Part shown: piece after piece, positions 1-43,605 of the stretch
How the letters are laid out: every line of letters starts with the position of its first letter
Position numbering within the stretch: position 1 is the first letter of the stretch
IMG/VR virus record: IMGVR_UViG_2579778674_000006
Coordinates: 1 to 43,605 of that record
Strand: one strand, 5' to 3'
Length of the DNA: 43,605 nucleotides
Origin: a virus
Taxonomy: Duplodnaviria; Heunggongvirae; Uroviricota; Caudoviricetes
Program-made: the position numbers and the translations under genes
Notes under the pieces: generated by a model
Told to the model about the DNA's origin: nothing
What the model saw: only the letters and a program-made list of their open reading frames with translations
The model's database searches: none

Positions 1-32
1 CTTTACGCATAATTACCTCTCGCTTTTCTGCA

Positions 33-58
33 ATAAAAAAGGCGCCATTTCTGGCGCC
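33..58 (-). terminator. Rho-independent terminator downstream of J
   Basis: GGCGCCA-TTTC-TGGCGCC hairpin at 41-58 followed on the minus strand by a T-run (A6 at 35-40 on plus). Confidence 0.6.
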
Positions 59-2206
59 CTTATATGGGTTATAACAATTTCAACGAATACTGATGCCTGC
101 GGTGGCTTTCTTCATCACCACAACCAGCAAATCGCTGATACTTGCTGTGGGATACCAGTCATTTACCAGCCATGATGACACCGAAAACTCCAGCGTCATG
201 TGGCCGCGACCAGCTGGCATATCAATAACACCACTGTAAATCAGCGTATTATCCAGCGCGGTACGGTTATAAATTTCAGCACCGTTTTTCCGTACTATCA
301 GGCGGCATGACGAATAAATATCGTTATTCTCCCGCTCATGTTTAGCGCCGCTGAATGCCACCGCCGGAATAACAATCTGCCGGTCAAACGGCTGATCGTC
401 ATAAACCCTGACGGTGATGGTCCCTGATGGCCACCGTTCCGGTGCACGGGAGTCCCGGGGGAAAGCTTTGCCCACTGTTTTAACGAGATCGCCTTCAATC
501 TGGTTGGCGGACAATTTTCCCAGAACCCGACAGTTCTCGTTAATCGTGACGTTGTTGAGCGTCCCGGAGTTCGCATTCACGTTACCGCTGATATCGGCAT
601 TTTTCGCCGTCAGCCGCCCGTCCGGTGTCAGGGAAAATGCCGGAGGATTACCGCCGCTGGTAATGGTCGGAGCCGTCAGGCGTTTCAGGAACACGTCGTT
701 CATGAATATCTGATCGCCCTGACCAACAAACATCGGCTTTGTGTTGCCATTCGCAGGATTAATCATCGCAATCCGGTCAGCAGCCAGAAGCACCTGACTC
801 TGCATACCTGCTGGCGTATTCTCAATACCGGCTCCGATACCCGCAATATAAAGGCGTCCGTCCTTCATCTGCTGCAGTTTCACGGCCCACATGCTGTTCA
901 GGTTATTATTTGTATCAACCTGAACTTTCTGTATCTGCTGGATTGCCGCACTCTGGTCTTCCAGTTTTTTATTGACGGTCTGCGTGATTTCATTGCTGAC
1001 ATTCGTAATGGACGTCCTGATTTCAGCCAGGTCAGGCGCAAGCTGACCGTTATCAATCTGCGTCCACAGCTCCTGAGCCAGATGGGTTTTCCCTATCTCG
1101 CCTTTGAAAAAATCCAGGTAACCTTCCGCATCATCGCTCGCCCGACCGACGGCCTCCACGAATGCCGATTTGCCAACGGTGTTCACACTGCGGATATAAA
1201 AGTAATAATCATGGCCCGGTTTGATATTGATACTGGCGGCTATCCAGTACAGCCCCGTGCCAAGGTAGCGCGCTGTGGTTTCAACCTGCCTGATATCGGT
1301 AATCCGCTTTTCCGAAAACCAGAACTCAAACTGTACCGTCGGGTCATAAACGGCAAGATGCGGCGTGGCGGTTATCTGAAAATACCCCGGCGTCAGCTCA
1401 ATCCGCGACGGTGCTACCGGTGCGGCAATCCGGAACGATACCGACGCCGGATCGCCCTGCTGTCCCCACGCATTTACCGCCCGGACTGTCAGCCTGTAGT
1501 TCCCCAGCGCCAGTTGCGTGAAGCGGTATGCGGTTTCCGTCGTCCGGGCCGTGCTGACCAGCCGCTCACTGCCGTCATCCGCTGCCACGGTCAGGCGAAG
1601 CATAAAGCTCACCCCCTTCACCACCTTCGGCGTATCCCAGCGCGCCAGCACCTGATATTCCCCGCTGTCTGCGGTGACTTCGGCAGTCAGGTGCTGCACC
1701 GCTGGCGGCGTGACACCGTTCACCGTGCCGCTCTGGTCGCCGTCAAAGTGCGCCCCGTTATCCACGATGGCTTCTTTTTCCGGTACATGCTGCACGGCGG
1801 TGATGGCATACGTACCGTCATCGTTCTCACGGATACTCACACAGCGGAACAGGCGCTGGCGCAGCGTCGGCAGCTTCAGCCCCCACACGCTGTATTCGGC
1901 AACGCCGTCAGGAACACGGCTCACTTTCACCTTCACGCCGTCGGTGACGGACTGAACCTCCACGCTGACCGGACTCCCCTGCCCGTCAACCAGGCTTATC
2001 AGCGTGGTGCCGGAAGATGGCAGCGTGATTTCACGGTCGAGCGTCAGCGTCCGGGTCTGACTGTTCACCGCCAGCACGCGACCACCGGTGCTGATACCGG
2101 CATAGTCATCATCGCAGATTTCAATGACATCGCCCGGTACATGGCGAAGCCCTTCAGCACCCACGCTGAAATCCACGGTCTGCGTCTCCAGCAGTTCCGT
2201 TTTAAT

Positions 2207-2703
2207 CAGCCACAGCCCGGCGCGGTGTGCCTGCCCCCGGCTGGTACAGCCAAAGGCATCCATCTTCGTGACATTACGACCGTAACGGGCAATGGCCTGC
2301 GTATCTTCAACAAGCTCTGTCGCCGCGCGATGCGCTGTATGCCGGTATGGAACGGGCAGACGCTGACGTTCGTGCAGGACCGACCGTCGGATAAGGTGTG
2401 GGCCTATAACCGCAGTAATGTGGTGATGCCGGATGATGGCGCGCCGTTCCGCTACAGTTTCAGCGCCCTGAAAGACCGCCATAATGCCGTTGAGGTGAAC
2501 TGGATTGACCCGGATAACGGCTGGGAGACGGCGACAGAGCTTGTTGAAGATACGCAGGCCATTGCCCGTTACGGTCGTAATGTCACGAAGATGGATGCCT
2601 TTGGCTGTACCAGCCGGGGGCAGGCACACCGCGCCGGGCTGTGGCTGATTAAAACGGAACTGCTGGACAGCGTCTGCCCGTTCCATACCGGCATACAGCG
2701 CAT
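2207..2703. repeat. Inverted duplication inside J: plus-oriented copy of J codons (2327-2664) flanked by minus-oriented copies of its two ends (2207-2326 and 2665-2703)
   Basis: The peptide [45 protein letters not shown] is encoded on the minus strand at ~2207-2326 and again on the plus strand at 2528-2664; [13 protein letters not shown] is encoded on the plus strand at 2327-2365 and on the minus strand at 2665-2703. Confidence 0.85.
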
Positions 2704-2792
2704 CGCCGAGCAGAAATCACTGAGCACATCCCACGCCTTACGCTGCGTGGTCAGGTAGGCATTACAGGTGATGCGCGGCTCCGTGCCGCTAA

Positions 2793-2914
2793 AACCGTCC
2801 GGCACTGACTGGTCGCAGTACTGGCCGATGACATACAGCGCCCATTTATCCACAACCGTCCGGCACCGACTGATCGCAATGCTGGCCGATGACATACAGC
2901 GCCCATTTGTCCAC
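2793..2914. repeat. Imperfect 61-bp tandem duplication inside J
   Basis: Copy A 2793-2853 and copy B 2854-2914 differ at about 5 positions; 61 bp is not a multiple of 3, so the frame shifts. Confidence 0.9.
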
Positions 2915-2955
2915 ATCCGCCGCACCAAGACGTTTCCCCATGCCGTAGCGCGGAT

Positions 2956-2985
2956 GGGTCAGCATATCCGTGGGTCAGCATATCC
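2956..2985. repeat. Short tandem duplication inside J (gggtcagcatatcc twice, 16-bp period)
   Basis: gggtcagcatatcc at 2956-2969 and 2972-2985 separated by gt; shifts the J frame. Confidence 0.85.
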
Positions 2986-3830
2986 CACAGACACCAGGCC
3001 GGGTTGTTGCTGTATGCCGGCTTAAACGTTCCGTCCCAGATACCGCTGTATTGCCGCGTCTGCGGGTTATAGTTCGACGGCACCTGCAGAATGCGCCCAC
3101 GAAGATGATAATTACGGCTCACCTGCTGGCTGCCGAACTGCTCCGAGTCCACCTGCACGCCGACCAGTGCCGTGTTCGGGTAGCACTGTTTCACATCGAT
3201 GATTTCGGTGTATGACGACCAGAGCGTTTTGTTCTGCAGCTGGTCTGTGGTGCTGTCCGGCGTCATCCTGCGCATCCGTATATTGAACGGGCGCGGCGGC
3301 AGGTTACCCACCACCACCGAGGCCAGATACTGCGAGGTGGTTTTGCCCTTAATGGTGATGTCTTTTTCCGTCACCCAGCCACCATTACGCTGTATCTGAA
3401 CCAGCAGGCGGACTTCCGACGGATTCCGGTCCCCCTTTGAGGTGGTTTCCACCAGTGCCTGTACACCGAAGGTAAAGCGCAGACGGTCGATGTTTGCCGA
3501 CGTGATGGTCCGGGTGATCGGCGTGTCATATTTCACTTCCGTACCCAGCACCGTCTCGGAGCCGGAGGATTCAAATCCCTCCGGCGGTGACTGCTCCTGC
3601 TCACCGGCCCGGAACACCACCGTGACGCCGGATATATTGGTATTCCCCTCACAGTCCAGCACCGGCGTACTGTTCAGCAGCACGCTTTTTAATCCGTCCA
3701 CCGGACCTTCAACCGGCCCTTCGCTGATGGCATCGATCACACTCAGCAGCTGCGTGGACTTCAGGTTGTCCTTCGCTTCGCGCGGGGTATGCCCCTTACT
3801 GCTGCCTTTACCCATTCCTCACGCTCCATA

Positions 3831-3855
3831 AACGACAAAACCGCCCGCAGGCGGT
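3831..3855 (-). terminator. Intrinsic terminator-like hairpin between I and J
   Basis: Minus strand reads ACCGCC-TGCG-GGCGGT followed by TTTGTCGTTT; sits in the 59-bp gap between the I stop and the J start. Confidence 0.5.
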
Positions 3856-3874
3856 TTCACATAAACGTTTTTCA

Positions 3875-4522
3875 TCAGCGACCAATCACCACAACCTGAC
3901 CACCATCCCCTTCGTCTGCCGTGCTGATCTCCTGAGAGACCACCCGCGACCCCACGCGCATTTCACCGTACAGAACGGGCAGAACATTGCCCTGGGCAAC
4001 CATGTTATCCAGTGAGGAGAAATAGGTGTTCTGTTTGCCGTTATCTGTACTTGCTGCCGTGGGCGTCCTGGCTTTCGGTGCCAGCATCTGCGCCACTCCG
4101 CCCAGGATCATACTGGCCCCTGCCGCATACATGCCCGATACAGCCGCGGCACCCAGCCAGCCCACAGGGTTCCACCATGCCACCGCAATCAGCGCCGCCC
4201 CCAGCACCACCTGAAACACACCGCCACTTTTAGCTCCCGCCAGACGCGGCACGATGTGGATCACGGCACCATTTGCCAGCGGCTCATTAAGACGGGCAGA
4301 CAATTCGGTTTCACCTGCATCACGCCCGGCAATGCGTACCTGGTACCAGCCGTCGCTCAGTTTCTGACGAAATGCCGGGATCTGCATGGCCAGCGCCCGG
4401 ATGGCTTCGGACCCCGTTTTCACTCGAAGGTCGATGCGGCGGCCAAATCGTTGTAAATCCCCGTAAAGGCAGATGCGTGCCATGCCCGGTGACGCCAGAG
4501 GGAGTGTGTGCGTCGCTGCCAT
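3875..4522 (-). CDS. I: Tail assembly protein I
   Basis: 215-aa ORF, MAATHTLPLASPGMARICLYGDLQRFGRRIDLRVKTG..., matches lambda gpI as I recall it; follows K and precedes J. Confidence 0.9.
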   Translation of the reverse strand: MAATHTLPLASPGMARICLYGDLQRFGRRIDLRVKTGSEAIRALAMQIPAFRQKLSDGWYQVRIAGRDAGETELSARLNEPLANGAVIHIVPRLAGAKSGGVFQVVLGAALIAVAWWNPVGWLGAAAVSGMYAAGASMILGGVAQMLAPKARTPTAASTDNGKQNTYFSSLDNMVAQGNVLPVLYGEMRVGSRVVSQEISTADEGDGGQVVVIGR

Positions 4523-5163
4523 TTGTCGGTGTACCTCTCTCGTTTGCTCAGTTGTTCAGGAATATGGTGCAGCAGCTCGCCATCACCACAGTAAATGGCG
4601 GCATGATTCGGCACCGATGAACCAAAACAGCACAGCAGCACATCGCCCGGTTGTGCTGATGACAACGGCACCTGATACAGCCCTGTGGCCTCCAGATTAT
4701 CCAGATAGAGATTCTGACCGTGACGCCACCAGTCATCCTCGCGATGAAAATCCGGCATCTCAATCCCCGCCAGATGGTAAGCGTCCCGGAACAGCGTGTA
4801 ACAGTCCGTCACCCCGTGCTCAAAGCGCCGCCCGGTGAGATGCGGCACACAGCGGAACTTATGAATCGCCCCGCGGCAGACCAGCCACCACGGCAAATCA
4901 CTCTGCACCTGCAACCGCCGGTCGGCCTCACTCAGCCAGGGCAGACCACCGGGGTGGCTGTGAACCAGCGCCACAATCTCACCCTGCATCTCTGCCTGCA
5001 GCCAGTCCTCCGGAGCCATCCGGAAATACTCCTCCGGCTCACCGGAAATATTCACGCAGGGAAAATATCTTTCCCCCTCCGGCGTTCTCACCACGAAGCC
5101 GCACGACTCCGCTGGCGCACATCGCCGGGCGTGCGCCAGAATCGCTGATTCTGTCTCTGTCAT
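4420..5163 (-). CDS. K: Tail assembly protein K (JAB/MPN plus NlpC/P60 domains)
   Basis: 247-aa ORF with an HSHPGG JAMM-like motif and a C-terminal Cys/His peptidase-like region (DCYTLFRDAYHLAG); overlaps I by ~100 bp as in lambda. Confidence 0.85.
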   Translation of the reverse strand: MTETESAILAHARRCAPAESCGFVVRTPEGERYFPCVNISGEPEEYFRMAPEDWLQAEMQGEIVALVHSHPGGLPWLSEADRRLQVQSDLPWWLVCRGAIHKFRCVPHLTGRRFEHGVTDCYTLFRDAYHLAGIEMPDFHREDDWWRHGQNLYLDNLEATGLYQVPLSSAQPGDVLLCCFGSSVPNHAAIYCGDGELLHHIPEQLSKRERYTDKWQRRTHSLWRHRAWHASAFTGIYNDLAAASTFE

Positions 5164-5168
5164 GGGAT

Positions 5169-5867
5169 TTACTGCGAAAGTTTGTTAATGGAAAGGAAGC
5201 CGCCAAAGTTGCCGACGTTATTGCGGAACTTGCAACCACTCAGGCATTTGCTGCACTTATCCTTCGTGATATCGGACGTTGGCTGGTCATATTCATCCGC
5301 GACCGCCGGGCCATCATAACCGCACTCATCACCGCGATAGGTCCAGGTGCAGGTGTTGGCCAGCATGATACGTCCCGGAAAAACAGCGCCATCCGTTTCC
5401 GTCGGCGTGGACAGTACAAAGGAGGCACTCACCGCGCTCAGTTCGCTGCACTGCTCGATGCGCCAGCGGCTGATCACCTCCTGCTCCGGATCGGCGTCAC
5501 TGTTTCCGTTGACGAAGTTCACCGCATCCAGAAAACGGGCGTAAACCTTACGCCGGACCACCGTTCCGCCGACCAGACTCTGCAGATCTTCCGCCATCCC
5601 GGTGACCATGCCGTACAGATTAGAGACTTTAAGCGTTGGCCTTGCACTGGCTCCTTTGCCGTTCATCTCAAATCCGCTTCCCTGAATGGGATAAGCCTGA
5701 TACTGCCGCCCCTGCCAGGTGACTGGTTCACCTTTTTCGTTCTGCTCATTACAGAAGAAATAACGATCTCCGCCGACCTCTGTCAGATCAATTTCCCAGA
5801 GCACGACCAGCGCGGATTGCTCCGTTTTAGTGCACTCATTGAGTGTTTCCTGCTGTATATCCTGCAT
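5169..5867 (-). CDS. L: Minor tail protein L
   Basis: 232-aa ORF, MQDIQQETLNECTKTEQSALVVLWEIDLTEVGG..., lambda gpL-like, between M and K. Confidence 0.9.
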   Translation of the reverse strand: MQDIQQETLNECTKTEQSALVVLWEIDLTEVGGDRYFFCNEQNEKGEPVTWQGRQYQAYPIQGSGFEMNGKGASARPTLKVSNLYGMVTGMAEDLQSLVGGTVVRRKVYARFLDAVNFVNGNSDADPEQEVISRWRIEQCSELSAVSASFVLSTPTETDGAVFPGRIMLANTCTWTYRGDECGYDGPAVADEYDQPTSDITKDKCSKCLSGCKFRNNVGNFGGFLSINKLSQ

Positions 5868-6223
5868 CAGTGAGTGACCTCTTCAAAGGTACAGTTAAAA
5901 TCGGTATACATGGCATTATCCGAAATGCTCCACTCCCTGCAGACAACCCGGACAGTCCTGTTGTGTTTTGGCGGACGCCACAAAAAAGCACGAATCCCGG
6001 CATGACGGGATAAAAAACTGTCCAGCGCGGCACGGGAATATTCATCTGTGACACGAAATACCGGTTTAAACGTTTTCAGATCCGCATTCAGACCACCAGC
6101 CCGTCGCTGTTCATATCCGTCACCAAACTTTACCGTAATAACTGATGGCTTTCGTGTCGTCTCCATCCCCTCACGGGGGATCCAGTTAAAAACTTCAGGC
6201 TCAGGCACTGTACAATCCTCCAT
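5867..6223 (-). CDS. M: Minor tail protein M
   Basis: ORF 5867..6253; likely start at the internal Met (MEDCTV...) at 6223 overlapping the H stop; contains the VKFGDGYEQRRAGGLNADLKT motif typical of gpM. Confidence 0.8.
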   Translation of the reverse strand: MEDCTVPEPEVFNWIPREGMETTRKPSVITVKFGDGYEQRRAGGLNADLKTFKPVFRVTDEYSRAALDSFLSRHAGIRAFLWRPPKHNRTVRVVCREWSISDNAMYTDFNCTFEEVTH

Positions 6224-9200
6224 CCCGACGCGATGACTGCATAATTGACACAACCCTGCTGTCGATCAGATCCACCAGTCCCCTGGCTGAGCGCGCATCT
6301 ATCTCGCCATTGCTCCCTTGATTCTGAATGCTGATGTGATACACGGGAGAATAAACAAATCCACCGCCACCATTCACATTTCCAATGGCCCTGACCCCAA
6401 GAGAGCCGTCCGCTGCCCGTGTCAGTGGCATGATTGCTTCAGGCCCGGCCTCGCCCATCAACCCGGCACCTTTCGCAAAAGCAAAATACGTCGGTGTATC
6501 CACAATAGTGTTACTGTAAGCACTCAGATTTGCCGATGTGTAAACACCACCTTTTGCGTTTGCCACTGCCCCCGAAATCCATCCGCCGACCGTACCAAGC
6601 CACCCTCCGGCACCGGAGAGTGATTTCAGTCCGTTAACAATGGCTGCATTCATCAGAATTTTTGAAACTTCCCGGAGAACTGAACTCCCCCAGTTCCTCC
6701 AGTCCACAACATTCCCGGCCAGTGCATCGGAAATATTTGATACCAGCCCGTCCATCGTGGAAACGACAGCATCTGCCGCCTGTGAAGCATAATCGGTGGC
6801 ACTGTCTGCCCAGTTGGTCAGTCCCTCCTGGAGTCCGGCATTCCAGTTATTACGTAAAGCATCGGCCTTTGCATAATAATCCTGCTGATCGCTGAGACGC
6901 TCTTCCAGATATTTTTTATTCAGTTCTTTCTCCTGTTTCCACAGGGCTTCTTCAATTTCTCCGGCCTGATACTGTCTCAGCAGCTCGTTATTTTTCTGCT
7001 CAAACGCCTGCCGGATACTCCACATTTCCTGGAGTCGTTCACGCATCCGTGAACCTTCACCATATCCCAGCAACTGCGCTTCGTCAGATGCCCGGGCACT
7101 GGCATTACTGTCCGCCAGACTGCTCTCATACGCAGCAAGCTGCTCACGAATCTTTTTCTGGTCGATGAGTGCTGCATTCTGCAAAAGCGTTTTTTTCTGC
7201 GCTTCTGACAGGGTTGATAATTCGCCCTGACTGACCTGATATTTCATCTTAGCCAGTTCAGTATTCTGCCCTGCCAGTGCTATTTGTTCTTTTTGCTGTT
7301 TAATCAGCCGTTTATAAATATCTTCTGTTTTTTCCGCTTCGGTCTTTTTATGCGCTTTGGGTTTATTTGCCTGGTTATTTCGCCAAGCATCCAGTGAGTT
7401 ATTGATATAATTCTGTCTGGCTGTCTGATACGCCTCTCCCACAAAGCCGAGATCATCCGCAGCATAACCCAGGCGGGCACGCTCACGGGCTTCCCCCTTC
7501 AGGCGGGACAGAGCCAGTTCGCGCTCGCTGTTATTCAGTGCGGTCTGCTGTTTATCATCCAGGGTTGCCTGTGGTAGCCGTAACGGTACATTCACCAGCC
7601 CCTGTCGCTGCTGAAGTAATTCATTACCGAGCCCGAGAAGGCGATTAAACTCGGTATGCTGCCCATTCATGATCAACAGGGACTGATACGCTTTGTTTTG
7701 TTCCGCGGCCTGTTGACGGATCAACGCCACCCGTCGCTCCTCCAGCCCGGCAAGCACATCCTGAATGGATTGCGCTTTGCCCTGCATTTGTGTGAGACGG
7801 GACTGTTCAACTGCCAGTTGATTTGTTGCTTCTGCAAGCCCTTCTGTGACAGTTTTTACCGACGTCATGTGGTTAATCATAAAACCGTTATCGGTTGTCC
7901 AGCCCGGGTTTGCCAGCACATACTGATAGCCAGCAATTTTTTCCTGTAAGGATTTAATCTTACTTTTCTGCTCGTCAATTAACCTGTTTTGCTCATCAAG
8001 TGCCTGCCGCGTCTTTTCCTCATTATCTGACGCTTCAGGAAGCGACATTGCCGACGTTTTCTGGCGAATTTCGTCGATTGTTGCGGCATACTGGCGTGCA
8101 GATTCTCTGGCCTGCTCCTGATTCTGATACATCGTGTACCAGGCCGTCGCCCCCAGCATGACGAGTCCCGGCACACCACCAACCAACCCCAGCGCACCAC
8201 TTAACAGACGACTCCCCACTGACGTGACAGTATTCAGCGTTGTCTGTGCAGCTGTTCTGGCCGCAATATTACGGGTAAGTGACGCCTGGGCAGCTGTCAG
8301 CTTCGCTTCTGCTGCGGCCTGCCTTTCGGTACCGCGAGCAGCAACAACCGCCTGTTGCGCACGATAAACCGCCGCACGCGCCCTAGCGGTTGCTATCTGT
8401 GTCCCCCGAAGTTGCACTTCAGCAAGAGCCACTTCGTTTCTGGCTGCAGTAATTAATCCGGCAGTTGCAGATCCAGCAGACGACGCCATATTGCCAAAAT
8501 ATCGGGCTACCCCGACGGCAACCAGTGCGCCAGCTGCAGCAGCCACGGTATCAATATTGTCTGCAACACCATTCAACACCCCGGTGAGTGTCTTTGTCAC
8601 TCCGCTTGCCTCGTTCGCACCACCAACCCAGGCCATAAAGGCGTTTTCAACTTTGGTTGCAGAGGATGAAACAGTATCAGGCATTGCTGCATATTCATCA
8701 CGCAACGCCCCAAGCTGACTAATCAGTGCAGGAACAACCTTATCGGCGGTCAGTTTTCCGTTATCCGCCATGGCCTTCAGATCCTTACGGGCAACACCCA
8801 TTCCCGCAGCCAGCGCACGAATAACACGATCGCCGTTCTCATTCACAGAGTTAAATTCTTCACCGCGCAGCACTCCCTGCGCCAGTGCCTGACTGAACTG
8901 CGTGATCACCGAACTGGCTTCTGCTGTACTGGCACCGGATAATTTCAGGCCCGTGGAGATCGCCTCGGTGACTTTCAGTACCTCCTCAGAACTGTAGCCA
9001 TACTCCCGCATGGAAGCTGCAGAGCGGGCAAAAAGGCTGGCGTTATCAGAAAACGCCGTTCCCGTTCTCTGGCTGATTGCCATTAATTCACGTTGTGATA
9101 CCTGAAAATCATCACTGGACTGTGAAGCCTGCTTCAGACGGGCATTTACTGAATTCCACTCATCGGCGAGAGAAATAAGATGACCGGTAGCAAAAGCTCC

Positions 9201-9434
9201 GGCAAATGCCCCCGCCATATTCAGTGCCGAAGATTTAGCTGTATTTATCTGATCCGTCACTTCTGCCAGTGCACGCCGCATTTCACGGGATGCAGCAGCG
9301 GACTGCCGGCCTCCGTTCTGCATGGTACGGTAGTAATCCTGCCCCATACGCGAAGCCCGGGAGATCTCTGACTGGAATGACCGGGAATTTGCCGAGATTT
9401 TAATAATCAGTTCACGTAATGTCGCCACACTCAT
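6201..9434 (-). CDS. H: Tail tape measure protein H
   Basis: 1077-aa ORF, Ala/Gln-rich with coiled-coil character, between GT and M. Confidence 0.9.
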   Translation of the reverse strand: MSVATLRELIIKISANSRSFQSEISRASRMGQDYYRTMQNGGRQSAAASREMRRALAEVTDQINTAKSSALNMAGAFAGAFATGHLISLADEWNSVNARLKQASQSSDDFQVSQRELMAISQRTGTAFSDNASLFARSAASMREYGYSSEEVLKVTEAISTGLKLSGASTAEASSVITQFSQALAQGVLRGEEFNSVNENGDRVIRALAAGMGVARKDLKAMADNGKLTADKVVPALISQLGALRDEYAAMPDTVSSSATKVENAFMAWVGGANEASGVTKTLTGVLNGVADNIDTVAAAAGALVAVGVARYFGNMASSAGSATAGLITAARNEVALAEVQLRGTQIATARARAAVYRAQQAVVAARGTERQAAAEAKLTAAQASLTRNIAARTAAQTTLNTVTSVGSRLLSGALGLVGGVPGLVMLGATAWYTMYQNQEQARESARQYAATIDEIRQKTSAMSLPEASDNEEKTRQALDEQNRLIDEQKSKIKSLQEKIAGYQYVLANPGWTTDNGFMINHMTSVKTVTEGLAEATNQLAVEQSRLTQMQGKAQSIQDVLAGLEERRVALIRQQAAEQNKAYQSLLIMNGQHTEFNRLLGLGNELLQQRQGLVNVPLRLPQATLDDKQQTALNNSERELALSRLKGEARERARLGYAADDLGFVGEAYQTARQNYINNSLDAWRNNQANKPKAHKKTEAEKTEDIYKRLIKQQKEQIALAGQNTELAKMKYQVSQGELSTLSEAQKKTLLQNAALIDQKKIREQLAAYESSLADSNASARASDEAQLLGYGEGSRMRERLQEMWSIRQAFEQKNNELLRQYQAGEIEEALWKQEKELNKKYLEERLSDQQDYYAKADALRNNWNAGLQEGLTNWADSATDYASQAADAVVSTMDGLVSNISDALAGNVVDWRNWGSSVLREVSKILMNAAIVNGLKSLSGAGGWLGTVGGWISGAVANAKGGVYTSANLSAYSNTIVDTPTYFAFAKGAGLMGEAGPEAIMPLTRAADGSLGVRAIGNVNGGGGFVYSPVYHISIQNQGSNGEIDARSARGLVDLIDSRVVSIMQSSRRDGGLYSA

Positions 9435-9443
9435 TCTCCGGAC

Positions 9444-9464
9444 GAAAAAAACCGCCGAAGCGGT
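9444..9464 (-). terminator. Terminator-like hairpin between GT and H
   Basis: Minus strand reads AACCGC-TTCG-GCGGTT followed by T7; lies between the T stop (9474) and the H start (9434). Confidence 0.5.
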
Positions 9465-9473
9465 TATGTTGAC

Positions 9474-9778
9474 TCACTGAGACACTATTAAAAGCGCGTT
9501 TTCCAGTCCGGCAAATGGATCTGAGACGCCTTCTGTCTGCTCTTGTTCCCACTGAAGAAGCGCATCATTCAGTGGGACTTTGACACCCTGCGCACCGTAA
9601 ACCGCAGAAACTATCTGGGCAGCCCGGATATCAGCCCGCTCGTCACCCAGCGGGCTGAACCTGTCAAATTCTGCCCACATCATGATTTCTGATGCGGACA
9701 TTTCCCGGCGTAACTCTGACAATGTGCGCCCCATCCTGAGCGCCAGCATCATCAGAAAACGCATCCCCGGAAGCTCTA
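9474..9778 (-). CDS. T extension of the GT tail assembly chaperone, reached by -1 programmed frameshift from G
   Basis: ORF 9474..9764 is open in the -1 frame from the slippery site; after the slip at A AAA AAG the reading continues VELPGMRFLMML... Confidence 0.75.
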
Positions 9779-10162
9779 CTTTTTTTTAACCTCGCCGGCA
9801 TCACTGATCAGTTCCAGAGACTGCCGAAGAAGCCGCGCATGCACCGGGCCATACACGGCAATCACCTGTTCACGATCATCCTCTGAAAATACAGGTTGCA
9901 GTCCGGTATCACACAGAACATCAATGAACAGTTCAACATCTGCCTCCAGATTTCGGCGGGCGCGCTCCGCAACGGATAACGGTGTCTCATCATCTTTTGC
10001 TTTAACGATCTCCTGCCAGCGCAACCAGGCTTCTGCAGAAGGTTCCCGTAATACAACCGTTGCCCCTTCCCATTCAGGCACATCAACAGTTTTATGGCGA
10101 AACCCCGACATCGTTGCCAGTGCCAGATTGCGGATATTTTTAGTCATCACATCTATCCTCAT
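9776..10162 (-). CDS. G: Tail assembly chaperone G
   Basis: 128-aa ORF ending ...GEVKKK at a slippery A AAA AAG sequence just before its stop. Confidence 0.85.
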   Translation of the reverse strand: MRIDVMTKNIRNLALATMSGFRHKTVDVPEWEGATVVLREPSAEAWLRWQEIVKAKDDETPLSVAERARRNLEADVELFIDVLCDTGLQPVFSEDDREQVIAVYGPVHARLLRQSLELISDAGEVKKK

Positions 10163-10869
10163 TAACTGACGGTAACAGTGCAGGAAGTGGAGGTCACCTT
10201 GTTAACAGGGCTTGCTGAATCAGAAATCTCGCAGGTATACGCACCGGCATCACCTGATGCTGCTGATGCCTTACTGAATGTTGCCGCCGTCTGTCCGGAA
10301 ACAGGAGAACTACCTTTCTTCCAGACATAAGAATAAGGCGGCACACCACCGGCAGCCTCAACCACCATTTCGAGTTTCGCTCCGGCAGAAACCTGCAGCG
10401 TGCTGTTTAAATCGACCTTCACTTTCAGCGGCTCTGTCGTCAGCACAGGTTTACCTTTCAGGCGCAGGGAAAACGTTGCAGCCACAACACCATTAGTTCC
10501 TGCAGACCAGGTATGCTGACGCACCTCTGCCATAAAGGTAAATCCGTTGCCTGACGGAAAAATAACTTTAAAGCCATACGTGGTGTCATTGTCATAGGCA
10601 CTGCGCAACGCGTTCTGGGCAGCATTGAGGTAAAAGTTGCCTGACATGGAAATCTCTGACGCGGCACCAAGGCCGTTAATATTTTCCTGCTCAACAGAAC
10701 ACAGCGTGGTGACATCAATATCCTGCTTTTGTCCTGCGGTAAACTGCACCTCTTTGATTGTACAGCTCAGGCCAAGATAGCTGGCAGAATCCAGGGTTTC
10801 TGCTGTTACCGGTGCAGACGAAATCATAATTTTCGTCAGTTGCGAACGCTCAAAATTAGAGGACATACT
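10162..10869 (-). CDS. V: Major tail protein V with C-terminal Ig-like domain
   Basis: ORF 10162..10917; likely start at MSSNFERSQL (10869) after the RBS CAGGAGACGAGT; C-terminal beta-rich Ig-like region. Confidence 0.85.
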   Translation of the reverse strand, partial: SMSSNFERSQLTKIMISSAPVTAETLDSASYLGLSCTIKEVQFTAGQKQDIDVTTLCSVEQENINGLGAASEISMSGNFYLNAAQNALRSAYDNDTTYGFKVIFPSGNGFTFMAEVRQHTWSAGTNGVVAATFSLRLKGKPVLTTEPLKVKVDLNSTLQVSAGAKLEMVVEAAGGVPPYSYVWKKGSSPVSGQTAATFSKASAASGDAGAYTCEISDSASPVNKVTSTSCTVTVS

Positions 10870-10878
10870 CGTCTCCTG

Positions 10879-10905
10879 AAAATAAAAAACCCGCCAGCGG
10901 CGGGT
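10879..10905 (-). terminator. Terminator-like hairpin between U and V
   Basis: Minus strand reads ACCCGCC-GCTG-GCGGGT followed by TTTTTTATTTT, directly upstream of the V RBS. Confidence 0.55.
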
Positions 10906-10925
10906 GGGTAAAATCATTAACGACC

Positions 10926-11270
10926 TCAGGCTATTACCTGAAATTCAAGCGTGGCTCTGCTCAGACGGGAATCAGGATCATAACCCTGAGTTTTAGAAAT
11001 AACGGAGGGTGCAAGTTGCCTTACCGCATCAAGCGCCTGCTCACGGATATCATCTGCGTCATCAGGTACTGTTGCCCAGACATCGATCTGCACGGTAATT
11101 CTGGATTCAGCCTGACCATCAAGCACATCAGACGCAGTGTCAGACACCACAGAAAATACCAGCCATGGCGGAGATACCGCAGGCTTTCCCTCCGTCAGCG
11201 GGACCACATAAGGATAAACCTGTCCTCCGGCCAGTTGAGACAGCAGGGAATACAGTGTGGTCTCTCTCAT
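10926..11270 (-). CDS. Tail terminator protein (gpU position)
   Basis: 114-aa ORF immediately upstream of V in the conserved order; sequence is not lambda U-like, so assignment is by position. Confidence 0.6.
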   Translation of the reverse strand: MRETTLYSLLSQLAGGQVYPYVVPLTEGKPAVSPPWLVFSVVSDTASDVLDGQAESRITVQIDVWATVPDDADDIREQALDAVRQLAPSVISKTQGYDPDSRLSRATLEFQVIA

Positions 11271-11716
11271 TTACTTAAGACCTCATCAATAGCCTGATTC
11301 ATTCGCTGTATGGCAATCTGTGCTGCCAGTTCCTCTGTCGTATCGAAAGCCGGGCGAATGAACGGATGCGCGGGCATGTTTATCGTTCCCAGCTCCACAA
11401 AGCGCCAGTAAAACGCATTTCGGGGATCACTGGCTTTCATGCTGTTATCACTGTTTCCGGTTCGCAGGTTCCGTCCACGAATGTGGACACCCGAGATAAT
11501 TTCCCCCCGACGCTTTGAACGCTGAGTGAGAACAACCACATTTTTCTTCAGTTTCCCGGTTCGCTCCGGCGCACGTTCAACAACTGCATCCCGCATAACT
11601 TCAGCACCGGCACGGGTGGCATCGCGCAGTACCTTATTGTTTTCTGCCCTGCTGAGCGTCTCCAGATCCCGTGCAATATCCGCCAGACCTGAAAAATCAA
11701 GACTGAAATCCATCAC
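11267..11716 (-). CDS. HK97 gp10-like tail completion protein (gpZ position)
   Basis: 149-aa ORF with 4-bp overlaps to both neighbours; position between the head-closure gene and U. Confidence 0.6.
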   Translation of the reverse strand: MMDFSLDFSGLADIARDLETLSRAENNKVLRDATRAGAEVMRDAVVERAPERTGKLKKNVVVLTQRSKRRGEIISGVHIRGRNLRTGNSDNSMKASDPRNAFYWRFVELGTINMPAHPFIRPAFDTTEELAAQIAIQRMNQAIDEVLSK

Positions 11717-12051
11717 ACATTCCCCTTCTGAGAACAGAGTATCTCAAGCCGTGTGGCACGAGCATCCGGTATCGGCGGACCGTCTATACTCAGAATCGCG
11801 CCTTTGAATGCACCAGTCAGCACTTTCAGACATGAAGTTGCTGTTACATCTCGCCGGAATCTCATCCAGACCCTCACTGTAGCCTGAGCAGTTTCTGCGC
11901 CTCCGGATATTCTCTCCCTGCCACTGATCCCCTTAACTTCTGCCCATATGGTTGCCCCCTCCGTCATTGTTTCCACAGGGTGCCCTGACGGAGACCGAAC
12001 GGTGGTGGCATTCAGAATAACCACACGATCACGTAATCTTCCTGCCTGCAT
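11713..12051 (-). CDS. Head closure / head-tail adaptor protein
   Basis: 112-aa ORF in the head-tail joining block. Confidence 0.6.
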   Translation of the reverse strand: MQAGRLRDRVVILNATTVRSPSGHPVETMTEGATIWAEVKGISGRERISGGAETAQATVRVWMRFRRDVTATSCLKVLTGAFKGAILSIDGPPIPDARATRLEILCSQKGNV

Positions 12052-12059
12052 GAATCCTC

Positions 12060-12365
12060 CTATGTTCCGGGATGAAATCGATACATCCGCAGTCCGGTAT
12101 AGAAAAAATCAGGCACTGCATCCTGCATTTCCCTGTTCTCGTACCAGTAGCCAACCAGTTGCATAAGACGCAGTTTTATCAGAGGTGTTATTACAAGCCC
12201 GGTCGTATCCTGCTCAGAAACAGTTTCATCGTAAAGCGTCCGGTTTAAAAACTTTTCAGCCTCTTCCCTGGCAGCAGCCAGATACATCATAAGAAGAGAA
12301 TTCTCCTGTTCATTGTCATCATCAATCCGGCACTGAACACGAAGCTCTTCCAGAGTGGGCATCAT
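12060..12365 (-). CDS. Head-tail connector protein (gp6-like)
   Basis: 101-aa ORF downstream of the capsid gene in the conserved position. Confidence 0.6.
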   Translation of the reverse strand: MMPTLEELRVQCRIDDDNEQENSLLMMYLAAAREEAEKFLNRTLYDETVSEQDTTGLVITPLIKLRLMQLVGYWYENREMQDAVPDFFYTGLRMYRFHPGT

Positions 12366-12376
12366 TTGGGCAACCT

Positions 12377-12565
12377 CTATGAATGCTGTTTTTTAGACTT
12401 ATCAGCCCCCCGCGCAACAGGAGTTCTCTTATCAGAGACAATCCCAGCTGCAGTGGCAATTTCGCGTACCCGTTCGGGTAATTCTTTATCTTCATACTCA
12501 CCGGCCCGAATAATCTCAACACGCATACCGTCCGGTGACCATTTCAGATCTTGTTTCAGGATCAT
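12377..12565 (-). CDS. Small hypothetical protein between capsid and connector genes
   Basis: 62-aa ORF in the same orientation, tightly packed. Confidence 0.4.
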   Translation of the reverse strand: MILKQDLKWSPDGMRVEIIRAGEYEDKELPERVREIATAAGIVSDKRTPVARGADKSKKQHS

Positions 12566-12616
12566 GATTCTTTCACCTGTCAGAACAGGGGGCGCACTTC
12601 TGCGCCCCCTGAATGA

Positions 12617-13822
12617 TTACGCCGCTGCAATCTTCAGCAGTTTGATGGCCTGCGAATCGACCAGCATGCCGCCGGTGCGCTTGGTGGTATAAAAACCGAC
12701 AAACGGTTTATTGGTGTACGGATCACGCAGAATGCGGGTACCGATACGGTCAACGATGGTGTAACCCCGTTTGAAGTTACCAAATGCAATGGCTTTCGCA
12801 TCAGCGGCAATATCCGGCATCTGTTCGTTTTCAGCGATAGCGTAACCCGCCAGAGAGGACGGCTGCCCCAGCTCCAGCCCCGGACGCCACAGATAGTTAC
12901 CCTCACTGTCTTTCAGCAGACGGATGGCAAACAGACTGTTGTTGTTCATCATGAACTTCGCGCCAGTGCGGTGTGCCTTACGCAGCGTGTAAATCAGTTT
13001 GATAATGGCATCTGCGGTCACCGCCGTCGCTTCGCCGGATACAATATGCTGAAGTTTGCCGAACGCCCGGACCTTGTCTGTTTCATCCGTGGACTCATAC
13101 GCCAGGAACCCTTTCGGCTTCTTGGTACCATCGCCGGTGGTAAAGGCAATTTCTTCCTGTTCGGCAAATTCGGTTGCCAGCTCGCTGTTGATCCATGCTT
13201 CCACGTTGAAAAAGGCATCATCCAGCATTTTCTGGGTGGCCTGCGGGTTACCGTAGATTTCCCCCATGAAAGGTTCAATCAGGCCCAGTTTTGAGGTGGC
13301 AGTCTGGGAGCGCGCGTCAGTCTCGCCAACCCATCCGGAAGCCGTGCCGCCCAGATTCACCAGTTTTTTGTAGTCGGAACCACCAACGCTGATCACCGTG
13401 GCTTCCTGGCGCATCACCACTTCATCTTTCAGCAGGGTGAGAATGTTGCGATCCAGTGCTTCCGGCACGGCATAGCCGCCGTCTTCATCGGTGCCCACCT
13501 GTAATGCCTTGCGCTCCAGATCGCGCAGACCATCTTCACGGCCTTTACGCAGGAAGCCCACAAACGCTTCTTTATGCTCGGTGGCCAGTTTATTTTGCGC
13601 ACCACCTGCCGGACGTTTCAGCTCAAGCAGCTCTTTTTCAAGATCGCTTTTGAGGTTTTCCAGCTCGCTGAGTTTCCCGTTCAGGGTTTCCACCTGCCCG
13701 GCAAGTTTGCCTTTTTCCTGCTCAATCGCATCCACGCGCTTGTCGTTCTTTGCTTTGAAGTCGTCAAACTTCTGCTGCAGCTCCTGCGCGACCTGTTCGA
13801 CATCTTTAATATCTACCGCCAT
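12617..13822 (-). CDS. Major capsid protein, HK97 family
   Basis: 401-aa ORF with N-terminal coiled-coil delta-domain-like region (LNGKLSELENLKSDLEKELLEL) followed by the capsid body. Confidence 0.9.
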   Translation of the reverse strand: MAVDIKDVEQVAQELQQKFDDFKAKNDKRVDAIEQEKGKLAGQVETLNGKLSELENLKSDLEKELLELKRPAGGAQNKLATEHKEAFVGFLRKGREDGLRDLERKALQVGTDEDGGYAVPEALDRNILTLLKDEVVMRQEATVISVGGSDYKKLVNLGGTASGWVGETDARSQTATSKLGLIEPFMGEIYGNPQATQKMLDDAFFNVEAWINSELATEFAEQEEIAFTTGDGTKKPKGFLAYESTDETDKVRAFGKLQHIVSGEATAVTADAIIKLIYTLRKAHRTGAKFMMNNNSLFAIRLLKDSEGNYLWRPGLELGQPSSLAGYAIAENEQMPDIAADAKAIAFGNFKRGYTIVDRIGTRILRDPYTNKPFVGFYTTKRTGGMLVDSQAIKLLKIAAA

Positions 13823-13836
13823 CGTATTTCTCCTGA

Positions 13837-14523
13837 TTAGAAGTTCAGATTTTTCAGTGCATTCAGTGCAGAGCCCACATCCTCAGCGTCGCGCAGGGAC
13901 AGTGCGCCATAGCCCCCGGCCATGAATGCTTTGGCCTGGGTACGGGAGAGTCCGACATCACGCAGGACTCTTTCGATTTTTTTCTGTTCGGGGATTTCCC
14001 CGCGGGCCAGTGCGTTCTTGACGTCGCTGATCCGCGCCTCGTCGTTAGACGGGAACGTCACCAGGCTGACTTCCCAGAGGTCGATTTCTTTCAGCAGAAA
14101 GGCTTCTTTGCTCCGGTCGTATTCCCAGTCTTTCAGGACGTACCCAATAGAAAGGCCGGTTAACGAACCGGCCTTCATGTGTGCATGTGCGCGTTTTGCG
14201 AGGGGATCATCATCAATAAGCAACCGTCCCCTGACGTAAAGCCCGACATCGTCTTCCTTCATTTCGGTGTAAACACCGATGGGTTCATCCATGCGGTGCT
14301 GCCAGAGCAGCGCAGGTAACGCTTTTCTGTCACTCCACGCCCGCAGGGAAGCAGCAAATGCCCCGGACATCACCACATCATCGTGGCTGTCCTTTACACC
14401 AAAGACGGAGCCATACCCTTCAAACTCACCGGAGTCACTGACAGATTTCAGACTCAGCGGTACATCAAGACGTTGTTTCGTCTGCATTGGCGTTATCCTT
14501 CTGCTTACCGGCTTTACTGCCAT
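13837..14523 (-). CDS. Prohead protease, HK97 family
   Basis: 228-aa ORF between portal and capsid; start codon uncertain (internal Met at residue 13 possible). Confidence 0.85.
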   Translation of the reverse strand: MAVKPVSRRITPMQTKQRLDVPLSLKSVSDSGEFEGYGSVFGVKDSHDDVVMSGAFAASLRAWSDRKALPALLWQHRMDEPIGVYTEMKEDDVGLYVRGRLLIDDDPLAKRAHAHMKAGSLTGLSIGYVLKDWEYDRSKEAFLLKEIDLWEVSLVTFPSNDEARISDVKNALARGEIPEQKKIERVLRDVGLSRTQAKAFMAGGYGALSLRDAEDVGSALNALKNLNF

Positions 14524-15706
14524 CGGAGGGTTTCGTGGTCATGTTCATCGGTGTGAGATAGACATCACCACCGGGACGCGGATTCATATCTTCCAGGTCG
14601 CGGCAGTCATTGGGAGAGTAAATTCCCCAGTTGATCCCGGTGGCGTAGGCTTCAAAACGGGACTTCATATCCCCGCGCAGTAACGCCCCGGCGTTAAATT
14701 TGGCGTAATAAACGCCCTGCTTACTTTTTCGTACCAGTCCGGTGTTGATCCGCTGTTCGATGCGGGTCAGATACGGCACCAGTGAATAGTTGATAAATCC
14801 CAACCCCAGCTCTTCGATATTGTTGAAGGTGGCGCGATCGGTGTTCTGCACCATGTGCAACGGCACCCGGAACAGACGACAGATTTCTTCAAGCTGAAAC
14901 TTGCGGGTTTCCAGGAACTGGCTGTCCTCGGCGTTCAGCGCCATCGACTTCCAGTCCAGCCCCATCTCAAGGATCATCGGGCGGTGAGCATTGCCAAGCC
15001 CGGTGTGACGCTCCTCAAAATCTTTCTTCAGGCGCTCATAAGCCTGATCCGACAGCGTCTGTTCTGTACGCAACACACCGGACGTCACCGCACCATTGCT
15101 GAACAGTCTGGCCCCGTGCTCTTCGGTCGCTGCTGCCAGCGATATTGCCTCGCGGGCATAGGCGATGGGATTCAGTCCCACCAGACCGTCCAGCGTCAGC
15201 GTGCGCACATGCCAGATATCTTCCTGGCTCAGTACATCCGTGGAACCGTCCGGGAATGTGACCTGATAGACCGGCTCCCAGCGACTGTTAAGCTTCGGTA
15301 CCACACAACCGGGATCGACGGGCAGCAGTTCAGCCACTTCGCCAAATGCTTTCACTTTGTAGGCGTAAAAGTTTCCCCTCAGGCACAGACAGGTGACCAC
15401 CAGCTCCCAGAACTCCTGCGGCGTCATATAGCCATTGGGATGCGTGGAGATCAGCTTATGCAGACGTTCGCCGGTGGCCCTCTGTTTCAGGCTGCCGTTC
15501 AGGTGATACAGATTGCAGGGCAACATCCCGACCGACTCTGCCAGCACTCTGACGCAGGAAAAAACCGCCGTCAGTCGCATGGCCCGCTGACTGCTGATCT
15601 GCTTTCCGGTATAGGTGTCGTAAGACAACCCGATGGCATCCGCCAGCTCTGCTGGCGTGGTCACCGGCGCGTCACTTTTTCGTTGAAATAATCCCGAAAA
15701 GAACAC
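14465..15706 (-). CDS. Portal protein
   Basis: 413-aa ORF between terminase and protease. Confidence 0.85.
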   Translation of the reverse strand: MFFSGLFQRKSDAPVTTPAELADAIGLSYDTYTGKQISSQRAMRLTAVFSCVRVLAESVGMLPCNLYHLNGSLKQRATGERLHKLISTHPNGYMTPQEFWELVVTCLCLRGNFYAYKVKAFGEVAELLPVDPGCVVPKLNSRWEPVYQVTFPDGSTDVLSQEDIWHVRTLTLDGLVGLNPIAYAREAISLAAATEEHGARLFSNGAVTSGVLRTEQTLSDQAYERLKKDFEERHTGLGNAHRPMILEMGLDWKSMALNAEDSQFLETRKFQLEEICRLFRVPLHMVQNTDRATFNNIEELGLGFINYSLVPYLTRIEQRINTGLVRKSKQGVYYAKFNAGALLRGDMKSRFEAYATGINWGIYSPNDCRDLEDMNPRPGGDVYLTPMNMTTKPSDGSKAGKQKDNANADETTS

Positions 15707-15888
15707 TATTTACCTCCGCCGACAGACGGCTGTGTACGGTCGAGATATCGCGCCACCAGCCACGACCAGAACAGGCACAGCACCCCGGCAACAACAAAAC
15801 CCGCCGGGGGATAAATCAGCCAGGCACCATACGCCAGCAAAAGCGCACCCAGCATGCCCACCAGTGGCGCGAGAATTATCAGAAACAT
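15706..15888 (-). CDS. Small hydrophobic protein between terminase and portal
   Basis: 60-aa ORF, two predicted transmembrane stretches ([26 protein letters not shown]..., [16 protein letters not shown]). Confidence 0.5.
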
Positions 15889-15899
15889 AATGACCTCGG

Positions 15900-17657
15900 T
15901 TAAAGCGAGCGGATGCCCACGCTGACCAGATGTTCAGACAGATCCAGCTCCGGTTCACCACCATTGACCAGCATCCGGCTCATTGCTGTAAACATCGCAA
16001 CAGGGCCGTCGATTTTGGCTTCCAGCGTGGATTTATTCGGGAAGATATTGTCGTTTTTGTCCGGTTTTACCGTAACGTTAGACATCATCCAGTTCATGAC
16101 CGGATGATTGCTGTGATGGAAACGCCCGGCATAGACCAGTGATTCCGTTTCCTTCATGGCCTCTGACAGATTGCGAACCGTCTGCGGAACCTCCACCAGC
16201 GGTATCCCTTCTTCAGCCAGTGCCAAGCTGAACTGCATCGCGCTCCACGGGTCAAATCCCAGTTCCCTGAGGTTTTCACCACCAATCCATTCCAGTAAGT
16301 CACTTTTTATCTGAGCATGATCGATAACATCACCATCCGTCAGAATCAGCTTATCCATCTCCGCCCACTTCCGGTAAAGTTCTGCCTGCTGCCGCGAGCA
16401 TCGTTCCAGCCGTCCTTCCGGAAGCCAGAATTTAAAATCGGCATGAACATGCCCGTTATCCGTTCGCCAGAGTTTTGCCGCCGCACAGATATCAATCTTA
16501 TGAGCAAGGTCAACGCCGACCCACATGGGATACGTTTTCAGCTCATGTCGTGGGGCAATGTATTCGCACTTCTCCCACTTAATCATGTCCATCCAGGCAG
16601 ACTCTGCTGTTACCCACACATTCATGTGTTTGGTAAAAAAATTCACCCGCGCAGAGACCTGTTCTTTCGCTTTTTTCGCCAGGCGACGCAGATCATCCCA
16701 GCGTTTACAGATGCCCAGGCCGGGATTCGCTTTCTGCCAGACCGTTTCATCAAACGGATCATCTCCCTCATCGAGGGTGTAAATAATCGCAAAGTAGGAG
16801 TCGTCTTTTACCGCGCCCTCCACGTCGCTGTTATAGCCACGCAATACCTTGATGGCGTAATCACGCTGCTCGTAACAAATCCCTTCCTTGTTAAACCCTG
16901 CCGTGGTGATACCAAATAAAAGGGACTGCAGACGGGCACCGGTTGCCGTTTCCAGAACGTCCCACACGTCACGGGTTTTATGTGCATGCAGCTCATCAAT
17001 AATGGCGCAGTGGATGTTCAGACCATCCAGGTTGTTTGCATCCGAAGAAAGCGGTTCAAATTTTGATGCGCTCTGCTCCTGGTAAATCGCCAGCTTGTTG
17101 AAATCAAACAACCGCCCGAGTGTCGACCGGGCTTTTCTGACCATATTTTTGGCGTCTTCAAACACGATTCTGGCCTGGTCACGCGTGGTTGCGGCTGAAT
17201 ACACCTCAGCTCCGCCTTCACCATCTGCCCCCGTCATATACAGGCCGATACCCGATGACAGAGTTGATTTTGCGTTTTTACGGGCGACTTCGTTGTACGC
17301 CGTCCGGAACCGGCGCACCATCACCGGATGTCCGCTGCCATCGCTGCGCATGACAACTTCCCCGGTCTCTTCATTGACCAGCGGAATGACAAAACCAAAA
17401 ATATTAATGAGGATAAATACATGCCAGTCCATCAACTCAATGGGCTGGCCTGCCAGCGCCCCTTTTACATGAGGCACAAATTTGTAGAAATTCAGGATGT
17501 GCTGCGCACGGGGTTCGCTGAAATAAATCCCCCGCTCTTCGCCGTACTTCAGATCATCAAGAAAACGCTGGCAGGCCAGGCGGACAAATTCGCCAGCAAC
17601 AATTTCTCCTGCAACAACACGTTCGGCGTAGCGGATCCCGTCAGCCACTTTTGCCAT
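15900..17657 (-). CDS. Terminase large subunit
   Basis: 585-aa ORF; N-terminal ATPase-like region and C-terminal nuclease-like region; directly downstream of the small subunit. Confidence 0.9.
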
Positions 17658-18139
17658 CAGTCTCTCGCTTTTAAAAGCTCCGCCAGCGGATCAACATCAT
17701 CCGGTCCGGCGATATTTACTTTAGCCCGGCTTGCCGGTGACATACCAAACTCTGCAAGCATTGCCCGGATCCGCTTCCAGGCATCCGCTTTCATTGCCGC
17801 CGCGGGGTGCGCCTTAATCAGTACATCACCGCTCTGCGTTTCCGTGCGGTAGGTATACCCCTCAACATCGAGTGTTTCGCAGTGATGCCGATATTCGGTG
17901 TAGGCTTCCACCAGCAACTCGAGCGCACGCGCATCAAGCTGAGAAATGATCCCTTCCGCATTCAGCTCTTCCGCCATTCGCCTGAACCAGTACTTCCCCT
18001 GTGCCCCTAAATGCTGCGGAATTTTAGGAAGACCTTTTTCATCCTTTTTAGCGGTTTTTTTGGGGTCTTTAACGGGGCGCTTTGAGGGGTTGCCTCGTAT
18101 CAAATGCAGGCGTGGCGGGGTTTTCGGAGGTCCTGACAT
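17657..18139 (-). CDS. Terminase small subunit
   Basis: 160-aa ORF, basic N-terminus (MSGPPKTPPRLHLIRGNPSKRPVKDPKKTAKK), start overlaps terminase large. Confidence 0.85.
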   Translation of the reverse strand: MSGPPKTPPRLHLIRGNPSKRPVKDPKKTAKKDEKGLPKIPQHLGAQGKYWFRRMAEELNAEGIISQLDARALELLVEAYTEYRHHCETLDVEGYTYRTETQSGDVLIKAHPAAAMKADAWKRIRAMLAEFGMSPASRAKVNIAGPDDVDPLAELLKARD

Positions 18140-18286
18140 AATCGGTCTTACCTATCAATCGTTTGTTCACATTTCCAAAAAAAGTTTTCGAACCTGCGGC
18201 GATGTGAGGAAGGGTCAGGCGGCGGTACTGAACAGCCAGGGTTGCAGAGATTTGACCCGCCCCTCCCCTGCAGATGGGAGCTGTTA

Positions 18287-18637
18287 TCAATTGATGCGTT
18301 CGCGCGCTGTTTTTGCTTTATGACAGGGCCAGCACAGACTCTGCAGGTTACTGTCTGCATCCGTGCCACCATGAGCTTTCGGAATGATGTGGTCCACAGT
18401 TCTGGCTTCAACGGCTCTCCCATTGCGCAGGCAGTTCTGACACAGATGATTATCACGCTTCAGTATGCGCGCACGTATGGCATCCCATTTCGAGCCATAG
18501 CCACGCTGGTGGCGGCTCAGTCCGCGTTGATGCTGTACCCATCCTTCGCCACGATGTTTATCGCAGTAACCAGAACTGTCTGTGGTTGTACCTGCACATC
18601 CACGCTTACGGCAGGCGCGTGGGATTAGTGCTGGCAT
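18287..18637 (-). CDS. HNH endonuclease (packaging-associated)
   Basis: 116-aa ORF with Cys-rich ends and a HIIPKAHGGTDADSNLQSLCWPCH motif; immediately upstream of terminase small. Confidence 0.85.
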   Translation of the reverse strand: MPALIPRACRKRGCAGTTTDSSGYCDKHRGEGWVQHQRGLSRHQRGYGSKWDAIRARILKRDNHLCQNCLRNGRAVEARTVDHIIPKAHGGTDADSNLQSLCWPCHKAKTARERIN

Positions 18638-18775
18638 GTTTCGCCCTTATATAAATCAAAGGTGACCTGCATTGAGTATCTCCATGGAATAGATTTGCTG
18701 CTGATATGAGACAGATCAATAGACTTCATGAGCCAACGGGTGTAGATATTACTTTTTACTTCAGAGGGTTAACTC

Positions 18776-19315
18776 ATGGATATTAAAGATAAAATCAATA
18801 CCATTTTGTTATGTGACATTGCCATCCACCTAGGTATCGAAACTGATATTGATCCACAGCTTGTTAAATATGCTGTGTCATCTGGTAATGATTGGGTTAT
18901 CAAGGCCGAATATTCACATTTGGATGTTGACGAACCAAGTAAAGAAGATCGTGATTTTGTTACTGCTGTCTTGAATATGTATCGCGGACTTTCCAATGCT
19001 TTCAGGAAACTTAGTGATGACGAGCAAAAAGAATTAGTCCGTGACCATCATCTAAAAATACATGATGGGGCAATTCAGCTCCCAGGTTTCGACGGTAATA
19101 ATGAATGCGATTACTTCAGTATCATTGAGGCATATCAGAAAATTGATCGCTTCCCCGAACAGAAACAGCCCATTGCCAATACTCATTCACGTACAGAACA
19201 TCTCTATAACGCAATGCTTGATGAGTTTAAGAAAATTGACGCTGTAAATCGAAGCTGGGATTTATCGAAGGAAGAACTGGCATCCATTCTTTCCACAGCT
19301 CCACGCAGTTTCTAA
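18776..19315 (+). CDS. YfbU-family (UPF0304-like) protein, moron on the opposite strand
   Basis: 179-aa ORF, AT-rich, RBS AGAGGG before ATG; several motifs align with my recollection of E. coli YfbU (MY..L, LPGFD, THxxxxxxxY..ML). Confidence 0.55.
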   Translation: MDIKDKINTILLCDIAIHLGIETDIDPQLVKYAVSSGNDWVIKAEYSHLDVDEPSKEDRDFVTAVLNMYRGLSNAFRKLSDDEQKELVRDHHLKIHDGAIQLPGFDGNNECDYFSIIEAYQKIDRFPEQKQPIANTHSRTEHLYNAMLDEFKKIDAVNRSWDLSKEELASILSTAPRSF

Positions 19316-19320
19316 GTGCT

Positions 19321-19587
19321 TTAGGCGGGTTTCCAACCCGCCTTATTATGCTCGTATATAGAGAAGGAAGCACCCAAATTAACCAGCGCGGATTTCTTTT
19401 CCTCAATACGGCTGTTAAGTTCAGCAACTGCATGCGGGCGTATGGCCTCAAGAAAAGCACTATATTGATAGGCAGACTGGATTGTCACACCAAGCCCTGC
19501 ACCACTTTCCAGTATACCTTTCTGTCGCTGTAGCTCTTTCATCTCGTTATAGATGTAATGTGCGTTACTTAGGTTTTCTACGTTCAC
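19321..19587 (-). CDS. Hypothetical protein convergent with the YfbU-like gene
   Basis: 88-aa ORF, AT-rich, no recognisable family. Confidence 0.45.
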   Translation of the reverse strand: MNVENLSNAHYIYNEMKELQRQKGILESGAGLGVTIQSAYQYSAFLEAIRPHAVAELNSRIEEKKSALVNLGASFSIYEHNKAGWKPA

Positions 19588-19742
19588 GCCCTAAGTTCTT
19601 CCTGCAGTTAGCCTGCACTGATTTGTTATGCGCCAATATGTCCCGCTTCGTCTGTTGCATTATCATAAGTAATAGCGTAGGTTGACACCTTGGCTCTCTT
19701 TCGCCACCGGCGAATCTTTAGCGGATTATCCTTGGCCGGTTT

Positions 19743-20225
19743 TTATCTGAGACATTGCTCACGAATGTATAGCTGTGCCCCTTCCAGTTGCTTCTGCATC
19801 GTCATCAACCGTTCTCTGAGGGTGAAATAATCCCGTTCAGCGGTGTCTGCCAGTCTGGGGCTGGTTGCATTATCCACGCTGGTGGGTCCGGTGGCTTCAC
19901 GCACGGCTGCGGAGCAACTGGCATTGACCCGCAGGCGCTTACGACCAGCGGCAACATCAGCGCGCAGAGTTTCATTTTCAGCTTTCGCATTGGCTAATTC
20001 TCTCGAGTACTTTGCATCGAGCGCAGCAACATCACGCTGACGCTGCTGCATGTCAGCGATGGTGGCGGTCAGCTGCTTCAGCTCACTGACTTTTTTATCA
20101 CGCTGTTCTTTGTAGGTGATGGCGTTATCACGGTAATGATTGACCGCCCACGACAGGCAGACGATGATGCAGATAACCAGAGCATAAATAATCGCGGCGA
20201 CTCTGCTCACTGATCTATTCCCCAA
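19743..20225 (-). CDS. Rz: Spanin inner-membrane subunit Rz
   Basis: 160-aa ORF with N-terminal TM ([20 protein letters not shown]) and coiled-coil; downstream of the endolysin. Confidence 0.85.
19805..19990 (-). CDS. Rz1: Spanin outer-membrane lipoprotein Rz1, embedded in Rz
   Basis: 61-aa ORF in the +1 frame inside Rz, lipobox LVVSAC, Pro-rich. Confidence 0.8.
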
Positions 20226-20740
20226 CAGGCTAATGCGCTTTCTTGGTCACGACGAATAACCTGTCCATAGCAGTTATTTGAACGTATGCGGCAATCGCGC
20301 CCACCATCTTTTATCCACCAGCGAATCGCCTCGCATGCGCCCTTACGATCACCAGCATTCAGCCGCTTATAAAACGTCGATGGAAAACACTTACCGGGGC
20401 CAATGTTATAGGGACAAAATGACGCGATACCCGCTTTTTGTGGTTCGGTCAGTGGTACTTTAATATTGCGCTCCACCCATGCCAGCGCCTTATCACGCTC
20501 AATGGCGTTGACCTGGTCGCATTTTTCCTTCGACAGTTTCATACCGGGAAAAACGGGTTTTCCATCCACCATCGTGGCACCCCGACAGATGGTCCAGATG
20601 CCGGAACCATCGCGGTATGCCGTTGTGTGGTTACCTTCTTTTTCATCCAGAAACTGGTCGAGAATATCAGGCGCGGGCGCACCGACGGCAATCAGTGCCA
20701 GAACGGCAGCCGACAGGCCGTATCTGATTTTTGCGTTCAT
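20207..20740 (-). CDS. R: SAR endolysin (lysozyme)
   Basis: 177-aa ORF with N-terminal signal-anchor-release segment ([16 protein letters not shown]) followed by a lysozyme-like domain. Confidence 0.85.
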
Positions 20741-20803
20741 GGATATTTATCAGGATTTATCGGTTTCTGCCCACGGACAGGTTTATCTGTTCCGGTCAGT
20801 GAC

Positions 20804-21154
20804 TTAAGGTTGTGATTCCGGAGGAGTCTTCAGAGAACCAGTAATTCTTCCTGGTAGCTTTCCTTTGTAGGTTATCCACACATTCTGCGCCTCTAAAATT
20901 ACGGGGCGCTTTTCCGGCGACTGCTCATCCCCTTCACATAACCCGGCAGCAACATCCAGGAAGACCTGTCTGATGCTCCTTCTGGCTGCTGCCTCATAAA
21001 ACCCCAGCGCGGCACCTTCAACACGGTCCAGCGAGATGTCCAGGTCAAAAATTTCACCGTCAAAGCGTTTTTTGTCCCGTAACGCTAAAGTTACCGTAAC
21101 TTTATTCTCAAAATTGCGGATCCCTTTCACAATCAGTTCATAGTTTTGAGTCAT
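20804..21154 (-). CDS. DUF1327-like protein between holin and endolysin (YdfR-like)
   Basis: 116-aa ORF, MTQNYELIVKGIRNFENKVTVTLAL...; same position as ydfR in prophage Qin by recollection. Confidence 0.55.
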   Translation of the reverse strand: MTQNYELIVKGIRNFENKVTVTLALRDKKRFDGEIFDLDISLDRVEGAALGFYEAAARRSIRQVFLDVAAGLCEGDEQSPEKRPVILEAQNVWITYKGKLPGRITGSLKTPPESQP

Positions 21155-21158
21155 TGAA

Positions 21159-21374
21159 TTACTCTCCCCGTGCAGCCTTACGCTTGTCTTCTCTGATTTT
21201 GAAGTACAGATTTGTCAGATAAGTCAGGAAGCCCAGAACCAGACTCCCCAGTACACCAATCGCAGCCCACTGTGACGGACTGACCTGATCAAGCCACTGT
21301 AAAAACCAGTAGCCAGCACTGCCTGCGGAGGTGCCATAGGCAATGCCCGTTGAAATTTTGTCCATGGATTTCAT
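21159..21374 (-). CDS. S: Class II holin / pinholin (phage 21 S-like)
   Basis: 71-aa ORF with dual-start motif MKSMDK and two TM segments; matches phage 21 S as I recall it. Confidence 0.85.
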
Positions 21375-21433
21375 AGCCTCACCTCCGCAAATAACGGATG
21401 GCGTAGTTTTACACTGAGAAATGAAAGGGATTT

Positions 21434-21460
21434 GAAAAGAAAAGCCCGCAAAAGCGGGCG
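21434..21460 (-). terminator. Intrinsic terminator upstream of holin (tR'-like)
   Basis: Minus strand reads GCCCGC-TTTT-GCGGGC followed by TTTTCTTTT, about 70 bp upstream of the holin start. Confidence 0.6.
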
Positions 21461-21665
21461 AAACAATATATACAGTAAGGAAAGCACTCTATCCAACAAA
21501 CCACCCACAGTTAATCGGAATAAAAGCAGAGTGCTTATGAATGATCGCCTGCCCGAAGGTTAGTATTTCTGCACAGCAATTTTGCAAAAAAAAGCGATCA
21601 TTCATAACTTAAACGTCTTTCAGTCACTCCGGGATTTCCCATCATCGCAGACTGAAAGACTCTAA

Positions 21666-21740
<75 letters not shown>

Positions 21741-21743
21741 CAT

Positions 21744-21820
<77 letters not shown>

Positions 21821-21821
21821 A

Positions 21822-21898
21822 CTGGACCGCCACCGGGGACTCGAACCTCGCACACTCAACTTAAAGGGTTGACGCTCTTTCCTGATGAACTGGTGACG
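21822..21898 (-). tRNA. tRNA-like gene, anticodon UUU if the loop is read canonically (Lys?), with unusual C33
   Basis: 77-nt cloverleaf, acceptor CCGTCAC/GTGGCGG with one G-U pair, anticodon loop CCUUUAA, T-loop TTCGAGT, CCA end; one T-stem mismatch. Confidence 0.5.
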
Positions 21899-21899
21899 G

Positions 21900-21975
21900 T
21901 TGGTGGCCCTTGCTGGATTTGAACCAGCGACCTGGCGATTATGAGTCGCTCGCTCTCACCACTGAGCTAAAGGGC
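21900..21975 (-). tRNA. tRNA with CAU anticodon (Met or lysidine Ile2, ileX-like)
   Basis: 76-nt cloverleaf, perfect acceptor GGCCCTT/AAGGGCC, anticodon loop CUCAUAA, T-loop TTCAAAT, CCA end. Confidence 0.8.
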
Positions 21976-22093
21976 CGGGCGCAGGATAATAACGTTACGA
22001 AATCAATGTTGCAAGCATTCAAAAATCACCTGGTTAAAAATCACCCTTAGCTCCTCCACCAGCGCATTCACCATGTCTATCCGAGATAAGTGG

Positions 22094-22133
22094 CACAAAA
22101 AAACCCGCTTGTGGGCGGGTTTTGTTTGCTTTT
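22094..22133. terminator. Hairpin with flanking A-run and T-run just downstream of the Q-like gene
   Basis: AAAAAAA-CCCGC-TTGTGG-GCGGG-TTTTGTTTGCTTTT; terminator-like in both orientations. Confidence 0.5.
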
Positions 22134-22186
22134 GCCATCACGTACAAAATCGGCAAAATATCAGATTTGCATGAAATATATGCCTT

Positions 22187-22882
22187 TCAATCTACTTTTG
22201 CAACACTTTGCTTTGAAAATGCCGCCTTTTGTTTTGAACGTGTTCTCATTACAAACAATAAAGCCTCACTATCCAGTCGTTGAAAAATGTGTTTCATTGC
22301 AACCCAGTGACGAGTAAATGTTTTGGACCAGTTTTTAGTTGTCACTCCCGCCAGTAATGCCAGCTCCTGGTATTCATAACCTTCCCCACCAAAAAGTTCT
22401 GCTTTTACTGCCTGCGCCGCCAGCCAGATTAATTTTTTCAGGCGTTCCTGCGTTTTCCCTGCAATTTTTCTGGTACCGGATTGAGTATTAAATTCATTCC
22501 ACGCCCACTGTGTTATCGCGATCTGATATTCCCAACAAATACTCTCGCCGTAACACCACAACAACCAGGCTTTATGATGCTCTTCAAGAGACAGCAAAGC
22601 CCGCCGCCATGATGATGTCGAAAACTCAACCGGGCTGACCAGGGCAATTGATGAGCCATTCGCCAGTGATTGTTTTCCCGGGATTGGTGGATTATCCCGC
22701 GTTATCATTTTTCCAGTCACTTCATCGCGGTACCGGATTTTTTTTCGCCTGTAACGCCCTGTATCGAACATGGCATTCTCCTGCCAGGCTTCAAGCTGAC
22801 CTTTTGTTGCCCCACTCAAATCAGCGGTGGCGATAATGAGCTGCTCACGCACAAACTGTAAATACTGGTTATTCATGCGCAC
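22187..22882 (-). CDS. Putative late-gene antiterminator (Q position)
   Basis: 231-aa ORF between rusA and the tRNA/lysis region; assignment by position only, no lambda-Q Cys cluster seen. Confidence 0.45.
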   Translation of the reverse strand: MRMNNQYLQFVREQLIIATADLSGATKGQLEAWQENAMFDTGRYRRKKIRYRDEVTGKMITRDNPPIPGKQSLANGSSIALVSPVEFSTSSWRRALLSLEEHHKAWLLWCYGESICWEYQIAITQWAWNEFNTQSGTRKIAGKTQERLKKLIWLAAQAVKAELFGGEGYEYQELALLAGVTTKNWSKTFTRHWVAMKHIFQRLDSEALLFVMRTRSKQKAAFSKQSVAKVD

Positions 22883-23232
22883 TCCAGTTCTGTGATTTTT
22901 ATCCCCAGCCGACCACCAGGAACAGGCAGTCCGCGCACAATATTGATTTCATCAAACTGCTCGTCGTCTATGAGAAGTCCGGCATGCGTCAGCGCATCCA
23001 GTGGTGCCTTCAGGATATTGTCCAGGTCGCGGCGGCGCTTATCCGGTGGCTCTGCAATAATTTTTATTGCCAGCCTTCCGGACAGGTTTAATTTCAACCG
23101 CTGCTGGCGAACAATTAGTGCCACATCACGGCGATAACGCTCACCGACTTTTGATACAAAATATGTGTTGCCACGACGTCGCCAGTAAGTATTCACCGTC
23201 GGCGGATAAGGCAAAACAAACTCTATACGCAT
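22873..23232 (-). CDS. rusA: Holliday junction resolvase RusA
   Basis: 119-aa ORF, MRIEFVLPYPPTVNTYWRRRGN... with acidic residues in a DLDN motif. Confidence 0.85.
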   Translation of the reverse strand: MRIEFVLPYPPTVNTYWRRRGNTYFVSKVGERYRRDVALIVRQQRLKLNLSGRLAIKIIAEPPDKRRRDLDNILKAPLDALTHAGLLIDDEQFDEINIVRGLPVPGGRLGIKITELECA

Positions 23233-23244
23233 CAGTAACCTCTT

Positions 23245-24363
23245 TTACCCGAGCACGCCGGTTGCAAAGGCGTGATCAAGAAAACGAAAAATTAAATCAA
23301 CCTGGGAACCATGCTTTTCTTCGAACGCCAGCGGATCCGCATGAAGTTCGTTGTGATGTTCCCGGCACAACGGTAGCGTGAAAATATCGTGGGCCTTTGT
23401 TCCCATCCCTCCCTGACCGTGACCAATCAGGTGATGGGGATCGTCGGCTGGCTGACCACAACACGCACACGGCTGTGTCTTCACCCAGCGCGTATATTTC
23501 TCATTTACCCAACGGCGACGTTTAGGTCGCCTCATGAAAGATTCCGGAGACTCCGGATCAACAGCAATGCTGACCACCGTCTTTTCCTGTGGCGGGTTTT
23601 GCTGGTGGGCGTGAGGCAGCGGCGCAAGATTTTTTGTGCGCTGCTTCAGTATGCTGGTGGCGGTCTGCTCTCCCGGTACGATGTCGCTTTCACGGTACAT
23701 TGAACGGATTTTTTCCGCACGCAACCCCAGCGAACGACGTAATACCGCTTCCGGTAGCGCGTCCGCCACCTGATTGCGGACCGCCCACCAGGATAATTCA
23801 GCCAGAGATAATTCACGCTCCTGCGTACCGCTTATTGCGTGACCGATGACGTCAATCATCCATGCTGACAGGTTTTGATGAGCAAGTTGCCCGAGTGATT
23901 CGGATGTCTGGTCACGCAGCTGGTTGTCGCAGTGCCAGCACAACACCATTGCGCCGGTACCATAACGGTGAATGACGGTTTCGCTGTGATGATAATCGCC
24001 GTGTGGCCACTGGCAGGATTTAATATGGCGCAACAGCCAGTCAGACAATGCACCAGCACCACCAGCAGCACGAATCACCCGCTCATCGCTGAAAAATGGC
24101 AGTAATGATTTATCCTCCGCCAGCGGCTGGCGAACGGCAGGGACGACTCCGGACGGCAGACCGCGCATGCTTTTCGGTTCAGGCTCCACCAGCACTCGAG
24201 GGTTATGAAATACTTGCATGGATTCACGGCCCGGCCTAAGGACCACCAGCCCAAGTTCCGGTACCAGAACAGGTCGAAGTAATATCCGCACGTTACCTCC
24301 AGATCCGTTGCTGGTATGTGCGGGATGGGCGCGGTGGGCGTTCGGAATAAGGGAGCCTGACAT
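23245..24363 (-). CDS. DUF968 / YdfU-like phage protein with C-terminal Cys/His cluster
   Basis: ORF 372 aa; true start may be the internal MQVFHNPRVLVEPEP (at 24219); C-terminus CACCG...HHLIGHG...CREHHNELH. Confidence 0.7.
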   Translation of the reverse strand: MSGSLIPNAHRAHPAHTSNGSGGNVRILLRPVLVPELGLVVLRPGRESMQVFHNPRVLVEPEPKSMRGLPSGVVPAVRQPLAEDKSLLPFFSDERVIRAAGGAGALSDWLLRHIKSCQWPHGDYHHSETVIHRYGTGAMVLCWHCDNQLRDQTSESLGQLAHQNLSAWMIDVIGHAISGTQERELSLAELSWWAVRNQVADALPEAVLRRSLGLRAEKIRSMYRESDIVPGEQTATSILKQRTKNLAPLPHAHQQNPPQEKTVVSIAVDPESPESFMRRPKRRRWVNEKYTRWVKTQPCACCGQPADDPHHLIGHGQGGMGTKAHDIFTLPLCREHHNELHADPLAFEEKHGSQVDLIFRFLDHAFATGVLG

Positions 24364-24652
24364 AGATTATCCAGTGACGATAATCGAGGCTGAGGGCTTT
24401 CTTAACCTCGTATCCGCGCCTGCGGTAACACTGAATTATCCATTCCGCCTGCTCTTCAGTGCATGGAGGATGCTGGAACCAGTCTGATTTGAATACGTGA
24501 AAACGCCGTCCGCGCCTGCTGGCAAAGACGGCAGAATCATTAGAATTGTGTAATTTGGTATCGTGCGCCATCGGTTGTCTCTGCTGGCGCAGCAGGTGCC
24601 AGTTGTTCAGGCTGGCGTGCGTATTGTAAACCAGAATGCCAGAAAAAAACAA
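24293..24652 (-). CDS. Hypothetical protein (start and extent uncertain)
   Basis: 119-aa ORF; its 3' part overlaps the upstream extension of the YdfU-like ORF in another frame. Confidence 0.35.
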   Translation of the reverse strand: MFFSGILVYNTHASLNNWHLLRQQRQPMAHDTKLHNSNDSAVFASRRGRRFHVFKSDWFQHPPCTEEQAEWIIQCYRRRGYEVKKALSLDYRHWIIYVRLPYSERPPRPSRTYQQRIWR

Positions 24653-24798
24653 AACCCGCCGAAGCAGGTATGCTAAAACAAACTGAAGGTAATATGCCGG
24701 ACTTGTAAAGGAACGATAGAATAATTATCGGATTAAATCCTGACTCAATCCATAGGGTTTACAGCGTTTTCACTAATAATTTACCGTCCCGCTATACA

Positions 24799-25191
24799 TT
24801 ACTGCCCAGTTTTAACGAAGTTTTTAAAGGAAACAACTGCCTGATAGGGGTTTGGTTGACAGCCAAACATATTATCGCAAAAAGGCTTGATGAAAATTCT
24901 TGAGGATCCATCTTCATTTGGCATTTTACTCACTTGATAAGCGAGGAATGGACTATTTGGAGAGGGATTATAAGTGGAAATTAGCGTGTCTGTCGCCGTT
25001 TGAATTTTCCATGAGGAATTATTAGCCAACCAGAATTGCGCTCGTTTCCAATAAAAGTCACATTGCTTTTCATCATTACATGTTAGTGGCTTCATTGCTT
25101 CTGCTTTCAACGCTGGATCGACCTTTGCTGCACACCCTCCCAACATTACTGTTGCAATCATTACACCTGCGACTAAAACAAGTTTCTTCAT
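24799..25191 (-). CDS. Prophage lipoprotein of unknown function
   Basis: 130-aa ORF, signal peptide with lipobox MLGGC, four further Cys; AT-rich codon usage. Confidence 0.7.
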   Translation of the reverse strand: MKKLVLVAGVMIATVMLGGCAAKVDPALKAEAMKPLTCNDEKQCDFYWKRAQFWLANNSSWKIQTATDTLISTYNPSPNSPFLAYQVSKMPNEDGSSRIFIKPFCDNMFGCQPNPYQAVVSFKNFVKTGQ

Positions 25192-25334
25192 CTCCCTGCC
25201 CCATCAATAAAAGTTCGGTTCTCTAATAACTAGAGTTAATCAACGGAAAAAACGCCGAAGCGGGTTAAGTGCGGGTGCGTTGAGGATGCCTGACACATCA
25301 GAGGTGGCGAGGGATTTCTCCCCCGCCTGGTCTC

Positions 25335-25490
25335 TTACTCCTCAGGTTCGTAAGCTGTGAAGACAGTGACCTCCGTCTGGCCGGTTCGGATTCGTACCTC
25401 GCAGAGGTCTTTCCTCGTTACCAGTGCCGTCACAATGACGGTTAAACAGATGACGATCAGGGCGATTAACATCGCCTTTTGCTGCTTCAT
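25335..25490 (-). CDS. hok: Hok/Gef-family type I toxin; the in-frame upstream ORF to 25547 is a possible mok-like leader frame
   Basis: 51-aa product MKQQKAMLIALIVICLTVIVTALVTRKDLCEVRIRTGQTEVTVFTAYEPEE, near-identical to HokD/RelF as I recall it. Confidence 0.85.
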   Translation of the reverse strand: MKQQKAMLIALIVICLTVIVTALVTRKDLCEVRIRTGQTEVTVFTAYEPEE

Positions 25491-25743
25491 AGCCTGCTTC
25501 TCCTTGCCTTTCGGCACGTAAGAGGCTAACCTAGATTTGCCGTTCATAGATTGAGCCTCAGATTAATGTTAAGCGTCTTGCAGGACGCGTAATGTTAACT
25601 GGGGCTTTTCTCTATCTGCCTTTGGTGTTCATGCCTGAGGCAGATAGCCTCAAGCACCCGCAGCAATTCTACTTAAGTTAGATAAGCTTTTCTATGGTAT
25701 TCTCTCAGCGTCCCGTAAATACAGTCTCGGCTCATCATTTTTA

Positions 25744-26007
25744 TCACAGGTGCGAGGAAAATATATAGCGCCCTCCATCAAGCATAACGAAATACATTTT
25801 CCATTCATCGCCATTCCTCAATTTAATACGAAGACTTTCCCCGCAAGTGTATTTATTAAACAACTGTTCCGATGTGCTAGTAAGAGGTATTTTTACCGTT
25901 ATTACAACTACTGCCCCACCATTTAACTCTCGAAGTTCAGCATCCGCATCCACAAAAGATGAATAAATGTTATGATCTGGGTAATCAACAATTAACTGCA
26001 TATTCAC
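25744..26007 (-). CDS. Hypothetical small protein upstream of hok
   Basis: 87-aa ORF, AT-rich, no recognisable family. Confidence 0.45.
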   Translation of the reverse strand: MNMQLIVDYPDHNIYSSFVDADAELRELNGGAVVVITVKIPLTSTSEQLFNKYTCGESLRIKLRNGDEWKMYFVMLDGGRYIFSSHL

Positions 26008-26140
26008 TCCTTAAATATAGCAACTAAAACAAACAACGATTTAACAGTAGGAATTGTTTTTATAACATATGAACGGTGCAAGATCTATCCAGATGAAGCC
26101 TCCCCTCACACCCCCCGTCTCATTACATGCATTTACTATC

Positions 26141-26656
26141 TCACCGTAAAACATCCTCCACGCTTATCAGTCCGTTTCGCTTCAGGTAGTCCATCGCCTT
26201 CTCCGGTAATTTGCAGTCCGGCTTGGCTTTTTTCAGTTGGCTGACCAGTCGTTTAACCCACATTGTTAATTCGCTAACCTGATTGCCGGAAGCTGGTGGG
26301 TTGTCGGCTTTACCCAGAATGACAGCACTGCAGGCCTCTTTGAGTACCCAATCAACAGCATCTTTCCATGCTCCTGTTTCGACTGGTGGATTCTCACGCT
26401 TTACCTGTTCATAAAAGCGCACGGCTTTAACCAGTCCTTCTGATGTCAGTGGCACAGGCGGGGCAGTGAATAACGCCTGAATTTCATAGCTCGGCCTGTC
26501 GTTGCAATCCTCTTTTGTCGGTACATATTTCCAGTCACCAACCCACGGCTCCCCCTGTGAGTCCGTAATGCCTTTTTTCACGTAGCGATATCGCCATGCA
26601 ACTGGTTTTGCCTGCCCTGCCGTTTCATGTCCTTCCTGATAATTAATCTCGCTCAT
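26141..26656 (-). CDS. Hypothetical phage protein (nin-region)
   Basis: 171-aa ORF with 4-bp overlap to the next gene. Confidence 0.55.
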   Translation of the reverse strand: MSEINYQEGHETAGQAKPVAWRYRYVKKGITDSQGEPWVGDWKYVPTKEDCNDRPSYEIQALFTAPPVPLTSEGLVKAVRFYEQVKRENPPVETGAWKDAVDWVLKEACSAVILGKADNPPASGNQVSELTMWVKRLVSQLKKAKPDCKLPEKAMDYLKRNGLISVEDVLR

Positions 26657-26847
26657 TCATCGCCCCACTCATCACAATATGCTTTGACCGGAGTTTTTCC
26701 TGCTTCGTAGTCATAACGCCATGCTTCAGCATCAGCGGCACTTCCACCGCGTAACTCTGCATAGTCCATTAACAGTTCATGCCATTCTTCAAAACTGACG
26801 TTGTATTTAGTTGAACCAAAATCAGCCATTTTGTTCTTCCTCCTCAT
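26653..26847 (-). CDS. Small hypothetical phage protein
   Basis: 64-aa ORF in a translationally coupled series. Confidence 0.45.
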   Translation of the reverse strand: MRRKNKMADFGSTKYNVSFEEWHELLMDYAELRGGSAADAEAWRYDYEAGKTPVKAYCDEWGDE

Positions 26848-27004
26848 CTTTTATTTCGTGATATGAGTAATTGCAGTAGTTAAAGAAAATTTCTTTTGCT
26901 TCGTCCTGTATTTCATCTGGTGTCGCACCATCATCCACTTCGAATACATCCTCAAAATCTCCACCAGCTATTCCCGTTTCAATAATTATTCTGAACTTTC
27001 GCAT
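26822..27004 (-). CDS. Small acidic hypothetical phage protein
   Basis: 60-aa ORF, acidic C-terminus. Confidence 0.4.
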   Translation of the reverse strand: MRKFRIIIETGIAGGDFEDVFEVDDGATPDEIQDEAKEIFFNYCNYSYHEIKDEEEEQNG

Positions 27005-27099
27005 TTCATTACCGCCCTTTCGGGCGGCCTCCTGATGTTCTGAGGGTGCAGAAATCCCTCCGGTTAAGGATTAAATTTTATTTACAACACTAAATTTAA

Positions 27100-27300
27100 T
27101 TATTCAGGCGCGCGAATCTGTTCCGCACAATGCAACAATGCTTCTGTCACTTCCTTAAGCGTTACGGTATCGGCATCATCCAGTCCTGCAACTTTTGCGT
27201 GCCTGGCAAACGCCGCGCAAAGGTCGTTAAACGCCACCGCCCGTACATCAGCTAGGAAAGCGTTAGCAGCAGCCAATTCCTGGTAGTCAATCCTGCTCAC
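27100..27300 (-). CDS. Small hypothetical phage protein
   Basis: 66-aa ORF, 4-bp overlap with the upstream gene. Confidence 0.45.
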   Translation of the reverse strand: MSRIDYQELAAANAFLADVRAVAFNDLCAAFARHAKVAGLDDADTVTLKEVTEALLHCAEQIRAPE

Positions 27301-27719
27301 TGCGCCGCCTCCTGAAAATTCCCCTGATAGAAAGCCAGTACACGCTGCATAACTTCACTATTCCGGCACTCGCGACAGATTATGTTCAGACGCCTGTCAT
27401 AGCGGCGTATTTCTCCATCAGGTAATGACCAGATAAGGTCCGGATCAACCGCAGATGGTTTCTTCAGCTTTGCCCTTGAGAGCTTTTTACGGGCATTTTG
27501 CCAGTCCTTACGCGCCTGTTCAGACGGGAATAACCCGTAACCAGAGTTGTATACATCGCCACTGGCAACCAGCTCTCTGGCCAGAACGTTCATCAGATAT
27601 CTTGTTGCCCCAGTTTTAGTTTCCAGTTGTCTTAACGTCTCGCGCCCACTCTGGCGTACGAGTTCAACAACCTGCCCTTTAATTTTTTCCCGCTCTTCTT
27701 GTGTAAAAACTTTTGCCAC
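27297..27719 (-). CDS. Hypothetical protein downstream of the replication initiator
   Basis: 140-aa ORF with a CRECRN Cys pair; occupies the helicase-loader position but is too small for DnaC/P. Confidence 0.5.
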   Translation of the reverse strand: MAKVFTQEEREKIKGQVVELVRQSGRETLRQLETKTGATRYLMNVLARELVASGDVYNSGYGLFPSEQARKDWQNARKKLSRAKLKKPSAVDPDLIWSLPDGEIRRYDRRLNIICRECRNSEVMQRVLAFYQGNFQEAAQ

Positions 27720-27759
27720 AAGCCCTCCTGAAAATTACCTCATGACCAGAAATTAACAC

Positions 27760-28848
27760 TTACCCCCTGAAGCCCGGCGGAATTTCGTTATCCGGTTCAG
27801 AAATATGATTCACACAACGCTGGTTGTTCGTGCCGCTTACCGGGAGCAACCAGGGGTTCTCAAAATTCCGGTCCGGTCCAAAAAACGTCGTCGCTCGCTG
27901 AACAAATTCCGTTCCCGTTTTCCCGGTAGCCGCCAAGTATCTTGCGTAACGCCTCACGCCATCCAGCATGGCCTCTGGTGGCACCCCCTCGCGTAATCTG
28001 GCCTTCCAGGCACTGAAAGCGGATTTCTTCGGGTTTGCCCCAGCACGCAACGGGTACTCCCGCCAGACCTGTTCGAACACATCCGGATAATCCACTCGTC
28101 CCACAGACTGCCCGGTGTTTTCCGGGACTACCCGATCGGCTTCCCGCTGAATGGCGGAATCGGCTTCGGGCTGCTGCAGTTGGTGTGATTGCTCCGGCCT
28201 TGCGGTCATCACCTGCTGCACAGCGCCCGAATCGGCTTTCAGCGCATACGCTGAATCGGCTTCCGGTGTCGTGCCTGCTGGCTGACCAAGATTGACGGTC
28301 TGAACATCCCCTGCCTGGTTCGTGGCGTTTTTTACGCCATGGACCATAGTGTTTTGATCTTCTTGATCTGTATCTTTATCTGTATCTTTATCTGTATCTT
28401 TATCTGTCGTGACTCGTCGTGACATGTGCGTGACATTTCGTGACGCGCCGTGACAATCGCCATTTTGTTCCCGCTTTCTTTCCCTCTCTCGCTGCGCCCT
28501 CTTGCGCTCTGCAGGAGATTTTGCGGTTTGCGAAATATTGCCGTTGTCCTCTTTAAGCACCTGGCGTTTTTCCCATCCAGTGATTAAATCACCATCAAGT
28601 ACCCGCCCCTGCATCGTCTGCAAAATTGAATCAATTACCTCTTCTGTCACGTCGAGCGCACTTGCCAAATCTTCTGTCGTGACATCAATGTGACCTCGCG
28701 TGACATTTCGTGACGCGCTCACCAGGAGGTGGATATACACTGCCATCACTGTTGCAATTGGCTGCCCTGACACCCTGGCAATTGTTCGCCACTTAGGGTC
28801 ATTTGGCATGTCATGCCATAATCTGAGCCAGGCGTTAGCCATACTCAC
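27760..28848 (-). CDS. Putative replication initiation protein with internal iterons
   Basis: 362-aa ORF; central DKDTDKDTDKDTD repeat; two clusters of CGTGAC iterons inside the gene. Confidence 0.65.
   Translation of the reverse strand: MSMANAWLRLWHDMPNDPKWRTIARVSGQPIATVMAVYIHLLVSASRNVTRGHIDVTTEDLASALDVTEEVIDSILQTMQGRVLDGDLITGWEKRQVLKEDNGNISQTAKSPAERKRAQRERERKREQNGDCHGASRNVTHMSRRVTTDKDTDKDTDKDTDQEDQNTMVHGVKNATNQAGDVQTVNLGQPAGTTPEADSAYALKADSGAVQQVMTARPEQSHQLQQPEADSAIQREADRVVPENTGQSVGRVDYPDVFEQVWREYPLRAGANPKKSAFSAWKARLREGVPPEAMLDGVRRYARYLAATGKTGTEFVQRATTFFGPDRNFENPWLLPVSGTNNQRCVNHISEPDNEIPPGFRG
28408..28454. repeat. Iteron cluster 1: five CGTGAC repeats at 10-11 bp spacing, preceded by 12-bp tandem repeats (28367-28407)
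   Basis: CGTGAC at 28408, 28418, 28429, 28439, 28449. Confidence 0.75.
28646..28714. repeat. Iteron cluster 2: CGTGAC-type repeats with one inverted copy
   Basis: GTCACG at 28646; CGTGAC or TGTGAC at 28678, 28689, 28699, 28709; shares a ~21-bp exact stretch (cgtgacatttcgtgacgcgc) with cluster 1. Confidence 0.7.
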
Positions 28849-28913
28849 CTCTTCTGATACCGAATCTTTTTACTCACGAGTTGCCGGAAGCGATTCGATA
28901 TGGCTATTGTCAG

Positions 28914-29339
28914 TCAATGTACTGCCACAGCATTTCCTGCCGGGCCACCACGGTTCATCTGATTGAAACCGGCGATTGCCACTGCGACAAAATCATCAGC
29001 GTCTCTCACCAGTCGCTCCCGCGTCTCCACCAGTTCCCGAAAATAAGCTGAACTGTGGCTGCGCATTCTGGCCACCAGCAAAGGTGGCATTGCCTTTTCG
29101 ATCGCTGGTAACAACGCCTGAATTTTTTCAACTGCATCAGGGGTGTCTTTCTCTACCCAGCGGAAAATTTTCTGGGTATTGCGAGCCAGGGCTTCCGGAT
29201 GGCTGTCGTCATACAGTTCTGGGAACGTCATACCCAGTTCAAAATAAGCCCTGGTTATTTCAGCTGCCGGAACTTTTTCACCGTCCGGATGCGCCCAGGC
29301 ATTCATCGCCATGCGGATGTGTTCATGCTTGATTTTCAT
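28914..29339 (-). CDS. YdaT-like protein (CII position)
   Basis: 141-aa ORF starting MKIKHEHI, which matches the start of Rac YdaT as I recall it; second gene of the rightward early operon. Confidence 0.55.
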   Translation of the reverse strand: MKIKHEHIRMAMNAWAHPDGEKVPAAEITRAYFELGMTFPELYDDSHPEALARNTQKIFRWVEKDTPDAVEKIQALLPAIEKAMPPLLVARMRSHSSAYFRELVETRERLVRDADDFVAVAIAGFNQMNRGGPAGNAVAVH

Positions 29340-29604
29340 GAATCAAGCTCCTAGAAAGTGGTTGTGTTAACGTTTTGGTATCTTCCAGCTCGGGCCAAAT
29401 ATTCATCCAATCAAAAGGCCTTAGTTGCTGACGTGTAACTTCACCATTACTGGCTCGCTCAATAAGGACACATAACGATGCCCCTAACACTTGACCTTTA
29501 CTCAATGCCTTTCTTAGATAACCGATGCTGGTACCACACTCGCATGCAAACATACGCTGTTCATCTGACGAAAGAGAATTGAGAAATATTCTTAATTCTT
29601 CCAT
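29323..29604 (-). CDS. Cro-like HTH regulator (YdaS-like)
   Basis: 93-aa ORF divergent from the repressor; HTH-like segment QRMFACECGTSIGYLRKALSKGQ. Confidence 0.6.
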   Translation of the reverse strand: MEELRIFLNSLSSDEQRMFACECGTSIGYLRKALSKGQVLGASLCVLIERASNGEVTRQQLRPFDWMNIWPELEDTKTLTQPLSRSLIHENQA

Positions 29605-29632
29605 AGCTACTCCTTAGTAAACACAGTAAAGA

Positions 29633-29709
29633 ATACCCGCAGGTAAACAAAAGTCAATACCCACAGGTTGTTTACCTTGCGGTGATCGCATCTATTATTT
29701 ACCTATGGA
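29633..29709. promoter_or_regulatory. Candidate operator region between repressor and cro-like gene
   Basis: tacccgcaggta (29633-29644), tacccacaggtt (29657-29668) and tacctatggac (29698-29709, overlapping the repressor ATG); also inverted ggtaaacaa / ttgtttacc. Confidence 0.5.
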
Positions 29710-30124
29710 CAAATATGAATTTAGACGACAGCAACTCATCAAAATTCGTGATGAGAAATGCGATGGTAAAGCGGTTAACGTGGCCAGAAAGATCGGGCGC
29801 GAGCCTTCTTATGTATCAAGAATGTTGTACCCAGAGGGGAAAAAGGGAAAAAAACGGATCGCTGATGATATGGTGGAGATTATCGAAGAGTCCTTTGGGT
29901 TACCCCGGGGATGGATGGATGGTATCGTTTCATCATCAACGAACACAGCCTCCAGTTATGAAACAAGGGTTCTAACGCCACGACAACGTATTTTTTTAGA
30001 TCTCTTAGACGAACTGCCAGAAAGTGAAGCGGATAACTTATTAAAAACTCTTGAAGAGAAAAAACAGTATTACAATATGATCTACGAAGAAATCCGTAAA
30101 AAGAAAGCACAAAACGCATCATAG
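29705..30124 (+). CDS. Prophage repressor (RacR-like)
   Basis: 139-aa ORF divergent from the cro-like gene; N-terminal HTH-like region (VARKIGREPSYVSRML). Confidence 0.65.
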   Translation: MDKYEFRRQQLIKIRDEKCDGKAVNVARKIGREPSYVSRMLYPEGKKGKKRIADDMVEIIEESFGLPRGWMDGIVSSSTNTASSYETRVLTPRQRIFLDLLDELPESEADNLLKTLEEKKQYYNMIYEEIRKKKAQNAS

Positions 30125-30166
30125 CTCACCAAACAACTAGTCACCAGTTAAGACACCGCAAAAAGT

Positions 30167-30203
30167 TACCCATGGGTATTTACTTTTTAAATACCTATGG
30201 GTA
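30167..30203. promoter_or_regulatory. Candidate operator pair upstream of the leftward early operon
   Basis: Perfect palindrome tacccatgggta (30167-30178) and near-palindrome tacctatgggta (30192-30203), centres 25 bp apart. Confidence 0.5.
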
Positions 30204-30389
30204 TCCTTCTTTTCATACCAACCCACCCCGCCCCACAGAATGCAGGGCAATACTTCGAGTTACCAGGCAGTGGTCAGGGGTTAAGTAGCCAGCCCGAGGC
30301 GTAAGAACATGACGGCAGGGTTCAACTTTAATAACTATGCAGCAGGTTTTTGTTCCGCTACCCCGGCGTTAAGGGGAAATGAGGTCAGC

Positions 30390-30545
30390 ATGGATACTAT
30401 CGATCTTGGCAACAACGAATCTCTGGTGTACGGCGTGTTTCCCAACCAGGACGGCACGTTCACCGCGATGACGTATACCAAAAGCAAAACGTTTAAAACC
30501 GAAAATGGTGCCCGTCGCTGGCTGGAAAGAAACTCAGGTGAGTGA
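30390..30545 (+). CDS. Small early protein
   Basis: ORF 30309..30545; likely start at ATG 30390 after the RBS GAGGT (MDTIDLGNNESLVYGVFPNQDGTFTAMTYTK...). Confidence 0.5.
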   Translation: MDTIDLGNNESLVYGVFPNQDGTFTAMTYTKSKTFKTENGARRWLERNSGE

Positions 30546-30674
30546 TATGGATTTCGACACAATCATGGAAAAGGCTTACGAAGAATACTTCGAAGACCTT
30601 GCCGAAGGCGAAGAAGCTCTCAGCTTCAGTGAGTTTAAACAGGCGCTTTCCAGCTCGGCAAAATCTAACGGCTG
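30546..30674 (+). CDS. Small acidic protein (42 aa), translationally coupled
   Basis: ATG at 30546 directly follows the preceding stop (TGA 30543-30545); RBS AGGTGAG; MDFDTIMEKAYEEYFEDLAEGEEALSFSEFKQALSSSAKSNG; below the ORF-track size cutoff. Confidence 0.45.
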
Positions 30675-30704
30675 ATAAGCGAAGTAGCACCGCGAGGAAT
30701 CAGT

Positions 30705-30923
30705 ATGCAGAAACGAGAACCCGTCATAATCGCGCCAGACTATACCGATGATGAACTTTATGAGTGGATGCGCCAGAAAATTAATGCAGCGCAGGATCTG
30801 AAATGGGCTAATGAAGCCAGGGCTAAGCAGGCTGAAAATCTGTCCGCTCTGGAGCAGGATATCACCAATCTGGAAAAAGCAGCGGCATTAAGCATTGCCA
30901 GAATGATTACATACCCGCGTTAA
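30705..30923 (+). CDS. Small early protein
   Basis: 72-aa ORF with RBS GAGGAA. Confidence 0.5.
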   Translation: MQKREPVIIAPDYTDDELYEWMRQKINAAQDLKWANEARAKQAENLSALEQDITNLEKAAALSIARMITYPR

Positions 30924-30924
30924 T

Positions 30925-31490
30925 AGCTAACCAACGAAGCTAAGGTTGGTAATTAAGGAGTTCTCCACGGGTGAGGTGGAGTGCGTGCGCCGGACACGGG
31001 TGAGCATCCGGCACTGACAGTTTACTGAAAGGATATTTCCCTGAAAAGTCAGACCATAACGCGAAAGCGCACGGCGAGGTAGCTGGTTCATAGATAGCCT
31101 GTCGTTAAATTTTCGTCGACCGTGCGCTTCCGGTTGTGGCACTCCGCGAAATGGCGCGGCGGTAAGTATGGCGGGGTTATTCCTTCCCCGTTGAGGACAC
31201 CGGGTTGTCAGGTTGACCATACGCTTAAGTGACAACCCCGCTGCAACGCCCTCTGTTATCAATTTTCTGGTGACGTTTGGCGGTATCAGTTTTACTCCGT
31301 GACTGCTCTGCCGCCCTTTTTAAAGTGAATTTTGTGATGCGGTGAATGCGGCTAAGCGCACGCGGAACAGTTAAAACCAAAAACAGTGTTATGGGTGGAT
31401 TCTCTGTATCCGGCGTTAATTGTTAACTGGTTAACGTCACCTGGAGGCACCAGGCACCGCATCACAAAACTCATTGTTGAGGGCGCGATA
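30925..31490. other. ORF-free, GC-rich, self-complementary segment: candidate structured RNA or regulatory region
   Basis: No credible ORF on either strand; several mutually complementary segments (gccgga/tccggc, cgtgcgc/gcgcacg, ggagtgc/gcactcc, ggttgtca/tgacaacc). Confidence 0.4.
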
Positions 31491-31679
31491 ATGAAAACGT
31501 TATTACCAAACGTTAATACGTCTGAAGGTTGTTTTGAAATTGGTGTCACTATCAGTAATCCTGTATTTACTGAAGATGCCATTAACAAAAGAAAACACGA
31601 ACGGGAGTTATTAAATAAAGTATGCATTGTTTCAATGCTGGCCCGTTTACGTCTGATGCCAAAAGGATGTGCACAATGA
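31491..31679 (+). CDS. Small early protein (62 aa)
   Basis: Start inside ORF 31386..31679 at MKTLLPNVNTSEGCFEIG...; its stop overlaps the next start (ATGA). Confidence 0.55.
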   Translation: MKTLLPNVNTSEGCFEIGVTISNPVFTEDAINKRKHERELLNKVCIVSMLARLRLMPKGCAQ

Positions 31680-31867
31680 ATCCAGTATTTGCACTTATTC
31701 TGACGGTTTTTCTTGTTTCCGGAGAGCCAGTTGATATTGCAGTCAGTGTTCACAGAACAAAGCAGGAATGTATGGCAGCAGCAACCGAACAGAAAATTCC
31801 AGGCAACTGTTATCCGGTCGATAAAGTTATTCACCAGGATAATAACGAAATCCCGGCAGGATTTTAA
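31676..31867 (+). CDS. Small early protein (63 aa) with N-terminal hydrophobic segment
   Basis: Start inside ORF 31622..31867 at MNPVFALILTVFLVSGEPV...; translationally coupled to the upstream gene. Confidence 0.55.
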   Translation: MNPVFALILTVFLVSGEPVDIAVSVHRTKQECMAAATEQKIPGNCYPVDKVIHQDNNEIPAGF

Positions 31868-31960
31868 AACAGCACCGTAATAAATATCCAGTTTCATTCT
31901 TATATGTCAGCAATGGCAGAGATTTGTTCACCCTTAAATCTGTGATGAGGTTTACCAATA

Positions 31961-34402
31961 ATGAGCACTGATAAAGAAGAATTTGCACTATATTGCGAAG
32001 CAAAAAATGACAAAGTAAGAAAACGCCTGGGAATTAAAGGTGGTTTTTACTGGACTACAGCAAAAAAATTATCTGTTGCAATCTCCCGCTGCATTACCGC
32101 AATGGATGACAACGATTATGATGAAGACGACTTTAAAAAACCCGTCCGCGTCAATTTGCCCGTTGTTGACGACCTTCCGCCAGAAGGCGTGTTTGATACT
32201 GAATTCTGCAACCGCTATGAAAAAGGCGGGAAAGATGGCATCACAATGACATTTATCGGCCCTTCCCCCTCTGTTCAGGACAAACCAGCCAGCACTGACA
32301 ATACCAACATCAACGGCGAAGACATGACTGAGATTGAGGAGAGCATGCTTCTGCCTGTCTCCGGTCAGGAACTGCCCATTCGTTGGCTTGCTCAACACGG
32401 CAGCGAAAAACCAGTAACGCACGTTTCACGCGACGAACTCCAGGCATTACACATTGCACGGGCTGAAGAACTACCGGCTGTTACTGCCCTGGCTATTTCG
32501 CATAAAACCAGTCTGCTCGACTCGCTGGAGATTCGCGACCTCCACAAACTGGTTCGTGACACTGACAAAGTTTTCCCTAATCCTGGTAATTCAGACCTGG
32601 GACTAATAACTGCTTTTTTCGAAGCATACCTGGACGCTGACTACACTGATCGGGGTCTGCTGACAAAAGAGTGGATGAAAGGAAATCGTGTTTCACGCAT
32701 CACCCGCACGGCTTCCGGTGCTAATGCTGGCGGTGGGAACAAAACCGATCGCAATCCGAATTTAGTACACACCCTCGACACACTGGATGTGGAGATTGCA
32801 GCAGCCACACTTCCGATGGATTTTAATATTTATGAAATTCCGGGCAGCGTTTATCGTCGCGCAAAAGAAGTAGTCCTGAACAAAGAAAGTCCGTTCAAAG
32901 AATGGTCCGCAGCACTTCGTGCAACCCCGGGTATTCTGGACTATTCCCGCGCCGCTATTTTTGCACTTATCCGAAGCGCACACCCTGAATTTTATCACTA
33001 CCCGGGACGCCTTCAGGGGTATATCAACGCCTATTTGACGGAAACTGATCACGAGAACCCCAGCAAGGAAACTCTCACAGCTGCCCGGCATACGCCGGAA
33101 AAAGATATCCTGGAAGAAATTAACCGCGAGGTGGTTACTGAGCGTGAAACAGAAGAAGAAAAACCACAACCATCTGACGCAATGGCAGGTGAACAGGCAA
33201 CAACTGAAACAATGGAACCGGATACAACTGAACATGGCCAGAACGCGCAGTCGCTGGATGCTCAGTCGCAGGTGAGTTCCGCTAACCAAGTAAAAGTCAC
33301 CGCTGACGAAGTAAACAAAATTATGCAGGCAGCCAATATCAGCCAGCCTGACGCCGATAAGTTACTTGCTGTATCGCGTGGTGAATTTGTTGAGGGGATT
33401 AGCGACCCTAATGATCCGAAATGGGTCAAGGGGATCCAGACTCGCGATTCTGTGAACCAGAACCAGCATGAATCGGAACGGAACGACCAAAAAGCGGAAC
33501 AAAACAGCCCAAATGCGTTACAAAACGAGCCAGAAACGAAACAATCCGAACCAGTAGCGCAACAGGAACCGGAAAAAGTCTGCACCGCCTGCGGTCAGAG
33601 CGGTGGCGGCAACTGCCCTGATTGTGGCGCGGTGATGGGCGACGCAACATACCAGGAAACATTCGATGAAGAGAATCAGGTTGAAGTTCAGGAAAATGAT
33701 CCGGAGGAAATGGAAGGCGCTGAACATCCACACAAGGAGAACCCTGGCGGCAATCAGCATCACGCCAGCGATAATAAAACTGGCGAGACGGCAGATCACT
33801 CAATTAAGGTGAACGGTCATCACGAAATCACATCCACCAGCAGGACGTGTGACCATCTAATGATCGACCTTGAAACCATGGGAAAAAATCCTGATGCCCC
33901 GATCATCTCAATAGGTGCAATATTTTTCGATCCGCAAACCGGAGATATGGGACCGGAATTTAGTAAGACTATCGATCTGGAAACTGCTGGCGGAGTCATT
34001 GATCGGGACACCATTAAATGGTGGCTTAAGCAATCACGCGAAGCGCAATCTGCCATTATGACCGATGAAATCCCGTTAGATGATGCACTGTTACAATTGC
34101 GGGAATTTATCGACGAAAACTCCGGTGAATTTTTTGTTCAGGTCTGGGGAAATGGAGCCAACTTCGACAACACGATTTTGCGCCGTTCATACGAACGGCA
34201 GGGGATCCCCTGCCCGTGGCGTTACTACAACGATCGCGATGTACGCACAATCGTTGAGCTGGGGAAAGCCATAGACTTCGATGCCAGAACGGCTATTCCA
34301 TTCGAAGGTGAGCGCCATAATGCACTTGATGACGCTCGTTACCAGGCAAAATACGTTTCAGCTATCTGGCAAAAACTGATCCCGAATCAGGCTGATTTTT
34401 AA
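31961..34402 (+). CDS. RecE-like exonuclease fusion with C-terminal DnaQ-like (DEDDh) 3'-5' exonuclease domain
   Basis: 813-aa ORF; N-terminal region resembles the Rac RecE N-terminus as I recall it; acidic linker; zinc-ribbon-like CTACG...CPDCG; C-terminus carries [12 protein letters not shown] and HNALDDARY motifs. Confidence 0.75.
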
Positions 34403-34460
34403 TGTTCAACCCTAATTGCCGCTAACCGTATATAGTTAGCGGCGGTTATGAGATATAGCT

Positions 34461-34664
34461 ATGAGCAGCTTATTTTTAACCGAAGATGAATTGCTAATAT
34501 TAACGGGCTGCAAATATGCAAGCCACCAGCGAAAATGGTTAATGGAAAACGGGCTTCCGTTCTATACCAATCGTAGTGGCAAACCGATTGTCAGCCGGGA
34601 TCTATTTACCTGCAATAAAACTTTACCACCACGCGAGGTAGAGCCGAATTTTGGTGCGATCTGA
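34461..34664 (+). CDS. xis: Excisionase-like protein
   Basis: 67-aa ORF immediately upstream of and overlapping the integrase start. Confidence 0.6.
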   Translation: MSSLFLTEDELLILTGCKYASHQRKWLMENGLPFYTNRSGKPIVSRDLFTCNKTLPPREVEPNFGAI

Positions 34665-35689
34665 TGGGAAGACGAAGGAAAAATCCTGAACACGAAAAAT
34701 TACCTCCAAATGTATACCCAAATAAATATAGTTATGTATGGAAACCAACATCCAGAGAATCTGTCACACTAACCGCCATCAAGGATGGTTTAGCTGCTTT
34801 ATGGAAAAAGTATGAGGAAACTGTAAATAATCGCGATCGTGCAATGACATTCGGTCGCTTGTGGGAAAAATTCCTCGCCAGCGCCTATTACAGTGACCTT
34901 AGTCCAAGAACACAAAAAGATTATCTGCAACATCAAAAAAAGTTGCTTGCCGTATTCGGTAAGGTACCAGCGGATTCCATAAAACCAGAACACATCCGTC
35001 GATACATGGACAAAAGAGGGGAGCAGAGTAAAACGCAAGCCAACCATGAAAAAAGCAGTATGTCCCGTGTTTACAGTTGGGGGTATGAGCGAGGGTACGT
35101 GAAGGCTAACCCATGTGCAGGTGTAAGTAAATTCAAGGCCAAAAACCGCGAACGATATGTAACCGACAAAGAATACCAGGCAGTATTAAGCGTTGCACCT
35201 CTTCCTGTTTTTATCGCAATGGAAATTGCCTATCTGTGTGCAGCGAGGGTTTCCGATGTGTTATCGCTGAAATGGGAACAGATTGGAAACGACGGGATAT
35301 TCATCCAGCAAGGGAAAACCGGAAAAAAACAGATAAAAGCATGGAGTCCACGATTACAGGCAGCGATCGAAAAAGCAAAACAGTTACCAAAATCTGCCTA
35401 TGTGATCAGCAATCAATACGGCAACCGATATATGTACAAAGGCTTTAACGAAATGTGGGTAGATGCAAGAAATCGTGCTGGAAAAATTTCAGGTATTTTA
35501 ACCGACTTCACCTTTCATGATCTGAAGGCGAAAGGAATTTCAGACTATGAAGGAAGCAGCCGGGATAAGCAACTTTTCTCTGGTCACAAAACCGAAGGGC
35601 AAGTGCTAATCTATGACAGGAAGGTTAAAGTTTCACCAACACTTGATGTCCCGTTACCTGAAAATATTCCAAGAAAATATTCCAAGTAA
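34664..35689 (+). CDS. int: Tyrosine integrase
   Basis: 341-aa ORF with C-terminal catalytic-type motifs (FTFHDLKAKGIS ... LIYDRK); adjacent to the tRNA-Ser 3' end. Confidence 0.9.
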   Translation: MGRRRKNPEHEKLPPNVYPNKYSYVWKPTSRESVTLTAIKDGLAALWKKYEETVNNRDRAMTFGRLWEKFLASAYYSDLSPRTQKDYLQHQKKLLAVFGKVPADSIKPEHIRRYMDKRGEQSKTQANHEKSSMSRVYSWGYERGYVKANPCAGVSKFKAKNRERYVTDKEYQAVLSVAPLPVFIAMEIAYLCAARVSDVLSLKWEQIGNDGIFIQQGKTGKKQIKAWSPRLQAAIEKAKQLPKSAYVISNQYGNRYMYKGFNEMWVDARNRAGKISGILTDFTFHDLKAKGISDYEGSSRDKQLFSGHKTEGQVLIYDRKVKVSPTLDVPLPENIPRKYSK

Positions 35690-35741
35690 TTCCAAGTGTG
35701 ATTTTTGTCACTGACTTAATGATGTGTAAGTGATTGAATTT

Positions 35742-35831
35742 TGGCGGAGAGAGGGGGATTTGAACCCCCGGTGGAGTTGCCCCCACTCCGGTTTTCGAGA
35801 CCGGTCCGTTCAGCCGCTCCGGCATCTCTCC
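35742..35831 (-). tRNA. serU: tRNA-Ser (anticodon CGA), serU-like; prophage attachment site at its 3' end
   Basis: 90-nt class II tRNA GGAGAGATGCCGGAGCGGCTGAACGGACCGGTCTCGAAAACCGG...GGGGGTTCAAATCCCCCTCTCTCCGCCA. Confidence 0.9.
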
Positions 35832-35924
35832 GTTCAGATGGTTGCCATGATGCCAGGAAATTTGGCATTTTAACAGTCCCTGTCCGTGCAATTTTGTTCA
35901 AGTGACGAGTTTGCGAGCAAAACG

Positions 35925-36722
35925 ATGATTAAGTGGCCCTGGAAAGTACAAGAATCAGCACATCAAACTGCCCTTCCCTGGCAGGAAGCACTATCGATCC
36001 CCCTTTTAACGTGTCTGACGGAACAGGAACAAAGCAAATTAGTCACTCTTGCCGAACGTTTTTTACAGCAAAAGCGGCTTGTTCCTTTACAGGGCTTTGA
36101 ACTGGATTCATTAAGAAGCTGCCGGATAGCACTTCTATTTTGCCTACCCGTTCTGGAGTTAGGACTGGAATGGCTGGATGGTTTTCATGAAGTCTTAATT
36201 TATCCTGCGCCATTTGTGGTCGATGATGAATGGGAAGACGATATCGGTCTGGTGCATAACCAACGTATTGTTCAGTCAGGTCAGAGCTGGCAGCAAGGGC
36301 CTATCGTTTTGAACTGGTTGGATATACAAGATTCTTTTGATGCTTCTGGTTTTAACCTGATTATTCATGAAGTCGCTCATAAGCTGGACACCCGTAACGG
36401 CGATCGCGCCAGCGGAGTTCCCTTTATTCCGTTGCGTGAGGTTGCTGGCTGGGAACACGATCTTCATGCTGCAATGAACAACATTCAGGAAGAAATCGAA
36501 TTGGTTGGCGAGAATGCGGCGAGCATTGATGCTTATGCTGCCAGTGATCCTGCTGAATGTTTTGCCGTACTTTCTGAATATTTCTTTAGCGCCCCAGAAC
36601 TTTTTGCTCCTCGTTTCCCTTCATTGTGGCAACGTTTCTGCCAATTTTATCAACAAGATCCTTTGCAGAGACTGCATCGCACTAATGATACAGACTCGTT
36701 TTCGGCGACGAATGTTCATTAA
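35925..36722 (+). CDS. mtfA: MtfA (Mlc titration factor A, zinc peptidase)
   Basis: Starts [28 protein letters not shown] inside ORF 35886..36722; HEVAH zinc-binding motif; chromosomal position next to asnT. Confidence 0.9.
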
Positions 36723-36775
36723 TTAACAACCTTGCAGATTAATTAACCAATTGAAATGACTTATGAAATTTAGTG

Positions 36776-36804
36776 TTGACAGACAAGGTACCGCTAAGTA
36801 ATAT
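36776..36804 (+). promoter_or_regulatory. Sigma70-type promoter of tRNA-Asn
   Basis: TTGACA (36776-36781), 17-bp spacer, TAATAT (36799-36804), about 18 bp before the tRNA 5' end. Confidence 0.65.
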
Positions 36805-36822
36805 GCGCCCCGTTCACACGAT

Positions 36823-36898
36823 TCCTCTGTAGTTCAGTCGGTAGAACGGCGGACTGTTAATCCGTATGTCACTGGTTCGAGTCCAGTCAGAGGAGCCA
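36823..36898 (+). tRNA. asnT: tRNA-Asn (anticodon GUU)
   Basis: 76 nt TCCTCTGTAGTTCAGTCGGTAGAACGGCGGACTGTTAATCCGTATGTCACTGGTTCGAGTCCAGTCAGAGGAGCCA. Confidence 0.95.
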
Positions 36899-36987
36899 AA
36901 TTCTAAAAATTCGCTTTTTTAGCGCAATGTCACTGACCTTAGTTGAACATTGTTTTTTAACGGATAGCGGGTTTTTAACATCTTAAG

Positions 36988-37019
36988 CGCCCTCGACCTT
37001 TATGGTTGAGGGCGTTTTG
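36988..37019 (+). terminator. Intrinsic terminator downstream of tRNA-Asn
   Basis: CGCCCTCGACC-TTTAT-GGTTGAGGGCG followed by TTTTGC. Confidence 0.55.
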
Positions 37020-37211
37020 CTATGAACGCCATCACCATTTTCCCCTCGATTATAAAACTTGAGTTATTCAGTAGTCTCCCCTCTTACAACTCACACTCAA
37101 AACTGCCTAACGAAAAGTTATTAATTTTCAATCATATTGCTATCAGGATTTACATTTTTTCGCTGTGCTAGAAAGGGCGCATTTATGTTAGCTCGTTCAG
37201 GGAAGGTAAGC

Positions 37212-43549
<6,338 letters not shown>

Positions 43550-43605
43550 GGTGATGCTGCCAACTTACTGATTTAGTGTATGATGGTGTTTTTGAGGTGC
43601 TCCAG
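43550..43605. mobile_element. IS1 terminus (partial, continues past the window end)
   Basis: GGTGATGCTGCCAACTTACTGATTTAGTGTATGATGGTGTTTTTGAGGTGCTCCAG matches the IS1 terminal inverted repeat and adjacent sequence as I recall it. Confidence 0.8.

Follow-up and report, generated by a model that had tools for sequence, protein, structure and literature searches.

The window analysed here is the entire 43,605-bp contig AYKD01000035.1 of the Escherichia coli FCH1 draft genome (GCA_000511545.1). It contains a lambdoid prophage at the serU/mtfA site, whose tail-tip gene J lies on the minus strand next to the left end of the contig. As assembled, J was split into two open reading frames on this strand, one of 354 aa (2751-3815) and one of 868 aa (80-2686), and the recorded gene calls, which place both fragments on this one contig only, divided the gene likewise. 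The Pfam matches on record for the J fragments were FNIII-A_GpJ, Phage-tail_3, Ig_J, Phage_Tail_Tip and Ig_GpJ_C. The features of the region as deposited were as follows:

80..3815, minus strand: gene J as assembled (tail-tip / host-specificity gene, lambda gpJ family), two ORFs with Pfam matches
1082..2758, plus strand: spurious ORF of 558 aa, antisense to J until 2326, then true J codons through the flipped piece, stop at 2758
2187-2325: left arm of inverted repeat I1, 139 nt, partner 2529-2667; corresponds to the overlap of pieces P1 and P2 (see below)
2668-2706: right arm of inverted repeat I2, 39 nt, partner 2327-2365; corresponds to the overlap of pieces P2 and P3

Repeat analysis of the window revealed that both inverted repeats were perfect, with 100% identity between the arms of I1 (2187-2325 and 2529-2667, 139 nt) and between those of I2 (2327-2365 and 2668-2706, 39 nt). 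The J codons that occupied the plus strand, ending in LWLIKTELL, were found at 2327-2665. Further along, a 61-nt tandem repeat (2793-2853 and 2854-2914) showed five differences between its copies, all of them transitions. It was followed by a 16-nt tandem repeat (2954-2969 and 2970-2985), in which the first base differed (A/G) and the 15-nt core was exact. The first 16-mer was ATGGGTCAGCATATCC, and the second was GTGGGTCAGCATATCC. Other repeats of a comparable kind were absent from the whole 43.6-kb window, and chance falls far short of explaining exact repeats of such lengths (139, 39 and 61 nt).

The original prediction had described most of this layout, and the present coordinates refine it. 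The inverted-duplication arrangement A-B-inv(BCD)-D-E is present in the sequence, with arms at 2187-2325 and 2668-2706 in place of the 2207-2326 and 2665-2703 first given, a shift of a few to 20 nt. The 61-bp tandem duplication at 2793-2914, expected to carry about five differences, carried exactly five. The 16-bp duplication was also there, starting at 2954 and not at 2956, and the 558-aa plus-strand ORF at 1082..2758 was confirmed as spurious. The break in the reading frame was present in the deposited sequence as well: the 16-nt and the 61-nt duplication each shifted the minus-strand J frame by +1 (mod 3), and the flipped piece interrupted it.

The closest complete-genome relative for comparison was gpJ of E. 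coli E7 (3,480 nt, 1159 aa). Against this gene, the window was collinear with 100% identity over 1-2325, matched on the opposite strand over 2327-2667, and was collinear again from 2668 onward. As a collinear reference, hereafter X, we used locus L005 (CP165290.1), with X position 1 set to window position 1; it was taken from a set of ten loci with intact J that had been gathered by look-up of the identical tape-measure protein. On X, the J region was tiled by five pieces and one orphan base:

1-2325, plus strand: P1, local allele X, collinear; X 1-2325, 0 mismatches to L005 and E7
2326, no strand: orphan base C at the first junction, unexplained by flanking templates or examined alleles
2327-2667, plus strand: P2, 341-nt J fragment, reversed; X 2187-2527, 7 mismatches, all inside X 2339-2468
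2668-2853, plus strand: P3, local allele X, ending with 61-mer copy 1 (2793-2853); X 2489-2674, 0 mismatches
2854-2969, plus strand: P4, foreign allele, with 61-mer copy 2 (2854-2914) at its start and the first 16-mer (2954-2969) at its end; X 2614-2729, 6 mismatches
2970-4000, plus strand: P5, local allele X, starting with the second 16-mer; X 2714-3744, 1 mismatch

The alignment to an intact lambda-family J gene that the original prediction had proposed thus returned five overlapping pieces, with 2327-2667 flipped and the rest collinear. Neighbouring pieces overlapped in X coordinates by 139, 39, 61 and 16 nt, and each pair stood unmerged, end to end. The four overlaps and the orphan base together made up 256 nt, which was the exact excess of the window over X. 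When these 256 nt, comprising the redundancy of the flipped piece and one copy of each tandem repeat, were removed, an uninterrupted J of 1159 aa was obtained, the same length as E7 gpJ. The local-allele pieces left two holes, at X 2326-2488 and X 2675-2713, which were covered by the foreign pieces only. The join at 2667|2668 was blunt, with 0 nt of microhomology. At the join 2325|2327 there was likewise no microhomology, and the single base between the templates (C, 2326) was explained by neither of them; its reading as a synonymous variant within the flipped piece was supported by neither strain 205 nor E7.

The pieces differed markedly in their relation to X. P1, P3 and P5 together had 1 mismatch in 3,542 nt, compared with 13 in 457 nt for P2 and P4 (Fisher p = 6e-12), and the pieces alternated between alleles across all four joins. 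When flipped, P2 matched the gpJ gene of E. coli strain 205, which is collinear, at 341/341 positions, and it showed 99.4-99.7% identity to many others. P4 was identical (116/116) to numerous natural J alleles, with 616 records at 99% or above. The first copy of the 61-mer was the local allele (0/61 differences to L001 and L005), and the second copy with its flank matched other alleles at 116 of 116 positions. Because P2 and P4 exactly match natural J alleles, the five differences between the 61-mer copies and the A/G difference between the 16-mers are allelic states, not divergence after duplication. The best natural match to a collinear query with the second 61-mer copy placed in local flanks was 98.5%, which fits a copy foreign to the local allele.

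A single donor allele for both foreign pieces was sought. Strain 205, which matched P2 over 341/341 nt, had 6 mismatches to P4; strains 120899 and SA186, which matched P4 over 116/116 nt, had 6-11 mismatches to P2. Among the alleles compared, none was exact for both pieces, so the donor would be either an unseen mosaic or two donors, that is, further J copies. Several J copies per genome are typical of E. coli: the median number of J places per complete genome was 3 for the 341-nt piece and 5 for a 4-kb query.

The arrangement was also looked for in other genomes. The whole structure was reproduced in 0 of 5,426 complete E. coli genomes. A query spanning both tandem repeats (2740-3010, 271 nt) found 10,162 matching places in 4,430 of these 5,426 genomes, and among the top-ranked hits, which were inspected, the best covered 194 nt of the record, corresponding to a single copy of each repeat. 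The string across the first inversion junction had no match in genome, viral or metagenome contigs, and that across the second had none in genome contigs; the 61-nt junction string was absent from metagenome contigs, and the 16-nt junction string from viral contigs. These absences indicate uniqueness, and an artefact and a private mutation are not separated thereby.

FCH1 is a faecal isolate of a pig farmer (de Been et al. 2014, PMC4270446). According to that report, its reads were 90-bp paired HiSeq 2000 reads from 500-bp inserts; they were assembled with SOAPdenovo v1.05 at k of 21-63, the assembly with the fewest scaffolds being chosen, and 162 scaffolds resulted (PMC4270446). The same authors noted that near-identical, multi-copy blaTEM was wrongly assembled in some of their other strains (PMC4270446). 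Both ends of the contig were located at repeats: on the left the contig took in 10 nt of lom and ended 80 nt beyond the stop of J, and on the right it ended in an IS1-like end. The last 58 nt (43548-43605) did not belong to yeeJ and were 100% identical to the end of an IS1-like (IS1A) element found in thousands of plasmids. Because these 58 nt are an IS1-like end and not a continuation of yeeJ, the contig stops at a copy of IS1 that either sits within yeeJ or borders it. The look-up of the tape-measure protein returned long contigs of other strains only. FCP1, a pig isolate from the same farm, was considered as an independent view of the prophage; its clonality with FCH1 is not stated in PMC4270446 and the two assemblies are not of one size (4.73 vs 5.06 Mb), and the comparison was set aside.

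Taken with the provenance of the contig, the tiling makes it highly probable that the scrambled J region is an artefact of the draft assembly and not a biological rearrangement. This reading draws directly on the overlapping tiling, the alternation of alleles, the clean ORF obtained after removal of the excess, and the known origin and assembly method of the contig. Very probably there are two or more lambdoid prophages in FCH1 whose J genes are similar but not identical, the second J copy being one that we infer. The short-read assembler would have failed to resolve the stretches in which the J copies differ, and the path of the local allele would have been broken. The two breaks (X 2326-2488 and X 2675-2713) would then have been bridged with small fragments of the other J copy or copies, presumably during scaffolding or gap closing. 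The bridging fragments would have extended beyond the breaks on both sides, with the overlaps written end to end and left unmerged, and the larger fragment would have been inserted backwards. Such a course would leave a flipped piece whose two ends recur in inverted form on either side of it (139 and 39 nt), together with apparent tandem duplications (61 and 16 nt), the copies of which would differ at allelic sites only. It was also considered whether the overlaps were untrimmed k-mer overlaps, but the four lengths differ (139, 39, 61 and 16 nt) and correspond to no single k, and two of the overlaps contain mismatches.

The assembler's authors themselves list improper handling of variant contigs and false contig relationships among its weaknesses, and report that the old GapCloser chose wrongly where repeats were highly similar (Luo et al. 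2012, PMC3626529); v1.05 was without the new gap-closure module (PMC3626529). These weaknesses of SOAPdenovo v1 scaffolding and GapCloser concern the same assembler family and version as was used for FCH1. The paper (PMC3626529) gives no example of the exact five-piece pattern, and the step responsible in FCH1 is again one that we infer. False duplications that arise when variant contigs are set next to each other are a known class of assembly error (Kelley & Salzberg 2010, PMC2864568). In such false duplications (PMC2864568; Ko et al. 2022, PMC9516828), two variants of one region are written adjacently, as in FCH1 J, and the result looks like a recent duplication, with the copies differing where the variants do, again as in FCH1 J; the cause is that the assembler fails to merge similar sequence linked by read pairs (PMC2864568, PMC9516828). 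Unlike haplotype false duplications, the variants in FCH1 J would be paralogous prophage genes in a haploid bacterium. The pieces of FCH1 J are also very small (116-341 nt) and one of them is reversed, which is unlike the known cases.

An inversion with flanking inverted duplications is the pattern expected from two template switches, and the A-B-inv(BCD)-D-E layout fits this pattern. FoSTeS/MMBIR inversions with inverted duplications have the same layout as FCH1 J, and the structure could be read as a real complex rearrangement of this type, in which replication or repair switched templates between two co-resident J genes, one switch being onto the opposite strand. Such an event would leave the tail-tip gene dead, with an inversion bordered by inverted duplications and with two short duplications besides. 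The foreign-allele pieces could in principle derive from a co-resident prophage, and the deposited sequence is the only direct data. Nevertheless, we consider such a rearrangement unlikely. At least four switches within 800 bp would be needed, strictly alternating between two loci. Unlike FoSTeS/MMBIR, the inversion joins lack microhomology (0 nt; one untemplated base), the inverted piece and its surroundings belong to different alleles, and two more foreign-allele overlap joins adjoin the inversion. The copied segments were not from the local template (7 mismatches in P2 and 6 in P4), J and the tail operon were otherwise without decay, and the structure was never seen among ~10,000 other J copies, as judged from the top-ranked hits. 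In addition, the gene is multi-copy, the short-read draft contig ends 2-3 kb away from the site, and the assembler is documented to mishandle such cases. The more specific proposal of inter-prophage, microhomology-independent, multi-step template switching between two E. coli J genes is slightly more doubtful still. If true, it would show a bacterial tail-tip gene inactivated by a complex rearrangement between loci that is independent of microhomology.

A stepwise history is conceivable too, in which an ancestral mosaic J was hit separately by an inversion-duplication and by slips of 61 nt and 16 nt, and mutation or gene conversion later drove the copies apart. Slippage commonly produces tandem duplications, and differences between the repeat copies are present. 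But the differences between the copies are natural allele states, which random drift would not yield, and with 1 mismatch in 3.5 kb elsewhere there was no time for 8% divergence within a 61-nt copy. It is also improbable that three independent events, each breaking the frame, would all fall within 800 bp of a gene that is perfect elsewhere, and this history is very hard to credit. We give equally little weight to a mixed template, that is, DNA from two strains, or from a sub-population whose J differs, merged by the assembler. It would likewise put two alleles into the read set, but a second prophage in the same genome is simpler, since E. coli genomes typically have several J copies; mixed signals were not seen elsewhere in the window, and the outcome would still be an artefact. 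A decaying prophage pseudogene was rejected. Outside the four joins J had no lesions, with 1 of 3,542 nt differing from an intact allele and no indel, and the tail genes beside it (tape-measure, M, L, K and I) were intact and full length.

With an assembly artefact as the preferred reading, several parts of the original prediction change their meaning. The statement that the prophage cannot make a functional tail tip probably describes the assembly and not the strain, because the joins are unmerged overlaps of alternating alleles in a SOAPdenovo v1.05 draft; once the extra nucleotides are removed, J encodes 1159 aa. The suggested recombination between non-identical J alleles was right in that two alleles are involved, and its biological origin is unsupported. 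The idea of old, diverged tandem duplications found no support, the copy differences being allelic: copy 1 is of the local type, and natural alleles match copy 2 and its flank at 116/116 positions. The warning that a chimeric assembly had to be excluded was well founded.

The repaired FCH1 J is an ordinary member of the lambda gpJ family, with the same domains and a length of 1159 aa, and nothing unusual compared with lambda gpJ is left after removal of the 256 nt. The neighbours of lambda gpJ are also kept in FCH1, with the tape measure, M, L, K and I upstream and lom downstream. The J gene is normal and the biology of this prophage is ordinary. As deposited, the FCH1 contig presents J as fragments of 354 aa and 868 aa plus a spurious antisense ORF of 558 aa, and drafts of this kind would mislead the scoring of prophage intactness, J alleles, host range and "structural variants". 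A diagnostic that can be reused is whether pieces overlap on the reference and their alleles alternate.

Several relatives with the same tape-measure protein (L004, L007, L009, L011 and L012) were found to carry insertions of the IS66 or IS21 family in the tail region. The tail-completion gene lay on one side of these insertions and the major tail or chaperone genes on the other, and J was intact in these relatives, at 1159 aa.

Several other features of the contig were recorded. In the region 34664-36898, an integrase ORF (34664-35689) abutted tRNA-Ser(cga) (35742-35831), and mtfA and tRNA-Asn came next; the counterpart of this integrase in E. coli SBF22 is annotated as frameshifted. A cluster of four tRNA genes of the prophage was found on the minus strand at 21667-21976, namely Gly(tcc), Thr(tgt), Lys(ttt) and Met(cat). 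Two small RNAs of the prophage, at 25485-25659 and 31265-31316, were assigned to the sok antitoxin RNA (RF01794, 111.7 bits) and DicF (RF00039, 76.7 bits), respectively, and DicF lay within a region matching the ydfA-ydfC/dicB annotation of SBF22. Short tandem repeats at 28361-28455, consisting of a 12-nt unit repeated 3.9 times and then a 10-nt unit repeated 4.9 times, were situated inside a minus-strand ORF (27760-28848); they look like iterons in a replication-organiser-type gene. The gene yeeJ (37137-43571), which encodes an inverse-autotransporter adhesin, was divided into three ORFs (37137-38801, 38753-40786 and 41511-43571). Comparison with the intact yeeJ of SBF22 (L015) attributed the split to the loss of 1 nt near 38713 and the gain of 1 nt near 41429; yeeJ may truly be a pseudogene, or the split may be one more error of this draft assembly.

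Follow-up and report, generated by a model that had tools for sequence, protein, structure and literature searches.

What do two small convergent genes between the packaging and lysis modules of an Escherichia coli prophage have to do with each other: are they a pair of cargo genes that were acquired and act together, or does each have a history of its own? The window, by which we mean the whole stretch of 43,605 nt that was analyzed, is an E. coli lambdoid prophage with its late genes on the minus strand, as seen in the ORF list, Pfam and the RefSeq annotation. The first of the two ORFs in question encodes 179 residues (18776–19315, plus strand, ATG start) and runs antisense to the late operon; the second encodes 88 residues (19321–19587, minus strand, GTG start) and is co-directional with the late genes. 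The two converge, and 5 bp separate their stop codons. On the packaging side, they are flanked by the gene of an HNH endonuclease (18287–18637, minus strand; Pfam HNH, 60.4 bits, with which RefSeq agrees), beyond which lie terS of the P27 family (17657–18139) and terL (15900–17657). The flank on the other side is Rz, the i-spanin gene at the end of the lysis cassette (19743–20225; "lysis protein" in RefSeq), with Rz1 embedded in it (19805–19990), followed by the genes for a lysozyme (20207–20740), YdfR/DUF1327 (20804–21154) and a holin (21159–21374), all five on the minus strand. An earlier, sequence-only reading of the locus had the two ORFs, their coordinates, their convergence and their packaging and lysis flanks exactly right.

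The identical segment is found in RefSeq E. coli genomes, where PGAP names the products "YfbU family protein" (WP_000351660.1) for the larger ORF and "hypothetical protein" (WP_001100260.1) for the smaller. Judged by their matches to PHROG profiles, which for the 179-residue protein is phrog_6084 (E 8e-83), and by the many homologs of each, neither is a chance ORF. That the larger gene is annotated and common in E. coli is thus already known, as is a published YfbU-domain defense gene, to which we return below; we know of no earlier description of YfbU genes as antisense morons fixed at the lysis/terminase junction of diverse lambdoid prophages, or of the apparent pairing of YfbU with the 88-residue ORF as an accident of neighborhood.

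The variable site and its cargo

Phage genomes may carry autonomous accessory units known as morons (Cumby et al. 2012, PMC3594210), and the sequence-only reading had recognized the junction between HNH and Rz as a classic site for such units. The comparison with sister E. coli prophages, in which the HNH and Rz genes are near-identical to those of the window, bears this out. In one of them (L010), the site is empty and the gap between HNH and Rz is 42 bp; in a second (L011), it holds iss/bor and in a third (L009), the gene of a GNAT acetyltransferase, and the cargo at this junction is always antisense to the late genes. The left breakpoint, 18637/18638, coincides with the start codon of HNH, and homology with every sister prophage ends there; on the right, homology resumes at 19773 in the comparison with the empty site, at 19744 with iss and at 19603 with GNAT.

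The composition sets the YfbU gene apart as well. The GC content of the 179-residue ORF is 39.1%, and so is that of the 138-bp spacer upstream of it, against a mean of 50.6% for the window; a mere 0.8% of 540-nt segments are as poor in GC as the ORF, and its GC3 is 0.34, compared with 0.48–0.58 in the neighboring genes. The earlier claim had been that both ORFs are AT rich, and for the larger one it stands. The 88-residue ORF has a GC content of 45.3%, which is below that of Rz (53.0%) and HNH (54.4%), yet with this value it falls at the 17th percentile of 267-nt segments and is therefore not a compositional outlier.

The AT-rich spacer upstream of the YfbU gene (18638–18775, plus strand) carries a promoter-like footprint. 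Three blocks, ATAGACTT, GATATTA and CTTTTACTTCAGAGGGTTA, are conserved across seven loci whose YfbU proteins are 75–100% identical, while the spacer between ATAGACTT and GATATTA varies from 17 to 19 nt. Candidate elements on the plus strand of the window are a −35-like TAGACT (18720–18725) and a −10-like GATATT (18745–18750), and a Shine–Dalgarno sequence, GAGGG (18764–18768), is placed 7 nt before the ATG. The candidate promoter, found in a relaxed scan, is weak: it matches the sigma-70 consensus at 8 of 12 positions and has a 19-nt spacer, and a standard sigma-70 scan upstream of the gene called no promoter. Because the match is this poor and the standard scan came back empty, we can only infer the promoter.

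At the other end of the gene, a GC-rich hairpin, AGGCGGGTT-TCC-AACCCGCCT (19323–19343, plus strand), begins 8 nt past the YfbU stop codon, inside the 3′ tail of the 88-residue ORF, and is followed by TATTAT. With a folding energy of −15.9 to −17.1 kcal/mol, it is a putative intrinsic terminator, passed over by a simple terminator scan because its T-run is weak. Relatives have equivalent hairpins after the stop codon, made of different, compensating stems; given that nine of the sequences are out of register when aligned, these were folded one by one, and a ΔG of −10 or lower was reached by 33 of the 43 distinct downstream sequences (median −15.2).

Taken as a unit, the YfbU gene is inserted between otherwise adjacent genes, deviates in composition and has a terminator of its own, if the putative hairpin with its weak T-run is counted as such, and we have little doubt that it is a single-gene moron. 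The unit extends from 18638 to approximately 19345 and is made up of the inferred upstream control region, the 179-residue gene and the putative hairpin terminator. The sequence-only reading had gone further and seen a moron pair, which does not hold: only the YfbU gene is antisense, has its own hairpin and is aberrant in GC, whereas the 88-residue gene runs with the late operon. Because the YfbU gene is antisense to this operon, it would most likely be transcribed from the repressed prophage, and its expression in the lysogen seems a reasonable, if not a strong, expectation.

The unit resembles the lambda bor and iss morons in its site, where the lysis cassette ends and the packaging genes follow, in its antisense orientation and in being an autonomous unit of one gene. 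The cargo itself is unrelated, however: Bor/Iss is an outer-membrane lipoprotein that makes the host serum resistant, whereas the YfbU-like protein, predicted to be soluble and helical, has neither a signal peptide nor a lipobox. Since the site also holds cargo that does not serve defense, such as Iss/Bor and GNAT, the position of a gene in it says "accessory" and not "defense."

The 88-residue ORF and the lysis-side junction

If the YfbU gene is the cargo, its convergent neighbor needs an explanation of its own, and it is found in the two unequal parts of the ORF. Residues 1–76 (19360–19587) form a conserved core, matching all 76 positions of phrog_5415 (E 2e-38), and residues 77–88 (19321–19359) are a read-through tail resulting from the loss of the family's stop codon. 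The homologs form at least 276 clusters, almost all of 76 residues and ending in ...SFS. In the lineage of the window, TCT TAA TGC has changed to TCT ATA TAC, and reading continues for 12 codons, through the hairpin. The loci L054–L061, whose YfbU proteins are 89–94% identical, retain the normal stop of the 76-residue gene. Removal of the stop codon by the insertion of the cassette was considered and rejected, as the stop has survived in relatives that share the cassette; the 12-residue tail is therefore a later point change or indel.

The 76-residue family mostly follows spanin genes. It is found directly after them, on the late strand and with no YfbU gene, in Citrobacter phage Chris1, in Klebsiella phage ST101-KPC2phi6.3 and in many prophages, of E. 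coli and others, and in one of the YfbU-less cases, the gene and the spanin gene share 4 bp. The copy in the window likewise comes after the spanin genes and runs with the late operon but differs from the rest of the family in its 12-residue tail and in the relic of an o-spanin gene that separates it from Rz/Rz1.

This relic, an ORF of 33 residues between the 88-residue gene and Rz (19565–19666, minus strand), is the 3′ remainder of a second o-spanin gene, of the type that goes with GH19 cassettes. In the window, the ORF reads MIMQQTKRDILAHNKSVQANC..., and the full-length o-spanins of L015, Chris1 and L027 read ...DKQTKRDILAHNKAWQANC; the reading of the relic o-spanin is ...QTKRDILAHNKSVQANC..., and the gene is full-length in prophages with a GH19-type lysis cassette, as in the same three genomes. 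At the relic, lysis cassettes of two kinds were joined by recombination long ago. From its presence, the ancestral order was likely GH19 cassette, i- and o-spanin, 76-residue gene, YfbU moron and HNH, the order of GH19 cassette, spanins, 76-residue gene, YfbU moron and HNH still being seen in L027; in the lineage of the window, a lambda-type S/R/Rz/Rz1 cassette then took the place of all that had lain upstream of a point midway through the o-spanin gene.

With this background, one can ask whether the two convergent genes might form a functional pair, either toxin–antitoxin-like or two-component. Their association is close as long as the comparison is kept to close relatives: the small gene adjoins the YfbU gene in all 35 viral loci with YfbU at least 85% identical, a copy of it seems to be present in each of the 225 E. 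coli genomes with the YfbU gene, and in the window, the hairpin of the YfbU gene lies within the small ORF. Below 85% identity, on the other hand, the small gene is found beside the YfbU gene in none of the 42 viral loci, and the neighbor is a different one; the convergent neighbor in other lineages is an o-spanin, a 65-residue ORF or a 143-residue ORF, none of them akin to the 88-residue protein. The small-gene family, in turn, follows spanin genes in many phages that have no YfbU, and the overlap with the hairpin is the product of the recent loss of the stop codon. Furthermore, several prophages combine a pseudogene copy of the small gene with an intact YfbU gene of 93–98% identity: the small gene has an internal stop or frameshift in L027 and L039 and a stop in L056, and its 5′ half has been replaced in L057. 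Finally, the two genes are convergent and not cotranscribed, unlike the genes of a type II toxin–antitoxin system. We consider a functional pair very improbable. The sequence-only reading had likewise seen no toxin–antitoxin pair and had proposed separate histories for the two genes, and on both points, the clade-limited co-occurrence and the broken copies of the small gene agree with it.

The AlphaFold2 model of the small protein is a helical hairpin (helices 3–28 and 39–70, pLDDT 77) for which the comparison with the PDB gave nothing significant, the best matches having E values above 1, and sequence searches of Pfam, NCBIfam, PADLOC and the PDB were all negative. The 88-residue gene is an unrelated gene for a small helical late protein and not a partner of YfbU, and the tempting misreading of a convergent small gene as one can be corrected.

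The YfbU subfamily and its placement in other prophages

The sequence-only reading had assigned the 179-residue protein to the YfbU family, and a Pfam HMM search leads to the same result: YfbU (PF03887/UPF0304) matches residues 46–172 with 46.3 bits (E 6.5e-12), the gathering cut-off being 25 bits. A profile of the subfamily, built from 35 members, matches E. coli YfbU (1wpb, 4lr3) with an E value of 4e-9 over residues 54–173, and its alignment to 1wpb pairs pGFDgnnE with lGFDaatE in the GFD...E loop and ekYkaML with ekYqrML in the C-terminal Y..ML helix. The AlphaFold2 model is confident (pLDDT 90.3) and all-helical; it has the two-domain helical YfbU fold, its structure matches are to YfbU only, and by fold, the domain spans the whole length of the protein. 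By HMM and by fold, then, the protein belongs to the YfbU family. A Pfam match to the restriction endonuclease family Cfr10I/Bse634I, scoring 18.4 bits where 27 are required, was rejected as spurious in view of the confident model, which is all-helical and matches YfbU only.

Membership in the family does not make the protein the prophage version of the chromosomal YfbU (UPF0304; PDB 1WPB, 4LR3). It is 15% identical to 4lr3 and 1wpb, with the N-terminal 50 residues unalignable by sequence, and reaches 34.8 bits against the cut-off of 90 of the NCBIfam equivalog NF003936/PRK05445; H137, invariant in the prophage subfamily, is absent from YfbU. Going by these sequence comparisons, the protein belongs to a paralogous YfbU subfamily and is not the orthologue of the chromosomal E. 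coli YfbU. The two also differ in status, chromosomal yfbU being of a housekeeping type and the prophage gene an accessory one, carried by 225 of 5426 complete E. coli genomes (4%), all at 95% identity or above.

Within the subfamily, nine residues are invariant in sequences as low as 28% identical, among them G104, F105, D106, E110 and Y144. Such constancy argues against the view that the gene is a decaying, nonfunctional remnant, a view for which one could cite the weak promoter match. The reading frame is intact, at 95–100% identity, in 224 of the 225 E. coli genomes; the AlphaFold2 model is confident; and both the upstream elements and the hairpin are conserved. That the gene is a mere remnant strikes us as extremely improbable.

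The placement of the gene is conserved far beyond E. coli. In prophages of Enterobacter, Providencia and further enterobacteria (L014–L024), the homologs, of 50–63% identity, are in all cases flanked by the lysis cassette on one side and the small terminase subunit on the other and run antisense to these two, and this holds despite differing lysis cassettes and terminases (GpA with DUF1441 or Nu1, P27-type with HNH, and others). In a survey of 77 IMG/VR loci with YfbU relatives at 28–100% identity, terminase or HNH genes are found 5′ of the YfbU gene in 54 and lysis genes 3′ of it in 69; 49 loci have both and 74 at least one of the two flanks, and not a single locus shows the reverse order. 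The opposite strand holds 87% to 93% of the flanking coding sequence across these loci, and none has a flank gene on the YfbU strand, although terminases and lysis cassettes of several types are represented. A survey of neighbors was among the checks proposed for the locus, and its outcome is that the YfbU gene is kept at the lysis/terminase junction and the convergent neighbor varies by lineage.

A place beside cos and the terminase and lysis genes that is conserved across many phage lineages could also mean that the YfbU-like protein serves the lytic cycle of its own phage, for instance, in packaging or in the timing of lysis at the cos/terminase junction, and Kamadhenu, a YfbU-domain protein from a Lactococcus plasmid, acts late in phage development (PMC13064643). 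The orientation is difficult to reconcile with this idea. In every locus, the YfbU gene is antisense to the late operon, and late transcription would therefore collide with the gene and not express it. The gene is also missing from closely related, otherwise intact prophages, in which the site is empty or holds iss, and is hence dispensable for the phage, and the aberrant GC content and the hairpin of its own mark it as separately acquired cargo. A role in the lytic cycle is thus improbable.

Other placements and carriers of the family were seen as well. One more distant relative, at 32% identity, occupies a different cargo position, antisense and upstream of the lysis cassette; another is at the cargo end of a P2-like prophage of Yersinia. 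YfbU-family genes are also present on many plasmids (tblastn against PLSDB), and the wider family comprises 2082 clusters at 50% identity (E ≤ 1e-3), most members having 170–190 residues.

Candidate functions of the cargo

The structures of E. coli YfbU have been solved, and we know of no biochemical activity for it. The functional handles on the family (UPF0304) are only two, cell death induced by DNA damage in E. coli and the phage-blocking Kamadhenu protein of Lactococcus. Kamadhenu is a single-gene YfbU-domain protein of 180 residues, encoded on pUCCL624_130 (PRJNA1086404), a plasmid of Lactococcus (Grafakou et al. 2024, NAR, PMC11381338), with an abortive-infection phenotype against Skunavirus phages (PMC11381338). 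The phage mutants that escape it all alter G22 of a Sak-like single-strand annealing protein (Mosterd et al. 2025, PNAS, PMC12184496), and the system leaves phage DNA replication, transcription and translation unaffected, which places the block late (PMC13064643).

The window gene shares with Kamadhenu that it encodes a single YfbU-domain protein of about 180 residues, has no obligatory partner and is carried by a mobile element; it differs in that the element is a moron of a Gram-negative prophage and not a Gram-positive plasmid, and the link between the two is one of shared Pfam family, size and fold only. Among the PLSDB tblastn matches listed for two queries, the 179-residue protein and a YfbU from an Enterococcus plasmid, there were no Lactococcus records, and a protein search seeded with the Enterococcus plasmid YfbU likewise returned Enterococcus-type relatives only and none from Lactococcus. 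The PADLOC 2023 models gave no match to the 179-residue protein either; this result is uninformative because Kamadhenu is not in the PADLOC library, being absent from both PADLOC and DefenseFinder (PMC13335696).

The explanation that we find best overall, by analogy and with the scales about evenly poised, is that the gene is a lysogen-expressed YfbU moron that would guard its host against other phages in the manner of Kamadhenu. The anti-phage role, taken by itself, is by the same analogy a tentative suggestion. If it were right, the prophage would express the YfbU-like protein in the lysogen; the protein might sense a superinfecting phage by one of its recombination proteins or intermediates and, in response, would stop either the maturation of that phage or the growth of the host, aborting the infection. 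One could generalize further and propose that YfbU genes are widespread single-protein phage-exclusion morons at the lysis/terminase junction of lambdoid prophages of Enterobacterales, sensing annealing proteins as Kamadhenu may do, but we regard this as rather unlikely. Were it true, an anti-phage effector would have a domesticated relative in the chromosomal YfbU, the E. coli "death protein." The moron makes for a well-defined test case of 723 bp in E. coli, which could extend Kamadhenu-type defense to Gram-negative prophages and could help to assign a function to the YfbU family.

The main rival to a guard against other phages is a lysogenic-conversion gene with a role in host physiology, for example, in modulating death from DNA damage or stress, which could affect how well the lysogen survives or how prophage induction turns out. 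In E. coli, yfbU is needed for the mazEF-linked cell death that follows DNA damage, and its deletion abolishes this death (PMC2646832); the cargo found at the same site in the sister prophages, iss/bor and the GNAT acetyltransferase, is of a nondefense kind. Against this reading, the prophage protein is not the orthologue of the chromosomal YfbU, by bit score and by identity, and Kamadhenu, which alone among YfbU-family proteins of this size has a tested function on a mobile element, is anti-phage. A role in host physiology is rather unlikely. A last observation comes from the wider family, in which some members of about 230 residues have a weak N-terminal match to a ribbon-helix-helix domain; the matches hint that the YfbU domain may serve as a sensing or binding module, as would suit a sensor or regulator.

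Cargo and cassette exchange at the HNH/Rz junction

The site equivalent to window positions 18638-19772, lying between the HNH endonuclease and Rz genes, was compared across four sister E. coli prophages: L010 has nothing inserted there, L011 carries iss/bor, and L009 holds a GNAT acetyltransferase together with a 66-aa ORF; in L012, an opposite-strand 171-aa gene is found instead, sited between terS and HNH. Judged from these four prophages, the junction region is a hot spot for cargo, antisense in every case. In a Superficieibacter-type prophage locus (L023/L024, 5990-7488), the YfbU moron, at 63% identity, adjoins a gene pair encoding a Ser/Thr kinase and a PP2C phosphatase, and a HicAB toxin-antitoxin pair lies upstream of the holin; by its gene content, the lysis module of L023/L024 has additional accessory cargo around it.

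In the window itself, a 33-aa ORF on the minus strand (19565-19666), MIMQQTKRDILAHNKSVQANCRKNLGRERRKPK, is what remains of the 3' end of a second o-spanin gene, one that belongs to the GH19 type of lysis cassette; two prophages with that cassette have the gene at full length (L015, 5597-5785; L027, 2743-2949). The relic marks the joint where the present lambda-type S/R/Rz/Rz1 cassette displaced another lysis cassette.

Decay and wider family of the small gene

Several prophages (L027, at 2526-2765, L039, L056 and L057) carry the small 76/88-aa gene convergent with the YfbU gene as a pseudogene, the lesions among them being an internal stop (codon 41), a frameshift, or replacement of the 5' half, and the YfbU gene beside each pseudogene is intact. 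Distant homologues of the 76-aa protein, at 31-46% identity, occur in MH719082.1 (IME392), OP688485.1 (EP_H11), PQ314491.1 and MG973030.1 (Erwinia phage Bue1). The phages carrying such homologues include large virulent as well as temperate ones, and the presence of the family in the former means that it is not bound to lambdoid lysis cassettes alone.

Possible fusions and plasmid members of the YfbU family

Four YfbU family representatives of ~230 aa (P0191, P0194, P0221 and P0226) are extended at the N-terminus by 55 aa, and the extension weakly matches the Pfam ribbon-helix-helix (CopG) family (17-20 bits; cut-off, 20.5). The match points to fusions with a DNA-binding part in the ~230-aa members, where the YfbU domain could serve as a sensor.

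At L013 3998-5035, on Enterococcus faecium plasmid p3 of Aus0085, lies the gene for a 172-aa family member, and some 150 or more plasmid records from Enterococcus contain this gene. Because a 170-aa hypothetical gene follows co-directionally, 7 bp downstream, the two may form a two-gene unit, unlike the prophage YfbU gene.

tRNA genes and other low-GC patches of the window

Four minus-strand tRNA genes (21667-21976) lie between the genes for the Q antiterminator and the holin: Gly-tcc, Thr-tgt, Lys-ttt and, last, one with a CAT anticodon, called Met by ARAGORN but Ile by RefSeq. Two more patches, at about 25530-25650 and about 31470-31900, have a GC content of 38-39%, as low as that of the YfbU cassette, and may be additional morons; the former adjoins hokD in the RefSeq annotation of the identical prophage, and the latter holds small unassigned ORFs only, upstream of an 813-aa gene.

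Follow-up and report, generated by a model that had tools for sequence, protein, structure and literature searches.

A probable mosaic of three cargo cassettes, including a hok/mok/sok locus, in a lambdoid prophage of E. coli

The AT-rich stretch at positions 24653-26140 of a 43,605-nt viral DNA (Caudoviricetes; IMG/VR record IMGVR_UViG_2579778674_000006; the whole DNA is hereafter called the window) is probably a mosaic of three separately acquired and independently assorting cargo cassettes, which would form no functional system together. Its setting appears to be a lambdoid E. coli prophage of the Rac/Qin type, integrated beside tRNA-Ser, in which it occupies part of the early-right operon (from the replication genes towards Q). 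Judged by its sequence elements, the middle cassette is a complete hok/mok/sok type I toxin-antitoxin locus of the hokD/hokW type. It lies between a cassette that carries a 130-aa lipoprotein gene and another that carries the gene of an 85-aa orphan protein (Table 1). Because a well-known hok/mok/sok locus is flanked here by two separately acquired AT-rich passenger genes, we regard the stretch as largely ordinary. The first-pass annotation had described these three genes as non-core cargo in a lambdoid prophage, and this was borne out; the ORF listing puts all three on the minus strand. The nin genes that it placed next to the block turned out to be something else, since the downstream neighbours are phrog_660, phrog_519 and a DUF7167 gene, which are uncharacterised Rac-type early genes.

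Table 1. Positions in the window of the cassettes, genes and RNA elements, from left to right within each group
Feature	Coordinates	Strand	Basis or remark
Lipoprotein cassette	24670-25246	.	577 bp, 39.3% GC; BLAST break-points against related locus L004
hok/mok/sok cassette	25247-25676		51.4% GC; break-points against related loci
85-aa gene cassette	25677-26140	.	464 bp, 38.1% GC; break-points against related locus L003
Intrinsic terminator after the lipoprotein gene, ACCTGCTTCGGCGGGT then TTTGTTTTTT	24644-24669	-	Scan and fold
130-aa lipoprotein gene	24799-25191	-	ORF listing; phrog_16082
hok terminator remnant, ACCCGCTTCGGCG then TTTTTT	25247-25265	-	3' arm shortened by the cassette junction
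Full-length hok mRNA, ~413 nt	25247-25659	-	Rfam RF01794, minimum-energy fold, hokW identity
3' fbi element of hok mRNA	25273-25285	-	Pairs with tac in the fold
hok, 51-aa membrane toxin	25335-25490	-	Pfam PF01848, phrog_251, RefSeq of a near-identical locus
mok, 70-codon frame starting upstream of hok and in frame with it	25335-25547	-	ORF listing; mokW alignment
Sok promoter, TTGCCT-17 nt-TAACCT	25504-25532	+	Read directly from the sequence
Sok antisense RNA, 71 nt	25539-25609	+	Transferred from annotated sokW of AF125520 by alignment
5' stem-loop of hok mRNA	25612-25647	-	Rfam alignment and minimum-energy fold
5' tac element of hok mRNA	25648-25659	-	Pairs with fbi in the fold
hok promoter, TAGAAA-17 nt-TAGAAT	25666-25694	-	Promoter scan
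85-aa orphan protein gene	25744-26001	-	AAGGAG 5 nt before the ATG at 26001

The GC content of the whole block was 42.7% as compared with 50.6% for the window, which places it in the lowest 0.4% of segments of equal size. It was thus AT-rich as first described, but the low GC was confined to its outer parts (39.3% for 24670-25246 and 38.1% for 25677-26140), whereas the hok part, with 51.4%, was average for the window. These three parts were delimited by BLAST break-points against four related loci, and they differed widely in how often they occur. Among 5426 complete E. coli genomes, the hok module (at least 80% coverage) was present in 4020, the lipoprotein cassette in 255 and the 85-aa gene cassette in 42, and all three were found together in 16 only. 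With separate boundaries and such frequencies, the block could no longer be taken as one unit, as the first-pass annotation had done. PADLOC models gave 0 matches for the six proteins in and around it.

The Hok frame matched the Pfam Hok/Gef family over model positions 1-42 of 42, with 77.4 bits for a cut-off of 22 (E 6e-22), and phrog_251, labelled 'MokW-like host killing', with an E value of 5.9e-32; close copies are named HokD by RefSeq. As compared with HokD (RelF) of K-12, the protein presumably carries a single residue change, Thr42 for Ala. A Hok toxin with an in-frame leader had been proposed from the start, and the leader is mok: its position and length equal those of the annotated mokW of 933W in the alignment. 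Translation of mok is required for translation of hok. At the RNA level, RF01794 was matched on the hok-sense strand at 25485-25659 with 111.7 bits (gathering score 59), and the hok mRNA stretch was 93-96% identical to hokW of 933W. In the minimum-energy fold of 25245-25659 (z = -6.0), nt 1-12 were paired with the fbi region at 25273-25285. We compared the hok promoter in ~60 loci. The -10 element (TAGAAT) was kept in nearly all of them, with two variants, TAAGAT and TAAAAT, and the -35 region varied with the upstream neighbour. Here, the -10 lies inside the conserved hok module and the -35 inside the adjoining 85-aa cassette.

Sok had been expected on the plus strand opposite the leader, and there it was found, although at 25539-25609 and without the 9-bp-stem hairpin that had been associated with it. 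The predicted RNA begins with an unpaired 5' tail of 14 nt, continues into a long terminator stem-loop (25553-25607) and ends with UUUU; it folds at -30 kcal/mol (z = -5.6) and spans the mok start codon of the opposite strand. The northern probe YO-592, used for sokW in PMC8621323, maps to 25539-25568 of the window. The Sok promoter overlaps the hok Shine-Dalgarno region of the other strand. It was not among the hits of a simple consensus promoter scan, but to judge by primer YO-421, the mutation that silenced sokW in PMC8621323 targets this -10. The 9-bp stem (ctatctgcc/ggcagatag) does exist, about 2 nt from where it had been placed, with its arms at 25612-25620 and 25639-25647, but it belongs to the 5' stem of the hok mRNA. 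Indeed, the hairpin occupies positions 13-48 of the hok transcript, where it is the first paired element after tac, within the RF01794 leader. We rejected it as a Sok structure, as it lies just past the Sok U-run and the 3' end at 25609. The Rfam 'sok' match was likewise rejected as a marker of the strand of the Sok gene, because the model fits the leader in the hok sense, as far as the hok AUG.

The steps by which hok/mok/sok loci work are established knowledge of the family, of which this locus shows the sequence elements only. A weak constitutive promoter would give a stable hok mRNA, closed by pairing of its 5' (tac) and 3' (fbi) ends. Short-lived Sok would pair across the mok start, so that mok translation, and with it the coupled translation of hok, would be blocked. 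Once Sok synthesis stops, because the prophage is induced, the element is lost or transcription is shut off, Hok would be made and would damage the inner membrane. The same design, that is, tac/fbi closure, mok-coupled translation and a tailed antisense Sok with a terminator hairpin, is found in hok/sok (parB) of plasmid R1, and the leader matches the Rfam model built on the hok/sok family. Since the locus is prophage-borne, however, post-segregational killing of plasmid-free cells is not an obvious role for it here. Maintenance, help in lysis and abortive infection have all been proposed as roles of hok in prophages.

The hok module is 93.5% identical in DNA over 414 bp to hokW of hokW-mokW-sokW, carried by the Stx2 phages 933W and Sp5, and has the same hok/mok/Sok layout and the same Sok promoter -10; the first Sok nucleotides differ from those of sokW because mok codons 2-5 differ. 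The two loci also differ in their surroundings. hokW lies near the right end of the Stx phage, whereas the present locus belongs to the early-right part of a Rac/Qin-type prophage and has the lipoprotein cassette interrupting its 3' terminator. For hokW-sokW, the toxicity of Hok and its neutralisation by Sok were demonstrated, and the locus was found to hasten lysis and to double the phage yield after induction (PMC8621323). HokW is ~44% identical to Hok of R1 (PMC8621323), a relation that extends to the present Hok by likeness. More generally, prophages are enriched in hok (bioRxiv 10.1101/2025.08.07.668861).

The lipoprotein cassette sits inside the hok terminator hairpin, between hok and rem, and is missing where related prophages join rem straight to hok. 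Break-points against one related locus, L004, overlapped by 19 bp, and thus 24651-24669 and 25247-25265 form a direct repeat. In L004, the intact hok terminator, AACCCGCTTCGGCGGGTTTTGTTTTTT, folds at -11.4 kcal/mol. The sole terminator-like site in a scan of 24200-26300 was the one after the lipoprotein gene (24644-24669), with a hairpin of -8.7 kcal/mol. The alignment pairs it with the one hok terminator of phage vB_EcoS-813R8, and its 3' arm and T-run are those of the original hok terminator. As for the remnant left after hok (25247-25265), folding predicted no canonical hairpin; it retains a 3-bp stem and T6 and may allow partial termination. Of the 50 IMG/VR loci that yielded the fbi-end anchor motif, 49 had the identical junction. 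E. coli-type copies of the lipoprotein gene adjoined hok in all 52 viral contigs with enough flank, and in E. coli the gene is always 147 bp downstream of hok. We attribute this constant adjacency to a single insertion, because the junctions are identical and the copies 95-100% identical.

No sigma-70-like promoter match was obtained in 25192-25246, between the hok terminator remnant and the lipoprotein gene, with a scan that is a crude consensus search; AT-rich morons often have non-canonical promoters. We infer that in lysogens, transcripts started at the hok promoter would read through into the gene, which would be transcribed with the early operon once the prophage is induced. The cassette resembles the lambdoid morons, such as bor and lom of lambda, in being an AT-rich single-gene insertion of variable presence, with a terminator at its downstream end. 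Classical morons bring their own promoter, whereas none was detectable here; what lies upstream of the gene is the hok promoter, the hok terminator between them being disrupted.

The lipoprotein with a lipobox was found as first described. Its signal peptide and lipobox read MKKLVLVAGVMIATVMLGG followed by C, that is, MKK-LVLVAGVMIATVM-LGG/C20 with Ala at +2, which fits a charged N-region, a hydrophobic core and the lipobox [LVI][ASTVI][GAS]C. Ala at +2 is the rule for sorting to the outer membrane. The lipobox Cys was invariant in 81 family members (consensus L-x-G-C), and Cys38, Cys44, Cys105 and Cys111 were conserved in the family alignment. The protein matched phrog_16082 from end to end (E 2.6e-84). 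Matches to Pfam, NCBIfam and PADLOC were absent, and Pfam also matched none of the 81 family members. The family profile returned only noise against PDB sequences (E>0.3). With at least 1134 representatives (clusters at 50% identity, E<=1e-3), the family is large; dN was 0.14-0.25 for the lipoprotein, with synonymous sites saturated. The AF2 model was confident (pLDDT 93.8) and showed a TBP-like/helix-grip fold. The same alpha+beta fold is found in two bacterial lipoproteins, Flpp3 of Francisella (DUF3568) and the N-terminal domain of BamC. Sequence identity to them is 12-13%, the profile of the DUF3568/Flpp3 family does not match, and the four conserved cysteines are a feature that sets the present family apart from both. 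Altogether, lipidation at Cys20 and sorting to the outer membrane are predicted for the product, which would adopt a TBP-like/helix-grip fold with two stabilising disulfides.

Chromosomes of Burkholderiales and others also carry members of the lipoprotein family as stand-alone genes, and some members are fused to PDZ domains. This wide chromosomal spread, together with the PDZ fusions, suggests a general function in the envelope more than one specific to phages. Homologues of 68-85% identity without hok within 4-5 kb came from Pantoea-type phages, where they lie in tail/moron regions, and from the remnant of a Phytobacter prophage. A genome-context search among species-representative genomes gave no confirmed locus for the close alignment and 7 Burkholderiales loci for the mid-range alignment; as these have no common neighbouring gene, genome context yields no functional clue.

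The third gene had been read as an 87-aa protein without a family. That length corresponds to a start at the GTG at 26007 (ORF 25744-26007); the ATG at 26001 is the better start, and the resulting 85 aa are also RefSeq's annotation. The other half of the claim stood, as no Pfam, NCBIfam, PADLOC or PHROG family matched, and the family profile gave only noise against PDB sequences (E>0.3). Homologues fell into 15 clusters only, in which every source-named one was from E. coli, and a second search with the family alignment brought no more distant relatives. A variant of the gene was found without hok, and in strain CFS3313 and others the cassette is replaced by an unrelated 104-bp stretch. The product would be a cytoplasmic orphan protein, and its cassette would also supply the -35 box of the hok promoter. 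Family searches placed neither accessory protein in a well-characterised phage family, which the first-pass annotation had named as a refuting outcome, and literature searches by RefSeq accessions, by the Rac phage record and by gene names returned nothing on either of them.

As to the role of the lipoprotein, the likeliest is that it alters the envelope by lysogenic conversion, for instance to exclude other phages, but this is a guess. It is possible, though doubtful, that it masks a receptor for superinfection exclusion in the way of Cor (phi80, N15, HK022) or Llp (T5), both of which render the phage's outer-membrane receptor inactive. Cor and Llp are likewise small outer-membrane lipoproteins encoded by accessory genes of temperate or virulent phages, and the present protein is prophage-borne and predicted to reach the outer membrane. 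cor and llp sit beside receptor-binding genes; in Pantoea-type phages a 76-85% identical homologue lies among tail-tip genes (K-, I- and J-like), which resembles that placement, whereas the gene in the window does not lie beside a receptor-binding gene but in the early region, between hok and rem. A weak PHROG match to Cor did exist, yet it covered the signal peptide only (residues 1-44, E 0.007) and no stretch of it passed alone. Past the signal peptide we saw no likeness to Cor or Llp in the sequence or fold of the mature domain, the fold matches pointing elsewhere, and the viral structure library held nothing at E<=0.001. The wide occurrence of stand-alone, partly PDZ-fused chromosomal relatives also speaks against receptor masking. 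A fuller scenario, which we hold to be unlikely, is that a phage-borne member of an undescribed proteobacterial family captured the constitutive hok promoter by breaking its terminator; it would be co-made with the hok mRNA in lysogens as a conversion or exclusion factor, and the longer 3' end might alter the 3' processing that activates the hok mRNA.

The other readings concern the hok locus, the 85-aa frame and the block as a whole. That the locus is a decayed and inactive relic, like the chromosomal hok loci of K-12, is very unlikely. In its favour, the hok terminator is disrupted here and K-12 hokD, in which relBE stands in place of the mok/sok leader, presumably has no upstream regulatory region; also, chromosomal hokA, hokB and hokC mediated no post-segregational killing according to the literature. 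The present leader is complete, however, and the hok -10, tac, the mok and hok frames, the Sok promoter (with the -10 of functional sokW), the Sok terminator and fbi are all intact. Moreover, HokD is among the previously characterised toxic homologues that served as positive controls in a recent Hok peptide survey. It is more improbable still that the 85/87-aa frame arose by chance in AT-rich spacer DNA. Such an origin would agree with the lack of a family in any library searched, with the AF2 model (pLDDT 58, no reliable fold) and with a dN/dS of ~1 against the closest copy, a value that is based on just 9 substitutions. Against it are a strong Shine-Dalgarno sequence at the right spacing, a frame kept at full length at 72% identity and a dN/dS of 0.27-0.44 against diverged copies; the ORF is a real gene, on which purifying selection acts to all appearances, and it is confined to prophages of E. 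coli. The least probable reading is that Hok, the envelope lipoprotein and the small accessory protein make up one cooperative exclusion or defence island. The genes are adjacent, closely spaced and on the same strand, the lipoprotein is probably on the hok transcript, and its fixed distance from hok in E. coli could alone suggest a functional linkage. In addition, hok/sok of plasmid R1 was reported to lower T4 plating (work cited in PMC8621323). Yet each cassette has its own indel boundaries, the frequencies are unequal and the three rarely coincide, PADLOC gave no match, and hok loci are not enriched near defence systems according to the literature. The cooperation with hok hinted at earlier therefore has no comparative support, given the separate boundaries and frequencies and the diverged homologues of both accessory genes that exist without hok.

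The hok/mok/sok locus adds nothing new: prophages carry thousands of nearly identical copies of this well-studied system. The results on the lipoprotein family and on the junction are of modest value and, short of a phenotype, leave current understanding unchanged. The lipoprotein marks out a proteobacterial family that is widespread but unnamed in curated libraries and for which a confident structural model is now available; experiments on it could start from the four conserved cysteines and the PDZ fusions. The insertion point within the hok terminator provides a concrete and testable case of a passenger gene that may rely on the promoter of a toxin-antitoxin locus for its expression in lysogens.

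The finding lies in a lambdoid prophage of E. coli, in which all early-right genes, including the three of 24653-26140, are on the minus strand. RefSeq genomes with near-identical loci annotate them as 'hypothetical protein' genes plus hokD. DicF marks the immunity/early-left region as Qin/dicB-type. At the other side, the Met-cat tRNA of the phage-borne cluster is called Ile in the RefSeq annotation of related genomes. A 341-aa ORF, probably the integrase, stops 53 bp from tRNA-Ser(cga), and the prophage end and attachment site likely lie there (34664-35831). RefSeq shortens the ORF listed as 119 aa from a TTG at 24652 to 92 aa, with its start at 24571. This protein corresponds to Rem, the small protein adjoining hokD in Qin; its gene shares 71 bp at the 3' end with the 5' end listed for the YdfU-like ORF.

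Features in and around 24653-26140
Feature	Position	Strand	Remarks
Left side	left of 24653-26140		tail, head and lysis genes, four tRNA genes, Q, rusA, DUF968/YdfU gene
tRNA cluster	21667-21976	-	Gly-tcc, Thr-tgt, Lys-ttt, Met-cat; between Q and lysis genes
rem	24293-24571	-	phrog_1212; Pfam 'Rem' family in precomputed annotations
Lipoprotein gene, 130 aa	24799-25191	-	lipobox LGG|C20
hok, 51 aa	25335-25490	-	Pfam Hok/Gef, E 6e-22
Sok promoter	25504-25532	+	TTGCCT-17 nt-TAACCT, directly upstream of Sok; read from sequence
Sok	25539-25609	+	transferred by alignment with 933W (mokW, hokW, sokW annotated)
hok promoter	25694-25666	-	TAGAAA-17-TAGAAT; promoter scan
85-aa gene	25744-26001	-	
Right side	right of 24653-26140		Rac-type early genes: phrog_660, DUF7167, DUF977, replisome organiser, YdaT/YdaS-like genes
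Further right	beyond Rac-type early genes		DicF RNA, integrase, tRNA-Ser
DicF, full-length	31265-31316	+	Rfam, 76.7 bits
tRNA-Ser(cga)	35742-35831		
tRNA-Asn	36823-36898		

The GC content of 24653-26140 was 42.7% versus 50.6% for the window, within the lowest 0.4% among same-size windows. The first-pass annotation had described an AT-rich block with three ORFs; this observation is confirmed, and the interpretation built on it is partly supported. Low GC did characterize the outer lobes (39.3% at 24670-25246 and 38.1% at 25677-26140), but the stretch is not one unit: its centre (25247-25676) reached 51.4%, and BLAST break-points divided it into three cassettes. The Hok ORF, which matches Pfam Hok/Gef, and the leader in frame with it are the known mok/hok pair. 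The ORF taken to encode 87 aa exists, but its start is more likely ATG 26001, 5 nt after AAGGAG, which gives 85 aa as in RefSeq.

BLAST against related loci gave sharp break-points. In phage vB_EcoS-813R8 (L004), rem is joined straight to hok, and the phage matches 24200-24669 and 25247-25683, both matches overlapping by 19 bp in the phage. By this comparison, the 577 bp at 24670-25246 are an insertion between short direct repeats. Strain CFS3313 matches up to 25676 and resumes at 26141, with an unrelated 104 bp between, which indicates that 25677-26140 is a second indel. Sequence shared with the Stx2 phage 933W was limited to 25263-25676. Among 5426 complete E. coli genomes, the hok module was present at a coverage of at least 80% in 4020 (any match, 4728), and hok-like copies per genome had a median of 2 and a maximum of 10; the lipoprotein cassette occurred in 255, the 85-aa cassette in 42, and the whole arrangement in 16.

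Cooperation of the flanking genes with hok had been hinted at, and in E. coli the lipoprotein gene is tightly linked to hok. Among 59 IMG/VR contigs carrying this gene, hok lay upstream in all 52 E. coli-type copies (95-100% identical) with enough flank, at exactly 147 bp in 50 of them, and rem and ydfU followed downstream wherever the flank sufficed. Four diverged viral copies (76-85% identical) are surrounded by lambda K-, I- and J-like tail genes, and neither hok, rem nor ydfU was found near them; hok was also absent within 5 kb of the homologues in a Pantoea prophage and in the remnant of a Phytobacter prophage. As for the 85-aa gene, it was present in only 5 of the 59 contigs. A 72%-identical copy lies directly upstream of hok and rem, and a 111-aa variant occupies the same early region of other E. 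coli prophages without hok. We read the tight linkage as left by a single insertion that spread by recombination, not as functional coupling. The comparative evidence argues against the lipoprotein and 85-aa genes working with hok as one system; both are uncharacterised passengers of a known kind, AT-rich morons. Two IMG/VR contigs (L028 and L050) carry an extra ~1.3 kb and ~0.4 kb between hok and the lipoprotein gene, probably insertions at this junction and possibly IS elements.

The Rfam 'sok' model RF01794 matched 25485-25659 (111.7 bits; gathering score 59) on the minus, hok-sense strand. Given this strand and its end at the hok AUG, the model recognises the hok leader, not the antisense gene. 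Sok itself (71 nt) overlaps only in part the 25548-25650 proposed earlier. Its predicted fold leaves the first 14 nt unpaired, ahead of a single long hairpin that is followed by UUUU (-30 kcal/mol, z = -5.6). The 9-bp hairpin assigned to Sok is real, at 25612-25647, but falls just beyond the Sok 3' end and is the first hok mRNA stem-loop after tac. In the predicted fold of the hok transcript region (25659 to 25245, 415 nt), the first 12 nt (tac) pair with 25273-25285 (fbi) (z = -6.0). With Hok, leader, Sok, both promoters and the tac-fbi pairing all found, the defining hok/mok/sok elements are, as judged from sequence, intact, and this part of the finding is already known.

In the hok family, a stable closed mRNA is translated by coupling to mok, unstable Sok blocks translation, and Hok is made when Sok synthesis stops. 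Here likewise, the hok mRNA would be closed and stable and translated via mok, unstable Sok would block translation, and Hok would be made once Sok synthesis ceases. The Tyr47 codon of hok, UAC, is followed by G (25349-25352, minus strand), and UACG is the TadA A-to-I editing motif. According to the Hok survey preprint, such editing turns Tyr into Cys in hokB, with similar recoding in hokC, hokD and hokE; if it occurred here, it would create the second cysteine of Hok. For hokW-sokW, experiments showed toxicity and its rescue by sokW, located Hok to the inner membrane, and found that sokW is lost after mitomycin C and that phage yield is two-fold higher (PMC8621323). The sokW northern probe corresponds to 25539-25568, and the primer for the promoter-less mutant replaces, by our own reading, the complement of TAACCT (PMC8621323). 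A recent survey found hok four-fold enriched in prophages, with no enrichment near defence systems (bioRxiv 10.1101/2025.08.07.668861).

Mok codons 2-5, which coincide with the first Sok nucleotides (25539-25552), show ~8 differences from sokW, in contrast with ~96% identity to 933W over the rest of the locus. Because E. coli genomes commonly hold more than one hok-like copy, this divergence might prevent cross-reaction between co-resident Sok RNAs. Across ~60 related loci, the edge of the conserved module splits the hok promoter, leaving the -10 box inside and the -35 box outside. Nearly all loci have the -10 TAGAAT (there are two variant forms), whereas the -35 region comes from at least three upstream sequences unrelated to one another, so how strongly hok is transcribed may depend on the neighbouring cassette.

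The terminator that closes the hok mRNA of L004, AACCCGCTTCGGCGGGTTTTGTTTTTT, is canonical (-11.4 kcal/mol). In the window, the lipoprotein-cassette junction lies inside the 3' arm of this terminator: hok is followed by ACCCGCTTCGGCG and then TTTTTTCCG, in which the canonical hairpin was not predicted. The junction was identical in 49 of 50 viral loci having the anchor motif. The sole terminator-like site in the scan came after the lipoprotein gene (ACCTGCTTCGGCGGGTTTTGTTTTTTT, -8.7 kcal/mol), and the 55 bp separating the terminator remnant from the lipoprotein start codon gave no sigma-70-like promoter. Given a disrupted terminator, an intact one after the lipoprotein gene and no promoter between, the simplest reading is that this gene is probably transcribed by read-through from the hok promoter. 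In most E. coli copies, a further 69 bp, able to form a small hairpin, separates the stop codon of the lipoprotein gene from the terminator (3354-3422 in the related locus L001; window 24752/24754); this segment is missing from the window and a few genomes, e.g. CFS3313.

Enterobacter, Pantoea and Phytobacter encode close homologues of the lipoprotein (67-85% identical), annotated as 'hypothetical proteins'. An exhaustive profile search retrieved 1134 cluster representatives at E<=1e-3, 504 of them at E<=1e-10; the members with a source name are from Hafnia, Citrobacter, Burkholderiales and Alphaproteobacteria, and all of these are unannotated. No Pfam model matched any of 81 members; in PHROGs, the family is phrog_16082 and, more distantly, phrog_4186, neither with an assigned function. 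In these 81, the lipobox cysteine, Cys38, Cys44 and Cys105 were invariant and Cys111 nearly so, a pattern that fits two periplasmic disulfides. Some members bear a C-terminal PDZ domain and one a tandem duplication. The lipoprotein is under strong purifying selection (dN 0.14-0.25, synonymous sites saturated). No shared neighbouring gene was found across seven Burkholderiales loci. Analogy and the tail-gene context in Pantoea-type phages are the sole basis for the idea that the lipoprotein might be an exclusion factor. In these phages, the homologue is followed by another small lipoprotein gene, unrelated to it and with the lipobox LSGC or MVGC (L068 4374-4784; L069 4332-4679; L006 5374-5721), the start of this second gene overlaps the stop of the homologue, and lambda I- and J-like tail genes come next.

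Collectively, the most useful new points are an unnamed lipoprotein family with a confident predicted fold and the insertion of the lipoprotein cassette into the hok terminator. If read-through does occur, the lipoprotein cassette would be an unusual moron without a promoter of its own.

Follow-up and report, generated by a model that had tools for sequence, protein, structure and literature searches.

The DicA/DicC/dicBp system has been described as a lambda-like switch in which both promoters carry operators (PMC10448788), and DicA has been grouped with the Gifsy-type repressors (PMC3121763, PMC10448788). The locus analysed here belongs to an E. coli lambdoid prophage of the Qin/dicBF type, which makes up the whole 43.6-kb stretch of DNA that was studied (hereafter, the window). 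Its gene organisation is that of the Qin dicA-dicC-dicBF locus, but the repressor allele is another one. We consider it highly likely, from the sequence and its conservation, that the sites found on both sides of the repressor gene are the OR (three) and OL (two) operators of a lambda-type immunity switch, where the repressor and its Cro-like partner very probably act on the early promoters.

The initial annotation had likened the arrangement to lambda OR and OL, and this parallel holds. As in lambda, divergent repressor and cro genes surround three palindromic operators over predicted PR and PRM (O1 and O2 24 bp apart over PR, one site at about −42 beside the PRM −35 element and a third over PRM), the repressor mRNA would be leaderless, and a second operator set, here two sites at a PL-type promoter, is located at the leftward promoter downstream of the repressor gene. 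On the other hand, the operator core is 12–14 bp in the window and 17 bp in lambda, OL has two sites rather than three, and the repressor, unlike lambda cI, is devoid of an S24 domain and displays no detectable sequence similarity to it in the DNA-binding domain. Furthermore, O2 and O3 are 15 bp apart compared with 23 bp in lambda, which may alter both their simultaneous occupancy and the logic of autoregulation.

With the Qin DicA locus of strain K-12 the window shares its genomic position and the downstream operon ydfA-ydfB-ydfC-dicF-dicB, a short repressor (about 135–139 aa) with a homologous C-terminal helical domain, and operators at both promoters, one of the sites falling in the spacer of the PL-type promoter (PMC10448788). 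By contrast, the DNA-binding domain of DicA is of the HTH_3 type, unlike that of the window repressor, the Qin operators are TTAGY...RCTAA-like, and the window contains no homologue of the Rem antirepressor (best tblastn E=0.17).

A further likeness is to mEp043, a functional lambdoid phage with annotated cI, cro and N genes. Its OR slots lie at −72, −47 and −32, its OL pair is 25 bp apart with identical arms and is found upstream of N, the first OL site is followed directly by TTGAC-like bases, and its Cro is homologous to that of the window. The cI proteins of mEp043 and of phage CharmingMan are 65% identical to the window repressor over residues 1–86 and fully identical over residues 32–56, which in mEp043 cI as in the window comprise the predicted recognition helix and a conserved basic loop, PEGKxGKKR. 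However, mEp043 cI has 228 aa and a C-terminal half unrelated to that of the window repressor, its length and N-terminus matching S24-peptidase-type relatives, and OL of mEp043 controls the N gene, whereas that of the window would control ydfA-dicB. The initial annotation had supposed that the motif defines an immunity specificity of this prophage's own; this does not hold, as the same arms and the same recognition region occur with mEp043 cI and many other repressors. Our search of the mEp043 literature found nothing on operators, and a full-text literature search with the operator sequences and motif spellings found no relevant paper.

Of 5426 complete E. coli genomes, 822 (~15%) cover at least 80% of a 1.1-kb stretch around the sites, and among deposited phage genomes none carries the immunity type of the window at high DNA identity. 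The divergent cro-like and repressor genes are separated by 100 bp, and three palindromic sites lie in this gap (Table 1). The repressor allele bears the RefSeq/NCBI label 'hypothetical protein', and the gene names of the PL operon follow the RefSeq annotation of a 99.9% identical copy; 3′ of DicF, on the same strand, come dicB, an exonuclease gene and int. Just past predicted PL, at 30214–30226, the window again becomes homologous to prophages of other immunity types, which places the operators inside an exchangeable immunity cassette.

Table 1. Genes, predicted promoters and operator-like sites of the immunity region (window coordinates)
Feature	Position	Strand	Sequence, elements or basis
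Replication initiator gene	27760-28848	-	
CII-like/YdaT-family gene	28914-29339	-	
Cro-like gene, 93 aa, YdaS-type helix-turn-helix	29323-29604	-	ORF; weak Pfam YdaS match; PHROG 35
Predicted PR (cro-like gene)	29630-29657	-	-35 TTGACT 29657..29652; -10 TATTCT 29635..29630
O1 (OR1-like)	29634-29645		TACCCGCAGGTA; exact match; -71 from repressor ATG
O2 (OR2-like)	29658-29669		TACCCACAGGTT; one mismatch (GGTT); -47
Predicted PRM (repressor)	29671-29698	+	-35 TTTACC 29671-29676; -10 TATTAT 29693-29698; consensus scan
O3 (OR3-like)	29673-29684		TACCTTGCGGTG; one mismatch; -32
Start-codon site (probably not an operator)	29700-29711		TACCTATGGACA; two right-arm mismatches; overlaps ATG
Repressor gene, 139 aa	29705-30124	+	ORF; PHROG 5736, transcriptional regulator
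OLa	30167-30178		TACCCATGGGTA; exact match, perfect palindrome; directly adjoins PL -35
Predicted PL (equivalent to dicBp)	30179-30207	+	-35 TTTACT 30179-30184; 17-base spacer; -10 TATCCT 30202-30207
OLb (promoter-proximal)	30192-30203		TACCTATGGGTA; exact match; final TA = start of PL -10
Start of PL operon: ydfA-like (DUF1391), ydfB, ydfC, DicF sRNA	30309-31316	+	Pfam DUF1391
DicF sRNA	31265-31316	+	Rfam, 76.7 bits

Exact matches to TACCYNNNGGTA (TACC-N4-GGTA) occur at three places in the window, all within the interval 29633–30203 in which the motif family had been reported. They amount to 6 strand-matches compared with 0.25 expected, and none of 100 dinucleotide shuffles reached 6. The initial annotation had listed five sites sharing one pattern at a spacing of 24–25 bp. 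Three of them (29634, 30167 and 30192) are exact, and the one at 30167 is the perfect palindrome it was said to be, but 29658 carries one mismatch and 29700 two. The OL start coordinates are correct, whereas those given as 29633, 29657 and 29698 are to be read as 29634, 29658 and 29700. The spacing is 24 bp for 29634/29658 and 25 bp for 30167/30192, but the third listed site, 29700, is 42 bp from the second, and the distance between O2 and O3 also departs from the proposed figure.

The window was also searched with a weight matrix trained solely on sites from other genomes, the noise level being taken from 30 shuffles (best score 16.8). The exact sites O1, OLa and OLb scored 21.2, 19.8 and 19.1 bits, above the best shuffle, and the scores of 29658 (11.4 bits), 29673 (9.6 bits) and 29700 (7.7 bits) were all within the noise range. 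These three are separated by their register: 29658 and 29673 occupy slots conserved in the family and 29700 lies outside them, so that O2 and O3 are credible only because of register and not because of score. The further operator-like sites that the matrix search found in the window were at noise level only, at 42520 (9.4 bits), 37291 (7.0 bits) and 35174 (6.9 bits), none of them close to a promoter of interest.

A scan of one genome per species with the DNA-binding domain of the repressor yielded 42 loci, which together with mEp043 and three closer alleles make 46. The scan loci come from Yersinia, Edwardsiella, Klebsiella, Pantoea, Aeromonas, Neisseria, Paraburkholderia, Herbaspirillum, Massilia, Xanthomonas, Stenotrophomonas and others, and the approximately 40 loci with motif sites span Enterobacterales, Beta-proteobacteria (Neisseria, Burkholderiales), Xanthomonadales and Aeromonas. 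Counting sites with at most one mismatch, the O1 slot (about −73) is filled in 39, the O2 slot (about −48) in 29 and the O3 slot (about −33) in 36 of the 46 loci, against an expectation of ~0.0014 per slot per locus derived from the background rate in the same loci. The sites are thus kept beside homologous repressors, which bears out the motif search proposed in the initial annotation, and the shuffle counts and slot occupancy together exclude a chance origin of the motif family.

Aligned on the repressor start codon, the loci share a layout of tTTACC-N4-GGTAa (about −73), a few bases, gTCAA and TACC-N4-GGtT (about −48), followed by a, TTTACC-N4-GGTA (about −33), TAnnnT, 6–7 bases and ATGGAY. 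In an alignment of nine diverse loci the invariant columns are the operator arms (those of O1 included), CAA and TTTACC of the two −35 elements, CAA being the complement of TTG in PR, and TA...T of the PRM −10. The central operator bases vary freely across the family while the arms hold. In the O2 slot the arms of relatives are never exact, the right arm reading GGTT, GGGA or GGTC where there is at most one mismatch.

The consensus scan located PR and PRM independently, with 9/12 matches for PR, and the A located four bases before O1, which is the final T of the PR −10 element, is found in 29 of 35 loci. O1 lies within the PR spacer, its last two bases on the minus strand being the first two of the −10 element, and O2 adjoins the PR −35 on the upstream side with its centre at about −41.5 from the predicted PRM start. 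The left arm of O3 is part of the PRM −35 (TTTACC). The predicted PRM start is at or beside the A of the ATG (29705). Since the −10 element always lies 6–7 bases before the ATG and no Shine-Dalgarno sequence precedes the repressor ATG in the window, the repressor mRNA is predicted to be leaderless, like that of lambda cI. The operators would accordingly overlap PR and PRM as predicted by the consensus scan and the invariant −35 and −10 bases.

In the initial annotation the third OR operator was the site at the start codon, and under that model 29673 would be merely the PRM −35. The start-codon site agrees with OLb at 10 of 12 bases, would obstruct initiation from PRM and is identical in a 91%-identical E. 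coli allele. However, its two arm mismatches leave it at noise level, and its right half coincides with the conserved beginning of the coding sequence, ATGGAY (Met-Asp). Moreover, apart from the window, the closest E. coli allele alone has the left TACC; the 84%-identical Salmonella allele carries a degraded version and the other relatives lack it, in contrast to the widely filled −33 slot. Because that slot is conserved and the start-codon site lacks a counterpart beyond the closest E. coli allele, we assign the third OR site to 29673–29684, over the PRM −35, a site missing from the earlier list; the start-codon site is probably not an operator, and the model built on it is quite improbable.

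Downstream of the repressor gene, PL has 8/12 matches to the sigma-70 consensus, which is under the scan threshold, and was read from the sequence; it is backed by the family pattern OLa, TTGACn, 7–8 nt, OLb...TAnnnT. A downstream pair of sites 24–27 bp apart is present in 32 loci, and in many loci 1–2.5 kb separate it from the repressor gene and it precedes the next operon. TTGAC-like bases directly follow the first site of the pair in 28 related loci, and a T is found four bases past the second site in 28/28 related pairs, giving TAnnnT. PR and PL thus appear to be of one geometry, with one site against the −35 element and one across the spacer into the −10 element.

The same pair could instead serve primarily as an intrinsic terminator, a 16-bp RNA hairpin with a U-rich stretch that blocks PRM read-through into the dicBF operon. 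Indeed, a terminator scan reports 30167–30203 plus TCCTTCTTTT, the RNA hairpin folds at −22.9 kcal/mol (z = −6.1), and the central bases pair completely, G-U included, in the window, its closest alleles (L045 and L047), a further locus (L002) and mEp043, despite differing sequences. Yet a hairpin is expected from any two copies of one palindrome, and across 32 pairs the complementarity of the central bases does not exceed that of permuted pairs (P=0.31 over the four bases, P=0.19 over the inner two). The T-run is lost even in the closest alleles (TCCTACATTCC and CACTAGCC), the bases between and after the sites follow the −35/−10 pattern instead, and the position of the pair in many loci, far from the repressor gene and before the next operon, also argues against a terminator. 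We therefore regard this as an unlikely primary function; a terminator role of the OL pair is at most secondary and confined to the allele of the window, and the pair is better read as operators of PL.

Variation within the immunity type was followed in 33 distinct haplotypes of the region, to which 81 IMG/VR copies and the window contributed. In O1, O3, OLa and OLb, 8/16 central positions (four per site) are variable, compared with 23/218 other intergenic positions (Fisher P=2e-4); the corresponding figures are 4/28 for the operator arms and 9/702 for coding positions. O2 and both adjacent −35 elements served as the search anchor and are therefore uninformative for variation. As the haplotypes are not independent, the excess at central bases is descriptive and does not establish selection. 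The final G of O3 (29684, GGTG) is a singleton of the window, the canonical A (GGTA) being present in 32/32 other haplotypes; over 1101 bp, one E. coli copy differs from the window at this base alone.

The repressor consists of a helix-turn-helix domain (residues ~1–73), a disordered linker and a C-terminal helical hairpin. In the AF2 model (pLDDT 84) four helices occupy residues 3–63, with the helix-turn-helix at 23–30 and 34–40, residues 76–87 have a pLDDT below 50, consistent with a flexible linker, and the helical hairpin spans 92–138. Structural comparison retrieves the Rep repressor of Salmonella phage SPC32H (5d50, E ~1e-3) together with XRE, controller-protein and lambda-repressor folds. 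A Pfam search of the repressor found no domain at E≤10, and its relatives P0047 and P0041 match PF00717; a PDB sequence search returned nothing significant, the best hit (E=0.076, an ADAR Z-alpha domain) being taken as chance. Residues 1–73 are 65–82% identical to the N-termini of many phage repressors of the S24/LexA type with 220–240 aa, whose C-terminal halves are unrelated to that of the window protein. The S24/Peptidase_S24 self-cleavage domain is absent from the latter, as judged by the lack of a Pfam match and by the AF2 model, in which only the helical hairpin follows the linker. Residues 89–134 align to residues 84–129 of DicA (33% identity, E=1e-7), and residues 21–139 are 39% identical to the Tritos CI protein, with a homologous C-terminal hairpin. 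With a DNA-binding domain of the mEp043 cI type and a C-terminus of the DicA type, the repressor is a mosaic.

Motif presence also tracks the predicted recognition helix: the motif is present with SYVSRML and absent from the four loci in which the helix has diverged (ASISHML, ATISHLL, AYVYQLM and SYVNRIF). This argues against exclusive recognition of the sites by something other than the 139-aa repressor, be it the Cro-like protein or a different factor. Cro-like homologues are encoded divergently upstream of the repressor in ~30 related loci and are nearly as closely associated with the sites as the repressor domain is, the repressor DNA-binding domain has no Pfam family, and the comparative data fit repressor binding and Cro binding alike. 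However, four Klebsiella loci (L005 and L008–L010), in which no Cro-like ORF was found upstream, keep the O1 slot; L008–L010 also keep O3, and most of the four keep the downstream sites. Moreover, operators are common to both proteins in every characterised lambdoid switch (PMC10448788). Recognition by the Cro-like protein or another factor to the exclusion of the repressor is thus very improbable, and we favour operators shared by the two.

On this basis, a dimer of the 139-aa repressor would bind the 12–14-bp palindrome tTACC-YNNR-GGTAa through the predicted recognition helix, SYVSRML, at about residues 34–40. As the geometry suggests, occupancy of O1 and O2 would shut off PR and silence the cro-like gene and the rightward operon, and repressor at O2, at about −41.5, the position used by lambda cI, may activate PRM. 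Excess repressor or the Cro-like protein at O3, over the PRM −35, would turn off repressor synthesis. OLa and OLb bracket PL with a PR-like geometry and would keep the ydfABC-dicF-dicB-exonuclease operon silent. Binding itself, its cooperativity, the order of occupancy and activation from O2 are all inferred from the geometry of the sites and from the precedents of lambda and DicA (PMC10448788).

The weakest step is induction, which would presumably proceed via an antirepressor rather than by RecA-stimulated self-cleavage, as presumed from the missing S24 domain and the DicA-like C-terminus; our best guess is an antirepressor, on the model of DicA and the Gifsy repressors (PMC3121763, PMC10448788). 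The Gifsy proteins GfoR, GfhR and GtgR, which are non-cleavable and inactivated by antirepressors, are likewise short lambdoid-prophage repressors without a cleavage domain, although a tblastn search of Gifsy phage records (E≤1e-3) found no similarity. In such systems the cognate antirepressor (Rem/GfoA-like) is often encoded behind a LexA box. The window has no exact LexA box (CTGT-N8-ACAG), and a PHROG scan of eight ORFs between 24.8 and 28.8 kb gave no antirepressor. Any antirepressor might lack homology to these families or be encoded in another part of the genome.

Controller proteins use two adjacent palindromes, activation coming from the distal one and repression from the proximal one, which overlaps the −35 element. 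The layout of O2 and O3, with their 15-bp spacing, resembles that of controller proteins such as C.Esp1396I, a likeness of layout only; the structural matches to the DNA-binding domain include the C.Esp1396I fold, though weakly (E ~0.2), and the window locus, unlike those of controller proteins, has no restriction-modification context.

The co-occurrence of the Cro homologue, the operators and the DNA-binding domain indicates that these travel together, with the C-terminal half of the repressor being swapped. A tentative extension, which we hold to be possible but on the doubtful side, is that the cassette formed by the Cro gene, O1/O2/O3 at 24–25 and 15 bp and the 'MDKYE...SYVSRML' domain is ancient and shared by phages of Gamma- and Beta-proteobacteria, only the C-terminal half of the repressor being exchanged, for either an S24 protease or a helical domain like that of DicA. 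If the common arms and recognition region mean that DNA specificity is shared, the non-cleavable repressor of this prophage would confer SOS-proof cross-immunity against S24-type relatives such as mEp043; O2 and O3 might work as a controller-protein-like switch (activate, then repress) and not like lambda OR2/OR3, and the polymorphism of central bases might reflect ongoing tuning of operator strength.

As the layout is that of another lambda-like switch, it will not surprise a specialist. The immunity allele nevertheless appears to be an uncharacterised but widespread one, with a specificity common to a large family. The analysis provides a concrete operator, TACC-YNNR-GGTA, and a predicted promoter map for an immunity type found in ~15% of complete E. 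coli genomes, and names the predicted controller of the toxic dicF/dicB cell-division operon in strains with this immunity type. Furthermore, the DNA-binding domain, which has no Pfam family, is accompanied by an operator conserved from E. coli to Neisseria and Xanthomonas, which would allow operators and immunity groups to be predicted for many prophages and predicts cross-immunity between cleavable and non-cleavable repressors.

Judged by sequence similarity, the 139-aa repressor encoded at 29705–30124 is a domain mosaic. Residues 1–73 are similar to the S24-type cI of the lambdoid phage mEp043, with residues 32–56 identical, whereas residues 89–134 resemble the C-terminus of both DicA, the repressor of the Qin cryptic prophage of E. 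coli K-12, and the Tritos CI protein. No Pfam family covers the N-terminal domain, although its range spans E. coli to Neisseria and Xanthomonas. Furthermore, database proteins P0012–P0018 (135–136 aa) combine an N-terminus in an alternative frame, that of ORF 29682–29975, with the normal C-terminal part, which points either to repressor alleles that carry a frameshift or to sequencing errors in homopolymers. Their composition implies that the alternative frame would rejoin that of the repressor within an A-rich stretch, GGGAAAAAGGGAAAAAAACGG.

Related loci encoding the same N-terminal domain display other operator layouts. Klebsiella loci L005, L006 and L008–L010 represent a variant layout of the module found in the window: the predicted OR operator O1 is retained, as are, in most of them, O3 and the downstream pair, while neither O2 nor a recognisable Cro-like ORF is present upstream of the repressor start, the place of O2 being taken by a TTGCTATATTTT element. 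The Advenella loci L038 and L042 are distant relatives with diverged recognition helices (ASISHML and ATISHLL, respectively), in which a longer palindrome, about 50–75 bp upstream of the repressor start, replaces the TACC-N4-GGTA sites. This palindrome, ATACCGC-N8-GCGGTAT in L038 and imperfect in L042, may be either a changed operator or a hairpin.

Variation is also found within the operators of near-identical copies of the immunity region. The last base of O3 (29684) is G in the window, giving GGTG. Of the 33 haplotypes compared for the immunity region, no other has this G, all of them ending O3 with the canonical GGTA; it is the sole mismatch over 1101 bp between the window and E. coli strain 201609. 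The substitution may be a private operator variant in which negative autoregulation is weakened. A second O3 arm variant, 29681 G>A, occurs in 11 of the 33 haplotypes. Among near-identical copies, 8 of the 16 positions forming the central four bases of O1, O3 and the predicted PL operators OLa and OLb are polymorphic, compared with 23 of 218 intergenic bases elsewhere (P = 2e-4, from haplotypes that are not independent of one another). This polymorphism may stem from tuning, from recombination or from relaxed constraint.

Elsewhere in the window, an 87-aa ORF shows no similarity to PHROGs or to the antirepressor Rem. Its placement next to hok/sok is comparable to that in Qin, where rem adjoins hokD, and it is a candidate non-homologous antirepressor. 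The prophage probably has its attachment site at the tRNA-Ser gene beside its integrase end.

Coordinates of polymorphic operator positions and other features in the window
Feature	Position	Strand	Remark
O1, polymorphic central positions	29638-29640		
O3, polymorphic central position	29679		
OLa, polymorphic central positions	30172-30174		
OLb, polymorphic central position	30196		
A-rich stretch	29838-29856		inside repressor gene
87-aa ORF	25744-26007	-	adjoins hok/sok locus
sok RNA	25485-25659		
Phage-borne tRNA gene cluster	21670-21976	-	upstream of lysis genes
tRNA-Ser	35745-35831	-	adjoins integrase end of prophage
tRNA-Asn	36823-36895	+	after tRNA-Ser

At the RNA level, pairing of OLa with OLb gives a 16-bp hairpin (−22.9 kcal/mol, z = −6.1), with UCCUUCUUUU after it (30167–30215). 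The window, its two closest alleles, L002 and mEp043 differ in the sequence of the central bases of the two sites, yet these are fully pairable in all of them; full pairability is not upheld family-wide. Beyond the hairpin, over 4000 E. coli genomes with other immunity types share, at 88–100% conservation, the leader of the PL operon (30214–30400), extending from just past the predicted PL −10 up to ydfA. The immunity cassette thus has its right-hand mosaic junction roughly where PL transcription starts.

Follow-up and report, generated by a model that had tools for sequence, protein, structure and literature searches.

The ydfC–dicB intergenic region

The window analysed here is the whole 43,605-nt stretch of the Caudoviricetes record IMGVR_UViG_2579778674_000006. 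Its early region encodes YdfA-like (Pfam DUF1391), YdfB-like, YdfC, DicB and YdfD-like (Pfam DUF1482) proteins and an exonuclease VIII-like protein of 813 aa, with a divergent repressor/Cro-like gene pair upstream of ydfC, dicF and dicB. The ydfC stop codon at 30923 and the dicB start at 31491 delimit a gap of 567 nt (30924-31490), and the placement of an ORF-free segment of ~560 bp at 30925-31490 by an earlier, sequence-only reading of the same DNA was essentially exact. The dicB gene is preceded by a Shine-Dalgarno sequence, GAGG, at 31479-31482. The features of the region are as follows.

30705..30923, + strand: ydfC, the upstream flanking ORF, 72 aa; RefSeq gives 'ydfC: protein YdfC' under the E. 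coli matches, and the K-12 layout is the same
30924..31043, + strand: segment of the spacer that is linked to ydfC; local hairpins occur at 30930-30950, 30989-31012 and 31014-31052
31054..31139, + strand: long irregular hairpin of ~22 bp (fold z -3.41) that holds a gcgcacg/cgtgcgc pair; putative RNase III substrate
31134..31246, + strand: four-way-junction domain of ~113 nt, from RNAalifold and pair counts; with DicF, the body of the 190-nt species
31264..31316, + strand: DicF sRNA, 53 nt by the K-12 annotation (Rfam model at 31265-31316)
31279..31321, + strand: Rho-independent terminator of DicF, a hairpin at 31279-31315 followed by UUUUU at 31317-31321
31324..31475, + strand: dicF-dicB spacer domain, STnc100-like, closed by a 20-bp helix (31324-31344/31455-31475); fold z -4.59
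31491..31679, + strand: dicB, the downstream flanking gene, 62 aa; full-length match to Pfam PF05358 DicB (135.4 bits), also named in RefSeq

The whole window was scanned against Rfam at the gathering threshold. This covariance-model search, which the sequence-only reading had proposed as a check, identified DicF (RF00039) on the + strand at 31265-31316 with 76.7 bits (gathering score 48, E 2.5e-15), and the match spans the full model (positions 1-52 of 52). The sequence-only reading had been unable to match the segment to a known RNA family; it does match one. The suggestion of a regulatory or antisense RNA was right in kind, as DicF is a trans-acting antisense sRNA. The terminator hairpin is formed by the helices 31279-31285/31309-31315 and 31287-31291/31301-31305, in agreement with the Rfam consensus structure.

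The 53 nucleotides at 31264-31316 are identical to dicF (b1574) of E. coli K-12 (NC_000913, 1649382-1649434). Across a stretch of 601 nt the window differs from the K-12 Qin prophage by 14 substitutions (97.7% identity), none of which is within dicF, and the order and spacing are those of Qin: ydfC, 340 nt, dicF, 174 nt, dicB. By Megablast the stretch is present in 60 phage records. Of 5426 complete E. coli genomes, 4730 have a match, with a median of 2 places and no more than 10 in any one genome. REP and ERIC elements are scattered through the intergenic regions of an E. coli genome in tens to hundreds of copies, and the copy number found here excludes a dispersed repeat of this type. Matches in phage records and E. 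coli genomes carry ydfC, dicB or DicF annotation, and phage Tritos annotates DicF at this position (misc_RNA, 'DicF antisense sRNA').

Based on the Rfam match, the synteny, the identity with K-12 and the absence of coding (see below), the gap is almost certainly the ydfC-dicB intercistronic region in the dicBF operon of a Qin/Kim-like lambdoid prophage, encoding DicF together with its processing structures. The element is therefore already known as the locus of DicF, an inhibitor of cell division first described in 1989-1990. The prophage in the window differs from Qin (Kim) in being larger and in carrying tRNA genes, a sok match and an uninterrupted ORF for the 813-aa exonuclease VIII-like protein; in Qin this position is taken by ydfE, a pseudogene interrupted by IS2.

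Coding potential

The longest ORF in the gap encodes 111 aa from a TTG start on the - strand (30927-31262), and a second, of 36 aa with a GTG start, lies on the + strand. Some phage records (ON470583) annotate hypothetical proteins on the - strand here. It is nevertheless extremely improbable that standard annotation has overlooked a small protein or a type I toxin-antitoxin pair in the gap. Frameshifts and premature stops affect both ORFs across most of the distinct homologues: the 111-aa ORF is intact in only 17 of 48, and the 36-aa ORF is broken in 20 of the 48. The variable sites are evenly distributed over the codon positions (55, 63 and 55 at the three positions of the 111-aa ORF). We rejected both ORFs as coding on the grounds of the broken frames and the even spread of variable sites. 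In K-12, RefSeq places dicF as the only annotation between ydfC and dicB, with no CDS. Upstream of the dicB ATG, the dicB frame stays open for another 35 codons (GTG at 31386). The absence of credible ORFs noted earlier thus extends to the absence of any conserved reading frame among 48 distinct homologues; a conserved small coding frame in relatives, named in the sequence-only reading as an observation that would count against a structured RNA, was looked for and not found.

A type I locus of the hok/sok kind has a conserved small toxin ORF overlapped by an antisense RNA. The gap contains no such ORF, and no sok-like or hok-like Rfam match occurs in 30700-31700, which argues against the type I antitoxin that had been offered as one option. 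The hok/sok-type locus of the window lies elsewhere: a full-length sok match (RF01794, 111.7 bits, gathering score 59) is found on the - strand at 25485-25659, and points to a type I toxin-antitoxin locus of this kind in the same prophage. A DicF region and a sok match also occur together in three other contigs (L009, L031 and L123).

Other features of the window

Several further features of the prophage were recorded. Six tRNA genes lie at 21667-21976 (-), 35742-35831 (-) and 36823-36898 (+), of which Rfam found five (Lys was missed). They comprise a tight cluster, Gly(tcc)-Thr(tgt)-Lys(ttt)-Met(cat), and Ser(cga) and Asn(gtt) genes beyond the exonuclease VIII-like gene; these last two might mark the prophage end or attachment site. 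The 813-aa protein (31961-34402, +) has an N-terminal Exonuc_VIII region and a C-terminal Rv2179c-like 3'-5' exoribonuclease domain (228 bits), and is annotated as exodeoxyribonuclease VIII in related phages.

The gene in the dicA/cI position (29705-30124, +) encodes 139 aa with no Pfam match at E <= 0.01. Phage Tritos is otherwise near-identical, but its repressor shares only ~39% identity with this gene product. A divergent 93-aa gene (29323-29604, -) has a sub-threshold match to YdaS_toxin (HTH-like). The immunity module thus differs, in contrast to the conserved dicBF operon. Between the gene in the repressor position and the ydfA-like gene (30309) there is a near-perfect inverted repeat on the + strand (30167-30203) with 16-nt arms, TACCCATGGGTATTTA and TAAATACCTATGGGTA. 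It is terminator-like by a simple scan, and could equally be an operator of the early-left promoter.

Folding of the gap

The RNA of the + strand folds with a minimum free energy (MFE) of -225.3 kcal/mol compared with -185.8 +/- 7.3 kcal/mol for dinucleotide shuffles (z -5.38), and none of 100 shuffles folds as well. The - strand gives a z of -5.80, and 12 other 568-nt segments of the same sequence give -2.65 to +0.73. As shuffles and control segments both fold less well, the self-complementarity is real and local, and its description as high is borne out on both strands. The gap had also been called GC-rich. At 51.4% its GC content is about five points above that of the flanking genes (45.5-47.2%), but it equals the average of the whole window (50.6%).

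All eight complementary words on which the idea of interlocking folds was based are present in the gap, at the following positions.

GCCGGA at 30989; partner TCCGGC at 31007 and 31409
CGTGCGC at 30984 and 31121; partner GCGCACG at 31067 and 31356
GGAGTGC at 30978; partner GCACTCC at 31139
GGTTGTCA at 31203; partner TGACAACC at 31230

The proposal of alternative folds stands in part. The junction described below and the hairpin upstream of it are mutually exclusive at helix P1, but several long-range pairings seen in the single sequence are not conserved. Two long-range helices of the MFE structure, 30976-30984/31139-31147 and 30960-30975/31183-31198, were rejected because they are not conserved and show no covariation. 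The first of these contains the ggagtgc/gcactcc pair, which is allele-specific: it occurs in 14 of 48 homologues and is absent from K-12, where it has two mismatches. Two of the 14 spacer substitutions relative to K-12 create it. Occlusion of the dicB Shine-Dalgarno sequence by the pairing 31247-31253/31479-31485 was likewise rejected, as the pairing is allele-specific, the majority allele is mismatched and the 5' partner lies inside a variable cassette.

No RNA family matches the first part of the spacer (30924..31043). BLAST matches in other prophages begin at query position 121-145 (~31044-31068 in the window); this first part therefore travels with ydfC and is present only in ydfC-type alleles.

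A four-way-junction domain upstream of DicF

RNAalifold applied to 57 distinct sequences yields a four-way junction immediately upstream of the DicF sequence. The domain consists of four helices on the + strand.

31134-31140/31240-31246: P1
31144-31148/31155-31159: P2, CCGCG-AAAUGG-CGCGG, invariant
31160-31163/31199-31202: P3, CGGU/ACCG, closing the variable hairpin A (31170-31176/31186-31192)
31204-31213/31223-31236: P4 (hairpin B)

The stem of hairpin A is kept with different sequences (GGCGGGG/CCCCGUU, CUGGGGC/GCUCCAG, CGAGG/CCUCG and CUGGG/CCCAG), and the adjoining GGUAAGUAUGG is invariant together with P2. In the alignment of the 57 distinct sequences (A3), 98.5% of the positions compared are paired and 5 of 28 pairs have changed on both sides, a value reached by 0 of 500 shuffles; slid controls are 31-54% paired. 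A second alignment (A4) of 66 distinct rows, which includes metagenomic matches, is 98.4% paired. Here 10 of 28 pairs have changed on both sides (shuffles, 3.2 +/- 1.0; slid controls, no more than 3), although A4 is model-fitted, which biases its counts toward the structure. The alignment of homologues, another check that had been suggested at the outset, thus shows compensatory changes in the junction helices. The domain has no match in Rfam 15 at E <= 1. A tRNA-like reading of its cloverleaf shape was rejected, as ARAGORN and the Rfam tRNA model report nothing there.

Folded by itself, the module adopts the four-way junction as its MFE structure (-46.5 kcal/mol). The 190-nt RNA, folded as a single sequence, has another MFE structure (-69.4 kcal/mol, with a z of only -1.77), and the junction plus terminator in this RNA (-66.0 kcal/mol) lies 3.4 kcal/mol above it, so thermodynamics alone cannot choose between the two. 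The 5' strand of P1 (31134-31140) doubles as the 3' base of the upstream long hairpin. Because this strand is shared, the junction would form only after the upstream RNase III hairpin is cut or opened.

The STnc100-like spacer between dicF and dicB

The spacer that follows the DicF terminator matches STnc100 (RF02076) at 31328-31468 with 38.8 bits against a gathering score of 47 (E 1e-6 in a 1-kb search). The alignment is partial (model positions 21-154 of 206) and includes the closing helix and the CCUGGAGGCACCAGG hairpin. The spacer is thus a sub-threshold relative of STnc100 and not a curated member of the family. Among 78 homologues, the two common polymorphisms of the 20-bp helix are exchanges of C and U opposite G, and all four combinations occur.

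STnc100 is a prophage-encoded sRNA related to PasD (bioRxiv 10.64898/2026.05.13.724894). STnc100/PasD is a free-standing sRNA gene, whereas the element here is an internal operon spacer and the leader of dicB. An STnc100-like element, also below the gathering score (33-40 bits), occurs immediately upstream of tciA (TerB-like) in P1 (contig L012, 4342-4461) and D6 (contig L014, 2501-2621). With the element before dicB here and before tciA in P1-like phages, the same leader-type RNA precedes different small genes.

Transcription and processing

Transcription of the K-12 operon starts at dicBp, upstream of ydfA; no internal promoter was found, and the transcripts include one of 1146 nt that ends at dicF and one of 1608 nt that reads through to ydfD (PMC10448788). 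Formation of a 190-nt DicF species depends on RNase III, and that of the 53-nt species on RNase E (PMC10448788). The 53-nt RNA ends at a Rho-independent terminator, the role described for the dicF hairpin in K-12, and cleavage of the full-length mRNA by RNase III gives a 72-nt form (PMC5069750, PMC9438474). DicF binds Hfq and represses ftsZ, xylR, pykA and manX (PMC5069750, PMC9438474). Our promoter scan found no sigma-70-like promoter on the + strand inside the gap, in agreement with PMC10448788.

The RNA species and nucleases of the following scheme come from the K-12 literature, while the assignment of helices to cleavage sites and the part played by the junction are our own proposal. Given the 97.7% identity with K-12, the early-left polycistronic mRNA would start at a repressor-controlled promoter upstream of ydfA. 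RNase III would cut the ~22-bp hairpin at 31054-31139, setting the 5' end of the ~190-nt species, which would consist of the four-way-junction domain (31134-31246) followed by DicF. Cleavage by RNase E ~18 nt downstream of the junction would release the 53-nt DicF (31264-31316), whose 3' end would be made by the intrinsic terminator (31279-31321). In transcripts that read through toward dicB, RNase III would cut the 20-bp helix of the spacer domain (31324-31475) and yield the 72-nt form. The mature RNA probably acts as an Hfq-dependent antisense sRNA on the same four mRNAs as in K-12.

Counted back from the terminator end (31316-31321), 190 nt leads to 31127-31132, on the 3' arm of the long hairpin. 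Similarly, 72 nt from the 5' end of DicF leads to ~31335, on the 5' arm of the helix 31324-31344/31455-31475. Both are of the right size, and we infer that they are probably the sites of the two RNase III cuts, an assignment based on fragment lengths, with which the '813/814' numbering of PMC10448788 disagrees. All arms of the two helices are near-invariant in homologues (48 for the hairpin), and both are too conserved to reveal true compensatory changes.

DicF is listed in reviews as the first intra-operonic or 3'UTR-type processed sRNA (PMC9438474). Like SroC, MicL and CpxQ, which are of this kind, it arises through RNase E cleavage of a longer mRNA and has its 3' end at an internal intrinsic terminator. 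Unlike them, it also makes use of RNase III, which acts at two sites, and is preceded by a large structured domain that is conserved.

The junction domain in other phages

By BLAST, the block at ~31133-31255 of the window occurs alone in phage cdtI, Stx2c phages, Ayreon and 2H10. The same block is found at 78% identity in the ban leader of phage P1, where the record carries the label 'dicF-like region' (NC_005856, 68791-68892). The covariance model of the junction domain matches this region with 91.3 bits (E 8e-25), and an intrinsic terminator follows the junction as it does here. However, the P1 phage element contains no DicF by Rfam, junction helix P1 is not preserved in the model alignment, and there is no RNase III hairpin upstream. 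The element is promoter-proximal and directly follows the C1-controlled ban promoters.

A pattern scan of viral contigs identified 82 distinct versions of the domain (21 clusters at 95% identity). A scan of genome contigs with the DicF core pattern found only 8 loci and added little diversity. All 82 versions have the same order: the conserved block, then a single-stranded stretch and an intrinsic terminator, both of them variable. The lambdoid versions, that is, those that are not of the P1 or cdtI type, continue after the terminator with the conserved STnc100-like sequence. Only one of the other cassette types tested attains the DicF gathering score; it is not reached by the cassettes of contigs L016, L031, L042, L056, L085, L091, L111 and L123 or by those of cdtI and P1. 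The DicF slot holds at least five other cassettes, each a seed plus terminator, below that score (the L016-L123 types, L013 and L012). The variation of the cassette behind a constant junction looks like allelic sRNA replacement. The flanking genes also vary, as ydfB and ydfC may be present or absent and dicB may give way to other small genes, but the block always occupies the same place in the early-left operon.

Other small RNAs were found near some of these loci. Two related contigs (L017, 5046-5234; L091, 1171-1359) carry an isrK RNA together with a C4 antisense RNA of the P1/P7 immI type, both 250-400 nt downstream of the DicF slot and within its operon, and cdtI has an isrK and C4 antisense pair elsewhere in its locus.

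Possible roles of the junction domain

The junction is the body of the stable 190-nt species, with RNase III predicted to cut ~2 nt before it and RNase E ~18 nt after it. For this reason we favor a role as a constant processing and stabilizing platform for the sRNA cassette that follows. Tentatively, and with less than even confidence, we propose that it constitutes a separate cis-acting RNA element, present as a constant 5' portion in prophage sRNA precursors whose cassettes are swapped, and that it is active in RNase E/III maturation or in terminator read-through. DicF would then be one allele of the cassette, and the element itself would be shared with the ban leader of phage P1.

Two other explanations of the conservation were considered. 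The junction might be a cis-acting transcription element, similar to put or to a riboswitch aptamer, that modifies RNA polymerase or senses a signal and so sets the read-through of the DicF terminator into dicB and beyond. In every allele it stands immediately upstream of an intrinsic terminator even though the terminator and the preceding stretch differ; in phage P1 it starts ~30 nt past the mapped ban promoters, and in cdtI it lies ~350 nt beyond cI, at the place expected for a PL leader element. The invariant P2 and its adjoining sequence suggest sequence-specific recognition. A general Pfam scan of the neighboring ORFs (the gene in the repressor position, the ydfA-, ydfB-, ydfC-, dicB- and ydfD-like genes and the 813-aa gene) gave no match to an antitermination family, as would suit an RNA-based mechanism of the put kind, although the scan was not specific for N. 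The put sites of phage HK022 occur as two copies, one downstream of each early promoter. The window has a single copy of the module, with no putL/putR pair, and ~1 kb separates the junction from the operon start. No anti-terminator pairing is conserved, as the linker to the terminator varies, and we found no published report linking DicF to antitermination. The put fold consists of two stems with a triplex (PMC9378689), from which the four-way junction differs. BLAST of the gap against the HK022 genome gives nothing beyond random matches of 11-26 nt, and the covariance model of the module has no match there. With no match in the whole of HK022 and no second copy in the 43.6-kb window, we rejected a put-like antiterminator by homology. 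What the two share is an analogy of low probability: a structured RNA in a lambdoid early operon, upstream of terminators and with no identified N-type protein. Taken as a whole, a role of this type is unlikely. A boxA-like GUGCUCUC or GUGCGCUUCC followed by the P2 hairpin is visible by eye, but the motif match is weak and the Pfam scan of neighbors, which did not specifically seek N-like proteins, contains no antitermination family; the N/nut reading was set aside.

It is less likely still that the conservation stems mainly from use of the region as a linker for homologous recombination between mosaic lambdoid modules, with the structures other than DicF having no RNA function. The non-coding stretch does remain >90% identical while flanking genes vary, and BLAST matches break at discrete query positions (21/45, 121/145 and 210). 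However, compensatory changes preserve the pairing of the junction helices, and the common polymorphisms of the 20-bp helix also preserve pairing. Additionally, RNAs of 190 nt and 72 nt that contain these parts accumulate in vivo in K-12, and the downstream part is related to a recognized sRNA family, STnc100. Nothing points to the recombination or packaging site that had been suggested for the gap.

The practical value of these results is correct annotation. In RefSeq rows and many phage records DicF is unannotated under the match, or dubious 'hypothetical proteins' are placed on the - strand. If the junction is an active processing or read-through element, this would account for a mosaic operon being best conserved in its non-coding stretch. 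Prophages would, moreover, exchange sRNA 'cassettes' in modular fashion behind a constant RNA platform.

Follow-up and report, generated by a model that had tools for sequence, protein, structure and literature searches.

A RecE-type N-terminal region joined to a putative DexA-like 3'-5' exonuclease domain in a Chi-rich lambdoid prophage

Introduction

The large N-terminal part of RecE, the exonuclease VIII of the Rac prophage, improves linear-linear recombineering, and Muyrers et al. reportedly found in 2000 that the part of RecE working with RecT is its C-terminal domain. Known annealases load on the 3' tails that are generated by 5'-3' resection. A nuclease from another family, DexA of phage T4, acts in double-strand-break repair (intron homing) and in DNA scavenging (PMC12153337). 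Two of its residues, W152 and D169, recognise 5hmC, and an Asp at the position equivalent to its D90 is needed for the formation of tetramers, the loss of which residue marks the 'dimer-only, 5hmC-only' type named after EcD (Kang et al. 2025, PMC12153337). In lambdoid phages, genes for DnaQ-type nucleases have been reported near int, outside the Rec modules (PMC12315714).

Here we describe a prophage gene whose product resembles RecE in its front part and DexA in its C-terminal domain. The gene is located in a stretch of DNA of 43,605 nucleotides (IMG/VR record IMGVR_UViG_2579778674_000006), which was analysed as a whole and is referred to as the window.

Results

The exonuclease gene occupies positions 31961..34402 of the plus strand according to the list of open reading frames, starts with ATG, and encodes 813 amino acids (aa) followed by a stop codon. 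The product is 100% identical to WP_021579310.1 of Escherichia coli KV7, annotated as 'exonuclease', and the names given to it by PGAP are "exonuclease" or "3'-5' exonuclease". At a coverage of at least 80%, 1245 of the 5426 complete E. coli genomes contain the gene. It is also found in sequenced phage genomes, and it is sometimes frameshifted (PPompW_14040, vB_EcoM-606R7). The 813-aa protein is common, already annotated and unremarkable in kind. The gene is real and joins the non-catalytic front of RecE to a DexA-like 3'-5' exonuclease, which replaces RecE's own nuclease.

The folded, non-catalytic RecE-type N-terminal region comprises aa 1-400 (31961..33160, plus strand) and consists of three blocks, the first alpha/beta (1-100) and the other two helical (120-250 and 260-400). 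Pfam gave a match to PF06630 (Exonuc_VIII) at aa 57-189, with an E-value of 1.7e-35 and 123 bits against a cutoff of 25. The NCBIfam equivalog model for exodeoxyribonuclease VIII, NF007259, aligned aa 1-615 to model positions 1-602 of 877, but the whole-protein score of 942.7 bits is below the curated cutoff of 1269, so that the RecE equivalog threshold is not reached. In a BLASTP comparison, residues 50-591 of K-12 RecE matched aa 58-615 with 59% identity and there was no match further on. The PD-(D/E)XK (RecB-like) nuclease domain, located at approximately residues 600-866 of RecE, is absent, the BLASTP alignment stopping at RecE residue 591. A search for structural relatives of the N-terminal region yielded no informative one.

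This region is followed by an acidic linker that is predicted to be disordered (aa 401-540; 33161..33580, plus strand), as delimited by charge, pLDDT and conservation. The net charge of aa 401-537 is -13, disorder is predicted for aa 400-450 (pLDDT < 50), and the linker contains a conserved motif that is common to RecE and the YdfE-type exonucleases, based on K-12 RecE and the phage Tritos protein. The linker leads into a zinc-ribbon-like CxxC-(7)-CxxC element (33581..33625, plus strand), recognised by its motif positions, CTAC at aa 541 and CPDC at aa 552 (C541, C544, C552 and C555), and nearly identical in K-12 RecE 516-530. The match of this element to the Pfam family DZR is weak (E 0.096), and we infer that it would bind a metal. 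Both the linker and the element fall within the RecE-like stretch. A second acidic linker (aa 556-631; 33626..33853, plus strand), defined by the BLASTP end point and by charge, carries a net charge of -13 over aa 561-630, and contains the junction of the domain swap, which we place at the end of the RecE homology in the BLASTP alignment, at aa 615 (nt 33805).

The remaining part of the protein was assigned to the DexA / Rv2179c-like family of DEDDh 3'-5' exonuclease domains (aa 632-803; 33854..34369, plus strand) by PF16473, its active-site residues, AlphaFold2, Foldseek and phmmer. The PF16473 match at aa 632-803 has an E-value of 7.1e-68 and 228.2 bits against a cutoff of 27, and covers profile positions 2-177 of 177; the generic RNase_T profile PF00929 matched below threshold (21.7 versus 24 bits). 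The DEDDh motifs are DLET at 636, WGNGANFD at 729 and HNALDDARY at 786, and the catalytic residues D636, E638, D736, H786 and D791 were invariant in 25 homologues. All five are kept in 12 of the 13 complete fused cluster representatives (53-99% identical), and a single representative has lost two of them (E->K and D->A), which, together with the occasional frameshifts, argues that the gene is dispensable.

An AlphaFold2 model of the C-terminal domain was obtained with a pLDDT of 85 and a pTM of 0.82, for which the best Foldseek matches in the PDB were T4 DexA (8KEL/8KEN; E 3.4e-11, TM 0.72), followed by RNase T and Orn/REXO2. DexA was also the sole PDB sequence match at E <= 0.01 (phmmer to 8KEL, E 1.9e-6). 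By these comparisons, T4 DexA is the characterised protein to which the C-terminal domain is most closely related, and membership of this family suggests a polarity opposite to that of RecE. In the phmmer alignment with 8KEL, the residue equivalent to D90 is an Asp (PLDDAL), with high posterior, and some stand-alone homologues have an Ala at this position. The equivalent of W152 is a Tyr, with moderate alignment posterior, in a column that contains Y, C, H, V, W and R among relatives, and the position of DexA D169 falls outside the aligned stretch.

The original prediction, made from the letters of the window, had described a RecE-like N-terminus of ~450 aa, a long acidic linker, a CxxC...CxxC element and a DEDDh C-terminal domain with three DnaQ-like motifs. 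The likeness to RecE is borne out by Pfam, NCBIfam and BLASTP, but its extent was underestimated, since it reaches aa 615. The linker was described correctly, with a charge of -13 found twice and disorder predicted for aa 400-450, and the CxxC...CxxC element is present at its motif positions and common to RecE. The DEDDh domain was recovered as a PF16473 match with all five catalytic residues present, and a DEDD fold was obtained by the domain search and structure prediction that had been proposed as checks.

The front part and the nuclease can each be found in other combinations. A RecE-type N-terminus was present in 84 cluster representatives of 450 aa or more, of which 24 contain a RecE nuclease, 14 a DEDDh domain (counted at the 50% clustering level) and 46 neither; no further Pfam domain was found in ten long representatives of the latter. 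The cassette of linker and DEDDh domain (94-100% identical) was present at 80 IMG/VR loci, carrying a YdfE-type head at 61 and a RecE-type head at 16 of them, and in phage LLS a stand-alone DEDDh version of 190 aa occupies the same slot directly before xis-int. Two points are new and follow from these sequence comparisons: both nuclease types are found behind RecE-type heads, and the linker and DEDDh cassette is found on a RecE-type or a YdfE-type head, with the DEDDh domain also occurring alone. The presence of the same head and linker on nucleases of opposite polarity, and of the same cassette on unrelated heads, argues in favour of the head as an independent adaptor. We also considered whether K-12 ydfE is a truncated orthologue of the 813-aa N-terminus, which was rejected since there is no similarity. 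Instead, K-12 ydfE matches the alternative head of the Tritos-type exonuclease with 99% identity and, on this evidence, is the IS2-truncated remnant of a YdfE-type exonuclease, cut by IS2E.

The upstream genes of the early-left operon (30309..31867, plus strand), assigned using Pfam, Rfam and the KV7 annotation, are DUF1391 (ydfA-like), ydfB-like, ydfC-like, DicF, dicB and DUF1482 (ydfD-like), the DicF sRNA being located at 31265-31316 of the plus strand (Rfam, 76.7 bits). Starting 58 nt past the exonuclease gene are, based on Pfam and the KV7 annotation, an excisionase-like DUF4224 gene (xis; 34461-34664, plus strand) and a tyrosine integrase gene (int; 34664-35689, plus strand), and the prophage ends at a tRNA-Ser at 35742-35831 of the minus strand (ARAGORN). 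No sigma-70-like promoter was detected on the plus strand from 29699 to 34801. The order dicB-ydfD-exo-xis-int recurs in two sequenced phages, Tritos and mEp460_ev081, as well as in PPompW, a prophage element. In relatives, the same prophage region holds defence genes, among them those for Lit and for a RES-domain protein. PADLOC models gave no match for the 813-aa protein or four neighbouring ORFs.

In K-12, recT is located directly downstream of recE, whereas here recT is absent next to the exonuclease gene, which is followed by xis. Screening all sizeable early-region ORFs with Pfam and PHROG revealed no annealase, SSB or RecBCD inhibitor in the window, a result that covers only the families known to these libraries. 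Neither RecT nor a RecE nuclease was found in the flanks of any of 80 related loci when K-12 RecT and the nuclease domain of RecE served as tblastn queries, and a Pfam search of 110 clusters of flanking ORFs gave no annealase among the matches listed (25 of 77 families). The original prediction had noted that no annealase is encoded between the exonuclease gene and xis/int; this holds for the whole early region, and no missed annealase emerged from Pfam, PHROG or tblastn.

By pattern search, the window contains 21 Chi sites against 1.7 expected. The prophage accounts for 19 of these, 14 on the minus and 5 on the plus strand of the window, counts that are lower bounds because the prophage is cut by the left edge of the window. 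When the terminase is placed on the left, the top strand is the minus strand of the window. One of the 14 co-oriented sites (GCTGGTGG on the minus strand, 33834..33841) lies ~30 nt past the end of the RecE homology. In the 80 related loci, the split of Chi sites between the strands is 200 to 14. Lambdoid phages have been classed as 'no Rec module, high Chi' when they have at least 8 Chi sites in the active orientation and at most 6 in the other (PMC12315714). With 14 versus 5 sites, and with no recognisable gene for an annealase, Exo/RecE nuclease, SSB or anti-RecBCD protein, the prophage fits this published class (Zheng et al. 2025, PMC12315714).

Discussion

The lack of an annealase, SSB and RecBCD inhibitor, combined with many correctly oriented Chi sites, suggests that, to form concatemers by recombination, the phage depends on host RecBCD/RecA. 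Our main reading, to which we give an even chance, is that the 813-aa protein is a probable DNA 3'-end exonuclease of a non-RecET kind that functions during lytic growth in such a RecBCD/RecA-dependent phage. The product would be made only upon derepression of the early-left operon, thus upon infection or induction, and would be a Mg2+-dependent exonuclease that takes nucleotides off 3' ends, most probably those of DNA. Through the flexible linker, the nuclease would stay tethered to the target of the N-terminal module, whatever that may be. The protein would not be one half of a RecET-type two-component recombinase, and its role in the phage may be an accessory one, comprising trimming of 3' ends or 3' flaps and turnover of nucleic acids, as for T4 DexA. 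What counts against an accessory role in recombination is that 3'-5' DNA exonucleases usually inhibit homologous recombination (PMC12315714). Moreover, DnaQ-type genes occur also in phages that possess Rec modules (PMC12315714), and a link of these nucleases to the RecBCD/Chi lifestyle is therefore conjectural.

The main rival explanation is that the protein serves in prophage defence or superinfection exclusion, with the DEDDh domain degrading incoming phage nucleic acid, either T-even 5hmC DNA, as has been proposed for EcD ('HREX'), or the 3' ends of RNA-phage genomes, as for TONDO exonucleases. EcD, a stand-alone E. coli homologue of DexA, digested T4 DNA in vitro and, when plasmid-borne, protected cells from T4 (PMC12153337), and prophage TONDO proteins, DEDDh exonucleases with variable auxiliary domains, block MS2 and Qbeta (PMC13344964). 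The 813-aa protein can likewise be described as a DexA homologue with variable N-terminal auxiliary modules, and it is encoded in the region where relatives have Lit and the RES-domain protein. However, the gene lies deep in a repressed early-left operon, without a promoter-like site of its own, and is not part of a moron-like cassette. The protein has kept the D90-equivalent Asp, unlike the 'dimer-only, 5hmC-only' EcD type, the residue aligned, with moderate posterior, to the 5hmC-stacking W152 is a Tyr in a column that is variable among relatives, and PADLOC gave no match. Seven stand-alone clusters were inspected for EcD (accession HAK9828821.1), which did not appear among their listed members. 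TONDOs, for their part, were picked as ISG20-like proteins of < 500 aa. Taking both sides into account, we regard a defence function as unlikely. If the nuclease does protect against T-even or RNA phages, it would be another prophage-borne defence gene, carried by roughly one in four complete E. coli genomes.

Quite improbable, in our view, is a recombination exonuclease of reversed polarity, which would expose 5' tails by 3' resection, or process ends, for host RecA/RecFOR or a phage annealase that has escaped recognition, with the RecE-type N-terminus enhancing end-to-end recombination as it does in RecE. The N-terminal region and linker are indeed common to RecE, and some lambdoid Rec modules, e.g., that of epsilon34, hold tightly packed DnaQ-type nuclease genes (PMC12315714). 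Yet the gene adjoins int instead of occupying the canonical mid-operon Rec position, an annealase is absent from the window and from 80 related loci, and so is the C-terminal domain with which RecE cooperates with RecT. The loading of known annealases on 3' tails also speaks against such a scheme.

The name of the best Pfam family, which refers to the 3'-5' exoribonuclease Rv2179c of Mycobacterium tuberculosis, leaves RNA as a possible substrate. An Rv2179c-like exoribonuclease could trim or degrade RNA 3' ends during phage development, with host or phage transcripts as targets, or sRNAs of the operon such as DicF, which is encoded in the same operon; after DexA, the structural neighbours are RNase T and oligoribonuclease. 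We consider this very unlikely, since DexA, a DNA exonuclease, is both the best fold match and the only PDB sequence match at E <= 0.01, a threshold at which no chain of Rv2179c appeared, and since EcD, the characterised E. coli homologue, acts on DNA. Finally, although frameshifted copies occasionally occur, one representative has the active-site changes E->K and D->A, and the K-12 sibling ydfE is IS-truncated, it is scarcely credible that the gene is a functionless, passively carried relic of illegitimate recombination between recE and a DexA-like gene, given the intact 813-aa ORF, the catalytic pentad kept in fused representatives down to 53% identity, the 14 fused cluster representatives at 50% clustering, and the presence of the gene in sequenced phage genomes.

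A DNA 3'-end exonuclease active in lytic growth remains our preferred reading. It can be extended to the proposal that the RecE-type and YdfE-type heads, with the linker and zinc-ribbon-like element, are interchangeable targeting modules that would bring either nuclease (5'-3' PD-(D/E)XK or 3'-5' DEDDh) to the same partner or DNA structure. In Rec-less, Chi-rich lambdoid phages, the DEDDh version would then be a dedicated accessory to the recombination-dependent replication that host RecBCD/RecA drive, e.g., through the trimming of 3' ends or flaps. Since no informative structural relative was found for the N-terminal region, the targeting module is a conjecture, and we hold the proposal as a whole to be improbable. 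If true, it would reveal an annealase-independent recombination function of phages that has so far gone unrecognised, and the 'dispensable' N-terminus of RecE would gain a defined role. The fusion bears on the role of RecE's large N-terminal part, for which the RecE-head/DEDDh proteins are natural chimeras to test the head, and on the int-adjacent DnaQ-type nucleases in lambda-like phages without a recombination module of their own.

Comparison with known systems

RecE of Rac and the 813-aa protein share a homologous N-terminal region, the acidic linker and the CxxC...CxxC element, and both genes are located in the early-left operon of a Rac/Qin-type lambdoid prophage. They differ in that the 813-aa protein has a DEDDh domain in place of the PD-(D/E)XK 5'-3' nuclease domain, with the opposite polarity expected, and in that no recT, ralR or rcbA follows its gene. 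With T4 DexA, the protein has in common the DEDDh fold, the five catalytic residues and the Asp equivalent to D90. The identity is about 21-28%, however, the C-terminal domain lacks the extra loops and helices of DexA (183 versus 227 aa), and the 813-aa protein has an N-terminal extension of 630 aa and a temperate-phage origin. The temperate phage carrying this gene is not known to have 5hmC-modified DNA. EcD/HREX and the TONDO proteins are enterobacterial DEDDh exonucleases like the 813-aa protein. Some of them have variable auxiliary domains, and some are prophage-borne. The EcD-defining loss of the D90-equivalent Asp (Ala in EcD) is not seen in the 813-aa protein, and the context of its gene is neither defence-island-like nor one of independent expression.

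In the 'DnaQ-like exonuclease' gp34 of phage LLS, the domain is 56% identical, and its gene is likewise located immediately upstream of xis-int. Like our prophage, the LLS-type phages have no annealase, SSB or anti-RecBCD protein but numerous Chi sites in one orientation (Zheng, Casjens, Davidson, Amundsen, Smith 2025). While gp34 is a bare 190-aa domain, the 813-aa protein adds a RecE-type head and a linker. The YdfE-type exonucleases (Tritos, mEp460_ev081, PPompW and the K-12 Qin pseudogene ydfE) differ in their first ~255 aa, which are unrelated to the RecE-type head, but their cassette of linker, zinc-ribbon-like element and DEDDh domain is ~97% identical, and they occupy the identical operon slot between ydfD and xis.

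A RecE-type head joined to a DexA-type nuclease

The open reading frame (ORF) of the exonuclease lies exactly where the original prediction had placed it, at positions 31961-34402 on the plus strand, starts with ATG and encodes 813 amino acids (aa). Its product is a chimera: a DEDDh domain of the DexA family takes the place of the RecE nuclease domain, and we consider this identity very likely to be correct. The N-terminal resemblance to RecE is real: Pfam matched Exonuc_VIII (PF06630) to aa 57-189, and BLASTP aligned aa 58-615 with positions 50-591 of K-12 RecE (59% identity), finding no similarity beyond the C-terminal end point, which lies just ahead of the RecE nuclease domain. The NCBIfam equivalog model of exodeoxyribonuclease VIII aligned aa 1-615 to the first 602 of its 877 positions, with a score below the cutoff. 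Similarity to RecE thus extends past the predicted ~450 aa and takes in the CxxC...CxxC element as well as the acidic linker. Both of these had been recognized correctly, as the net charge is -13 in each of the two linker segments, aa 400-450 are predicted to be disordered, and the cysteines (C541/C544/C552/C555) belong to an element with a near-identical counterpart in RecE. The model of the N-terminal region contained three confident blocks (pLDDT 79.6, pTM 0.38), and a search for structural relatives of this region gave none that was informative.

The C-terminal domain matched the Rv2179c-like 3'-5' exoribonuclease domain (PF16473) over aa 632-803 (E 7e-68), and the DnaQ-like motifs noticed earlier are present at aa 636 (DLET), 729 (WGNGANFD) and 786 (HNALDDARY). 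Across 25 aligned homologues of 58-88% identity, D636, E638, D736, H786 and D791 did not vary. When aa 616-813 were modeled with AlphaFold2 (pLDDT 85, pTM 0.82), the top PDB matches were four chains of T4 DexA (8KEL/8KEN; E ~1e-10, TM 0.72), followed by RNase T and oligoribonuclease/REXO2, and a sequence search of the PDB found DexA as the sole chain. The model and the DexA matches therefore uphold the DEDD fold. Apart from the length of the RecE-like part, every structural point of the original prediction was correct, and its interpretation is supported.

Prophage setting

The window carries a lambdoid prophage, which is inserted at a tRNA-Ser gene beside mtfA. Its minus strand bears the late genes, with HK97-type head genes and a lambda-like tail among them. 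On the plus strand, the early-left operon runs in the order repressor-like gene, DUF1391, ydfB, ydfC, DicF sRNA, dicB, DUF1482 (ydfD), exonuclease, xis (DUF4224) and int. The operon belongs to the Qin (dicB) type, with DicF (31265-31316, plus strand, Rfam 76.7 bits) and dicB plus the ydfD-like DUF1482 gene (31386-31867, plus strand) directly upstream of the exonuclease gene. The plus strand contained no sigma-70-like site between 29699 and 34801, so the exonuclease gene is most simply taken as a member of the repressed early operon. A hairpin with a 16-bp stem followed by a T-run (30167-30203, plus strand), between the repressor-like gene (29705-30124) and the DUF1391 gene, may be a terminator that parts the repressor transcript from this operon. 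Two sequenced phages, Tritos and mEp460_ev081, and the prophage element PPompW share this gene order, again with no annealase.

A prophage of E. coli KV7 holds an identical copy of the gene and is otherwise near-identical to the window, except for three window segments that lack a counterpart. The first (25676-27314) takes the place of a KV7 stretch bearing RES-domain and Lit exclusion genes, and holds a function-unassigned ORF (26141-26656, phrog_660); the second (29344-30224) is the immunity region; the third (18637-19773) contains an opposite-strand ORF with a YfbU domain (18776-19315). The integrase ORF (34664-35689, 341 aa) is intact in the window and annotated as frameshifted in KV7. The nin region harbors a hok/sok-type toxin-antitoxin locus with a sok antitoxin RNA (25485-25659, minus strand, Rfam 111.7 bits), and hokD is annotated at the matching place in KV7. 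Between Q and the lysis genes, four tRNA genes stand in tandem (21667-21976, minus strand): Gly-tcc, Thr-tgt, Lys-ttt and one with a CAT anticodon, assigned to Met by ARAGORN and to Ile by PGAP in KV7.

Possible function

Family membership points to the polarity and substrate of the C-terminal domain: the protein would be a 3'-5' exonuclease, acting on DNA more likely than on RNA because DexA is its closest characterized relative in both sequence and fold. It would be produced upon induction or infection and act outside any RecET-type pair, with the phage presumably reliant on host RecBCD and RecA. T4 DexA is reported to function in DNA scavenging and in intron homing, which is a form of double-strand-break repair (PMC12153337), and our best, though tentative, guess based on these roles is accessory 3'-end trimming or turnover during lytic growth. 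The main rival is a role in defence, given that EcD, an E. coli DexA homologue, shielded cells from T4 and digested 5hmC DNA, and that ISG20-like 'TONDO' exonucleases, which are prophage-borne and have auxiliary domains, block RNA phages. However, the gene lies deep inside a repressed operon, the Asp whose loss defines EcD is kept, Tyr aligns, with moderate posterior, at the position of DexA W152, which varies among relatives, and PADLOC gave no match for the protein. An RNase, as the name of the Pfam domain would have it, is a lesser rival to a DNA exonuclease.

Exchange of heads and nucleases

In a set of 84 cluster representatives with a RecE-type N-terminus, all 450 aa or longer, this head was joined to a RecE nuclease in 24, to a DEDDh domain in 14 and to neither in 46, ten of the latter showing no additional Pfam domain; RecE-like proteins without a nuclease domain have been described (PMC12315714). 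Of 13 fused representatives that are complete, 12 retained the catalytic pentad, at identities as low as 53%. A relic is another lesser possibility for the exonuclease. One RecE-head/DEDDh cluster representative (P0255, 752 aa) has Lys for the catalytic Glu and Ala for the ExoII Asp, substitutions by which it may be catalytically dead.

The Tritos exonuclease (823 aa, L005:4641-7109) shares a ~97% identical cassette of linker, zinc-ribbon-like element and DEDDh domain with the window protein, whereas its N-terminal ~255 aa bear no relation to RecE. This Tritos N-terminus (aa 1-256) is 99% identical to ydfE (b1577, L009:4079-4999), a Qin pseudogene of K-12 that is interrupted by IS2E; judged from these sequences, ydfE is thus what IS2E has left of a sibling exonuclease that had another head in the same slot. 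Heads were of the YdfE type in 61 and of the RecE type in 16 of 80 IMG/VR loci whose DEDDh domain is 97-100% identical, and none of the 80 had RecT or a RecE nuclease in its flanks. Such natural domain swaps open the function of the RecE N-terminus to experiment, and likewise that of int-proximal DnaQ-type nucleases.

At least 80% of the exonuclease gene was present in 1245 of 5426 complete E. coli genomes (Megablast). The annotation reads 'exonuclease' for the KV7 copy and '3'-5' exonuclease' for other copies, and the PF06630 + PF16473 architecture has many copies in the protein database. Relatives of the DEDDh domain occur in 1289 phage records, T4 dexA among them, and the RecE-type N-terminus is a narrow family, matched at E < 1e-3 by only 219 of 1.84 billion clusters (50% identity). 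The protein is common, already bears a 3'-5' exonuclease annotation and belongs to a phage class that has been described.

Absence of an annealase and comparison with Rec-less phages

As predicted, no annealase gene turned up before xis/int: Pfam and PHROG searches of every sizeable ORF from the late-gene antiterminator Q to int revealed no annealase, SSB or RecBCD inhibitor. The recombination- or replication-related genes found there encode RusA, DUF968, a replication initiator, YdaS/YdaT-like regulators and a Ren-like protein. A recombination nuclease of reversed polarity, in keeping with the RecE-type head, is likewise a lesser rival to accessory 3'-end processing.

Chi (GCTGGTGG) occurs 21 times in the window against 1.7 expected from shuffles (~12-fold over-represented), with 14 sites on the minus and 5 on the plus strand of the prophage. 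Of the co-oriented sites, nine fall in the stretch from the cos-proximal lysis/nin region to int, and five of these are located at 20.3-24.3 kb; across the 80 IMG/VR loci the orientation is 200 on one strand versus 14 on the other. One site (33834-33841, minus strand) is located ~30 nt downstream of the end of K-12 recE homology (nt 33805), at the domain-swap junction, which may be a coincidence.

If the map is drawn with terminase on the left, the convention for lambda, the top strand corresponds to the window's minus strand. Phages of the 'no Rec module, high Chi' class have at least 8 Chi sites in the active orientation and at most 6 in the other (Zheng, Casjens, Davidson, Amundsen, Smith, Genome Res 2025, PMC12315714), and the window prophage, with 14 versus 5, falls within this class. 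The absence of a partner is therefore real and has a frame in the published literature. The class is typified by phage LLS, the growth of which is enhanced by RecBCD (PMC12315714); its gene 34 ('DnaQ-like exonuclease') directly precedes xis-int and shares 56% identity with the C-terminal domain of the window protein.
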